DNA from: Octopus sinensis
Lineage: Eukaryota
DNA: 64,000 nt
Direction of reading: 5' to 3'
Assembly (NCBI RefSeq): GCF_006345805.1
Contig: NC_043007.1
Coordinates: 51,584,001-51,648,000 of the forward strand
Shown here: in pieces, positions 1 through 64,000 of the stretch
Numbering within the stretch: position 1 is the first letter of the stretch
How the letters are laid out: every line of letters starts with the position of its first letter
Notes under the pieces: model-generated
Database searches by the model: none
Seen by the model: only the letters and a program-made list of their open reading frames with translations
What the model was told of the DNA's origin: nothing
Translations under genes and position numbers: made by a program

Positions 1-2066
1 CTTATGACACTGAGGATTATGTTCTATAGAAATAAACACGTCACTAGTATCAACCCCTATGCTCTAACCTTGGACGCTGAAGACGACGTGACGGAAAACT
101 TTTACGCTCATCTCGATGAGGTACTATCTTCCACTCCAAAAGACAAGATTGTGCTATTTTGTGACTTTAATGCTAGAGTCGGGAGAGACCACAGGCTCTG
201 CACTGGAACCATCAGAAAAGAAGGAACTGGCAGTGTTAACACCAACAGGACACTTTCCACCAAGTGTGCTGAGCATGATCTGGTGATTACCAATATCTTA
301 TTTCACCAGAAAAGCAAAGCTTCGTGGCAATATCCACTGACACCTGATTGATCATGTCATTATATAATCCCGTGACCACCAAGATGTGCTGATGACCCAA
401 ACCGTCACAGATGCAAGTGGATGTTGGACAAACCATCGCCTTATTTCCTTCTCCATAAAAATGAAGATTCGATGAAAAAGAAACGGTGAGACCAGAATAG
501 AAGCAAGAAATTCTATGTTGAAAAACTTCAGGATGCCAAATGCACGAACGATTACAACAAAATCACCAGGAATATCTGCCTAAAAATTTGTCACAAACTG
601 TCGAAGAAGACTGGAACTAGCCCAAAATTCCTATCATCACCACCTGCAAAGAAACGCTTTGTTTCAAGACCAGGAAGCATCAAGATTGGTGTGATGAAAA
701 TTATGAACAATTTCACCAACTCATCGACAACAAAAGAAATGCCTTCATTGCTCTAAAAATGATCGGAAGTCTGTCAGCAAGAAGAAAAAGTACCAAGGAT
801 GCAAAGCCGCCGTTCAAAGGGTTACACGATACCTAAAACGACGATGGTGGAGGGAAAAGACCCATGAAATTCAACAGGGCTTCTTCAACGCAACTAAGGC
901 TGTCCTTCGATGCATGATCAAACCCTTCTCAAAAACAAAGATAGTAACACCATCTTGAAATCTGATGTTACTGTCAACGCCATTTGGAAGGAACATGCGT
1001 ACGAGGGCCCTAGTCAACAACAGTGACACTGAATCAGCTCAAGTAAGATCAGAAGTGATACAAGACTGCGTCATAGCTCTCACACTTTTCATCGTCAGAA
1101 TTGCCACCATCATTGAAATCATCAAAGATGATCTCCCACTAGGAATTGAAGTTACTTATCGAACCGATTCCAAACTTTTCAGTCTTGCCCGATTGAGGTT
1201 CAAAAACAAAATCTTGAAATGCTTCATCATCGCGTGTCAATGTGCTTACGACTGCATTGCAGTATTATCCGAAGAAAATTTACAACATACACTCAATGCT
1301 TTCCATCAAGGTTACAGAAAACTGGGACTCACCATCAAGTCCCAGCAAGAAGACACAAGTCATCTCCCAACCATCACCAATGGATGCAAACAGTGCGCAA
1401 ACAGACTCTGGAATCGAGGGCGTAGTCTTAGAAAGCGTGTATCGTTTTTCGTATCTGGGAACTCGCCTCTCTTCCAATGCTGACATATATGACGAAATCC
1501 AGCATCGTCTCGAAAGCGCCGGTGCTGCCTTTGGCCATCTCTGAACGAGAATATTTCAGGATCGATGCATTTGAACAGTATGTTGAAAGAAGTCAACATG
1601 ATCTCCATTGAAGCTATCCTCATCCAGAAACAACTGAAATGGACTAGTCATCTTGTCCGGATGAAAAACAACCTTTTATCGAAGCAACTTCTCTACTCTC
1701 AAATAAAAGAAGGAAGGCGAAAATGAGGGTAAAAGAAAAGATTCAAAGATGTCCTAAAAGCCAACTTCAAGAAATGTAATACTGACGCTGTGAATTGAGA
1801 GAGAAATGCTCAAGATTGAGAACGCTGGAGACCCATCAACAAAAAGGAAATAGCAACCTTTGAGATCAGTAGGGCTGCCAGGCAAGAAGAAAAGAGGATG
1901 CACAGAAAAGATAGACAAGAACAAACAAGAAACCTTCCATCTTTAATATTCTATTCCACTTGTGGAAAAAACTACCCAGCAAGAATCGAACTCATCAGGA
2001 TCCATCAATAACTATTTTTAAAAAAGCAAAGACCACCATCCTCGATCTCGTGGGATAGCCAAGACA
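1..2066 (+). mobile_element. Degenerate RTE-clade LINE (AP endonuclease + RT remnants, internally deleted, with 3' end)
   Basis: ORF 4-351 has AP-endonuclease motifs (YALTLDAEDDVTENFY, DFNARVGRD, NILFHQK..SWQ). ORF 965-1483 has the RT QGCVIAPTLF-like segment (QDCVIALTLF). ORF 1242-1544 has FSYLGTRLSS...EIQHRL. A C-terminal TCGK..ARIELI zinc-finger-like remnant and a short 3' UTR lie near 1960-2066. Many frameshifts and stops. Confidence 0.9.
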
Positions 2067-3477
2067 ATATGTGTGTGTGGGTGGGTGGATGGGTGTGTAT
2101 ATGTGTATGCATGCGTGCGTGTATGCAAATATACATATACATACATACATTTATTTGTATATACACACACACATACGTGTGTGTGCGTGTGTGTGTTTCA
2201 AAGTATTTACATATGTACGTATGTATTACGATTCTCCATCCGTTCAGACAATAAAGATTCGATGAACCGAATATCCTGCTCATTGAATTAGTGTGTAACT
2301 GGCCAAGTGTTCCACACATGAGCGTACATTTAATGTACTTATTTTAAAGCAGAAACACCGTGATACAGTATGTGGAAAGGCTGTAACGTTTGTATTAGAC
2401 GTACAATCCATTCACTGGGCTTCTATACAGTTTCCGTCTTCTGTCGAGACGAAGCTACAGAATATGACATTTTTTCCCAAAATGATACATAGTGGGCTTG
2501 ATCCAAGTATCTCCTTAAATTTCACAAGAAATTGCTCCGCAAAATTACAGTTCTCTCTCAAATATTGCTCCTTTTATTCTTGTTCACTGTAACTCCATAA
2601 CATCCAGGTGTTTGCGGACAAAAATGGTCAGTCACCCGACTTCATTGATTCACCTTTCTGACCTAACCAATGGCTGACCGCCCAACCTCATCAAAATAGA
2701 TTTGTTTTGATGTTCAATATGTTGTAATATGGTTTCTGATCCTGTGATTTCAGCCCTCAATAGTTTGAATGTGTTTCTCTGACATACATCTTTAAACCCA
2801 TAGCTAAATGTGTCAGATTTTGACTTAAGGAGGATGCTTCAGTGTGGTCACCTGATGTGCTAGAAATACCAAACAACACACTCTGAAACGAGGATGTATC
2901 GTATTAAGTTAGAGACGGTGTAATAGGTAGTGTAATCCTCGATACATTGTGCTTGACTGAATGGTCATAGCCAGAACGTCTTTGATTATATATCTCATCC
3001 ATATCGACACATAAGTTAAATCACACGATTTAATTTATGTGTCATTATGGATGAACAGCCACTGTGGTTTTGCTTGTGGAGATGTATATGCATGGTGTGT
3101 ATGTACGAACATATGTGGATATGTGCGCATGTACATCGGTATAAATGTGCGTATGTTTGCCTGTATGTGTATTTTCCTGTGCGTGTGTCTGTGTGTGCCT
3201 ATATCTGTACCTACTCCAACTAAAATAATTAATTATAGAATCTTCTTTTAATGAAGGGCATTTTGAAATGTTTACCGTTTAGCTAGACGGAAAACTTTCG
3301 AATTTTACAGGAACAAGAGAAACTGGTTTTATGATGTTCTTGACATTCTACATTATCAATGTTTAGTGAATTTATTTTGCTTTAATTGTTGTGTCTTCAA
3401 TTTGCTCAATTTAATTTCTGAGGCACAAAACAAAGAATTTATAACAAGGAAGCATCAGTCTGTATGGGTACTCATGA

Positions 3478-3625
3478 GTTGTAGTCGTTGTTGCTGCTGC
3501 TGTTGTTCTTGCTATTGTTGTTGTTGTTGTCATTGTTGTTCCTGTTATTATTGTTGTTATTGCTACTGTTGTTGTTGCTGCTATTGTTGTACTTACTGTT
3601 ACTGTCGTTGTTGCTGTTGGTGTGT
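3478..3625. repeat. Mixed (TTG/CTG/TTA)n microsatellite
   Basis: Imperfect trinucleotide run seen directly; it explains the poly-C/L/T ORFs. Confidence 0.9.
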
Positions 3626-4125
3626 AGCCCAAAGTTATGTCTGTTCAAACTTATCTATGGTAAAAGATTTTCCTATTGCAGCCATTCCGTCTTTTCGTAT
3701 ATCTTTGGCTATATTTCTCTGCTATTTCTTTATTTATGATAGTATGGTGTGGTTTAACGGAAGTTTAGCTGCTATTTTATGCAATTCGTGCGGTCAAGGA
3801 GAGGCCCGTGCTTGAGTTAACAACGTATATAAAGTAAAAGTTTTTCGAAATGTAATCAAACCCGGACAATTATTTCCGTTTACGGACAATTTACTTCTGC
3901 CACGGAATTCCTACATAACACCACATTGAAAATATTAAGACAGTGATGTGCTTTTTTATATTTAATTTTAAATCTACGTTTTTTTAATTATTTTTACTTT
4001 TGCGATGACACTTTATTAATCTTTCAGATGAAAGGATTAATATCCGGTAAACGCCTCCGAAAGGCCAGTAACAAAACAGCGGACATTTTCTTATTAGGAA
4101 GTCAAATGAATGTGTCTCACGTATT

Positions 4126-4250
4126 TGTTGTTGCTGTTGTTGTTGTTGTTGTTGTTGTTCTTCTTCTTCTTCTTCTTCTTCTTCTTCTTCTTCTTCTTCT
4201 TCTTCTTCTTCTTCTTCTTCTTCTTCTCCTTCTTCTTCTTCTTCTTCTTC

Positions 4251-4282
<32 letters not shown>

Positions 4283-4325
4283 CTTCTTCTTCTTCTTCTT
4301 CTTCTTCTTCTTCTTCTTCTCGTCC
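4126..4325. repeat. (GTT)n-(CTT)n microsatellite
   Basis: Near-perfect trinucleotide tracts seen directly. Confidence 0.95.
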
Positions 4326-5164
4326 TCGCTTGCATTCTATGATTGTTTACTAGTATTTTGTGTATTCAAAAAATAAACCTGCTACTACAAATACAACTAT
4401 AACCAGCACGACTACCACTATTACTTACTGATGTCTTTATTTGTTAAGGAATCATCATCATCATCATCATCATCATTTCATTATCATTATTATTCTTATT
4501 ATAATTGTTGTTGTCATAACCACTAGGTGACTGCTCAGCAAATAACGTCTTTATCCACTTCACTATGCCCGAAGGCAGGACTGAGTGAATCTTTAAGGCT
4601 TATAAACCTAGAGGTTGAGAGTTCAATTCCAGACAAGGCACTAATCTATATCAGAAGATACCTGAAGAAAACTGGAGCGTACAGCAATCGAAACGTAGCG
4701 AAAGCAACTATCAAGATGAGGACACCAATCCGACTAATGTAAACAATGTACGTAATGAAAGGATTATTTTTGTAGTTGTTGTTGCGTACCAACTGATTTA
4801 TTATCCTACAACCAATTTAAAACAGTCTCGGTAGTGGTGGTGGTGGTGGTGGTTTTGGTGGTGGTATCTTTGTTATTGTCCTTAAAGTTTCCCTTATTGT
4901 AAACTGTTTTGCTAAAAAATGATATTGATGAAATAAGAAAGCAAGAAGCGCGTGCACAAAGTCTATATGGCAGAGCCAGTGGAGCGCTGAGTAATAACTT
5001 GGCGTGGTTGAGTTCCATTTATTTAAAGTTGAAATTCGTAAACTTTGCTTTTGCTTTTTCCGATGTTGATAAAACTCCAGTGTCGATAAAACTATTCACC
5101 TAACTTTTACATTTATTGGCGATTATTGCCATTTGTAAAGAAGAATTTCTAATATGCAAGCAAA

Positions 5165-5390
5165 TGGAGGCGGCGAGCTGTCAGAATCGTTAGCAAAACC
5201 GTGTAAAACAGGGGCATTTCGTCATTGTTTACGTTCTGAGTTAAAATACCGCCGAGGTTGATTTTGCCTTTCATCCTTTCGGAGTTGATAATATAAGTAT
5301 CAGTTGAGGACTGGAGTCGATGTAACCGACTTATCCCCTCCCCCAAATTTGCTGGTCTTGTGAAAAAATCTGAAAGCAATATATAAGGAA
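5165..5390 (+). mobile_element. tRNA-derived SINE, family S1 (ggcggcgagctg-cagaa-cgttagc... head)
   Basis: Same sequence family recurs at 19722, 28598, 57348 and 58728. It has A-box/B-box-like motifs and the shared gcctttcatcctttcggggtcgataa body. Confidence 0.85.
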
Positions 5391-6249
5391 ATGGTCACAA
5401 CGTTGAGAGGAAATGTTATAGGAGACTGTATATAACAAGTAACTTATTCTATGGAGGTGAAAGGTAATTTCGGTGGAATGTTGCTACAGGGTACAGCAGA
5501 AAAAAGCCTTTCAATTTTGTTGTTTCGATGCATATTAGCTAGCGGAATAAGGGAGGTGGTAACAATGTCTCCATGTAACTAATGCCTTCCTGATTTATTT
5601 GGGACTTTCTTTAGCTGTTACGATCATGTTTGGACAAGTGCACACCAAGCATTTGTCAAAAACATTGTCAAAAACATTGAAGGCTCTTTGTCACACTCTG
5701 TAGGTTGTAACAGCGGTAAATATTAGTACAATGCTATGTCACTCTACATAAATAGTAGAGTGACATGTCATTCTGTCAGGGGTAGAAATAACAGTTTAGT
5801 AATGTGAAGGAACAGCAGTTCATCTGCCGCGTTATGCCGCTAGCAATAACAACTGTTGTATCTCTTAAATATATTCCACATTAAAGTATTTTCTGGATCA
5901 GTTAAAGCACAAAATTGTAAAGCGGGGCCTAATTGATTCGATAACTAAGTTGCTAATAAGAATGGAAATTAGCATCTTTCATTTATTTTAATTACTTATC
6001 CTTAATTCGAGGAACATGAAATATTGATTTCTTTCGCACAAGGTCACGTGATTATATATATATATATAGGATTATAGGTATATTTGAAGTATTAATTTAA
6101 AGTATTAATTTACGGTATATTTGAAGTATACTTCAAATATACCGTAAATGGTCTTTACATACCGAATACTGCTTGGTCGAATTTATTAACAATTAATTAA
6201 TTCGACCCCTTTTTTGATAACAATATATAGGATTATATGTAGAAATACA

Positions 6250-6550
6250 TATGCAATCATTACATCAATTTAAAATGCAGCTGCACAAAGACATGAAGTT
6301 GCATAGAGTTACACCAAAAAATTTAAAGGTAAGAATCTTGTCTGGTTCAATATCCCATACAACTAATCATTATCCACAAACATATATAGAAAATTTATGG
6401 CTATTTTAGAAAATAACTTCCCTACATCCCATAGATGTAATAGAATCTTTTCACGTAAGACAGTTAGAATCTCATACTCTACTCTCCCAAATATAGGTAC
6501 CATCATAGCTAGATAAAATAGGAAAAATATAAAATTAGCCAGAATTGTTG

Positions 6551-6610
<60 letters not shown>

Positions 6611-7361
6611 GAAATGATAATAAAAATATTAATAATAATAGTAATAACAGTACTGTCAGTTATAACTTAAACCCCCAAAATGAAAATAGTAGTATTGATG
6701 ATGATGATGGAGTGAATAGATTATAGATTATAGTTCCAGTACATATACGGGAATGGAAACTATTAGTATGTCTGATGATGCAGAGGCGATCTTATATGAT
6801 AATATGATTGAAGTGGAGTTAGAAAATAACAGATGTGAACATAACATACTTGATAATAGAATTATTAATAGCGAAAATATTTACAATAAAAATAAATATG
6901 GTAATTTAAATTTTAATAATACTAATATTAATAATAATAATTCTCCTAGTTGCAATTGTAGGGTTAAATATCGCTGTCGGTTATTAGGCCGATGTCTTAC
7001 CCAGAACGTTGTATATAAATGCACAATAATAACTACAACTAATAATTATATTTACTTCAGTTGTTCGATTAATTTGAAACAGCGTATATGCAATCACGTG
7101 TCGTCCTTTAAACTTAAACATAAGGCGAATTGTATCCAGTAAGATATGGGAATTGAAAGAATTGGGTTTAGCCTCAAATGGGAAATAATAAGAAAAGCTC
7201 AGCCTTATAGAAATAGCAGAAATGCTTGTGAGCTGTGCTCTATGGAAACATGTGAATTTTTTAAGCGTAAAGATAATGGCAACCTGATTAATAATCGATT
7301 AGACCTTAAGATATTATGTGTACATAATGCCACCCGTACCTTTGAATATTTTAGAAAGTAG
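6250..7361 (+). mobile_element. 5'-truncated Penelope-like element (PLE1): linker + GIY-YIG endonuclease remnant
   Basis: Conceptual translation gives KNLVWFNIPY...RKFMAILENNFP...RIFSRKTVRISYSTLPNIGTII, then CNCRVKYRCRLLGRCLTQNVVYKC..YIYF..KQRICNH, then KWEIIRKAQPY...CELC...LINNR. An (AAT)n expansion at ~6550-6650 interrupts the frame. Confidence 0.85.
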
Positions 7362-8209
7362 CACTTTATTGATATTGTGATTTAAAACCTATAATGTAAA
7401 TAAACAACTTTTAGTTTTAAATACTTGAATTATTACATATTTTCTATAAATCTCCTCTATTGAAGTTGTATATACACTTCATCATGATTTTAGTGATTAA
7501 GCTATCTTATATCCTTTTCTATGGTGTTCTACCCTACCTGATCATTTTAATACTTTATAATTGCCTTTAGATAAACCTAAAATGTTTCTACCCCTATAAA
7601 TTCATACTTAGCTTTTAAAAAACAATATGGGTATCTTCACAACTTAAAATTAAACTGCTTAGATTATAATTTAACTAATTTATAGTAAATTTGTTCTTTC
7701 ACCTCAGTAATAAATCTTCCTGATAAAACCTAAATTTTAACTTTATACAATATGAATATATTGTTTAAAATTGTTTTAGTAACTAAGTTTTTTTATCCCT
7801 TTCTTAAAGTGTTCCGTCCTCCTAATTTTGGTATTTACATTGGCCATATACAAGCAGCCCTTCTAATTAAGTACCCCTAAGAAACTGCAATATCATTTAT
7901 GGATTAACACAACTTTTAAAGTATTTATTATACCTCTTAATTTAATATTAGTATATAATTAGCAAGTCCTTTGACAACTATTATTCTTTTAATCAATACC
8001 GGGTTTCAGTCCTGATTATAATAAGCTAAATAAGCTAATTAACAATTTTTAGCTCATAATACTTAAATTATTATACCTTTTCTATAAATCTTTGCTATTG
8101 AAGTTAATAACGTATGGATATTTTATCATGGTTTTTAGGGATTAGGCTGTCTTTATTCCTTTTCTATGGTGCTCTACCCTAACTGATCATCTTATTATTA
8201 TTATTATTA

Positions 8210-8282
<73 letters not shown>

Positions 8283-8284
8283 CT

Positions 8285-9735
8285 TTTTTTCTTCTTTTTT
8301 TATTTTTATAGCGTGCTTTCACTTCACTACCGAGCACAGCTCTGTGTGCCTTGGGTATGTGCTGTGATTTGTTGTGATGCTCTGATGGTTATTGTATGGA
8401 AAGTGTTCTGCGTAGGATGTGTGCAGTGCCTAGTAGTGCAATTTTCTGTATGTTATATGTGTTTATAAGTCCTGGTGTTTTTGTTATGTATTTGTCTGAA
8501 TATTTTTTTATCATGCCTAATGCACCTACTATGATAGGAATTGTTTCTGTTTTCAGATTCCACATTCTAGTTACCTCTATTTCCAGGTCTTTGTATTTTG
8601 AGAGTTTCTCCATTTCTTTTAGAGACACGTTGTCATCAGCCGGTATTGATACATCAATTAGAAAGCATTTTTTTTCTTCATGATCTCTGACAACTATATC
8701 TGGTCTGTTGGCCTTAATTTCTCTATCTGTGTGTATCGGCATATCCCAGAGTATGGTTGCTTTCTCGTTTTCTGTGACCTTTTCTGGTGTGTGCCTATAC
8801 CATCTTTTTTCTGTTGTTATTCCATAATGTTGGCATAGCTTCCAATGTATGTAGGTTCCAACTCTGTCATGTCTGTGAATATATACCTTCTTAGCCAAGA
8901 CTGGGCAGCTAGAGATAATATGATTTATTGTTTCTTGTCCATCTCCACATATTCTGCAGTTACTTGTAATATTTCTTTTCATTACATGTTTTTGGTAATT
9001 TCTGGTGGGGAGGCTTTGGTCTTGTGCTGCAATTAAAAATCCCTCTGTTTCTGCTTTGAGTCCTGAGCTTCTCAACCATTGCTGGGATTTTTCTTTGTCT
9101 ATTTCTTTTGCGTTTAGTTTAGTGCAGTATTTACCATGAAGGGGCTTTTCTTGCCATCGTTTTATCATGGTTCGTTGCTGTTCTATTTTTAGTTTGGATT
9201 TCATTTGTTTTATAGCTTTTGTTGTTTCTTCATCTTCTTCTTCTTCTTCTTCTTCATGTTTATTAGGTGGTATTATTTCTTGTTTGTATTTGTCAACTTC
9301 CTTAAATACTGAGAACAGTTTTTTGTTTTGCTCGTGTTTTGCCGCTATCTGGATCAGTTTTCCTTCCTTCTGAAGTAGATATTTTTGCAGTCCTATGGTG
9401 GTTATTTTATAGTAGTTTTCCAGCTGTATAAGGCCTCTACCACCTTCTATACGTTGTATATATAGTCTTTCTATGTCAGATTTTGGGTGATGCATCCTAG
9501 ATCCTGTCATTATTTTTCTTGTTTTCCTATCTATTTTGGTCAGTTCATTTCGTGTCCAGTTAAGGATATTGTAGCTGTAACTTATAACTGGGACAGCTAA
9601 AGTGTTGATACCTATTATCTTGTTTTTAGCATTGAGCTCTGTTTTTAGTATTGATCTAACTCGTCTATAATATTCTTTTTTTATTTTCTCTTTCATTTGT
9701 GTGTGTTGTGTCTTATCTAGTTCATGTTATTATCT
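8285..9735 (-). mobile_element. 5'-truncated R4/Dong-type non-LTR retrotransposon (RLE class) inserted in (TAA)n
   Basis: Contains the open 435-aa frame 8389-9696 plus a 3' UTR. (ATT)n tracts flank both sides (8193-8283 and ~9737-9800). Confidence 0.9.
8389..9696 (-). CDS. C-terminal part of non-LTR retrotransposon ORF: RT thumb, CCHC zinc knuckle, restriction-like endonuclease
   Basis: Motifs CRICGDGQETINHIISSC, RHDRVG and RPDIVVRD..CFLIDVSIP..EKLSKYKDL. The uninterrupted frame is probably a truncation product rather than a true start. Confidence 0.85.
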   Translation of the reverse strand: MKEKIKKEYYRRVRSILKTELNAKNKIIGINTLAVPVISYSYNILNWTRNELTKIDRKTRKIMTGSRMHHPKSDIERLYIQRIEGGRGLIQLENYYKITTIGLQKYLLQKEGKLIQIAAKHEQNKKLFSVFKEVDKYKQEIIPPNKHEEEEEEEDEETTKAIKQMKSKLKIEQQRTMIKRWQEKPLHGKYCTKLNAKEIDKEKSQQWLRSSGLKAETEGFLIAAQDQSLPTRNYQKHVMKRNITSNCRICGDGQETINHIISSCPVLAKKVYIHRHDRVGTYIHWKLCQHYGITTEKRWYRHTPEKVTENEKATILWDMPIHTDREIKANRPDIVVRDHEEKKCFLIDVSIPADDNVSLKEMEKLSKYKDLEIEVTRMWNLKTETIPIIVGALGMIKKYSDKYITKTPGLINTYNIQKIALLGTAHILRRTLSIQ

Positions 9736-11739
9736 AGTTATTATTATTATTATTATCATTATTATTATTATTATTATGATTATTATTATTATTATTATTG
9801 CTGCTACTACTACTACTACTATTATTACTCTTAAATAAATCTAATCCTTGTGTCCCTATTAATTCATACTCAGCTTATATAAGATAATACTGGTATCTCC
9901 ACAACTTAAAATAATTCAATTTAATTAAATCAGTATATAGTTGACATGTTCTTTAACCTCAGTGCTCCTTCATTAAATACCAGTTAAATCCAATTGATCA
10001 ATCTCCATAGAAACCATCTAATAAGTTAATATTTAGATAAATAACAAGTAAAAAAATATTAAACTATTTCTTTGTAATTTTCTTTTCCTCTTTGTGGTAA
10101 AACTTGGTATACACTCAAAATATTCAAAGAAGTGGTATCCTTTTGTTAAAATTTTCATTCTTAATAATCTTCTTGATTACCCTAAATTTTAACTTTATAC
10201 TATAAGGCAATATTGTCTGAAATGATCTTTAAAAATTACTTGATTTATCCCTTTCTTAAATGGCTCTACCCTCCTGATCTTAGTATTTATAAGGGCCTTT
10301 ATATAAATAATTCTTCTAAACAATACCACTAAGAAACTATAAATATCATGTAGGGAGTAACAATAACCTCTTAAACCTACAATATAACCCTTAGTTTTAA
10401 AAAATTAGTGTAAAATATGAATGTTCCATAACTTAAATATTCCTTTAGCTGATACCAGACATCAATCTTTTATTGATATTAGCTAAATAAGTAAATATAT
10501 AATTTTTAGTCTAATATATTTTGAATTATTATTATATTTTCTATAAATCTTCTCTATTGGTGTTAAAAAGCTACATATACTTTATCATGGTTTTAGAGAT
10601 TAAGCTTTTTCTATTCCTTTTCTATGGTGTTCTGCCCTACTTGATTATTTTATAATTAGCCATTATTTATTTAGAAAATTAATCTAATTTTTGTACCTCT
10701 ATAAGTTCATACTTAGCTTATATGAAACTATATTGGTATATTCACTACTTATTTTTAAAAAACTGCTTAGATTATAATTTTATTAATATATAATTAGCAT
10801 GTCCTTTTACCTCAATACTCCATTATTAATACCGGTATATACCAATTAATCAATATTCACAGATACCATCTAATGAGCTAGTATTTAAGTGTATAATATG
10901 TATAAATATGAAACTATTTCTGGATAATTTCTTTTCCTCCCTCTATTGTGGTAAAAGTTTGGTATATACTCAAAAGTATTCAAACATTTCTATCCTTTTG
11001 TTATAATATTCTTCTTAATAATTCTCTGAATAACCCTAAACTTTAACTGTATACAATATAGCAACATTGTTTAAAATATTTTAACTATAGTATACATGAT
11101 AAAATTTCCCGTTTCATTATCAATGGTCTGGTAGTGGACGACCCCCTTAATTATCAGCTAACATCTTGTTTTAAGTTTTCCTTTACCAAACCTTATGATA
11201 TTCCTTCTAATAAATCTTGATTTTTATAATTATACCAACTATGATTTCTGTCTGCTCCCTTAGCCCTTCCCCTAACAGATACTGCCCCCTTTGTTCTCTC
11301 AGACTAAGATATACAAGAATTTGATAAACTAGTCTATAAATTAAAAATTGACCCCATAAAAACAAAAAATCAGTGACAAGCAGAGTCTGTAACAATGTAT
11401 ATCTTCTTGATATCTTAGTAGCTTCTATGCCTGAGTGAAGGCAGCATGTTCTTTGTCTATCTCCTTAACTTCTTGGAGATTTTAGGTATAATTATATCAA
11501 TGTATCCATCTGTTTAAATTTAATTAAACTCTATGACTTTGTGCAGCTGAGGATTGCTCTGCATTTTAAACTGATGTAATGAAGGCATTGTTCAATTAAA
11601 TGGAGTTGCATGAAATGATCGTACTGCATTACCTCTGGATATCCTTGTTTATTTTGATTTTAATCACGTTATTTTGAAATTGTATGGATAATACCGTAGT
11701 AAATTCTTGTGCCTGAACTTAAGTACCATATTCATTTGA

Positions 11740-11787
<48 letters not shown>

Positions 11788-11794
<7 letters not shown>

Positions 11795-12360
11795 GACAAA
11801 GGAGGCAGAGATAGATTTTGGTTTTCTTCTTTTCTTTTTTCTCGTTCCACTCTTTGCATCAAACTTCTTCACGTTTTACTACTCGAATAGGTCCAAAGGT
11901 ATGCATTGATCCTGAAAATTTGCTTGGAGCGAATGAGTGGTTAAGACGTTTCCAAGGTGGTCGAAAAAATGTCGATAGGGATGAACGTTCTGCGAGACCT
12001 GCAACCAGCAGAACTGAGAAAAACATCGCAAATGTGCGTGCAGCTGTGAAGGGAAATCGTCGAATAACATATCCGTAAGTTATCAGAAGATGTGCAGATT
12101 AGTTACGGTTCAGTTCAGTCCATCATCACTGAAGATTTGAGTATGAGACGTGTGTCTGCCAAAACTGCTTTCGATCACACGCTACACACCTTCCTTCCAA
12201 GCACTGCTGTAAATAGCGGAAGTGAGCTAGAACGTTAAAACTCAGTGAGCATCCATGGCAGAGTCCAATGTCAATCTGCACCAAGTGGCTTTACTTTGCG
12301 TGCTTTAGCTTCATTTACTATGGCAACAATCCAGATACTTATTGATCAGACAACGTATGT
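11788..12360. mobile_element. Rearranged mariner remnant (HTH fragment + terminal inverted repeat)
   Basis: EWLRRFQGGRKNVDRDERSARPATSRTEKNIANVRAAV on the + strand. The right end (gatacttattgatcagacaacgta) is the reverse complement of the TIR at 16951. Confidence 0.75.
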
Positions 12361-12662
12361 ATGTGTGTAGAATTGACTTTTGCTTGCCGCTTATCTGATT
12401 ATAACATAAAAATAATTGTTTTTGTATCATTCAATTTGTGATCAATAATATCGCTAGATATAGGTTGTTAAAGAGCTAATCATTTATCACTCCATTAGTG
12501 ACAGCAGCACAGACGTCTAAATATGTGTTCAACTTTGGCTGAATAAATGCCACAGCTATTTTTGTTCGACCCAGGGGCTTATTAATTTTCTCATCGTTGG
12601 GTACACCTTTTTTCATGTGTGCACACACACACGAGTGTGTGTATACATACATATATATACAC

Positions 12663-12725
<63 letters not shown>

Positions 12726-12744
12726 TGTGTGTGTGTATGTGTGT

Positions 12745-13045
12745 GGAGGTGCAATGGCCCAGTGGTTATGCAGCGGACTCGCAGTCGGAGGATCGCGGTT
12801 TCGATTCTCTGACCGGGCGTTGTGTGTGTCTATTGAGCAAAACACCTAAAGCTCCACGAGGCTCCGGCAGGGGGTGGTGGCGACCCCTGTTGTACTCTTT
12901 CGCCCCAACTTTCTCTCACTCTTTCTTCTTGTTTCTTGAGTAACGCTGCGATGGACTGGCGTCCCGTCCAGCTGGGGTAAACACATACGCCATAGAAACC
13001 GGGAAACCGGACCCATGAGCCTGGCTAGAATTGAAAAGGGCGCAT
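12745..13045 (+). mobile_element. tRNA-derived SINE, family S3 head with an alternative tail
   Basis: Head gcaatggcccagtggtta-g-cagcggactcgc...ggtttcgattc is shared with 44088 and 54903. The tail gcgatggactggcgtcccgtccag...aaaccgggaaacc differs from those copies. Confidence 0.85.
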
Positions 13046-14924
13046 AAATAAATAAATATATATGTGTGTGTATGTATACACACACACAAATTCAAATAAG
13101 TTATCATTATCTTTAAAAATGTAATGATAAGGTGGCAGCAAACATAACCAAAATAGGCAAAATATATATTATTAAGTCCGGGCACAATATGCACCTATTT
13201 ACCACACATCCCTCACTATATGTAAACACGCACGGAGAATGTAGCAAATATATTTAAAAAAAACAGTCGTCGCCATTTGTAAAACCACGAAGAGAAGAGC
13301 AGATATCCCGCTATCAATTCATTTCACTTTCTGTGCCAAATGACACTTAAAGCTCATCAGCTAGGATTACTACATAAACTATTCTTAAAATACATTTACC
13401 ACTCTGTGCGCGTCTGTTCAGCTGAAGGCCCCACGACTTCCAAACGAACAATAGCGAGCAAATGTAAATTCAAAATTCAAATAAGTTTAGAGAGTTTTCA
13501 CTCTTCTTTCTACCAAACAGGTGCATATTGTACCCTGACATTTTATAATATATATATATGAGGGAAGGGGGAGACAGGTGACCCCACAGTTGTCATCTAT
13601 TGTTTTTTACTTATAAGGTGTTGATCCGTCTCAGGCTATGGAAGAAGGCACATCCTCAAAGTGCCACAGAATAAGTTCGAAACGGAGACCTCATAATTGT
13701 AAACGGTCTTGACCACTTACCCAAACGCTTCGTGGAGATTTCATCTGCTCTAATGATATCATTCAACGACCCCCACCGACACCACATCAGTACACTGAAA
13801 CACAAGAGATGCTTTGCTCTTTGATGCTGCCTCCAGCAACACAGAAGCAGCTATTATGCCAGCAGTCACCCTACCGCCCAGCTGAATCATTTCTCTCAAC
13901 CTCTACTGCTACGTTGTATGTATGTGAATATATATGTATGGCTGCGTATATCTTTCGCTGATGTATATCACCGTATTATCTAAACAGACGAGAAGAATGT
14001 AAAAACTCTGCTTTACGAAGTTCCTCACGATATTTGTTCTACCTCTAGTTACAGATAATCATTTACAAAGTCACCGTCAGAAATGCAGGGAACTTGCACT
14101 ATTGTTCAGAACTGCTATATAAAGTGAACAATTCCACCTTCCTTCGGATGGATGTTGACTGTGGTGAGATCAGAACTCAGGATGTAAATGCAACTAGGCT
14201 GTTTGTCCGTTGTTCTAACGATTCTACTAATCCCTGCCATTTCAAAAAATAATGAAAATGTAGGCCATTGCAATTTCAATGAGCAAATAACATCATAAAG
14301 AAATATTTCCTCGGGTGGAACAAAACAATCCAGGTGTTGGGTTCGAACGAGTGATACATGATACAGAGTGATTTGAAGTACGGCAGGAAATCGAAGCTCG
14401 GGGTGCGGTCGGCCGGTCGGCTGGTAGGCTTGTCGGTTGGTCTGAACACAACATGAGGCACATCTATGTACTATATACCGGAAATTCACAATACTATCAT
14501 ATTTCCAGAGTCATCACGTAGCCACATTTGCAGGACTATAATAGCAGCAAAAATGAAGAAATTTCATTGTTTTAATGCATATCGATATCATTCTAACGTA
14601 AATGACCTCCCCACTACAACCATTATATATGTATACCTATGTCACTGTTGGTGGTGGTGGTGGTGGTGGTGGTGGTGGTGATATTGGTGGTGGTGGTGGT
14701 GGTGGTAAAGATATCGATATTGTTTCTACTGTTGTTATGTCCTTCCTTTCAACTGAGTAGCATTGCTCAGAAAATTTACATATGCGTAAGGAGTTCAAGT
14801 GGTTACTGATTCAATCCCAGTGTACATCTTTTTAAGAAAATGTTTCTGTACTCTAGCCTCAGGTTGATCAACAGCTTCGAGTAAAAACCGAGTAGATGGA
14901 AATTGATCACTGGCCATCGTATAT

Positions 14925-15316
14925 AGTATATGTATGTACGTACGTATGTATGTATGTATGTATGTATGTATGCATGTATGTATGTATGTATGTATGTATG
15001 TATGCGTGTATGTATGTATGTATGTATGTATGTATGTATGTATGTATGTATGTATGTATGTATGTATGTATGTATGCGTGTATGTATGTATGTATATATG
15101 TAATTATGTATGTATGCGTGTATGTATGCATGCGTGTACGCATTGTATATATGTATGTGTATGTTTGTGTATGCGTGTACATATTGCCTGCGTCACCCAC
15201 AGTGCATAGACAGTTCAGTTGATCAAACTATGGGAAGACTAATCGTCGAAAACAACGAAGTGCCATTTCCTTGCTATATGTGTGTGTATCAGTGAAATAT
15301 ATAAACACACACACAC

Positions 15317-15362
<46 letters not shown>

Positions 15363-15975
15363 TATATAATATATATAATATATATATATACACACATAGT
15401 CGTATATGTGTGTGTGTGTGTGTGGAGGGAAGGGCTCAGTCGTTTAGATCGATCCCAATACTTGAGTGACCATTTATTTTATCAACCCCAAATTGATGAA
15501 ACAAAGTTGACATCGGTGTGTTTTGAACACAGAATTATGACGGTAACAGTTCTGCCAATCAACCGACCGTTGTTGTATGTGTATCGTGTATGTATGTATT
15601 TATATATGTATGTATGTATCTATGTATCTATGTATGCATGTATGTATGCATGCATGTATGTATGTACGTATATATGTACGTGTGTATCGTTGTATGTATG
15701 TATGTACGTATGTACGTATGTATGTATGTACGTATGTACGTATGTATGTGCGTATGTACGTATGTATGTACGTATGTACGTACGTACGTATGTATGTACG
15801 TATGTACGTATGTACGTATGTATGTACGTATGTACGTATGTATGTACGTATGTATGTACATATTATCTTTGTACGTTTGTATGTATGTTTGTATATATGT
15901 ATGAAAGTAGGTAGGTAGGTGGGTAGTTAGGTAGGTAGGTAGGTAGGTAGGTAGGTAGGTAGGTAGGTACTACGT
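14925..15975. repeat. Large compound (ATGT)/(ACGT-ATGT)/(TA)/(AGGT) microsatellite region
   Basis: Tetranucleotide and dinucleotide tracts seen directly, with short unique spacers. Confidence 0.9.
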
Positions 15976-16874
15976 ACGTACACACATCTTTCTTGATGGC
16001 TCAGTGCCTTGAGGTCGATACACAGATATGGCCGAATAGCTAAGAAGTTCGTTTCACATTGCTTCGCTTCATGGATATAGACTTAGATCCCGTTGTGTAG
16101 TATCTTGTGCAAATGTCTTTTTTCAATAAATAAAGTCAGGTAGATCCTCCAGATGAGTTGTATCTGTAACCGAACATTTTAAAAGTTATTGAGGTTTAAA
16201 GTTTGATCATTTTCACCCAGTTGGGTACAGGATTTGGAAGCTATCATTTTTTTTTTGTGCGTGACTGCACATTTTGTTGCCAACATCCTGAAAATAGCAC
16301 GTGTTGTCAATATTTGTAAACAAAACGTGTTATGTCTCCGGTAATTATCCTTCATGTAAATAAATGTTTATGTTAATTCAAAAGAGGAAAACAGTTTTAA
16401 ATCTCTGAGCGAGTTGTTGGCAAATAAACTTTTATTCAAAAGATTTATCCAAAAATCTTATTTAGTTGTTATTTTTAGCACATCTTACAAGCACCTCAAT
16501 GCTTAATGACAAAAAAACTTCTGTCAACATGTACTTCCTCGCAGACTTTTCAAAGAATGTTACTATGGCAACAGGCAAAAAAGTTCTCATGTTCCGCTTG
16601 TTACTATCGAAACAGACATGATTGTGTCTGTGGCTTACGATTGGCTACGATTACCAAAATTTTCAAACTTTAATTATTTAATTATTCAAACTTCAGTTAT
16701 TAGTATAACTCTTTATTTATTGATTTATAGTGAAATTACTTTCACGTCATTAATTAGCCTATAAAAGTGAATCATTAAACTGAATGTGAAATCAATTTCA
16801 ATAGAATGTTTGGCAGGCAGCCAAACAGAAAAGATCCATATATATATATATATATACACATTCATACATAAAAG

Positions 16875-16912
<38 letters not shown>

Positions 16913-16950
16913 TATATGAATATGTATGTGTATATATGTATATATACATA

Positions 16951-17735
16951 TGATGTCTGATCAATAAGTATCCGGACTGCTGCTATAAAAACTAAACTAC
17001 AACACGTTCCTACATGGCATTTATCTCCTTCAAAGTAGTTCTCTTAGGAAGCCACACACTTAATCCAGCGCTGTTTCTACCCATAGAAGCTTCCTGGAAC
17101 TCGTTTTCTGGGATAATCAGCAGCTGCCTCGTCATATTCACTTTGATTTCCTCGACATCCTGAAATCTTCCTTTCAAGCGGGATTTGATTTTTGGAAATA
17201 AGAAAAAGTCGCAAGGGGCGAGACCATGGGAATATGGCAGCTGTCGGACCTGGGAAATGCTGTGCTTAGTCAAAAACTGGTGCACAAGCTGCACTGAATG
17301 GGCAGGTGCGTTGCCAGCTGAAAGCCGTTATGGTACAAACTTGGCAGACACGCGCTTCATGCCCTAACTAATCTGCGCATCCTCTGATAACTCATGGATG
17401 ATGATTCGATGATTTCTTCTCACAGCTGTACGCACATCTGCGATGTTTTTCTGGTTGCAGGTCTCCCAGAACGTTTGTCACTATCGACATTCTTTCAGTT
17501 CATATACTCCTCTCCATACTCTTTCTGAAATTTTGCGTTGGCCTCTGAACAGGTGTCGCCAGGCTTTTGGCAAAATTTGAGGCAGTTTCAGAGTCAATGC
17601 GACGATCACACGCTCCGTACATTCCTTCAAAACACTTCTGTAAACAGCGGAAGCGAGCCAGAGTTCAAGTTCAATCTGTGCCAAGCGGCATCACTCTGCG
17701 CGCTTTAGCTTCGTTACTATGGCAACAGTTCGAAT
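16951..17735 (-). mobile_element. Internally deleted mariner element
   Basis: TIR gtctgatcaataagtatccggactg at the left end. ORF 17010-17294 contains YSHGLAPCDFFLFPKIKSRLKG-RFQDVEEIK, a mariner C-terminus with a YSPDLAP-like motif. Confidence 0.85.
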
Positions 17736-17857
17736 TTTTCTTCCAATAATAAACGTCTCAATTTTACGAGTTTGTTTCCTTCTATATCTTGTCTTTTATT
17801 ACATGCGTCTATATACATACATCTATATACACACATATATAGATTTATACTTATACA

Positions 17858-17931
<74 letters not shown>

Positions 17932-18004
17932 TATTATGTATATAATATAGAATATATACAATATATTTAATAATATATATATACACACACGCACACGCAC
18001 ACAT

Positions 18005-18063
<59 letters not shown>

Positions 18064-19721
18064 AATATATATATGATGCGTGTTAGTCATGAATTCTGCC
18101 GCCTTGCTGTCTACTTGCACTTTCTTACGACATAAAAGTCAGCTGTATGTACGGGACGTTAATGATTGCTTTACTCTCTTCCATGACAAACAGCAAGCAC
18201 AATATTTATTATTGTTCTCACAGACGAAAGAAATACATATTAAATGCGTGTATATGTATGCATGTGAAACTATACTATTAGTTAATATAGCACTATCAGT
18301 TACTAACGGAAACCTATATTTCTGATAGGAATGAACAATTCTAGTCTTGGGATCAGATCGTACAGGAGAAAAAACTCATTATGGTTTGGTTACCAGAACT
18401 TGGCGAAAACCTTATGTTTTGGTTGAAATAGTTATAAAGTAATAAATTAAAGAATATATTGAAAAACCACAATAGTAAATAAATAAATACATAAAAGAAT
18501 GAAGGATGTCTCACATTATGAACAAAATATAAAAAACAGAAAGTGAGGTCAAAATTATAATTTTGTGTGTGTGTGTTTTATGTATATATTCATAAGTTAT
18601 TAACTATTTTAAAATTTTATTTTTATTTAATAGAATGCTACTAACCTTTGTGGTAGAACTCCGTATACAGGGTGTATTTTATGTCTCATGTGCAGTTTCT
18701 ATGTAAGCGCTTTCGTTTCACAACTTTTCAAACACACGTGTTCCGAACTAATGTAATCTTTTCATTTAGTTTTTTTTTTTTTGTTATGGTGTTAACTATT
18801 TCCGGTTTACTTTACGGTTTAAAATTCTAATAAAATATTCTTCTTTTGCATTTTGTAGTTGACCATTTTCATCTTATATTTTGTAAAAAAAGGAATATTT
18901 TGAATTTTCCATTTGCACAAATGTGTTGATGCTTACCATCATTGAAAAGATGAACCTTTAGTTTGTTGTTTGTGCACATTTACATTACAGAGATGTGATG
19001 ACTGATGTAGAATTGAGAGGTATCGTTTGGCTCAATATATGATGTTGACAATAAATTTTATCTACGAGTTCAAGGCACAGCGATGGTGACAAATGCAACT
19101 CTTGTAATGAGGCACCTGGAATAAAAATCTTTACATTGTCCAGAACTACTTTTGATAATCATTTCCAAACCTATTTAATAGTGAACTGGAAAAGATTCTT
19201 TGCTGACTGCTTCATATTTCGGAACAAAATTAAGGAACATATTACAAGATTCCTTACATTAAAAAACAGCAGGATGTCTTCTTCTACAACATTGCTACCA
19301 AGCAAGTGGCTTGTCAAAATTAACTCTGAATGAAAAAGAGAAAAAGAAAACATATATATAGACATGTATGCACACATGTATGCACTCATACATACATGCA
19401 GTGTGGTGATGTCTATTTATCAAAAGTACGGTCATGGAGGACCGACAGCTACCGTTGTGATATCAAGCATATTCTCTCGTACACTTTGTGTAACAGGGTG
19501 TGTGGGCCAACCAGAGAACTCATAGTCATACATACATGCATACATACATACATACATACACATATACATACAAACATACGTACGTACATAGATACATATA
19601 TATACATACATCTTTGTATATATATATATATATATATATAATTCGCAAATACATACATATACATATAAACATATGCACATACGAGCATACAACATGCGTA
19701 CATACATTGATACATATATAT

Positions 19722-19949
19722 TTCTTTACTACCCACAGGAGGCTAAACATAGAGAAGACAAAAAAGGACAGTCAAAGGGATTAAGTCAATTATATCGACC
19801 CCAGTGCGAAACTGGTACTTTATTTATCGACCCCGAAAGGATGAAAGGCAAAGTTGACCTCGGCGGAATTTGAACTCAGAACGTAACGACAGACGAAATA
19901 CGGCTACGCATTTCGCCCAGCGTGCTGACGTTTCTGCCACACGCCGCCT
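19722..19949 (-). mobile_element. SINE family S1
   Basis: Reverse complement of the S1 consensus seen at 28598. Confidence 0.9.
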
Positions 19950-19984
19950 ATACATACATTGATACATATATTTACACACATATA

Positions 19985-20189
19985 GAGTAACCCCTCGCCA
20001 TATCGCGGTTCATCTATCGAGCACTTAGTGTATCGCGGATTTTTCTGGTTAATAAATGTAAGGTTATATCGCGGCTTCCTCAATATATCCGGGTTTCTGC
20101 AGCCGATAGGTATTTATAACTTTTTTAGATTTTAATTATTTCTTTTGGGGTTTTGGGACGTAACACCCACGATAGTCGAGGGATTACTG
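19985..20189. mobile_element. pogo/Tigger-like MITE
   Basis: Imperfect TIRs (agtaacccctcgccatatcgcgg and ccacgatagtcgagggattactg) with TA flanks; about 205 bp and non-coding. Confidence 0.65.
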
Positions 20190-20256
20190 TATACATATAT
20201 GCATATATACATATATATATGTGCATACATGCATAATGCATATATATAATATATAT

Positions 20257-20304
<48 letters not shown>

Positions 20305-21379
20305 CACATACATACATGCATGCGTACATACATACATACATACATACATACATACATACATACATACATACATACATACATAAAAGACATACATACGTAC
20401 ATAAAAGACATTCCTCTATTTTAATCAAAAAGAAGCTCAATAAAAATATCTTTTGAAATTCAAGCCGCCATTTTGTGTTTTGCTCTTGTTTTTATGACGC
20501 CATTAGTCGTATTGAGAATCTTCTTGTATTTTATTATTGATTCTTATTTCAAGTTTATGGATGTATTTGTCTGTATGTGTGTTTGTGTAAGTGCGTTTGT
20601 TAAATATTTCTATCACTTGTACATTTCTAAAACATCTTCGACCGCCGCATATACAGAAATAGACGTTCGTATAAATAAACACACAATCATAGAAAAATAC
20701 GAACCACGCATACAACCGCTTAGATGCTTACATATACGCATACACAATGTCACACATTTATACAGCATGTGACGCACATGTAAAATATACATTAAAGCCC
20801 ATGCCTAGATTCGTGTTGTTATTACAACAGTTATTTATGCACCGCTATTAAGTCATTCATTCTGTCGTCGAGTGAAGGGCAATTAAGGTAGACTAATTTA
20901 GTTATATTGTTTCTTTTAGTCTCAAAGAAACAAATGATTCATTAGTCTTAATTGATATATGTAATCAAGATATTTTCCCTTTTATTGATAACATAATTCC
21001 ATCTATTTGGTAAATTATTTATCGATCGAGCATAAAATTCTTCAGGTTTCGAAGCAAAGAAACACTCAATATAGTTCTTAACTGCACCATAATTGATAAA
21101 CTGTTCTCCTTGTTAATAATGGTACAATGTTCTGGAAAGATAATAAATTAGATGAAGTAAGATCAGAAGAGTAAGAAGAATGGGGCAGAACTACTAGATT
21201 TAGTGCCATAATCTTTTCTGTAATGATTTGGTCGAAATGTTATTTTGCTTTATTGTGTAAGAATAGCAGCTTTTTTACGATTGACCAATAACGGTCGCTT
21301 TTTCTCCAAAATTTTCTGCTATGCTTCCAGTTGATGACAATACTATCCTGGATTAACTATTTCATTTTGGTGTAACAAG

Positions 21380-21990
21380 ACTGAATACATAACAGAAAAT
21401 AAGTTTTTTCGCGTATAGTGCTGGTTTGAGTATGGATACTCTTTTTTTTTATTATTGTTACTAACCATTGTCACTTTCGTTGGATATGATCATACCGAAC
21501 CCGCCTTTCATTGCTTGCGATGATTCCTACCCAAGAAAGCTTCGGTCGCAAGTTTGCTTTTCAGTGACGAAAATACAACATATTGATTAAACTGAGAAAC
21601 AGTCAGACGATGAAGGACTCACTAACCAAATTTAGACACTTTTCCTCGTTCATGAAGGTGTATTTCGATCGAAGTATGACTAGAATTGAGCTGTTCCGAT
21701 AATACTCGTGCAGTTTGCCTTTAATTTTCCTCATGTAAGGCTTTCAAACCTCAATATTAGCAAAACTTGGTCGTCCAAATCGAGTGGGATCTGCGAGAGA
21801 AATATTTTTCGTACACGATTGACCAAACCATCTTTCGCATGTCCGGATACTTAAAGCTTCATTTCCATCGACAGAAAGAATATTTCTTACTGCTTCCATT
21901 GCTAACGGGTGCCTTTTGAATTCATACAGCATGCAGTGTCTGATATGAGTCTGATCTAAACTCATTTCCAAAGAGTGTAACCGATGCAAA
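21380..21990 (-). pseudogene. Mariner transposase N-terminal remnant
   Basis: HIRHCMLYEF...EAVRNILSVDGNEALSIRTCERWF...LADPTRFGRP (HTH), followed downstream by a degenerate NERRVRYD (GDEKWVxYD-like) motif. Confidence 0.8.
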
Positions 21991-22180
21991 TGTAACCATT
22001 GTAGTATAAAGTAGTCTGCAAAGAAAATCAATCATTTGAAAGAAAAAATATGTTCAAAATGCGACAGAATTTCGTTTCCACCTGTACGTGTGCGTGTACA
22101 TGAGTGTATGTGTGTGCGCTCGCGTGTACTAGTATACACATGTATGAATATAAATGCCTGTATGTATATGTATGTATATA

Positions 22181-22226
<46 letters not shown>

Positions 22227-22749
22227 TGTGGTGTGTGTGTGTGTGAGTGTGTGTGTTAACCATATAATTTCCTTTAAATGGTATTCTATGTATGAAAATT
22301 ATATTGCTTCGATCGTAATATATAAGATATAACACACATACACAAGAGTAAGGTTGTACTGAATAAATCTAAAAGTTACCCCCCCCCCCTTGTTGGTTTC
22401 CGTGCACATGATACAAGATTTGACTTTTTTAAGGCAACAGTAGGCGTAACGCATACCATTGAATCAGGCATAAAGTCAAGGAGTGCAGGAATAAACGCTT
22501 TTTAATACATATGTACAACAGTACTGAGTATATTCACGGAAGCAAATACACACGTATTATATTATATCACATTTTATTACATTATATTTATATATTCTCT
22601 TGTACTATATAGTATTAAACTATATATTAAATTATACTGTATCATATACTATACTAACAAGCTGGCTTACTATGCTGCGCTGAGGAAGCAGAATTGATTT
22701 ACTTCTAGTTGATCTGAAAATGGTAAATGAAGAAACACTCAGGGAAATT

Positions 22750-23402
22750 GGTCATACTCCAGTGTTTGACCCGAGCAAAAGAATTGTGCAATAGGTATAA
22801 AATAACATGTAGTAAACGAATATGAAAAAAATGCGAGGTGGAAAACGGGGGCGGGGGAGATGACTCGGAAAATTCACTTGCCCAAGGTACCATGCAGTGG
22901 GGCTGAACCCTGAACTGTGTGGTTGGGAAGAGTATCTATTTTCTGTAGGGAAAAAATCGGATCGTGTGAATTGTCCTGGTCCTCCCCACCCCATTCGCCA
23001 GCGAGCATTTTTCTTTTTCATAATCGTTTACTACATGTTGTTTTACACCTATTAGACTATTCTTTTTCATTTTTGTGACCGGGTGTCGAAGTGGGGTTAC
23101 TGGATCGTGTGAATTATCCGAGTCCGCACCCCACCCACCCCTTTCACAAAAATTAAAGAGAAAATAGTTTGCTAGGTATAAAATAATGTGTAGTAAGCGA
23201 ATATGAAGAAAAAACATTTCGCGGACGAACGGGGAAGTGGTGAGATGACTTGGAACATTCCCGATATTAATTTTTCGAGTCCTCTCTCTCGCCCCCCGTT
23301 CGCCAGCGCCCATTTTTTTTCATATTCGTTTACTACATGTTGTTTTGCACCTACTGCACTTTCTGTTTTTTTTTTGCTCGGGTCAAACACTGGAGTTTGA
23401 CC
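22750..23402. mobile_element. Foldback-type MITE with modular internal inverted subrepeats
   Basis: Perfect 25-bp inverted repeat at 22756-22780 and 23372-23396 within longer imperfect arms. Putative 8-bp TSD gggaaatt/ggaaaatt. Confidence 0.75.
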
Positions 23403-23651
23403 GGAAAATTTCTTTTGCATAGATCTATGCAATTAGTTTGTCAAATTCGGCTCTCGGAGTATCGACAGAGTGAATTTACCTTCCAGTAAATTAACATCTC
23501 AGAGCTGCAGCATGTAGTGTGTAATTACTATATTTCGTACATTTGAAGCAATCCAATGCAGAGAAATAAATAAATGAAATAACATGATGAGTGATGTAAG
23601 AGAAACAAATGAAACAAATAATACATTATGTATCTGCTTAGTCACTCGTTC

Positions 23652-23723
23652 AGCATAGTGGCACAGTGGAAACGTGCTGAACTCATAACTCAGGTGTCGG
23701 TGATTTGAAACTACGCACTGCGA
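23652..23723 (+). pseudogene. tRNA-iMet: Initiator tRNA-Met (CAT) pseudogene
   Basis: The 72 nt are colinear with the conserved eukaryotic iMet sequence (AGCAGAGTGGCGCAGCGGAAGCGTGCTGGGCCCATAACCCAG...). CAT anticodon at 23684-23686. The acceptor stem has 3 mispairs and the T-arm is mutated. Confidence 0.85.
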
Positions 23724-24299
23724 CGAAATGGATGCAATTATTTGGAATTATACATTGCAACTGAGTTGTTTATAAATAAATGAAGCATGAGACATATATA
23801 CTTACAGGGGCGGGTAAACATTTTTTTTAGTTATGCAATAGAAGTTTATATCGGATGTCATTAACTGACCAGGCAACACCAAAATCCAAGCAGCGTAGTG
23901 AGCAGACGTCAACAACAAAGGGACTTTTCGTTTAGTATATAACAAAATTACAAATTGTATTACATTTATTATGGTAGGGTGGAAAGAAAGTTTTCTTGCA
24001 TTATTGACAAGATCAATTTGAGGGTACCTTTCAATACTTATTGGAAAATAAGCACAAATACTAACTGACTAATGTTTTGTTTCTTTCTTTGCAGATTACT
24101 TAATGCTAAGTGGTTAATTTTCTATCGATTTTACCCATCAGATACTGTATGCTGCATGCATTAAAAAGGGGTTCTTTTTAATATATGCAACAAGAAATAT
24201 TCATTCTGTTGATAGTTTGGCAAATTCCTTACGAGATATTTTTGTTTCACAGACTACGCTTGATCTGGATGACCAAGTTCTATCGATATTGAGCTTCTA

Positions 24300-27699
<3,400 letters not shown>

Positions 27700-28597
27700 G
27701 GGAGAAATAAAATAAGATACTTCAAAGACTCCCAGAATAAAATCCTAAACACGTAAGAGGTTCTCCCTCTTTCTATCATTCAATCTCTTTCTTAATTCGC
27801 CTCTCCACTGTTAAAAGTAAAGAAAATAGAAAATATCTATCATACTTGTGTATAATGTTAATTTTGATTTTGAATGAATCTGGGCTTTCATTGCTCCGCC
27901 TCTATCAATTCACTCTTTTTCTCCACTGTCAAGAGAGTAAGAAAGACAAAAAATAACAATTCCTAACCGTTTTAAATGAACATAGACCAACTAGTTTCAT
28001 AATCCCAAGTTATGTTGCCTTGATAAGCTCCAATGAGAACGAAATAGCGTTATTTGTAGTTACTTGAAGACCCAAAATAGGAAAAAATTAATTGCATGGA
28101 TTAGAAAATGACCTCGCCTAATAATAAAGCTAATGAAAAACAAAAGATTATATTCTCTGCGCGGTTTTCTCCTCTAGAGGGAAAATTCTACTGCCCTTCT
28201 ATTTCGCAGAAAGCTCTCTTTCTCTCCGTCTCTTACTCCGAAAGCAACCATAGGTGGCGCCACCAACAGTCGCCAGTCAAAATTCTCGCATGTGAGTTAA
28301 CTGTGAAGATGTCAAAAACAATGTTGAGTCTTTCTTCGCTTCAACCCTGAGGGATTTCATGCCTGAGAGATGAACGATTTACAAATCAGATGGGGTTAGG
28401 GTATCAATAATGAGGAGAAATATCTTGATGAAGTACATCAATTAAAATCAAAGAAAGACTTGTTCCTTATTCCGTCTTGAAATGTGACAGAACTTTCTTT
28501 ACAACATAATATAACAACTTATATGATTATATGTATATGTGCCTCTGCAAGTATATGGAAACATGCAATGGTATTATTATATATTATATTTTCTGCG

Positions 28598-28815
28598 AGC
28601 TGGCAGAAGCGTTAGCGCGCCGGGCGAAATGCTTAGCGACATTTCGTCTGTCGTTACGTTCTGAGTTCGAATTCCGCCGAGGTCGACTTTGCCTTTCATC
28701 CTTTCGGGGTCGATAAATTAAGTACCAGTTACACACTGGGGTCGATGTAATCGACTTAATACCTATGTTTGTCCCTTCTATGTTTAGCCCCTTGTGGGTA
28801 ATAAAGAAATAGGTA
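28598..28815 (+). mobile_element. SINE family S1
   Basis: gagctggcagaagcgttagc-cgccgggcgaaatgc...gttcgaattccgccgaggtcgactttgcc. Confidence 0.9.
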
Positions 28816-28829
28816 TTATTATATATTTA

Positions 28830-28963
28830 TAGGGAGAATTCACAAAAAAAAAAAAAGACAAAGACAGGTGGTGTACTAGTTTAACGCTCGGGAAGTGGAA
28901 ACGTCTTTAACGTTTCTAGCCTACGCTCTTCCACAGAAAGGAACACAGAAATAAACAGGGAGA
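28830..28963 (-). mobile_element. Short non-autonomous retro-element tail carrying a minimal HHR-like motif (family X)
   Basis: Reverse complement homologous to 55312-55497. Motif CUUU-CUGUGGAA-GAGC(GUAG)GCUA-GAAAC-GUU-AAAG at 28905-28940. Confidence 0.65.
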
Positions 28964-29996
28964 AGGTCGTCAAGTATGAAATTTGTAGTAAGGTATATGG
29001 TAAACTTTGAGAGTTGCTCATTTTGAGCCATTATTATATTTTGACAAGCTTTATCTTTTGTTAGAAATCTGACACATCTATTTATTATAACTCATTTTGC
29101 GCTTTATAAACTATTTATAAATCGTTTTTTACTATTTTTGTTTAGAGATGGATAAGTCGGAAATTCCTAGTTTTGAAATATGAGTTCTTTCTTGGAAATA
29201 CAGCATCAGTCAGCTCGGAATATTGATGGAGTATTTCATTGTAATGTTATTACACAGCAGACAGTAGCAAATTGGTTTGCAAAATTTCGTTCTGGTAACT
29301 TTGACCCCACAAAGGAGCAACGAATGGAAGCTTGCATTATCCTACTTTCTCGTTACAAAAATAAATCATTTTAAAATCGAATTGTAATATGTGATGATAA
29401 ATGGACCCAATACAACAATCGTAAACGTTCACCAAAACACAGTCCAAAAAGCAGAATTCATCAAAAGAAGCTGGTGGTGTGTGCTTGATGATCTGGCGCA
29501 GGTGGGATCCATTATGATTTCATTAAACCTGGCTCATCAATCACGGCCAAAGTATACTGCAGCCAACTGGACCAAATGATGCAGAAACTTACAAAAAGCA
29601 GTCTAGATTATTGCATCTTATTGCAAAACAACGCCACACCTCACATCGCAAAATCACATTGGTGAAACTGCAGGTGTTGGAGTTGGAAGTTCTCCATCAT
29701 CCACCATACTCACTTGATTTTGCCCCCGCTGACTACGGCTTCTTCCAGAATTTGAATAACTTTGATAGGAAAAAAAAATTAATTCCGATAATGATATAAA
29801 ACAGGCCTTCCAAGATTTTATTGACTCTATATTGCCAGGCTTCTACAATTCCGGGCTGGACAAGCTACCGCTGAAATGGCAAAAATGTATTGACAATATG
29901 GGTGCATACTTTGATGAATAAAACTATTCCATGTATTTATAAAACATTGGGAAACATTTTTTCTTTTCTACAAATTTCATACTTGACAACACCTAA
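28964..29996 (+). mobile_element. Mariner element, near full span, degenerate
   Basis: TIRs gtcgtcaagtatgaaatttgtag and ctacaaatttcatacttgacaac. Translation includes MDKSE...QQTVANWFAKFRSGNFD, ICDDKW, HHPPYSLDFAPADYGFF and KWQKCIDNMGAYFDE*. Confidence 0.9.
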
Positions 29997-29997
29997 G

Positions 29998-30030
<33 letters not shown>

Positions 30031-30294
30031 CGTATGTATGTATATATGTATGTATGTATGTATGCATGTATGTGTGTATGTATGTATGTATGTATGTATG
30101 TATGTATGTATGTTGTATGTATGTAGGTAGGTAGGTAGGTAGGTATGTATGTATGTAGGTATGTATGTAGGTATGTATGTACGTATGTATGTAAGTAGGT
30201 ATGTAAGTAGGTATGTATGTATAGATAGATATATAGATATATAGATAGATAGATAGATATAGATATATATGTGAATATACATTATATATATGTA

Positions 30295-30403
30295 TGGCCT
30301 GCTCGCTTAGCCAGCGGGGTGGCGTTATTTCAAGGCTAAAACAGTGCGAAGCGCATTGTGACCAGCGATGTGTAGCAACATCTGATAGTCTGGTGGGTCA
30401 CGG

Positions 30404-30405
<2 letters not shown>
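30295..30405 (+). mobile_element. SINE family S3, 3' fragment
   Basis: ggcctgctcgcttagccagcggggtggcg...tgtgaccagcgatgtgtagcaacatctgatag, as in the 44088 and 54903 copies. Confidence 0.8.
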
Positions 30406-30441
<36 letters not shown>

Positions 30442-30469
30442 TATATATATATGTATGTATATATTCTTT

Positions 30470-30695
30470 TACTTTTTACTCATTTCAGTCACTTGACTGC
30501 GGCTATGCAGGAGCACCGACATTAGTCAAACAAGTCTACCCCAGGACTTATTCTTTGTAAGCTTAGCACTTATTCTATCGGTCTCTTTTGCCGAACCGCT
30601 ATGTTACGGAACGTAAACACACCAACATCGGTTGTCAAGCGCTGGTGAGGAAACAAACACAGACAAATATATACACACATTTGTATGTATATATA

Positions 30696-30737
<42 letters not shown>

Positions 30738-30880
30738 GACGGGTTTCTTTCAGTTTCCGTCTACCAGATTCACTCACAAGGCTTTGGTCGGCCCCACGCT
30801 ATAGTAGAAGTCACGCAAGGTGCCATGCAGTGAGACTGAACCCGGAAGCACGTCTTTGGGGAACAAGCTTCTTACCACAC
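30470..30880 (-). mobile_element. SINE family S2 (bipartite, internal microsatellite)
   Basis: Reverse complement of the 43441-43822 copy. Confidence 0.85.
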
Positions 30881-30949
30881 AGCCACACTTTCGCCTATAT
30901 ATGTGTGTGTGAGTGTGTGCATGTATGTGTATCTGTGTGCGTATTTGTG

Positions 30950-31534
30950 TTTGATTGGTCAAAATAATGATGACGTCCCGTTCCACTTGATTAAAGCCAC
31001 CTAACGAAACGATTGGTCAAAACATTGATGACGTCACGCTACGCTAGATTGACCACCTAACAGGCATTATAAAACCAAGCATTTCACAAAAAATCACTAG
31101 AACTACCCAGCGAACTTCCACCATGGGTCATCACAATTGCTTAAGGTAAAAATGAATTCCTCGCTCTTTCGGAAACATCAATCTTCTGTATTGACCGCTT
31201 TCCACCACTTTGATCTGTTTTTTGTATTGAATACGTATCGCCACCGTGGGCCACTGCATCGAATACTTTGAACATATACTTCAAACTATATATCAACTAT
31301 ACATGAACTATATATCAACTATACATGAACTATATATCAACTATACATGAACTCTAAGATGTCTGACTCCGTTGTGTATTATAAATGAATTTCTTGTGTT
31401 TGACGGCATGAGCTGTCTCTTTTTATATATAACTTTTTTTGATAAGGTTCATTTCAGGAACTGAAACATGTTATAATGTATATATAAAAATTAAAAATTG
31501 TATAATACAGCAGCATTTTCGAACTTCATTTTTT

Positions 31535-31560
<26 letters not shown>
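30950..31560 (+). mobile_element. Non-coding pLTR/LTR-like element with promoter motifs and a 3' HHR-like motif
   Basis: Two ATTGG + TGACGTC modules, TATAAAA at 31068, and an HHR-like fold at 31434-31477. Bounded by microsatellites. Confidence 0.5.
31272..31343. repeat. 22-bp minisatellite x3 (aactatatatcaactatacatg)
   Basis: Three near-perfect tandem copies seen directly. Confidence 0.9.
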
Positions 31561-31572
<12 letters not shown>

Positions 31573-31843
31573 TATATACGTATGCATATATGCACATACA
31601 CACATACATATTTCCGCATACTTGTACACACATATAAATATACATATGTAGGTAAATATATCTATATATAGAGAGAAATATATATACATATGAACCTAAC
31701 CCATCATCTTAGCTACAAAATGCACATTTATAAATATTTACACTATTGAAAGTGATAGACATTGATACATAGAAACCATGAATATATATATGAGTGTATG
31801 TGTGTATACATATATATACATACATACATACATTCATATATGT

Positions 31844-31895
<52 letters not shown>

Positions 31896-32253
31896 CTAAT
31901 ACGCACACATATATACGCATCTCTCTCAATAGTGTGTATGTATATACATATGTATGTATATGTTCCCTAGATTACTGAAATGTTTTGTGTTGTGAATGTA
32001 GAGGTGTGTAGATTGTTAGCGTGTAGAGGTGAAGTGTGTTTTTGTCTAGCATATGAGAAACAATATGATTGACATATTTCTGACATGGGTTTTGTAAAAC
32101 ATGTCTGGGGAATTTTCGCCAATCGCCTTAGAAAAGGACCTCCCATTGAGAATCTGAATTCGCACAAACACACGTGTGTTTATATCACATTTATTTTGTC
32201 AACGTATGCATTTCGAGGGGTGGGATCTATGCGTGTATACATAGATAAATATG

Positions 32254-32333
<80 letters not shown>

Positions 32334-32337
32334 TATA

Positions 32338-32369
<32 letters not shown>

Positions 32370-32517
32370 ATGTATGTATTTATGTATTTATGTATTTATG
32401 TATGTACGTATGCATGTATGCATGTACGTATGTATGTACGTATGTATAGAGGTATATATGTATATATATTTATATATGTGTATGTATACATTTACATATT
32501 TATATGTATATATATAC

Positions 32518-32576
<59 letters not shown>

Positions 32577-33050
32577 ATATATATTATATAATATATATAT
32601 ATATATACATAGAGTGAGGTCTGTATATACAAACATAATTGTTGCCGGAGCCCTGTTCGTTACATGAGTAACTGAAATACATTTATTTAGGGCTAATTTC
32701 TTCTAATCCACACTCCCCGGAAAGGCATAAATTTATGTTATATCTGTTTAAACCCATAAATATATACACATATGTGTGTAAGTATATGTGTGTGTGTGTG
32801 TGTCTGTGTGAGGACGTGCGTGCGTATGTGTGTGCGCGCGTGCGTGCGCGCGCGATATTCTCTTCGTCAGATATCTGTCGATCTGCGGTTATGTTTCTAG
32901 CAAAAATATAAGAAATATTGTATATATATTTTCGGATATATGTGAAAATTTATAAGCTACAGGAAATTCATAGACAGACGTAAACGAACCATTTATACAC
33001 GCTCTCCCAGCCACTTATTTGCGTGCGTAATCTACTAGTGCCACCCTTCA

Positions 33051-33670
33051 CACATCAAACAGGATATTCCATATAGTAATGCAAGGTGTATCTGTGCAAT
33101 AATTGTTGATTCGGAAATACATTAAATTCGGCTCAATGAACTTAAAAGCTTCCCCCAACAACAACAAAAAACATAATTACCCCTTAAAATAGATAAATAA
33201 TTGAATTACAAAGGCAATGTCAATCCTGCAACTGAGAACACCCAAGAAAAAATTAACAAAAATACTATTCCATTTATCAGTACACATAATCCAGGAGTGA
33301 CCAACATTTTCCACACTATAGAAAACAAAACTTACAATACCCTTCGAGACCCCAAAATGAAAATCTGGTCGAGAAAAACCTTATACAAAACAGTAAACGT
33401 CAACCAAAAAAACCTTATAAAACATCTCATGAGGACAAAAGTCACATCAGATAATAATTCAGAATCTTCTGGGAAGGACTGTGGTGATAATAGATGTAGA
33501 TCATATAACAAAACTTCAAATATTGGGACACTAGTTTCTATATAAATTTCAAAAGTAAATGCAGATATGAATTGCAAATTACAGAATCCCACATACTGCA
33601 AAACTTGCCTTAATTGCAAAGAGAATTTTATTGGCGAACTCATCAATACCCTTTACCAACGTTCGCGCCA
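33051..33670 (+). mobile_element. Penelope-like element PLE2, thumb/linker/GIY-YIG remnant (probable 3' tail extends to ~35950)
   Basis: HIKQDIPYSNARCICAII, IPFISTHNP, KDCGDNRC and NPTYCKTCLNCKENFIGE (GIY-YIG-like). Followed by a long non-coding, CT-rich tail ending in an HHR remnant. Confidence 0.75.
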
Positions 33671-34279
33671 CTTTTCTCTCTTCTGGTTAATTATTCGCCC
33701 AAGCTATTTTCAAAACCCGAAGCTCCAATTTCTGACCACAACATAATAATTTAATAAGTCTTAGATTAAAATCTCCTATTCTACAACAACAAACTTGAGA
33801 TCTTTAATAGCACCCTCCAATAGGCGCAAACTAAGCTGCTTCACACTGGCCCCTAAGATCTATCCATCTGGACCCCAGCCCAAACCACATGATGATCATA
33901 CTACAACCCTCAGGAAGCCTACCCACTTTAATAGTAGCAACCCTGGTACTACCATCCCCACTACTAGCAACTGGACCACATATAACTGCTGTGATACCCA
34001 ACGTAAGTAATGATAGAATCTTTGGTCCTTTTTTGAGGATAACTGATCTAATGAACCCGACCGGAAAAGGATCACTCCTAAACTAGTTGGAAATCGTTAA
34101 ATTTCCGGGCCCCCTAACTTTATCTGTTGGATAGTTTTTGATTATAATGTAATGTAGTATATACATGCCGGTTAATATCACCATGTTCCCAACAAGCTAG
34201 GGTCTACATTGGCTGCACTGTTGATTTCAAGGACCGCTACTGACTCACATGAATTCGTTTACAAAATGAGCCTCTAGAC

Positions 34280-34783
34280 CAGTGTTTTCTAACCTATTCC
34301 CCCCAGGTCCCACGATAAATTTCCAGAAAAATGTATGCTCCCACCGGTGACTGGAACCAAATAACTTTATTTTCACTACTTTATCAGAATTATTTAATGC
34401 AAAACAATCTACCGGTAGGTCTTTTATTAAGTACTGATTACAAAGGAAAGTTCATAATTGACTTTGAAAACAAGAGTGAATGAATCACTTTAATGAGAAC
34501 CTCGTGTCGGACGCTTATGGCAGGTTTCCTTGCTTTGAGGAGACAATTTTGTTAGCTTCTGCAGTAAATCACATTTTGTAATTTCAAGTCTGTATCTCAA
34601 GCCACACTCAACGAAACAAGTCATGGGGAAATGAATCAAAAGTTTTTATGCTGAACTTTGGTGATATCTACTAGCAATGGTTGAGTTAATCAAGAGGTTG
34701 TGAAAAATTTTTTTCACAATTCCATGTCCCCCTAAAAATATAGAAAAAAATTGTGATCCCATGCCCCATTTTGAAAATCACTG
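34280..34783 (-). mobile_element. hAT (Charlie-like) deletion derivative
   Basis: TIRs cagtgttttctaa and tttgaaaatcactg. 8-bp TSD ctctagac/ttctagac. Minus-strand remnant LLIHFPMTCFVECG...KLTKLSPQSKE..RGSH* resembles the hAT C-terminal dimerisation domain. Confidence 0.85.
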
Positions 34784-35669
34784 TTCTAGACTTTCCACCT
34801 TCCCCTAACTATATGCATACAGAACCTCAAGTCTTGAAATATTCCCTATATAATCCTACTCCATTGTTTGTGAGATTTCCCTGTACAATACTAACCACAT
34901 GTTTATTAATTGTGTTTAAGAGAGTCACTCGCTATCCTTCGTGACCGTAACACCTCATTATTGAATAGGATATCTCACGTAATCTTTTCATATAGGTACA
35001 AATTTTACTCCATTTTCGGCCATTACGCAAAGTCTCTAGAGTCTCTCCTAATTATGATTAATCCCCAGCTTATCACTTAGCTATGCTAGCAGCATATTCC
35101 TTCTCTTTATCTTTCTCTCTCCCTCTCTCCCTCTCTCTTCTTTCTCTATTCTCTTTGTTCATATCTCCATATTTCAGCATATCTTCCTCAGCCGTTACAC
35201 TATCCTTATTCCTTGAATTCTTTTCTTGCTTCTTTCCATGTTTTTGTATAACCAGCTCCCATTCTTTATTTACTCAAAGTCTACTCCTCGCTATTCTTCT
35301 CGTACCTTTCTCTCTACCTCAGCAGCCTTTCACCTCCGCTAACTAGTAATCATCGATAATTGATTTAAGGTGATTAACAGCATACCCGACCACCAGTGGC
35401 GCCTCCTTTCGCTATACTGAACTTATCTTACCCCTTCTCATCCTCCCTTCCGTCTCATCTCTTTTACTTCTATTCACTCCTCCGATTACTGACTTACCTC
35501 TCCCTCTCCCCGCCTTGTATTTATTCCTGCTCTTCCTCTATTTCTCTACTCCCCCTCCTTAAGATGCTTACACCCTCCTTCTCCCTGCCTTTTATTTTTT
35601 TTCCCTTTTCTCCCTTCAACTTTTAAATCTTACGCACTACAATTTGAACTGCTATTGCCAATGTTTTTT

Positions 35670-35816
35670 CTCCTGATGAAGGAAGCCGCTCTTATGATAA
35701 TATTACTAATTGACCATTTACTGGTTGCATATCCATGACGTTTTGCATATTCTATCTACTAATTATGAAAATTACGATAATTAGGTCATTCCAAACTTCC
35801 AGAACCAGCTGTCGAG
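35670..35816 (+). ncRNA. Degenerate type I hammerhead motif with a 110-nt loop 2
   Basis: CUC-CUGAUGA-A-GGAAG...CUUCC-AGAA-CCAGCUG-UC-GAG. The GAAA motif is mutated to AGAA. Confidence 0.5.
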
Positions 35817-36306
35817 TTAAAAACTATGTATTCTCTCCTTACTATTCTGAATTTGTTTTTATTCTATGTAAATTTTTTGTCTGTATATATACAAATATCT
35901 ATATGACTTTACATATATGTTTATCTTCAGATTTAGAAGATATTTAGTTATATGTATCATTATATATCACTAGAGGTTTATATATATATATATATATATA
36001 TATCAAACCAAATCGTGTTTATATGAATCACTATCTCAATATAATTCACGTACGTACATTTCGCTGTGTATCTATTTGTACCCAACCCTTGACGACTAGT
36101 GTTGGTTTATTTCAGTCCCTGTAACCTAGTGTGTCAGCATAAGAGATCCATAGAATAAGTACCAGACTTTAAAACAATTAAATACTTGAGTTGATTCGTG
36201 TAACTATATCCAGAAAATGTCTGTAAATATGTATATATCTTTTTATGTGTATATTTCATGTGTGTGTATATATATATATATGCTTGTATGTATGTATATA
36301 TATATA

Positions 36307-36824
36307 CAGGGGGATTGAATAATAACCCCCAATTTTAAAATACTTATAAATTATTAATTGTAATTTTTACAAAAAATGGATATCAGAGGAAAGCTTTTAG
36401 TATGGGGTTTCATTAGAAATATGATTTGGTTTCCTGATGTCGCCACCAGCTTCTTGAATCATCCAATAATTGCGTCAACTAATTTCACCAGAAACTCTAA
36501 TGGGACGGGAGCAGATATAACTTCTCATAATCACCATTCGAGTTCTCCCAAAGTCTTTGGCTTGGCACATTAGACTTGTTCTTTTAACCAACCCGAAAGA
36601 AAAAAGTCACAGGGTATTAACTTGTGAATTCTGATTGGCCACTCATGCGGACAACATTGACCCATCCATCTCCAGGGAAAGTGGGCATTCAGTGATTTGT
36701 GAATGACATGAGCAATACAATTAAAGAATAAATTCTCATACTTCAAAATAAAAATTGAGAAAAAAATTGCAATTAAAATATTCACAAGTATTTCAAAATA
36801 AGGTGTTACTTTTCAACCACCCTG
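36307..36824 (-). mobile_element. Tc1/mariner deletion derivative (copy 1)
   Basis: Ends cagggggattgaa and ttcaaccaccctg with TA flanks. Translation WPIRIHKLIPCDFFLSGWLKEQV is a WPxRSPDLTPCDFFLWG-like motif. Confidence 0.8.
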
Positions 36825-36886
36825 TATATGTGTGTGTTTATGTGTGAACATATGTGTATATATATGTGCATATATATATGTGCATA

Positions 36887-36918
<32 letters not shown>

Positions 36919-37221
36919 CAAACCAAATCGTGTTTATATGAATCACTATCTCAATATAATTCACGTACGTACATTTCGCTGTGTATCTATTTGTACCCAA
37001 CCCTTGACGACTAGTGTTGGTTTATTTCAGTCCTGTAACCTAGTGGTGTCAGCATAAGAGATCCATAGAATAAGTACCAGACTTTAAAACAATTAAATAC
37101 TTGAGTTGATTCGTGTAACTATATCCAGAAAATGTCTGTAAATATGTATATATCTTTTTATGTGTATATTTCATGTGTGTGTATATATATATATATGCTT
37201 GTATGTATGTATATATATATA

Positions 37222-37739
37222 CAGGGGGATTGAATAATAACCCCCAATTTTAAAATACTTATAAATTATTAATTGTAATTTTTACAAAAAATGGATATCA
37301 GAGGAAAGCTTTTAGTATGGGGTTTCATTAGAAATATGATTTGGTTTCCTGATGTCGCCACCAGCTTCTTGAATCATCCAATAATTGCGTCAACTAATTT
37401 CACCAGAAACTCTAATGGGACGGGAGCAGATATAACTTCTCATAATCACCATTCGAGTTCTCCCAAAGTCTTTGGCTTGGCACATTAGACTTGTTCTTTT
37501 AACCAACCCGAAAGAAAAAAGTCACAGGGTATTAACTTGTGAATTCTGATTGGCCACTCATGCGGACAACATTGACCCATCCATCTCCAGGGAAAGTGGG
37601 CATTCAGTGATTTGTGAATGACATGAGCAATACAATTAAAGAATAAATTCTCATACTTCAAAATAAAAATTGAGAAAAAAATTGCAATTAAAATATTCAC
37701 AAGTATTTCAAAATAAGGTGTTACTTTTCAACCACCCTG
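37222..37739 (-). mobile_element. Tc1/mariner deletion derivative (copy 2, part of the duplication)
   Basis: Essentially identical to 36307-36824. Confidence 0.8.
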
Positions 37740-37793
37740 TATATGTGTGTGTTTATGTGTGAACATATGTGTATATATATGTGCATATATATA

Positions 37794-37834
<41 letters not shown>

Positions 37835-37994
37835 TAATATACACTTCCCTGCACCCACACCATCATTCACACACCTACACATGCACACACGAACACGTCA
37901 ATGTTACCAGCCCCCTTCTACACGCACATACACGCTCTCACATACACATGTACGCGCACCTTCGTTTTGGGGTCACCACTACTTTATTACCTCC

Positions 37995-38360
37995 CCTTCT
38001 TCCTTACCAACCACATGGTTCCGGGTTCAGTCCCACTGTGTGACACATTGGGCAACTGTCTTCAACTATAGTCTCGGGCCGACTAAAGCCTTGTGGGTTG
38101 GTTTGGTAGACGGAAACTGAAAGAAGCCCGTCGTATATATATATATATGTGGGGGGGAAGGTGTTTCCGTCTGTGTTTGTCCCCCACCCCACCCGATATT
38201 GCTTCATGTGTTCACGGTCTCTTAAATTTGCCTTTCAGCAAAGAGACCAGTGGAATAACTACTAGGCTTACAAAGAATAAGTCCTGGAGTCGATTTGCTC
38301 AACTAAAGGCGGTGCTCCAGCATTGCCGCAGTCAAATGACTGAAACAAATGAAAGAATAA
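37995..38360 (+). mobile_element. SINE family S2
   Basis: cttaccaaccacatggttccgggttcagtcccactg...ggtagacggaaactgaaagaagcccgtcg...ggcggtgctccagcat. Confidence 0.85.
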
Positions 38361-38877
38361 AAAAATATATATGCATAGACACATATATTTATTATATATG
38401 TATATGTATACACACACACATACACACATACGTATATATCCCGACGCATATATATACACACACACGTGCACACACACGTGCACACACACACACACACACA
38501 CACATACATACGCATACACGAATGTAATCATATGTACCCTCAGTCATTTCTCCTCGGCTATTTTTCAGCTAAAACAAAAAAAAACACGAGTACGCAGGCC
38601 GACCCCTAGAAAAGGGCTCAAGACAAGAAATAAAGTATATAATTGCTGAAAACCTCAATATTAAAGAGCGAAATAGAACATTGTGTTACAGAAGCCAGCG
38701 CCACATTGTCTGCGAGCAACGTTTCTGGTACGTAGGTCTGTATACATACATTTGCATATATATACATACATTTACTACTGATGCACGAATCTACTATATA
38801 ATTTCAAATTAGCTACACACATGCCCATGAATTCATATGTGCATGTGTGTGTGTGGGGGCATGTATATATGTATGTA

Positions 38878-38961
<84 letters not shown>

Positions 38962-40113
38962 CACGCACACATAAATCTACAGACGGTGCCTTAAAAATGT
39001 TTTCAATAATATATTACATAAGGTATACCCTTTTAAGACGTATACATTTAGCACGTTATATTTGCCACGAAGTAAGCAAACAAGTTACACCAACATTTTT
39101 ATTTTCCTCTCTAGAGTGGAAAAGTGAAGCAATCTAACTAGTTTCTAATCTTGTTAGACTTTCGTGCTCCATAAATTTATTCATGAGCCTTATCAAGCCA
39201 ATTACTGTTATATAAACTATAAATTTATTTTAATCATTTTCATTTAATAATATACTGTGTGTGGATGATCCTGCGTTAATTTTGAATGTTTTCTACTAAC
39301 ATTTTAGTTATATTGATGGAGATTTGAACCGAACAATTTTGAAACATTTGTTACTATAAACTGTGGAAGATTTGGTGCGAAATAGATGTCTTTATATATG
39401 CGTATTGCTAGTTTGTTATCGGCAATGAGAGCTATGACGAAGATTTCTTTTAAAGTATAGAAATTCAAATACTTACATCAGACTTCCTCCAGAAACGTTG
39501 AGAAACGGAACAGCTCCAAATTATCCATTTATACTTGGAAATAAAAAGGAAACATCAGAATTAAATTCGACACCAATTGTGATATTCTCTATAACTAAAC
39601 TTTACGTAGCGAAACTTGAATAGAGAATATTTGGAAATCTTAACTACAACTCTCATAGGTTTCTTGTTCTTGCATAACAAAAGTATTGTAAGTGAGATGT
39701 GATGTATCCATTGCGGGCCCAGATACTCACAATGCAGCAAATTACTGTTTAAGTAGGCAGTAGACAAAAACTGACAAAAGAGATGCGGCAGAGTACTGGT
39801 AGTGTCGAGGGAGAGGCAGTTGTGTTCGGCAGACTCGTTAAGAAGATGGATAACTAACTTTGCAATGTTCACTTCCATGCCTTTTGCATTCTGAGTTCAA
39901 ATTCCTGGATTGATAAACTATGCTGCAGTGGAGTTGTAATGTCACATAAATATGGAGAATAGCCATTTCACATTACTGTAACATTGTCACAAAGAATAAG
40001 ACGCTATCATAAAGTAGTGCTGCCCTTAACAACTCAGCCTTGGGAAGATATTTAATTGTAACCCCTGTCTTTCCTTCCCGTTTTAAACCCATCTGTATGT
40101 CTGTCTCTTTCTC

Positions 40114-40174
<61 letters not shown>

Positions 40175-40296
40175 CAGACACACGTATGCATACACACATA
40201 TGTGTGTCTGCATATATAGATAATATTTTTATCATATAAGTGTAAGTATATAATGTTTATCTATAGAGACAGACAGGCACACATATGGATAAATAA

Positions 40297-40356
<60 letters not shown>

Positions 40357-40364
40357 GCAAGGGC

Positions 40365-40473
40365 GCAGCTTTATGGTAAGAAATTTGCATTCCAACGACA
40401 TGATTCTGTGTTCAGTCTCAGTCGTAGCATCTTTGGCAAGTGTCTACTACCGCCCGGGCTAAACTCATTGTAC

Positions 40474-40516
<43 letters not shown>

Positions 40517-40745
40517 GCGCGCGTGTGTGTGTATGTATGTGTGTGTGTTTGTGTTTGCCTCCTACTATTCCTTGGTATTTGCTGATGGTTTGCTTACGTC
40601 TCTGTAAAGCTACTGGTTCGGCCAATGAGATCGATACAGTAACAACCATGTTTAAAAATATAGGACGATGGTTGATTCGTTCTATGCAGTGCCCCAGCAT
40701 GGCTACAATCAAATGACTAAAGCAAGTAAAATATAAAAGATATAC
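40365..40745 (+). mobile_element. SINE family S2, diverged copy
   Basis: Head and 3' halves are recognisable around an internal (TG)n. Confidence 0.7.
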
Positions 40746-40831
40746 ACTGGATCTCAAGTGGTGGTTGTGGTCATAAACAGACACACACACATGCACACAT
40801 ACATGTGTTTGTGTGTGTGTGTGTGAGTATG

Positions 40832-40872
<41 letters not shown>

Positions 40873-41914
40873 GCTTTTATCTATCAATTTTCCCTCATAC
40901 CAGAATGTATTATTTATTCCTCCTCTCAATAATCACACAACATTGGAATTGCTAGCATTTATTCTTTCTCTGGAATGAATACCCCTCAATATACTGAACA
41001 ACATATATCCAATAGATAACTATTACTTTCCTATCATTTCTCTCATCAGAATGATTTGCCTCAAGGAGATCCGTTGCCGATTTTGACGTATGAGGTATCG
41101 AAAGATTCAGTAATCTTTCAAATAAAGTATGTTTTTATTTTTTTGCACAACAACTCTTTTTTACTACAAAAATAACCTTGAAACGAGGTTGGGTCGCACA
41201 ATTTTGAGGTCTTTAGCAAAGGGAGACAACTCTGCCTAAACACTCTTTGTCTTATAGCATTATGAGAAAATGTTTAAAATCCATTGAGTTTTACCATGGA
41301 ATGAAACTTCGAAGATATACCGTCAACTTTATTAGTATTATTTAGTAGATAATCTTTTAATGTGAAGTATGTTTGTCTGTGTTTTGTTTAACCCAGAATT
41401 AACTCTGATGTAGCAAACCCATTGCATCGTTTGTTTTTTCTTCCTGAAATACTATAAACCTGTGTCTTTCTCAGAATATTTTGCGCAATAATTTTTTGAA
41501 AAATCTGGACATCTTCCTTACTGCTAACTATTCAGCTTCAAATTACAATTGTTACTTGTTGGAAGTCAAGTAGAATGAGATATACATATAGTTTTATCGC
41601 ATAGAGTGGAAGTTCAATACGAAGTTTTGAACTCATTATCTTGTGGTTAGTAATCCATTACCTTAAATTTGAAGCCATTAAGTCTTTAAACACTATTTTA
41701 CTAGAGATAGTCTTTGCGAGTGTCACCCTGATGGGGTATCGCCTTCAAGAATTTGATTGATTATACTGACCCAGTTTGTGCTTCAATCTGGGATTTATTT
41801 TATAGATTTCTGCTTGATGAACTGCTAACTTTGAGACATAGTGAGACACAAAACTCGATTTAACAACAAATGTAAACACACACACACACACACACAACCA
41901 CACACACACACACA

Positions 41915-42070
41915 TTAGGTGCAAGTATGACTGGGTGGTTGAGAAGTTTGCTTCCCAACCACAAGGTTTCATGTTCAGTCCCTCTGCATGGTACCTTGGG
42001 CAAATATATTTCTACTATAGCCCTACGTCAACCACAGACTTGTGACTGAATTTGGTAGAAGGAAACTGCA
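41915..42070 (+). mobile_element. SINE family S2 head
   Basis: gactgggtggttgagaagtttgcttcccaaccac...ggtagaaggaaactg. Confidence 0.7.
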
Positions 42071-42351
42071 GCGTTCTCCATCAGAAAATGAGCGAAAATA
42101 TGTTTATAAAGGAGAGTTGTTTGTTTCATACTTTCCGTGTGTTGGTTCTTTCCATAAGAAAGGAACAAATAATATAATGTGGCAGTAGGTCATAACACCC
42201 GGACAACGCCAGTGCATTGATAGTGTGTGTATATATATATAACGGGAAGCTTTATGAAAATAGACAAAAGACGAAGGCAGGTGGGAAACAAACAAACAAT
42301 TGTATTATTATGGCGCTCAGGAAATATAAATAAAACAAGTCTGTATATATA

Positions 42352-42441
<90 letters not shown>

Positions 42442-42472
42442 GATATATATATATTATATATATTATATATAT

Positions 42473-42512
<40 letters not shown>

Positions 42513-42527
42513 CATATATATAATAAT

Positions 42528-42566
<39 letters not shown>

Positions 42567-42589
42567 TAAAAAAGAAGGAAAACGCTACT

Positions 42590-42885
42590 ATATAAGATAA
42601 TTTTAATTTTCTTAGAAATTTTACGTTTCGGTTCTTCTTGAAAAAACGAACCTTATCCAAAATATTTTTAAAAGTTAAGTGTAATAAAAATTTCATAATT
42701 GTTTCTTACTAGTCTCAACAGAGACCACGTGGTGGTTTTTTGAGAGGGGGAGCATAATAGCTGTCTTATGTGTGACTAGATACCTTGGCTGAAGTTGGGG
42801 AAATGACCAATGGCCGAAATAGCAGACGTAGCAGAAACATGTAAAATTTCTAAGTAATTTAAAATTTACCTTATATAGTAGCGTT
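42590..42885. mobile_element. Penelope-type terminal repeat fragment with ~40-bp inverted ends
   Basis: The left part is homologous to the PLE3 3' end (46851-47010). The right part, gaaacatgtaaaatttctaag, is its inverted copy. Confidence 0.6.
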
Positions 42886-42928
42886 TTCAAACTTCTTTCT
42901 ATAATATATACCCATTCGTATACCACCT

Positions 42929-43028
42929 NNNNNNNNNNNNNNNNNNNNNNNNNNNNNNNNNNNNNNNNNNNNNNNNNNNNNNNNNNNNNNNNNNNNNNNN
43001 NNNNNNNNNNNNNNNNNNNNNNNNNNNN
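42929..43028. other. Assembly gap (100 N)
   Basis: Run of N; the round size suggests a placeholder. Confidence 0.99.
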
Positions 43029-43063
43029 GTTCTAGTCCTGTAGAAGCTCCTTCTATATAATAA

Positions 43064-43097
<34 letters not shown>

Positions 43098-43440
43098 GGG
43101 AGACAGAGAGAGAGAGAGAGAGAGAGGGAGGGCGAGAGAGAGTGTGTGAGAGAGAGAGAGAGAGAGGGTTAATTAGAGAGACGGATGATAGAAGATACGA
43201 GAATTTTTATTAATCTCTACAATTGTTTCGAGCCGTCTGACTTCGATCCCTCACGGGTGGGATACTCAATAAATGCTTCAAGAGTATCCGACGATGTAGA
43301 TGTGTCTCTTCGGTGATAAATAGATATAACTCGTTAAAATAACAGTTCCGCAAGGTATCTTCTCTGTTCGTGTAGAGAATAGTAACAAATTAAAGGATAT
43401 AGCTTTGTTTATATAGATCAATAATAAAAAATAACATATA

Positions 43441-43822
43441 TAGGCGCAGGAGTGGCTGTGTGGTAAGTATCTTGCTTACCAACCAAGTGGTTCCGGGTTC
43501 AGCCCTTGGGCAAGTGTCTTCTACTATAGTTCGGGCCGACCAAAGCCTTGTGAGTGGAGTAGGTAGACGGAAACTGAAAGAAGCCTGTCGTATATATATG
43601 TGTGTGTGTGTGTGTGTGTTTGTGTGTCTGTGTTTGTCCTCCCAACATCGCTTGACAACCGATTCTGTTGTGTTTACGTCCCCGTAATTTAGCGGTTCGG
43701 CAAAAGAGACCGATAGAATAAGTACTAGGCTTCCAAAGACTAAGTCCCGGGGTCGATTTGCTCGACTAAAGGTGGTGCTCCAGCATGGCCGCCGTCAAAA
43801 TGACTGAAACAAGTAAAAGAGT
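43441..43822 (+). mobile_element. SINE family S2, near-complete
   Basis: tRNA-like head ggcgcaggagtggctgtgtggtaag...ggttccgggttcag, internal (TG)n, and 3' tail ...aaatgactgaaacaagtaaaag. Confidence 0.9.
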
Positions 43823-44025
43823 ATACAAAAAAAGAAACGAACATACAATACACCCCAAAAGTATTAAATATAAGCGTTACGGATTATGCTTGTATGTATG
43901 AAGAATGTATATATATATATTATATATATATTATATATCTATATAATTATATATAAGATAATATATATATAACACATAATATATATATATATATTATATA
44001 TATATATATATATATACACATATAT

Positions 44026-44066
<41 letters not shown>

Positions 44067-44087
44067 TATATACATACATATATGTGG

Positions 44088-44370
44088 GGGCGCAATGGCC
44101 CAGTGGTTAGGGCAGCGGACTCGCGGTTGTAGGATCGCGGTTTCAATTCCCAGACTGGGCGTTGTGAGTGTTTCTTGAGCGAAAACTCCTAAAAGCTCCA
44201 CGAGGCTCCGGCCGGGGGTGGTGATCCCTGCTGTAATCTTTCACCACTCTTTCTCTCACTCTTTCGTCTGTTGGCCTGCTCGCTTAGCCAACGGGGTGGC
44301 GTCATTTGAAGGCTAAAGCAATGCGAACGCATTGTGACCAGCGATGGTCTGGTCGGTCACGTGATATACA
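44088..44370 (+). mobile_element. SINE family S3
   Basis: ggcgcaatggcccagtggttagggcagcggactcgcgg...ggtttcaattcccagactgggcg, ending ggtcacgtgata. Confidence 0.9.
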
Positions 44371-45273
44371 TATACATAAATATATAAACATATATATGTA
44401 TGTATGTATGTATGTACATTCACACATACAGACACAGACAACACGGAGAGAAATGCAGAGGGAGCACAGGTTGACGTAGGAGTCAATGAGGTGACAAGAA
44501 TGAATGTCAGAGAAGGTCAAAGGTAACTGTGTACTTACGAAAAATTTCCCTCTCCATTAACCTAACAAAACAACATTTCACCCACACATCATTGTTTTCC
44601 CGTCCACTGACAGTTTGTCTTCTTAACACTCTCCAATTAGCATTAATTCATATATATTACGAACATACATACGGCATATGAGGTTTGCTAGTGTATGTAC
44701 ACACACGCACACACACACACACACCACCACATATATATATATAATATATATATACTATATATATATTATATAATATATAATATATATAACATGTATCCTC
44801 TGTTTCGCCTAAAGTTGCTGAAGAAGAGATCACGGATGTGTGACGAAGATTTCCAGTGGCATAAGATAAAATATGAACAATAATAATCGAGTGAAGAACG
44901 AATATACAGTGCGTGTGCTTATTTGGGATAATAAAAATTACCGTCCCGAAATATAACAATAGCTGTTTCAACACACGGTTTCATATCAGGTATTATCCAA
45001 AACAAATTTATAAACGTATGGAAGACGAACTCTTTTTCAAACAGCGAAAGAAAGAAATAGAGAAAGAAGACAGGCAGCATAAAGGTCATTCCCTTCATTA
45101 GTTGTCCCCTGATTTATCTACTCCGCGTTTCGAAGGTAGGGACAAGATGCGACTTCGCTAAAACAGTCCTTCTTGCAAAACAAGTTTTAAAAATTTTGGA
45201 TTTTTTGCGGAGGGTTAAAGTAAGAAAAACTGTCCTGTTTTTGTTACCACGTTAACCCTCCGTGTGTGTGAGC

Positions 45274-45319
<46 letters not shown>

Positions 45320-46638
45320 ATTCATGCAATGCTGGGATTCCATCCACTCCTCCAGTTTTCCGCTTTTCAGTTGCCTTGTCTTGTTGGGGTAGGAATGGGG
45401 TCGGGGTGGCATTTCATCCACCTGTGACTTCAAAAGCTGCCGTCTCATGGACTGAGTGATCGTCTTTAAAGTGTGTTTGAAAACTCTCAGACCATCTTCA
45501 GCTGATTATTATTCCACACTCCTTTGGGCAATAATAATCTGAAGAATGGGACCAAGGTCATTGAATACAAAGCCGTCATTTTCATCACGATCTTGTTCGT
45601 GTGTAATCTTATAACACCGCGTAAAACTCCTTGGACGATGCCAGAACTGCTGACTTCACCTCAACTTCAGTATCCACTGGAGTGATTCTGTTACTAACGT
45701 TGAGTTCCTGAAGAAGGTGAAGATCACTAGCACTGAACTAAATCTAATGAAGACAGCTAAGTTGGACAGGACAAGTAATCAAAATGGAAGATCATCGACT
45801 TCACATAACAACGCTTTAAGGCGAACATTCCTTTGCAAACCAACAAAAGGTAAGCAAGGCAGTGAAAATGTCCCTTTCTGAATCACGAGCTAAAGAAAAC
45901 TACTCTAGTGGTTATTCGTTGTATATCTCGTTTAAATTCCCTGGGTATCATGGAGCGTAATGAGAAACAACATGCAGATCACAGCCTTTGAAAGTGAGAG
46001 TTTTCTCAATATACAGGTGGTTGTTGGGGGTAAAGATGACGTGGATTTAAATTTTTTACCGTCATGGGTTCAAAATTTTTGAAACCTGATGTGTTGCCGT
46101 GTTCTTGGGGAAATATTGCCGCCTTAGCGATAGAAGTTTCTTTTCTTTTTCCGTTTTGACTCCTTAGTTTGAACGGGTGATTGTATCGGATGAGTATATA
46201 CCCTTTATAGCAGGGTAAGATATACCCTTTGTACATTAACTTCCCAAAAAAGATCATAATGCAAATGTTATGTTGTAACAGGCAACCGTTTTGTCTCGGA
46301 TATTTCTACCTTGGGATAAAATGAATATCTTATTGATTTTTACGTACAGTATTTTAACTGAGATGGGAACATGCCTCACTGTAGATAAATACGCTATTTT
46401 CATTAAGCGTTCCTCAGGTTTACGATATGCTTGGTTTGAGCTAAAATTATGTCCACCTAGTTGACTGTGATAAATTAGCAGGTGACAATTATGTATAATC
46501 ACAAATCCTTATTCACACATACATATTCTCACTCTCTCACTCCCTTTCTTCCTCTCCCTCTCCCTTCCCTCTCTTTCTCTCCCTCTCTCTCCTTCCGTTC
46601 TCTCACCCTCCTCTCTCCCGTATATATATATATGTATG

Positions 46639-46672
<34 letters not shown>

Positions 46673-46850
46673 TGTATGGATGGATGGATGGATGGATGGA
46701 TGGATGGTGGATGGATGGATGTACGTACGTATGTATGTTTATCTGCTCGTATGTATGGTATATATTATTTATATTATATTTTGATTGAACGTCATGTATC
46801 CATTTCCAAGTATGTGTATATATATATATATATAACGGTGAAAACGTAAC

Positions 46851-47080
46851 TATATAACATAAATTTTAATTTTCTGAGAGATTTTACATGTTTCGGTTCT
46901 TCTTGGAAAAACGAACCCTATTACAAATACATATTTTTAAAAGTTAAGTGTAATAAAAGAGAAGTTCATAATTATTTCTTACTAGTTTCAACAGAGTCGA
47001 CGTGGTAGAGTAGTGAAATTGATCGTTAGCTGTAATAGCAGTAGTAGTAGAGACCGTTGGTCGTCGTCGTCGTCGTCGTC

Positions 47081-47146
<66 letters not shown>

Positions 47147-47219
47147 TAGTAGTAGTAGTAGTAGTAGTAGTGACCGTGGTGGTAGTGGTGGTTGGAGTTG
47201 TAGCAGCAGTTTTTGGGCT

Positions 47220-47252
<33 letters not shown>

Positions 47253-47313
47253 ACCGTGGTGGTAGTGGTGGTTGGAGTTGTAGCAGCAGTTTTTGGGCTG
47301 TAGTAGTAGTAGT

Positions 47314-47352
<39 letters not shown>

Positions 47353-47357
47353 CAGCA

Positions 47358-47396
<39 letters not shown>

Positions 47397-47400
47397 TAGT

Positions 47401-47431
<31 letters not shown>

Positions 47432-48918
47432 AAGTGACCGTTTGCTGTAATAGCAGCAGTAGCAGAGACCGTTGTTTGCAGTAGTAGTAGTGATCGTGGT
47501 GGAATGGTGGTTGGAATTGTAGAATTCTTTTTTTCTTTTTGGATAACCAATATATGGTTTTAATGTTCCTGACCCAGGGTGTTTAAACTTGGTCCGAATT
47601 TTCTAATGAAATGAAGTTCTTTGTTATGACGTTGAGTAAAGGTGGCGTTGTTATTGAATTGGTAAAGTGGGAAAGTTGTAAATTTTGGGTTTTTATTCGA
47701 TGCACATCTGTCTATGTGGCCACTGACAGGTATTTTTCTGTATTCAAGATTCCTAATTTGGGATTTATGTACTGCCATCCTTTTTCGTAGATCGCTTTTT
47801 ATATGGCCAATATATTACCTATTGCACCCTGCGCATGTTATCCTGTAAATTAAGTTTTCCGATACACAGGTGAAGTTTGTTCTGATGGTAAAATGACGAC
47901 CTTGTTCTAATGTGTATTCCGAACCTTCTAATAAGATGACACAGATGCCGCAGTTGGGCTTTCCACACTTTTCAACTGTTGATTTTGTAGTTGTTATTGG
48001 GTGCAGTTTAGCCTGGGTTAAAATCTTCTTTAAGGATTTTGGTTGCCGTTTACTTTTTTCGTTGGTGTACGTTTGGAGAATTCGGTCTCCCTTGGGTAGG
48101 GCTGTGCTTTGGAATATGGAGTTGAAGGCCTCATTGTTAAGTGGGTTGTGTGTAGAGATGTAGGGAAGGGTTTTTAATTTTTCTTCTTTTTTTTTTTTGG
48201 TTTTGGTTGTCTCAGGTCTTCTGTATTTAATTTAACTGCTCGTTGGATTGTATTGTCTATTTGGGGTTGTGGATAATTCCTATTTATGAGAGTAGTTCTG
48301 AGTTCCTGGAGACGTGTGTGTCGGGTGTTTGTGTCTGATATTATGGTGCAAATCCTTTTGGTTCAACAGAAAGGGATATTCATTCTTGTGTGTCTTGGGT
48401 GGCATGAGTCAAATAGTAAGTACTGCTTTGAGTCTGTCGGTTTATAATAGATATCCGTCTCTATTTTGTTGCCGACTTTCTTAAATGAGGATATCTAGAA
48501 ATGGTAGTTTTTCCTGGTTATGTTCTATCGTGAATTGGATGTTTTCATTAATTCCATTTGTAGTGTTTTAAATTCCTCAAGTTTTTCTATACTTTCATCC
48601 CAGAGGCTGACGCAGTCGTCGAGATATTTTTTCCAGTTGTTCTGGATATAGGTGGAGAAAGAGTTTCCATATTTCTCAAGTGTTTTCTGGTAAAGTATTA
48701 TTTCGAGGTAGCCCATTACTAGGTTGGCAAGAGAAGGCGCAGTACGTGTACCCATGACTGTTCCTGATCTTTGTCTGTAGTAGTCATTATTAAATATAAA
48801 GTAATTGTTTTCTAAGATAAATCTCAATCCTTCTATTATGAGTTCTTCATTTATGCGAGTTGGAAATTCAAAGGAGTAGTTGTTTAGCCAGAAAGTGATC
48901 GCTTCTATTCCTAGAGAC
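46851..48918 (-). mobile_element. Penelope-like element PLE3 (RT + GIY-YIG remnants, triplet-rich 3' UTR, HHR-remnant terminus)
   Basis: ORF 48525-48827 has FILENNYFIFN..YRQRSGTVMGTRTAPSLANL..KYLDD. GIY-YIG region NLIYRITCAGC..YIG and ORF 47560-47778 (VHKSQIR...ELHFIRKF..SLN). TA-rich flanks on both ends. Confidence 0.9.
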
Positions 48919-48974
48919 TATATATTATTCACATAGAAGTACAATAAGAAGCTTCCAAATGGCAGTAGAAAACT

Positions 48975-49549
48975 CAAAACCTTGATCACCTTGACCGATC
49001 ATTCTATCGGGCGTCCATTTGACACCGCTGGTCACAGCACGCTGTCCACTCCTCTCTGGATTCCGCCTTCCTCATCCACGTGATCCCAATCGCCCTCCTA
49101 AAATCGTAACTCTACTGTTGTGAAGGCCTTCCGATTGGTCACTTCCGCTCGCGCGGGTACCACTCGACAACTGCGCAGGTCCACCGATTATCGGTGAACT
49201 GGGTGACGTGCCCAGTCCATCTAAACTTGCTGCGTGTATATTCTACGATGACATTCCTCACGCCGGACTTCTCTCTGATGACCTCGCTACTGATGTGCTC
49301 TCTCAACGAGATTCCAAGCATTGACCTCTCCATGGCTCTTTGAATTGTTAACAATCTCTGCTCTTCTCTCTTTGTTGTAGCCCATGTTTCACTACCATAC
49401 AACATTGCAGGTAGAACTGTGCTATTGATGAGGTTAGTGCGGGTGATCCTGTCCAACCTTCCCTTGAGCACATCCCTTCTTCTGGTTGTCGGCAGTGATG
49501 AAATAGAGGAGATAAAGGAATATGTCTACCTGGGACAGGAAGGGAATAT
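48975..49549 (-). mobile_element. 5'-truncated RTE LINE 3' end with a short 5' inversion
   Basis: ORF 49139-49471 has VLPAMLYGSETW...QRAMERSMLG...RWTGHV..DNRWT. The upstream EIEEIKEYVYLGQE segment lies inverted on the + strand (49487-49549). Confidence 0.85.
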
Positions 49550-50096
49550 GTGTCTCACAGAGGCACACAGCTACTTGGATCGGGTCATGCGAGAATCGAA
49601 GACAGAGTGCATCATCATTAATATAAACGCGGACGAAGCAATAGGCGTCCTGGCAAATGGGAAGCACCTATCCAGGATTGATAAAATTAAATTACTCTCA
49701 CAACTCAGACAGTGACATCATAGACAAAGAGAGCGACATGTGGAGCAACTTTAACTTCAACACCTCTGGTCGTTTGACATCAACCAAACAAGGGACATAA
49801 AAATGTACAAAATGCAGCTCGAAACTGAGCCAGTCTCGCGATCCTGCAAGCTGATAGAGAGTAGTAGGTGTTCGCTTCGCCTGCTAACGATGTATTGTAT
49901 ATAAAGGGTGCAGAGTGTTACACCGATAGCCAGCTGGCGGAGAATGTGCATGGGGTTAAACTAGTAGTAACGTTCATCAGCCATTTTGATGTAGCGATTG
50001 GCTTTACTGTTTATATATGTATGTGTGTGTGTGTGTGTGCGTGCGTGAGTGTGTGTATATGCATATATATGTACTATACACACACACACACACACA

Positions 50097-50134
<38 letters not shown>

Positions 50135-50136
<2 letters not shown>

Positions 50137-50345
50137 TTTATTCTTTTACTTATTTCAGTCATTTGACTGCGGCCATGCTGGAGCACTGCCTTTAGTCGAG
50201 CAAATTGACCCCCGGGACTTATTCTTTGTAAGCCTAGTACTTATTCTATCATTCTTTTATCTTTTGCCGAACCGCTAAGTTACGGGGACGTCAACACACC
50301 ATTATTGGCTGTCAAGCGATGTTGGGGACAAACACAGACACACCA
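50135..50345 (-). mobile_element. SINE family S2, 3' half
   Basis: Reverse complement of 43620-43820. Confidence 0.85.
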
Positions 50346-50406
50346 ACACACACACATACACACACACACACACAAACAAACACACATATATATATACACA
50401 CACGCA

Positions 50407-50488
<82 letters not shown>

Positions 50489-51418
50489 TATACATAAATA
50501 CACACACATGCAACATACACATACGTACATGTAACGCAGAACACGCACACCTCAAAAACGCACGCGTGCGCGTGCACATACGCTCTCCCGCGTGCTCTCT
50601 CTCTCTCACACACACATTCAATGTGTGTGCGTGTGTATGTGAGTGTGTCTGTGTGTATGCATGTGTGTGCCTGTGTGTGGTTGCCCTAGATAGATGACAC
50701 TTGTCAGAAAGATACATAAATGTAATTTGTAGAACTTTATACACACTGGATTTCGGTCGAGCGTTCTGTATCTAGTTCTAGAAATTGTGTTTTGTAAACG
50801 ACGAGGCTATGCTGATGATATTGCAGATGTTTGCGTATCCATATACGTATATATTAACAAGTGAAACGAATTAGTACAAAGGTAATCGTTTTATAATTCG
50901 TATATTTTCATTTGTCTTGCTTATTTTTGCACTTTGGTTTTTTGCTGAAGTTTTTCTTGAGAACACATTCTTCGTGGAAAATGGCGATTTTGACGTCTAT
51001 ATCTAGCATACTGGCTGTCTACTTTCAGTAGTCAGTCCTCTAAATTTTATATGCAAAAAAATTTTTAATGTTCGGATTTTTAAGAATATGCTAGGCCATT
51101 GGTTTTAATGGATTAATATCAATTTCTACCCTTATTTAATTATATATATATATATATAAGTTTAACAATTAAGGATAATCTCTTAATAAGGGATCTTAAC
51201 AAGAAGTTATCGGGTAGCTAGCGTGAAAACCTCATAAAAGAAAAGAATTCGAAAATAATTTTTTTCTTTTGAACAAATTAATTATATCTATATTGTATAG
51301 AGGGCATTATTACACATAAATGCCTCACACTAGGAGGGACAAAGTCATTACTACCAAAATTATACTAATCATACCCAAATGCAGTTTTTCAAAGCAAGAC
51401 ATTTAAAAAAATGAATTT

Positions 51419-51477
51419 AGTTCTGTATCACCGTGATTTCACATTCAACTTTACGTCTAATGATCGTCAGCAGAACT
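51419..51477 (-). ncRNA. Type I hammerhead ribozyme A1
   Basis: 5'-AGUUCUG CUGACGA UCAUUAGAC-GUAAA-GUUGAAUGU GAAA UCAC-G-GUGA UA^CAGAACU-3'. 7-bp stem I, intact core, AUA triplet. Confidence 0.85.
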
Positions 51478-51899
51478 GATTCTGAATACATCATAAATAA
51501 ACTACCAACCTTACGTAGCGAAGACAAACAGACAACTGCTCACTCCGGCCAAGCACATGGAATGTTTATAATCATATATCCGGTAAATGGCGGGCTTTTT
51601 TACGAACTGCATGTCGGGTAATGAAAAGTATTTCGGAATAAGTTTAACAATTAAGGATAATCTCTTAATAAGGGATCTTAACAAGAAGTTATCGGTTAGC
51701 TAGCGTGAAAACCTCATAAAAGAAAAGAATTCGAAAATAATTTTTTTTTTTTGAACAAATTAATTATATCTATATTGTATAGAGGGCATTATTACACATA
51801 AATGCCTCACACTAGGAGGACAAAGTCATTACTACCAAAATTATACTAATCATACCCAAATGCAGTTTTTCAAAGCAAGACATTTAAAAAAATGAATTT

Positions 51900-51958
51900 A
51901 GTTCTGTATCACCGTGATTTCACATTCAACTTTACGTCTAATGATCGTCAGCAGAACT
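51900..51958 (-). ncRNA. Type I hammerhead ribozyme A2
   Basis: Identical to A1. Confidence 0.85.
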
Positions 51959-52382
51959 GATTCTGAATACATCATAAATAAACTACCAACCTTACGTAGC
52001 GAAGACAAACAGACAACTGCTCACTCCGGCCAAGCACATGGAATGTTTATAAATCATATATCCGGTAAATGGCGGGCTTTTTTACGAACTGCATGTCGGG
52101 TAATGAAAAGTATTTCGGAATAAGTTTAACAATTAAGGATAATCTCTTAATAAGGGATCTTAACAAGAAGTTATCGGGTAGCTAGCGTGAAAACCTCATA
52201 AAAGAAAAGAATTCGAAAATAATTTTTTTCTTTTGAACAAATTAATTATATCTATATTGTATAGAGGGCATTATTACACATAAATGCCTCACACTAGGAG
52301 GGACAAAGTCATTACTACCAAAATTATACTAATCATACCCAAATGCAGTTTTTCAAAGCAAGACATTTAAAAAAATGAATTT

Positions 52383-52441
52383 AGTTCTGTATCACCGTGA
52401 TTTCACATTCAACTTTACGTCTAATGATCGTCAGCAGAACT
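52383..52441 (-). ncRNA. Type I hammerhead ribozyme A3
   Basis: Identical to A1. Confidence 0.85.
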
Positions 52442-53267
52442 GATTCTGAATACATCATAAATAAACTACCAACCTTACGTAGCGAAGACAAACAGACAAC
52501 TGCTCACTCCGGCCAAGCACATGGAATGTTTATAAATCATATATCCGGTAAATGGCGGGCTTTTTTACGAACTGCATGTCGGGTAATGAAAAGTATTTCG
52601 GAATAAGTTTAACAATTAAGGATAATCTCTAATAAGGGATCTTAACAAGAAGTTATCGGGTAGCTAGCGTGAAAACCTCATAAAAGAAAAGAATTCGAAA
52701 ATAATTTTTTTTTTTGAACAAATTAAATATCTATTTGTATAGAGGGCATTATTACACATAAATGCCTCACACTAGGAGGGACAAAGTCATTACTACCAAA
52801 ATTATACTAATCATACCCAAATGCAGTTTTTCAAAGCAAGACATTTAAAAAAATGAATTTAGTTCTGCTTTGAAAAACTGCATTTGGGTATGATTAGTAT
52901 AATTTTGGTAGTAATGACTTTGTCCCTCCTAGTGTGAGGCATTTATGTGTAATAATGCCCTCTATACAATATAGATATAATTAATTTGTTCAAAAGAAAA
53001 AAATTATTTTCGAATTCTTTTCTTTTATGAGGTTTTCACGCTAGCTACCCGATAACTTCTTGTTAAGATCCCTTATTAAGAGATTATCCTAATAATTGTT
53101 AAACTTATTCCGAATACTTTTCATTACCCGACATGCAGTTCGTAAAAAAGCCCGCATTTACCGGATATATGATTTATAAACATTCCATGTGCTTGGCCGG
53201 AGTGAGCAGTTGTCTGTTGTCTTCGCTAAGGTTAAGGTGGTAGTTTATTTATGATGTATTCAGAATC

Positions 53268-53328
53268 AGTTCTGCTGACGATCATTAGACGTAAAGTGAA
53301 TGTGATGAAATCACGGTGATACAGAACT
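53268..53328 (+). ncRNA. Hammerhead A4 (variant copy in the inverted arm)
   Basis: Same stems I and III and the same core. Stem II has a 1-nt deletion and a 3-nt insertion. Confidence 0.65.
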
Positions 53329-53446
53329 AAATCATTTTTTTAAATGTCTTGCTTTGAAAAACTGCATTTGGGTATGATTAGTATAATGGTAGTAATGACT
53401 TTGTCCCTCCTAGTGTGAGGCATTTATGTGTAATAATGCCCTCTAT

Positions 53447-53481
<35 letters not shown>

Positions 53482-53621
53482 ACAATCAAGGAACGGCCAT
53501 GATAGGCCATTCACCCACTAGAAATAACAGCCAAAGCTTCAACCGCAAATAATTTTAGGTCAGATATTACCTTGGCAGGGTCGGAAATGCCTCGTGAAAA
53601 TATCTGTTCCGACTTGGCTAT

Positions 53622-53724
53622 TTCTTGCTGAAGAATCTGAGGGCCTATGGAAGATTGGCTTGATTTAATTTAATCAGGTTAGTTTACCATTAAACAGCAG
53701 ATGAAACGGTGCATCGTACAAGAA
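53622..53724 (+). ncRNA. Type I hammerhead ribozyme B1 with a 58-nt loop-2 insertion
   Basis: UUCUUG CUGAAGA AUCUG-(58 nt)-CAGAU GAAA CGGUGCAUCG UA^CAAGAA. Confidence 0.85.
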
Positions 53725-54106
53725 TTACAGGGTAAATGTTTTTTAAATTTTCTCCTGTTTACGGAATTAATTATTTGCGGTTGAAGCTTTGGCTGTTATT
53801 TCTAGTGGGTGAATGGCCTATCATGGCCGTTCCTTGATTGTTGATGTTGAAGTTAAAAATGGTCTATGACTATTTAATTTTTTCCCACTAGGCCGCTGGT
53901 GGCAAAAGGAATTCTACAAAATTTTTTTTGCCACCCTATATTGATTAATTATGAATTTTCTGGTTAATTCCGTAATGGAATCGACGGCTTATATTTATTT
54001 GCTGCCGATAAATTTGGCGCGAGTGCGACGATTTGAAAATTTTAGGTCAGATATTACCTTGGCAGGGTCGGAAATGCCTCGTGAAAATATCTGTTCCGAC
54101 TTGGCT

Positions 54107-54213
54107 ATTTCTTGCTGAAGAATCTGAGGGCCTATGGAAGATTGGCTTGATTTAATTTAATCAGGTTAGTTTACCATTAAACAGCAGATGAAACGGTGCA
54201 TCGTACAAGAAAT
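54107..54213 (+). ncRNA. Type I hammerhead ribozyme B2
   Basis: Same as B1 but with an 8-bp stem I (AUUUCUUG/CAAGAAAU). Confidence 0.87.
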
Positions 54214-54432
54214 TACAGGGTAAATGTTTTTTTAAATTTTCTCTGTTTACGGAATTAATTTTATTGCGGTTGAAGCTTTGGCTGTATTTCTAGTGGGTGA
54301 ATGGCCTATCATGGCCGTTCCTTGATTGTTGATGTTGAACTTTAAAAAGGTCTATGACTATTTAATTTTTTCCCACTAGGCCGCTGGTGGCAAAAGGAAT
54401 TCTACAAAATTTCTTTTGCCACCCTATATTGA

Positions 54433-54465
<33 letters not shown>

Positions 54466-54854
54466 ACTGTAAATGTAATATGTGACATTTATTCGGTAGC
54501 CAAGATAAAACTCTGAGTTCCGGATGCCGAGGTGGAAATCCACGCCACCATCTCTTCAGTTATCCGGCCATCGGAAAACCGCTATTGAAAATGACCATTA
54601 TACATATATTAGCGGTCATTCGAATATCTCTTTTGTCTAAATAGCGATCAATAACACAGTAATTTCCCTTTGTATAACGGTCATTTTTCATAGCGTTTTT
54701 CCGATGGCCGGATAACTGAAGAGATGGTGGCGTGGATTTCTACGTCGGCATCCGAAACTCAGAGTTTTATCTTGGCTACCGAATAATTGTAACATATTAC
54801 ATTTACAGATAAATTCGAGATCTCTTTCTTTCTTTTGTTTTCTTACCGTTTTTA

Positions 54855-54858
<4 letters not shown>
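54466..54858 (+). mobile_element. Element C: pLTR-like HHR element with an inverted 5' copy (~137-bp-arm palindrome)
   Basis: Arms at 54467-54603 and 54672-54808 with a ~68-bp spacer. (TA)n flanks. Confidence 0.8.
54706..54777 (+). ncRNA. Type I hammerhead ribozyme C
   Basis: GGCCGGAUAA CUGAAGA [13-bp stem II with one mismatch] C GAAA CUC-A-GAG UU^UUAUCUUGGCU. One extra C lies before GAAA. The inverted copy (54498-54569, - strand) has GGAA instead of GAAA. Confidence 0.75.
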
Positions 54859-54902
<44 letters not shown>

Positions 54903-54906
<4 letters not shown>

Positions 54907-55200
54907 CGTGATCACCGTGACCGACCAGGCTATCAGATGTTGCTACACATCGCTGGTCACAATGCGCTTCGCATTGTTTTAACCTTCAAATGGCGCCACC
55001 CCGCTGGCTAAGCGAGCAAGCCAACAGAAGAAAGTTGTGGCGAAAGAGTACAGCAGGGATCGCCACCACCCCTTGCCGGAGCCTCGTAGAGCTTTAGGTG
55101 TTTTTCCTCAATAAACACTCACAAGGCCTGATCTGGTAATCGAAACCGCGATCCTACGACTGCGAGTCCGCTGCCCTAACTACTGGGTCATTGCGGCCTC
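54903..55200 (-). mobile_element. SINE family S3
   Basis: Reverse complement of the 44088 family. Confidence 0.9.
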
Positions 55201-55245
55201 CACACACAACACACCACACACACACACACACACACCACACACACA

Positions 55246-55311
<66 letters not shown>

Positions 55312-55314
<3 letters not shown>

Positions 55315-55497
55315 GCCATGATAGATCGTTAGCCACTACACACATTTTTTCTCTCCTTGTTTTTTCTGTGTCCCTTTCTGTAGAAGAGCGTAGGCTCGAA
55401 ACGTAAGAGACTTTTTCTATTCCTGAGCGTTATACTAATACATCTGTTGTTTTGTACACCACCTGTCTTCGTCTTTTTTTTTCGTAAACTTCCCCTA
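55312..55497 (+). mobile_element. Family X tail element with a minimal HHR-like motif
   Basis: CUUU-CUGUAGAA-GAGC(GUAG)GCUC-GAAAC-GUA-AGAG at 55374-55409. Flanked by (TA)n. Confidence 0.65.
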
Positions 55498-55577
55498 TAT
55501 ATATATATATATCTATATATAGGGAGAGTATATATAATATATAATATATATATATATAATATATATATATATATATT

Positions 55578-55644
<67 letters not shown>

Positions 55645-56972
55645 TCGAGAGAGAGAATTTCATTAGAAATATATACTCTCTGACATATGTAATTGAGTGT
55701 TTATATTATCGATGTGTATTGAGATGTGTATTATCTGAGTATATTGTGGTTAAATGCTAACCTGGTCTTGATGATATTTTCCACTGAAGTTGCAGGGAGT
55801 TGTCGAAGGGAGGAACCATTTAAAGAATATCAGATCTTGTATTAGCAGTAGTTTTTTTTTATATTTAATTGACCCAATGTGTGTTTTCTCTGCTGTCAAA
55901 TCCTGACATTTTTCGGCCCCGTTGGCATATGGTCTGTATATTCCGATGGTTTTCTATTTGATACTCTAAATCGAATTAAGCTACTTCAGTTTCCAAATAT
56001 GGTTGGGTCAGCATAGTGTTAGTCTTTTTTCAACCTATTTCTTGAAAACCTTATTTAGTTTGTTTGCCATCTTTTAACTCGGCGGTTCTGTATAAGATAT
56101 GGGGAGAATAAGTGCTAGGCTTAAAATATTAATACGGCGGTCGATTCGTTTGCCTCAAGTTCTTCAAGGTGGTACCCCAGCACAGCCGCAGTTCAATGAC
56201 AGACACAAAAGGTAACAAGAAATAAAGATTGTGCTGGAATGTAGTAGATTGCGATGATGATGATGTAGAGGATGCTTGTAATTGATGTGGTGGTGACGGA
56301 CAGTGGTGTAGTTAGTGGTGGTGATGATGGCGGTGATGATGATACCGTTGGAGTGATGGCAGTGGTTGGGATGGTAATGGTGATGGTGATTGTGACGATC
56401 GTAGTCGTTTTGGCTTCAATTATGATAGTGATGGTTGTTGTGGTGGTAGTTGTGGTGGTTGAGGTTGTATTGGTTGTGAGGATGGTGGGATGTATTTCGG
56501 TAGAGAAAAACGATTTTTTAACGTTTAGTCAACGCTCACAATGTGGACTCTGCCAACCAAAGTGCCAGGAGAGCGGGATAGAGTCTACCACCCATGGAAG
56601 TAATGGTAAGATTTGAACTCACTATACAGGATTTATTATAGCTCCTGTTTCACACCATCACGTGACATATAGCCGGCTCTAGCGACGCCCTCTCTACTGA
56701 AAACGTTTCCACCACTTTAGGAGGATCTGTACAAAAGTGTCAGAGCACAGCCATTCCAACAATAACTAAACTTAAACAAAAACCAGCTGTACCATCATTG
56801 TTTCCTGTTGTTGGGAAAATATTGGTGTTGTAAGGATATAAGACTTTGCCTTACATCATTTTGGGGTCGATAAAATAAGAACCAATTGGACACTAGAGTC
56901 GATGTAATCGACTAGCTCCTTCCACAAAATTCCAGGCCTTGTGCCTATAGTAGAAATGATTATTATCATTGA

Positions 56973-57035
<63 letters not shown>

Positions 57036-57044
57036 CATTATTAC

Positions 57045-57084
<40 letters not shown>

Positions 57085-57087
<3 letters not shown>

Positions 57088-57288
57088 TAATTTTATTTTT
57101 ATAGCGTGCTTTCACTTCACTACCGAGCGCAGCTCTGTGTGCCTTGGGTATGTGCTGTGATTTGTTGTGATGATCTGATGGTTATTGTATGGAAAGTGTT
57201 CTGCGTAGGATGTGTGCAGTGCCTAGTAGTGCAATTTTCTGTATGTTATATGTGTTTGTAAGTCCTGGTGTTTTTGTTATGTATTTTA
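57085..57288 (-). mobile_element. ~200-bp 3' fragment of the same R4/Dong family as 8285-9735, in (TAA)n
   Basis: Nearly identical to 8300-8490 (…KYITKTPGLTNTYNIQKIALLGTAHILRRTLSIQ* + UTR). (ATT)n on both sides. Confidence 0.9.
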
Positions 57289-57303
57289 TTATTATTATTA
57301 TTA

Positions 57304-57347
<44 letters not shown>

Positions 57348-57349
<2 letters not shown>

Positions 57350-57570
57350 GCGTTGGTGAAGGCGGCGTGCAGGCCGAATCGTTAGCACGCCGGGCGAAAT
57401 ACTTAGGGTATTTCGCCTGCCGCTAAGTTCTGGGTTCAAATTCCGCTGAGGTCGACTTTGCCTTTCATCCTTTCGGGGTCTATAAATTAAGTACCAGTGA
57501 AACACTAGGGTCGATATAATCGACTAGTCCCCTTCCCCGAATTTCAGGCTCTGTGCCTATAATAGAAAGG
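57348..57570 (+). mobile_element. SINE family S1
   Basis: ggcggcgtgcaggccgaatcgttagcacgccgggcgaaat...ttccgctgaggtcgactttgcc. Confidence 0.88.
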
Positions 57571-57720
57571 ATTATTATTGCATTGACGACAATAATCCTA
57601 GACGATGGTAACGATAATGGAAGTGATAGATACTTAAACATTTGTATATACGTATACGCATGCATGTATAGACACTTCTACACTTGCGCACACATATTAT
57701 ATATATGTATATATACATAC

Positions 57721-57808
<88 letters not shown>

Positions 57809-57839
57809 CATTATATACATAAATATATATATATATATG

Positions 57840-57910
<71 letters not shown>

Positions 57911-58727
57911 ACATATATACATGCATACATATAAATATGTGTGCGCGTGTGTTATGTTTGTTTCCTTCTAAATATGTTTATTTGTATTTACACATGTATC
58001 TATGCGCATGCGGGCGTGTGCATTTGTCGAGATAATTATTCTTTCTCCTCACGTTCTAATGAGAACGACTGAATGCAGACAGCTAAGCCGCCATGTTCGT
58101 TTTGAAAACATCAGTTTTAACAGTAAGGTAAACAGAACAATGCCCATAGACTAAACAGACGCTCTGTAAGAAAACAACACACGCAGCAATGGCGTCAACA
58201 ATAACAATAAACATCATCAATATCATCATCATTGTTCTCATTGTTGTCTTTGTCGTCGTCACTATCATCGTCCATGCTAATAAGATTGTATTTGCTGCTG
58301 TTCTTTATATTGTTCTGTTTGGTAATGATGATGATGTTGGAGAGGAGGAAGATCATCATGATCATGATAGTGTTTGTGGTGGTGGTGGTAGTTCTGGTGG
58401 TGATGGTGATGGTGCTGGTGGTAATAATGATGATGGGGACGACGAGGGGTGGATATAAAAGAACAGTGGAATACTAAATGACGATGATCCTCATAATAAT
58501 GATGGTAATGGTAATTGTGATAACGAGGAGGAAGGAAGAAGAGGATTTGTTATGATGGTGATGGTGGTGGTGGTGGTGGCTGTTGTGGTGGTTTTGGTGT
58601 GAAGGAATATGTTGATGATAAGTATGATGACGATGATGACAACGACGACGATGATGGTGATGGTGATGATGATGATCATCATCATCATGATTGTGATGAT
58701 CATGATGATGACGATGATGATCATCAT

Positions 58728-58939
58728 GATGATGAGGCAGCGAGACGTTAGAATCGTTAGCACGCTGGGCGAAATGCTTAGCAGTATTTCACTTGTCGCT
58801 ATGTTCTGAGTTCCACTTCCGCCAAGGTCAACTGTGTCTTTCATCCTTTCGGGGTCGATAAATTAAGTACCACTGGTGTCGATGTAATCGACTAGTCCCC
58901 TTCCCCAAATTTCAGGACTTGTGCCTATAGTAGAAATGA

Positions 58940-58940
<1 letters not shown>
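58728..58940 (+). mobile_element. SINE family S1
   Basis: gaggcagcgagacgttagaatcgttagcacgctgggcgaaatgc...cctttcggggtcgataaattaagtacc. Confidence 0.85.
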
Positions 58941-59007
<67 letters not shown>

Positions 59008-59009
<2 letters not shown>

Positions 59010-59565
59010 GTGGAAAAGCGCTGCATGCCATCAAAGTGACACTGGGGTGGTATATACCAAGCCCAGTATACCCATCATGACTACCCGTCTGATAAGGGTA
59101 CACCAGCCACATGCATTACAACCACATGTGCGCGACATAGTGATTTCATATCAAGATAACAGCGCATCACCTTGCAGGTGGGGCCCAGTTAGAAGTCTCT
59201 TCAGGTCGTGTAGCCCGTCCCGCTCAAAAGATCCCTGAATAAAGGTTGTTTAAAGATGTTGAACAAAACACCTATGTTTCCAGAGGTGAAATATCCAAGC
59301 TCCAAAGAATTCCTTTCAACACATGTCTATGATTCTCCCCCACTACTTCTGCTCGGCATCAGAGATATACATATCGTCAGCCATTAAGGGACATGCTCAA
59401 CTGGTTAAGGTCAAGCAACTGACAAGCAATCTGTGGCATTGAGAAGAATATTTGCTGTAGCCCATCTTTTATACCAAGGCAAAACAATGTACATGATAAT
59501 ACTTCCAATCAGTTAAGATGAGAAGTCATGAGAGCCACTGCCTGGTTCTGCATCAGGGCATTTAT
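59008..59565 (+). mobile_element. Dispersed non-coding repeat (probable non-autonomous retroposon) in an (ATT)n site
   Basis: ~560 bp of complex sequence between (ATT)n tracts, with no ORF. It resembles an abundant octopus repeat from memory only. Confidence 0.45.
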
Positions 59566-59823
59566 TATTGTTGTTGTTGTTGTTCACTGCGGAATACATA
59601 AGACATTTCTTCAAACGCTTCAGGTTGGTGCAGCTTAAAACATTTATTTACACCAGTTTGATGCTTATTTGCATCATTTATTTTATTCCAAGCTGTCAAT
59701 AGGAACACCAGGAACCTGTTACTGGTTTTCTACAATTGTTTAGCCCTTCTAGGGGCTATATTCGACCCACCAAATAAGTTCGGTGGGGGTTTAATTTAAT
59801 TTAAACAAATACAACTCAACAAG

Positions 59824-60073
59824 ATGGTGGAGCGCGTCTTGAAAGTGTTGAAAAAAGACAAAACAACCCACCCCCGTGAATCTGGTGATTGCTGAAGATT
59901 TCCCTTCGTTATTGGCAACAATACAGGTGAAGGGGAGGAGAAAACGAAACTGTCACAGTACAAAGTTCACCTCATAGTAACAGCAGCTGTAGCAGTAACA
60001 GCAGCTGTAGCAGTAACAGCAACAGCGGTAGCAGCGACAATAGCGGAAGCAGCAACAGTGACAACAGCCGCAT

Positions 60074-60139
<66 letters not shown>

Positions 60140-63109
60140 CAACAACCACAACGAAAGAGACAGCAATTGCTGCGGCAGTACCGATAGCAACAAAGATAGC
60201 AAAAGTGACAACAGCAGTAACAATAAAAGCCATACCAACAAGAACAACGGCGACAATAACGACGATAACAACAACGGCAGCAGCGGTAACAGCAACAGCA
60301 ACAAGAACAATAACCGGAACATTACCAACAACAAAAAACGTTCACAACAGCAGCGAAAAGAAGCAAATAGAGACGAGATGTTGACCCAGGCTTGGAAACT
60401 GATTAAACAAGAAAAAACTTGGGCCAATCTAACTATTCCATCTAAGGCAATTGAAGCAGTGGAGAAAGAACGATACTTTTCAGATGCTTCTCAACAGAGA
60501 CGAAAAGAGCGACTTTAATAGCCCAAGTAGATATTGAGGCGGCGTTGAGATGCATCAGAGAGGACATCGAGTATATAGCGAGTGGCAAACAATACAGTAC
60601 TATTTCGGTTTCCTCGCAATGACCCCTTGCAAAACCAACAAAATCATTATGTACTCCTCCCACATGGGGGAACGTACAGAACGTGCATTCCTAAGACTTG
60701 ATATTTGGTGGCTTCTGAGATGCTTAATCGTGGAGGGGACGGATACTGTTCCGATAGAGGTGACGGGCTGCCAGGGAGGACTGGTCTGGAGTTGACCTGG
60801 AGATACTTCTCCAGACCAGACCCGAAAACATTAAAAAATCCCGGATCACATCACATCATGACTGAGGGCAGAAGGTTGCATTGTTTCGCGTGTGGAGAAA
60901 CGACTCATTTGCGAGCTCGCAGCCCCCAACTGGTAAAAAGTGCAAGAGGTGAAAGGCCTCCAATGCTGTCTGCGCCTGGACGAGAACCACAAACAACACC
61001 AGCACCGGCAAAGCCACCAGCATTAACAGCAAACTGCCCTAGGGGTGAAACAAGGATAACTCTCCCAACCCTCACACCAAACAAAAACACACACATAAAC
61101 AAGATTAGAAACATATACACAGACACAGACACACTTACAGCGACAGATCCCTCATCTTCAGGTGGTGAAGATAAAGGAAAACCAAAATGTCCAGAAAGAA
61201 ACAAAAAAAGGCCCTCGTAACACAAAATATTGAATTTGAAACAGAGCATTCGTACACAAAAATTCGAGAGAGCTTTCCTGATTACGTAGGAACCCCGAAC
61301 GTGAGACCGACATCGAAGCATTTAAAGGGATTCCCACCACCACCACCACCACAAAAAAAACCCCACTAATTATGAAAGTTGAACTACCGGACCTTCACAA
61401 GACACTGGGAGATAAGTAAACCTTTCTTTGGCTTGCTCAGATTACCATATTAAGAGTAGAATTTTTAAATGTCCGAGGCCTGGAGTCACGCTGGAAGCAA
61501 GATGACTAGAATTGGATATAATTGCTGTCAGTGAGACCAGGATTTCCAATACACGCGCACTGGCCCCAGTGTTCAATTGACTATCAGATCTTTGCATCTG
61601 TTAGTCGGCCGGGAATGGGAGGTGGAGTGGCAGTGCTGTTTAGGAAATAACTAGATCTCGAGGTAAGGACGATCTTCCGGGACCCGGACAAGAAGTTGGT
61701 GGTCCTGGACGTGAACAAAAGAGAAGGTAGTGTCTTTAGATTGGTGGCCGTCTACCGAAGCCAAACGGCCAGATTTCTTTAGGCGTCTGGAAACCTTTCT
61801 AGATACATCTCGCCCTTTACTGCTGGTAGGGGACTAGAACGGAATATTAGACCAACACTGGGATTGTGTGGGAGTAGCTGATAGAAGCGGGGAGTTCAAA
61901 AACCGTTAGCACCTGATCAGCCAATTCCAACTGTCTGACAGGTATCAACGAGATTTCCTTAATGCGCTAGTTTGGGCCTGGACCAACCGCTTAGGGTCAT
62001 CTAGATCGTATGTAGAAAGGATTTTCACTAAGAAAATAGCAATAGTGTAGGATGTCCATTTTTTTTTAACGGTCGCCTATTCAGGCCATAAGTTTGTAAT
62101 CTGTACGGTCGACCCAGATAAGACGCGTAAGTTAGGACCCAGGTACTGGAAGCTGAACATGCCGTTTCCTGCACGTAAGGCTAACGGGGACCGGATCAAC
62201 AATTTAGTTAAGCAGAAGTTGACAAGGGGAGTCGTCAGCAACAGGTGGTGGACGGCTCTCAAAAGAGAGATTAGAGTAATATCGATAGGGTTTAGCAAGA
62301 CGAGGCGATTTGTAGTGACGTTGAAACCGACGTGCTAGCAGCAAGAGTGGCATTAGACCAGTTCTTCAATGCAAAACATGAAGGTTGCATTGTCAGAGCT
62401 AAATCGCATACTCTAAGGAACGAGGGGACTAAATCTGTTCAAAGGACCCGCATGGCGGAGGCGCATCGTGATAAGGAAAACGCAATTCGGTCTTTGCTTG
62501 ACCGAGACGGACACGAGCTGAGCGATTCCAGGCAGATATGCGTGGCTTTTCGCCAGCACTTTGCTCGGTTGTTCGGTGAGAGCGGCGGTGCGGAGATGGT
62601 AGCGGACTTCAGTCTCTACCTCGACGGCTTACTGCGTCTTTCGACGGCCGACGCTGAGCGCTATAAAAAGCAGATAACTTCAGCTGAAATCCAGGATGCC
62701 CTTGTTTGCTACACGAGACGCAAATCACCTGGTTTAGATGGTCTGCCCTATGAGCATTATGTAAATATGCCAGACTTATGCTCCGATCTCCTCGAAGTGC
62801 TCTACTGCAACTGTCAGTAGAACGGGAATATTCCCAGTTCTGTGAGTCGGGGCGTGGTGATGCAAACAAGAGGGACACATTAGATAACTTCAGGCCCATA
62901 ATCTGCTTCACACAGAGTTTAATATTTTGGCCAAGGTATTAGCGAAAAGGTTGGCGCTCGTCGTCGAGGATTTGGTAGGGGAGACGCAAACCTGCGCAAT
63001 CCCGACTAGGTCCATACACGACAACTTCCGCCTCATGTGATTCATCATAGAAAGGGTAGGGTGTAAACGTGGCTTCGGTGGGGCGCTGATCAATTTAGAT
63101 CAAGCATTC
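59824..63109 (+). mobile_element. Degenerate Tx1/L1-type LINE (ORF1 zinc knuckle, AP endonuclease, RT N-terminal half), 3'-truncated
   Basis: CFACGETTHLRAR knuckle; FLNVRGL, AVSETR and GGGVAVLF endonuclease motifs; PRYWKLN; KSPGLDGLPYEHY; NFRPI..ILAKVLAKRL..QTCAIPTRSIHDN..LINLDQAF. The 5' boundary is uncertain. Confidence 0.85.
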
Positions 63110-63790
63110 ATAGGTTCTTAATGACGTCTTTTTATGTCCCATGTGGAAAATTTTAATCGTTTTACCATAATTCTATCAATGGTTCACTGTTATCTTTTCC
63201 TTTCTGACACAGTAGAACGATGGTTAAATCAGCTGTCCTTAATACATCTATAAATTTTTAACCTCTTTCTAATGAAATATTTCCATCTATACTTCGTTTC
63301 AACTCTCCAGTCGTCATCAGGTGTAATACTTCTGGCCGTCAATAGAATACTGGAGTTGATTGATCTAGAAATTTTTCTTCTAAATTAACGTTCTCAACAA
63401 CAATATGAATAGTTCGAATCCAGTCGAGTTGCATACATGTTCAGGAATAAAACACCTTATACAAAAGGAGTACAAACTGATTGAAAGATAATGTAGAATG
63501 TAGATGTAAATATTCAGAGACTGAGATTAATAATCAGAGAAAATGTAATTGTATATTTATGACCGGTTTATCCAAAATACTCATCTGTTTTTAAACACGA
63601 CGGAATAAAATTTGAAGAGGATTTGGCAATTATTTTTAGCAGATCAATAGCTCTAGGTATAGGTTACATCGTTGCCACTATTGTAGCTTCATATCTCACA
63701 AACATTGACTCTTCTCTCCAATGGGACCGATAAATTAGACTTAAGCCACTGTTATGAATTGGATTCATTCTCTAAACTAGCTTAAGGTGA
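63110..63790 (-). mobile_element. Probable Penelope-type 3' tail with an HHR remnant, truncating the Tx1 LINE
   Basis: CUGAUGA-CGACU(GGAG)AGUUG-AAAC.. motif at 63283-63326 on the - strand. No ORF recognised. Confidence 0.4.
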
Positions 63791-64000
63791 CCCGCTCTAC
63801 GCGCGGGTGAGGGTGTGGTTGTTAATTTAGTTGCTCCCTTTCTGTTTCTTATCGCCACATTCTCCCTCTTCGTTTCTCTCTCCTTTCTCTCTCACTTTCC
63901 CACTCTCTTACTCTTCTTTTCTCTCGGACTCTCTCTCGCTTTCTCTTACTCTCTATCTATCTATCTTTCTCCCATTTATTAAAAACAAAAGATCTTGAGT

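What the first reader, a model, noticed from the sequence alone, without database searches (positions are those of the whole stretch)
51156..52867. 482-bp tandem array with an intact hammerhead ribozyme in every monomer: candidate cephalopod non-LTR retrozyme (family A)
Seen: 3.5 near-identical 482-483-bp units. Each carries on the - strand AGUUCUG-CUGACGA-[stem II CAUUAGAC/GUUGAAUG]-GAAA-UCAC G GUGA-UA-CAGAACU. That gives a 7-bp stem I extended past a 1x2 internal loop by GAAU/AUUC, an intact CUGANGA/GAAA core and an AUA cleavage triplet. There is no credible ORF. Established: tandem monomers each with a type I HHR are the architecture of animal non-LTR retrozymes and ribozyme satellites (newt satellite 2, Schistosoma Sm-alpha, cricket pDo500). 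Their multimeric transcripts self-cleave into monomers that can circularise. Inference: stem III has only a 1-nt loop, so it probably folds as a dimer between neighbouring copies, releasing ~482-nt RNAs that may circularise and be mobilised by a Penelope-type RT. Caveat: the 10.1-11.1 pair is U-U rather than the usual G-C.
Basis: partly seen in the sequence, partly recalled or inferred. Interest (0 to 1): 0.92.

Follow-up and report, generated by a model that had tools for sequence, protein, structure and literature searches.

The report
Tandem repeats carrying hammerhead ribozymes
This is a short tandem array of a non-coding ~482-bp repeat carrying a self-cleaving hammerhead ribozyme motif, a "non-LTR retrozyme" of a kind already known in many animals; its insertion junctions give some evidence on how such elements are copied into DNA.

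Summary
A 482-bp repeat (3.56 units, 99% identical) occupies 51156-52867. A complete type I hammerhead (HHR) motif on the minus strand spans each of the three unit junctions. A strict HHR descriptor matched in 0 of 300 shuffled windows.

- The array continues head-to-head as an inverted, 5'-truncated 1.24-unit copy (52866-53460).
- An unrelated ~488-bp repeat next door (53478-54440) has its own type I HHR and the same head-to-head layout.
- Every outer end merges into (TA)n, which is the 3' tail of a SINE.
- A decayed Penelope-like element (RT plus GIY-YIG) lies 2.2 kb away.

The 5' end of the minus-strand array falls 0-2 nt from the predicted cleavage site. Helix III is marginal as a hairpin (-0.2 kcal/mol) but strong as an intermolecular duplex (-13.9), which supports a dimeric ribozyme. 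The U·U pair at 10.1/11.1 has a cleaving precedent in axolotl.

Weak points:
- Rfam Hammerhead_1 scores only 14-16 bits against a threshold of 34.
- No independent copies were found, so covariation, transcription and cleavage are untested.
- The cephalopod origin could not be verified.

Verdict: a new member of a known kind, of moderate interest.

The parts
51156..52867 (-). Family A direct array: 3.56 units of 478-483 nt. The RNA sense is on the minus strand.
52383..52441 (-). Family A type I hammerhead, copy 1. Predicted cleavage lies between 52390 (A17) and 52389 (C1.1).
   Evidence: Exact descriptor hit; cleavage phasing.
51900..51958 (-). Family A hammerhead, copy 2. Predicted cleavage at 51907|51906.
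51419..51477 (-). Family A hammerhead, copy 3. Predicted cleavage at 51426|51425. This copy is the best Rfam match to Hammerhead_1 at 14.4 bits, below the gathering score of 34.
52866..52867 (.). Head-to-head junction. The 5' end of the minus-strand array (C1.1 of CAGAACU, the first base after the predicted cleavage site) meets the 5' end of the inverted copy (monomer position 30). The two share a 2-nt TG overlap.
   Evidence: Sequence read; alignment; BLAST coordinates.
52866..53460 (+). Family A inverted, 5'-truncated copy of 1.24 units (monomer positions 30-483, then 1-143). It is 96.5-97.2% identical to the direct units.
   Evidence: (I1-I20).
53268..53328 (+). Fourth family A hammerhead. 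It is degenerate: a 1-nt deletion and a 3-nt insertion break stem II, and a 1-nt deletion falls in the stem I extension.
51141..51158 (.). (TA)n at the left outer end. The array's 3' end (monomer position 270, ...AAACTTAT) merges into it.
53450..53479 (.). (AT)15 between families A and B. The 3' end of the inverted A copy (...ACAATATA) and the 3' end of the inverted B piece (...GTTGAT) both merge into it.
53478..53554 (-). Family B inverted 77-nt piece, 100% complementary to 53769-53845.
   Evidence: I9.
53551..54440 (+). Family B direct array: 1.82 units of ~488 nt. It is unrelated in sequence to family A.
   Evidence: (D9, D10, D12).
53622..53724 (+). Family B type I hammerhead, copy 1. It has CUGAAGA, a long stem II (68 nt, closed by AUCUG/CAGAU), GAAA, and a helix III ACGG-UGCA-UCGU that is fully palindromic. 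Cleavage is UA^C at 53718|53719.
   Evidence: (Rfam Hammerhead_1 at 15.9 bits).
54107..54213 (+). Family B hammerhead, copy 2. Stem I is 8 bp.
54438..54465 (.). (TA)14 at the 3' end of the family B array (...TTAATTAT merges into it).
47563..48917 (-). Decayed, 5'-truncated Penelope-like element. It reads, in order: RT fragment, CX4CxxC linker (CGKPNCGIC), then a GIY-YIG endonuclease with two internal cysteines and two downstream histidines. Stops and frameshifts are present.
   Evidence: GIY-YIG E = 1.5e-4; RVT_1 E about 1e-3. Domain order and motifs follow PMC8557442.
54903..55215 (-). tRNA-derived SINE whose 3' end (...GGTCGGTCACGGTGATCACGGTGAT) runs into the (AT)n at 54858-54903. The whole 51141-54903 block therefore sits in this SINE's (TA)n tail.

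Best explanation
Region 51156-53460 is one insertion of a non-autonomous, non-coding retroelement of the non-LTR retrozyme class (family A). A second, unrelated retrozyme (family B, 53478-54440) lies beside it. Both sit in the (TA)n tail of a SINE.

Proposed mechanism, with the status of each step:
1. The minus strand is transcribed as a multimer. This is inferred; no promoter or RNA data were available.
2. Hammerheads of neighbouring units pair through their palindromic helix III into a dimeric hammerhead. They cut after A17 (AUA^C) and release 482-483-nt RNAs that start with CAGAACU. The motif and the thermodynamics are shown here; the cleavage itself is inferred.
3. The linear RNA can be circularised by a host RtcB-type ligase. 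This rests on the literature only.
4. A reverse transcriptase copies the RNA at a nicked (TA)n site. It is most likely from a Penelope-like element, because those elements favour (TA)n and build tandem-plus-inverted insertions. The TA-repeat DNA end primes on any AU-rich stretch of a template with no fixed 3' end. Both DNA ends prime (twin priming), and the two cDNAs meet head-to-head.

What the architecture shows:
- All outer ends merge into (TA)n with TA microhomology.
- The inner 5' ends lie at positions 1, 30, 51 and 321 after the cleavage site.
- The main array stops 0-2 nt from the predicted cleavage site. That is what run-off on a hammerhead-cleaved RNA would give.
For: - Array and motif.
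- Beyond chance: 0 of 300 shuffles matched a strict descriptor, against 5 hits from 2 unrelated families in the window.
- On short slices, Rfam's best hit for both families, and their only hammerhead hit, is Hammerhead_1.
- The hammerhead fold of family A is within 1.2 kcal/mol of the MFE. Stems I and II form in the MFE of the whole circular monomer.
- Sense RNA folds at -121.4 kcal/mol, z = -5.41, with 0 of 100 shuffles as good. The antisense z is -2.61.
- Helix III hairpin is -0.2 (A) and -1.2 (B) kcal/mol. The homodimer is -13.9 and -19.5. Two family A hammerheads co-fold into the dimeric form.
- A U·U pair at the base of helix II occurs in axolotl HHR_Amex2, which cleaves 22% in 1 h as a monomer and much more efficiently as a dimer (PMC7229834).
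- A long helix II (7-8 bp), an unpaired base at the 5' end of stem II and a palindromic helix III are the published traits of Penelope-element hammerheads (PMC4209133).
- The head-to-head inverted 5'-truncated copy plus tandem units plus (TA)n target matches the published Penelope insertion pattern (PMC8557442). It recurs in A and B, and in a third neighbour, C.
- The array's 5' end lies 0-2 nt from the cleavage site. Three of four inner 5' ends fall within 51 nt after the site, binomial p about 0.004, computed post hoc.
- A Penelope-like remnant lies 2.2 kb away.
Against: - Rfam Hammerhead_1 scores are 14.4 and 15.9 bits, far below the gathering score of 34. Nothing was found at gathering thresholds or at E <= 10 on the 2.7-kb slice.
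- G10.1-C11.1 is replaced by U·U, and stem II has an A·G mismatch.
- The three intact copies are identical, so there is no covariation. The one diverged copy has its hammerhead broken, with 3 of about 10 changes inside the motif. There is therefore no sign of purifying selection at this locus.
- No other copy of A or B exists in the 64 kb. None turned up in the protein collection or in two metagenome scans, so multicopy, dispersed status is unproven.
- Family B's inner ends are not at its cleavage site.
- Twin priming also occurs with APE-type LINEs, and the local RTE-tailed SINEs also end in (TA)n. The layout therefore does not uniquely identify a Penelope enzyme.
- The Penelope remnant is decayed, and its Pfam matches fall just below or well below the gathering scores.
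Confidence: 0.72

Rival explanations
1. The element is a retrozyme, but it is mobilised by the RTE-type LINE of this genome rather than by a Penelope-like element. In this reading hammerhead cleavage exposes a 3' end (...UCACGGUGAUA) that mimics the 9-nt tail repeat of the RTE and its SINE, and the RTE enzyme copies it.
For: - The 10-mer TCACGGTGAT occurs 6 times in the window, against 0.14 expected. Four are helix III plus U16.1 of family A. Two form the tandem 3' terminus of the SINE at 54902-54920.
- The last ~60 nt of the SINE is homologous to the 3' end of the RTE fragment at 48960-49525.
- Three SINE copies end in AT-rich microsatellite, so RTE-driven insertions here are also tied to (TA)n.
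- LINE twin priming gives the same head-to-head layout. This point rests on established knowledge of L1 inversions and was not tested here.
Against: - None of the four outer 3' junctions of A or B lies at the cleaved 3' end. They sit at monomer-internal AU-rich sites, so tail recognition was not used in these insertions.
- Family B has no such tail match.
- A shared 10-mer between a 310-nt SINE and a 482-nt monomer has an expected count of about 0.3 if position is ignored. The argument therefore rests on a post hoc positional coincidence.
- Published work links these elements to Penelope-like elements, not to RTE.
Confidence: 0.15
2. The array is an inert satellite or fossil. It was once generated from a ribozyme-bearing element, or amplified locally by unequal crossing-over, but it is now neither transcribed nor cleaved, and the hammerhead is a decaying relic.
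For: - There is a single locus in 64 kb.
- The one diverged copy has a broken hammerhead.
- The motif departs from consensus (U·U and A·G) and fails the Rfam threshold.
- No RNA evidence was obtainable.
Against: - The direct units are 99-100% identical, so the insertion is young.
- The sense RNA is far more structured than shuffles or the antisense strand.
- The 5' end at the cleavage site indicates that cleaved RNA existed when the array formed.
- Head-to-head partial copies with microhomology at every end point to reverse transcription rather than unequal crossing-over as the origin.
Confidence: 0.1
3. The hammerhead is a chance motif, or the palindrome is an assembly artefact such as an unremoved long-read adapter.
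For: Rfam scores are below threshold. The window contains a scaffold gap, so it comes from a draft-quality assembly.
Against: - 0 of 300 shuffles matched, and two unrelated families carry the motif in the sense orientation predicted by the layout.
- The junction is asymmetric (position 1 against position 30), and the arms differ by 3%. That is unlike an adapter palindrome.
- The N gap is at 42929-43028, 8 kb away.
Confidence: 0.03

Closest known systems
Axolotl (Ambystoma mexicanum) non-LTR retrozyme Rtz_353 with HHR_Amex2 (Cervera & de la Pena 2020, PMC7229834)
   Same: - Tandem non-coding repeat with a type I hammerhead.
- U·U mismatch at the base of helix II.
- Weak helix III.
- Far better cleavage as a dimer.
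- Low GC and a highly self-paired RNA.
   Different: - The axolotl unit is 350 bp; this one is 482 bp.
- The axolotl element has tens of thousands of copies; copy number here is unknown.
- Helix II here is 8 bp rather than short.
- The host here is an unidentified invertebrate-like genome.
- There is no sequence similarity.
Mussel (Mytilus galloprovincialis) non-LTR retrozymes, 350-390 bp (PMC7229834)
   Same: If the host here is a cephalopod, both hosts are molluscs. Both are tandem repeats with type I hammerheads that lack the archetypal loop 1 / loop 2 signature. Both co-occur with Penelope-like elements.
   Different: According to the literature, mussel and most invertebrate hammerheads have a stable helix III and cleave as monomers. 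Families A and B here have palindromic, dimer-type helix III, closer to the amphibian and Penelope style.
[quoted passage not shown] 2017)
   Same: Long helix II (7-8 bp), an unpaired base at the 5' end of stem II, a small palindromic helix III and action as dimers. The insertions are tandem plus inverted and go into microsatellites.
   Different: Penelope-element hammerheads have a short helix I (4-5 bp) and sit in the repeats of a ~3-kb coding element. Here helix I is 7 + 4 bp and the unit encodes nothing. No sequence similarity to the local Penelope remnant was found.
Newt satellite 2, Schistosoma Sm-alpha and cricket pDo500 ribozyme satellites
   Same: Tandem monomers, each with a type I hammerhead, transcribed as multimers. 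The newt ribozyme is active only as a dimer (Forster 1988, cited).
   Different: Those hammerheads match the Rfam Hammerhead_1 consensus: helix II of 4 bp and G10.1-C11.1. Families A and B score only 14-16 bits against it.

Membership tests
Hammerhead ribozyme, type I | Core C3-U4-G5-A6-N7-G8-A9 between helices I and II | tested here: met
   CUGACGA in family A and CUGAAGA in family B.
Hammerhead ribozyme, type I | Core G12-A13-A14 followed by the A15.1-U16.1 pair, with H17 (not G) at the cleavage site | tested here: met
   GAAA ... UA^C in both families.
Hammerhead ribozyme, type I | Three helices around the core, with helix I open (type I topology) | tested here: met
   Family A: helix I 7 bp (+4), helix II 8 bp, helix III 4-5 bp. 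Family B: 6-8 bp, a long helix II, and 4 bp. The fold is within 1.2 kcal/mol of the MFE in A and 0.5 kcal/mol in B.
Hammerhead ribozyme, type I | G10.1-C11.1 pair at the base of helix II (near-invariant, not absolute) | tested here: not met
   Family A has U·U and family B has A-U. A U·U variant that still cleaves is published for axolotl HHR_Amex2.
Hammerhead ribozyme, type I | Score at or above the gathering threshold of Rfam RF00163 (34 bits) | tested here: not met
   14.4 bits for A and 15.9 bits for B, and only on short slices. There was no hit in the whole-window scan. The model expects a 4-bp helix II.
Hammerhead ribozyme, type I | Compensatory changes in the helices among diverged copies | tested here: inconclusive
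   The three family A copies are identical and the two family B copies are identical within the helices. The only diverged copy is broken. No outside copies could be fetched.
Hammerhead ribozyme, type I | Site-specific self-cleavage | not testable with these tools
   There is only indirect support: the array's 5' end lies 0-2 nt from the predicted site.
Non-LTR retrozyme (Cervera & de la Pena 2020; Li et al. 2026) | Tandem repeat units of roughly 150-450 bp (51-972 bp in the 2026 survey) | tested here: met
   482 bp x 3.56 units (A) and 488 bp x 1.82 units (B).
Non-LTR retrozyme (Cervera & de la Pena 2020; Li et al. 2026) | A type I hammerhead in every repeat unit | tested here: met
   All three unit junctions of the direct A array carry one, as do both family B units. 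The inverted A copy carries a degenerate one.
Non-LTR retrozyme (Cervera & de la Pena 2020; Li et al. 2026) | No coding capacity and no LTR, PBS or PPT | tested here: met
   The longest ORF is 69 aa with no homologue. No terminal repeats exist other than the tandem units.
Non-LTR retrozyme (Cervera & de la Pena 2020; Li et al. 2026) | Low GC (< 50%) and a stable, highly self-paired RNA | tested here: met
   GC is 33% (A) and 37% (B). For A, z = -5.41 and 67% of bases are paired in the circular fold.
Non-LTR retrozyme (Cervera & de la Pena 2020; Li et al. 2026) | Dispersed, multicopy presence in the genome | not testable with these tools
   Only 64 kb is available. There is no second locus in it, and no eukaryotic genome collection could be searched by DNA.
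Non-LTR retrozyme (Cervera & de la Pena 2020; Li et al. 2026) | Expression as monomeric linear and circular RNA | not testable with these tools
   No RNA data were accessible.
Non-LTR retrozyme (Cervera & de la Pena 2020; Li et al. 2026) | Co-occurrence with Penelope-like elements in the same genome | tested here: met
   An RT, CX4CxxC, GIY-YIG remnant lies at 47563-48917. The Pfam scores are weak: 22.4 bits against a 22.6 cutoff, and 19.4 against 29.6.

The most novel reading that the evidence does not exclude
This locus may preserve the integration junctions of non-LTR retrozymes, whose mobilisation mechanism the literature calls unknown. On this reading:
- cDNA synthesis starts from both ends of a cut (TA)n microsatellite, by TA microhomology at arbitrary AU-rich sites of a template with no fixed 3' end.
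- It runs through several units.
- It stops at the 5'-OH end made by hammerhead cleavage.
That would make hammerhead-cleaved linear or multimeric RNA, rather than a closed circle, the template of the final cDNA. It would also be the first junction-level evidence for a Penelope-type (or, alternatively, RTE-type) enzyme acting on a retrozyme.

A further possibility is that helix III of family A doubles as a mimic of the RTE/SINE 3' tail.
Probability: 0.25. Interest if true: 0.65.

Novelty: new member of a known kind. Interest (0 to 1): 0.42.

Why it matters
Non-LTR retrozymes are known from corals, mussels, insects, fish and amphibians. The papers searched name no cephalopod example, so this would extend the catalogue if the host is confirmed.

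The junctions are the more useful result. Reviews state that animal retrozymes show no motif that reveals which retrotransposon moves them. A 2026 preprint argues for Penelope-like elements from phylogeny alone. At this locus two unrelated retrozymes, and a third decayed neighbour, share one layout: head-to-head arms, (TA)n microhomology at every outer end, and one array ending at the ribozyme cut site.

That yields a concrete, genome-wide testable prediction about the template and the enzyme. It is one locus, so it is a lead and not a result.

Tried and rejected
- Rfam at gathering thresholds on the whole window gave nothing. At E <= 10 on 50900-53600 it returned only spurious plant microRNA hits on the palindromic junction at 52800-52904, plus noise. 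The hammerhead surfaced only on ~100-nt slices and below threshold.
- I looked for other genomic copies through ORF products of the monomer. An exact look-up found none and the homology search found no candidate.
- Two metagenome scans with 22-nt and 25-nt hammerhead strings of A and B gave 0 hits.
- Host identification failed:
  - An intact LINE ORF (8389-9696) matched best an unnamed Logan contig from SRR7158634 (92%) and a contig of GCA_024449705.1 (77%).
  - Named hits were at most 56% identical (coral, fish, shrimp).
  - The accessions are not mentioned in the paper library.
  - An RTE ORF hit turtles and nematodes, consistent with horizontally transferred RTE.
- Family C (foldback at 54461-54814) was considered as a third hammerhead carrier. 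Only one arm has CUGAAGA...GAAA; the other arm has GGAA. The MFE does not form the motif, and Rfam gives no hammerhead hit. It is not counted as a ribozyme.
Stop-free segments were scanned instead.
- Snap-back copying of the first cDNA was considered as the origin of the inverted arm. It is less likely than twin priming for three reasons: the arm is shorter than the array, it ends in (TA)n at a different monomer position, and it does not share the variants of the adjacent unit.
Full report

Tandem Repeats Finder reports one long-period array in the window: 51156-52867, period 482, 3.6 copies, 99% matches. On the minus strand the 59-nt string AGUUCUG-CUGACGA-U-CAUUAGAC-GUAAA-GUUGAAUG-U-GAAA-UCACGGUGA-UA-CAGAACU occurs exactly three times: 52441-52383, 51958-51900 and 51477-51419. 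Phased at the predicted cleavage site (after A17 of AUA), the units are 478, 483 and 481 nt plus a 270-nt partial unit.

Stem I is 7 bp, extended by GAAU/AUUC across a C x AA internal loop. The cores are CUGACGA and GAAA. The cleavage triplet is AUA, and positions 10.1/11.1 are U·U. Stem II is 8 bp but contains an A·G mismatch and a G·U pair.

I wrote a type I descriptor and ran it on 300 dinucleotide-preserving shuffles of the window. With stem I >= 6, stem II >= 4 and stem III >= 4, no shuffle produced a hit. The real window produced five hits. The longest ORF in the array is 69 aa and has no relative among 5.8 billion proteins.

**2.

- **Inverted continuation.** The array does not stop at 52867. 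From 52866 to 53460 the same repeat continues in the opposite orientation, as monomer positions 30-483 and then 1-143, at 96.5-97.2% identity. This copy carries a fourth hammerhead (53268-53328, plus strand). Its stem II is disrupted by a 1-nt deletion and a 3-nt insertion.
- **Second family.** Immediately to the right, 53478-54440 holds a second repeat of ~488 bp, family B. It has no detectable similarity to family A. It consists of 1.82 direct units on the plus strand, preceded by a 77-nt inverted piece (I9). It has its own type I hammerhead at 53622-53724 and 54107-54213. The motif has a stem I of 6-8 bp, CUGAAGA, a 68-nt stem II closed by AUCUG/CAGAU, GAAA, helix III ACGG-UGCA-UCGU, and cleavage at UA^C. 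Two unrelated repeats of the same size class, each with a hammerhead on its sense strand, are the strongest argument that the motif is not a coincidence.
- **(TA)n at every outer end.** The outer ends of both families merge into (TA)n at 51141-51158, 53450-53479 and 54438-54465. A third neighbour, family C (a foldback at 54461-54814), lies between (TA)n at 54438-54465 and (AT)n at 54858-54903.
- **SINE tail.** That last microsatellite is the 3' tail of a tRNA-derived SINE (55215-54903, minus strand). Other copies of this SINE in the window also end in AT-rich microsatellite. The whole block 51141-54903 is therefore a nest of insertions in one SINE tail.
- **Penelope-like remnant.** At 47563-48917 (minus strand) lies a decayed Penelope-like element. 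It reads, in order: an RT fragment with YLDD, FTIEHNQEKLPFLDILI and IYYKPTDSKQYLLFDSCHP; a CGKPNCGIC linker; and a GIY-YIG domain (LIYRITCAGCNR-stop-YIGHIKSDLRKRMAVHKSQI...GH). Pfam GIY-YIG gives E = 1.5e-4 (22.4 bits, cutoff 22.6), and RVT_1 gives E about 1e-3. RT followed by a C-terminal GIY-YIG with internal CC...H...H defines canonical EN+ Penelope-like elements. The CX2-5CxxC linker is typical of the Neptune and Nematis clades (PMC8557442).

**3. How good is the ribozyme?**

Rfam gives no hit at gathering thresholds, and none at E <= 10 on a 2.7-kb slice. On ~100-nt slices, Hammerhead_1 (RF00163) is the top hit for both families and their only hammerhead hit, but at 14.4 and 15.9 bits against a threshold of 34. 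The alignments show why. The model expects a 4-bp helix II and a 3-bp helix III, and it treats the long helices here as insertions. Membership by the Rfam criterion therefore fails, while every core position is present.

The hammerhead fold of family A costs -9.0 kcal/mol against an MFE of -10.2. Stems I and II appear in the MFE of the complete circular monomer.

Because the segment AUCAC-G-GUGAU is palindromic, two copies pair at -13.9 kcal/mol. Two 59-nt hammerheads co-fold into the classical dimeric form at -32.1, against 2 x -10.2 for two monomers. Family B behaves the same way, at -1.2 against -19.5. This agrees with the literature. Most metazoan type I hammerheads have an unstable, palindromic helix III and cleave as dimers in tandem transcripts (PMC4209133; PMC7229834).

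The U·U pair has a direct precedent. [quoted passage not shown] It cleaves 22% in one hour as a monomer and much more efficiently as a dimer. A long helix II with an unpaired base at its 5' end is described as the signature of hammerheads in Penelope-like elements.

**4. The RNA.**

The sense-strand monomer folds at -121.4 kcal/mol (z = -5.41, 0 of 100 shuffles as stable). The antisense strand gives z = -2.61. GC is 33%. Both values fit the published description of retrozyme RNAs.

**5. The junctions.**

In both families the sense strands point outward from a central head-to-head junction. All four outer 3' ends sit at different internal positions of the monomer. Each ends in ...TAT...ATA or ...GAT fused to (TA)n. 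This is the expected result if a TA-repeat DNA end primes reverse transcription by microhomology on a template with no fixed 3' end, such as a circle or a multimer.

The inner 5' ends, counted from the cleavage site, lie at positions 1 (A, minus strand), 30 (A, plus strand), 51 (B, minus strand) and 321 (B, plus strand). The long family A array ends at C1.1 of CAGAACU, at most 2 nt from the predicted cut. A 2-nt TG overlap links it to the inverted arm.

The chance that one given end falls within +/-2 nt of the site is about 1%. For any of four ends it is about 4%. The chance that three of four fall in the first 51 nt is about 0.004. Both figures are post hoc.

I read this as twin-primed, target-primed reverse transcription whose cDNAs ran to, or nearly to, the 5' end of hammerhead-cleaved RNA. 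Tandem units plus an inverted 5'-truncated copy, and a preference for (TA)n, are described for Penelope-like elements. I therefore favour a Penelope-type enzyme as the mobiliser. This step is inferred, not shown.

**6. An unexplained coincidence, and a rival.**

The 10-mer TCACGGTGAT occurs six times in the window (0.14 expected). Four are helix III plus U16.1 of family A. The other two form the tandem 3' terminus of the SINE at 54902-54920. The SINE's last ~60 nt is homologous to the 3' end of an RTE-type LINE fragment at 48960-49525. After cleavage, the family A RNA would therefore end in the same bases as the RTE/SINE tail.

This could mean that the RTE enzyme can also use the retrozyme RNA. 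LINE twin priming gives the same head-to-head layout. Against this rival, none of the observed 3' junctions is at the cleaved end, family B has no such match, and a shared 10-mer is not rare if its position is ignored. I keep it as a rival at 0.15.

**7. Comparison with what is known, and novelty.**

By the published definitions this is a non-LTR retrozyme. Those definitions require tandem units with a type I hammerhead in each, no LTR, PBS or PPT, low GC, and co-occurrence with Penelope-like elements. The unit size lies within the 51-972 bp range of the 2026 survey.

Expression, circularity, self-cleavage and multicopy status could not be tested. None of the papers searched mentions a cephalopod retrozyme. 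I could not confirm that the window is from a cephalopod.

My verdict is a new member of a known kind. The ribozyme itself would not surprise a specialist. The junction anatomy is a modest but concrete lead on an open question, namely which enzyme and which RNA form mobilise these elements.

Noticed in passing
window 53478-54440: A second, unrelated ~488-bp tandem repeat (family B). It has its own type I hammerhead on the plus strand (53622-53724 and 54107-54213), a fully palindromic helix III (ACGGUGCAUCGU) and a 68-nt stem II. A 77-nt inverted piece precedes it.
   Followed up: yes
window 54461-54814: A foldback element (family C) with 144-nt arms at 92% identity and a 66-nt spacer, lying between two (TA)n tracts like A and B. 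The right arm has a hammerhead-like CUGAAGA...GAAA...UU motif in the sense orientation. The left arm has GGAA instead, and Rfam gives no hammerhead hit. It may be a decayed third insertion of the same type.
   Followed up: partly
window 47563-48917 (minus strand): A decayed, 5'-truncated Penelope-like element: RT fragment, CX4CxxC linker, then a GIY-YIG endonuclease with CC..H..H, with stops and frameshifts. Weaker Penelope-like similarity appears at 33225-33497 (+) and 19151-19291 (+).
   Followed up: partly
window 54903-55215 (minus strand); also 12731-12914, 30295-30407 and 44083-44365 (plus strand): A tRNA-derived SINE family whose 3' ~60 nt is homologous to the 3' end of an RTE LINE fragment (48960-49525, minus strand). 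The copies end in ...GGTCACG(G)TGAT followed by AT-rich microsatellite. The (TA)n that hosts families A, B and C is this SINE's tail.
   Followed up: partly
window 54902-54920 against 51427-51436, 51908-51917, 52391-52400 and 53311-53320: The terminal 10-mer of the SINE/RTE tail (TCACGGTGAT, tandem x2) is identical to helix III plus U16.1 of the family A hammerhead. Those are the last bases of the RNA after self-cleavage. There are 6 hits against 0.14 expected. The meaning is unknown.
   Followed up: partly
window 52800-52904: Rfam plant microRNA models (MIR1512, MIR2863, MIR828) score 38-46 bits here, below their thresholds. This is the hairpin formed by the head-to-head junction of family A, not a microRNA gene.
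   Followed up: yes
window 8389-9696 (minus strand) and 25638-27334 (plus strand): Two copies of a LINE C-terminal region (RVT_1 and zf-RVT). The first is an intact 435-aa ORF. Its nearest relatives are an unnamed Logan contig from SRR7158634 (92%) and a contig of GCA_024449705.1 (77%). Named hits are about 55% identical (coral, fish, shrimp). This did not identify the host.
   Followed up: partly
window 42929-43028: A run of 100 N (scaffold gap), 8 kb from the arrays.
   Followed up: yes
whole window: Microsatellite density is very high: 109 Tandem Repeats Finder rows in 64 kb, mostly TA, TG/CA, TATG and trinucleotides. GC is 36%.
   Followed up: no
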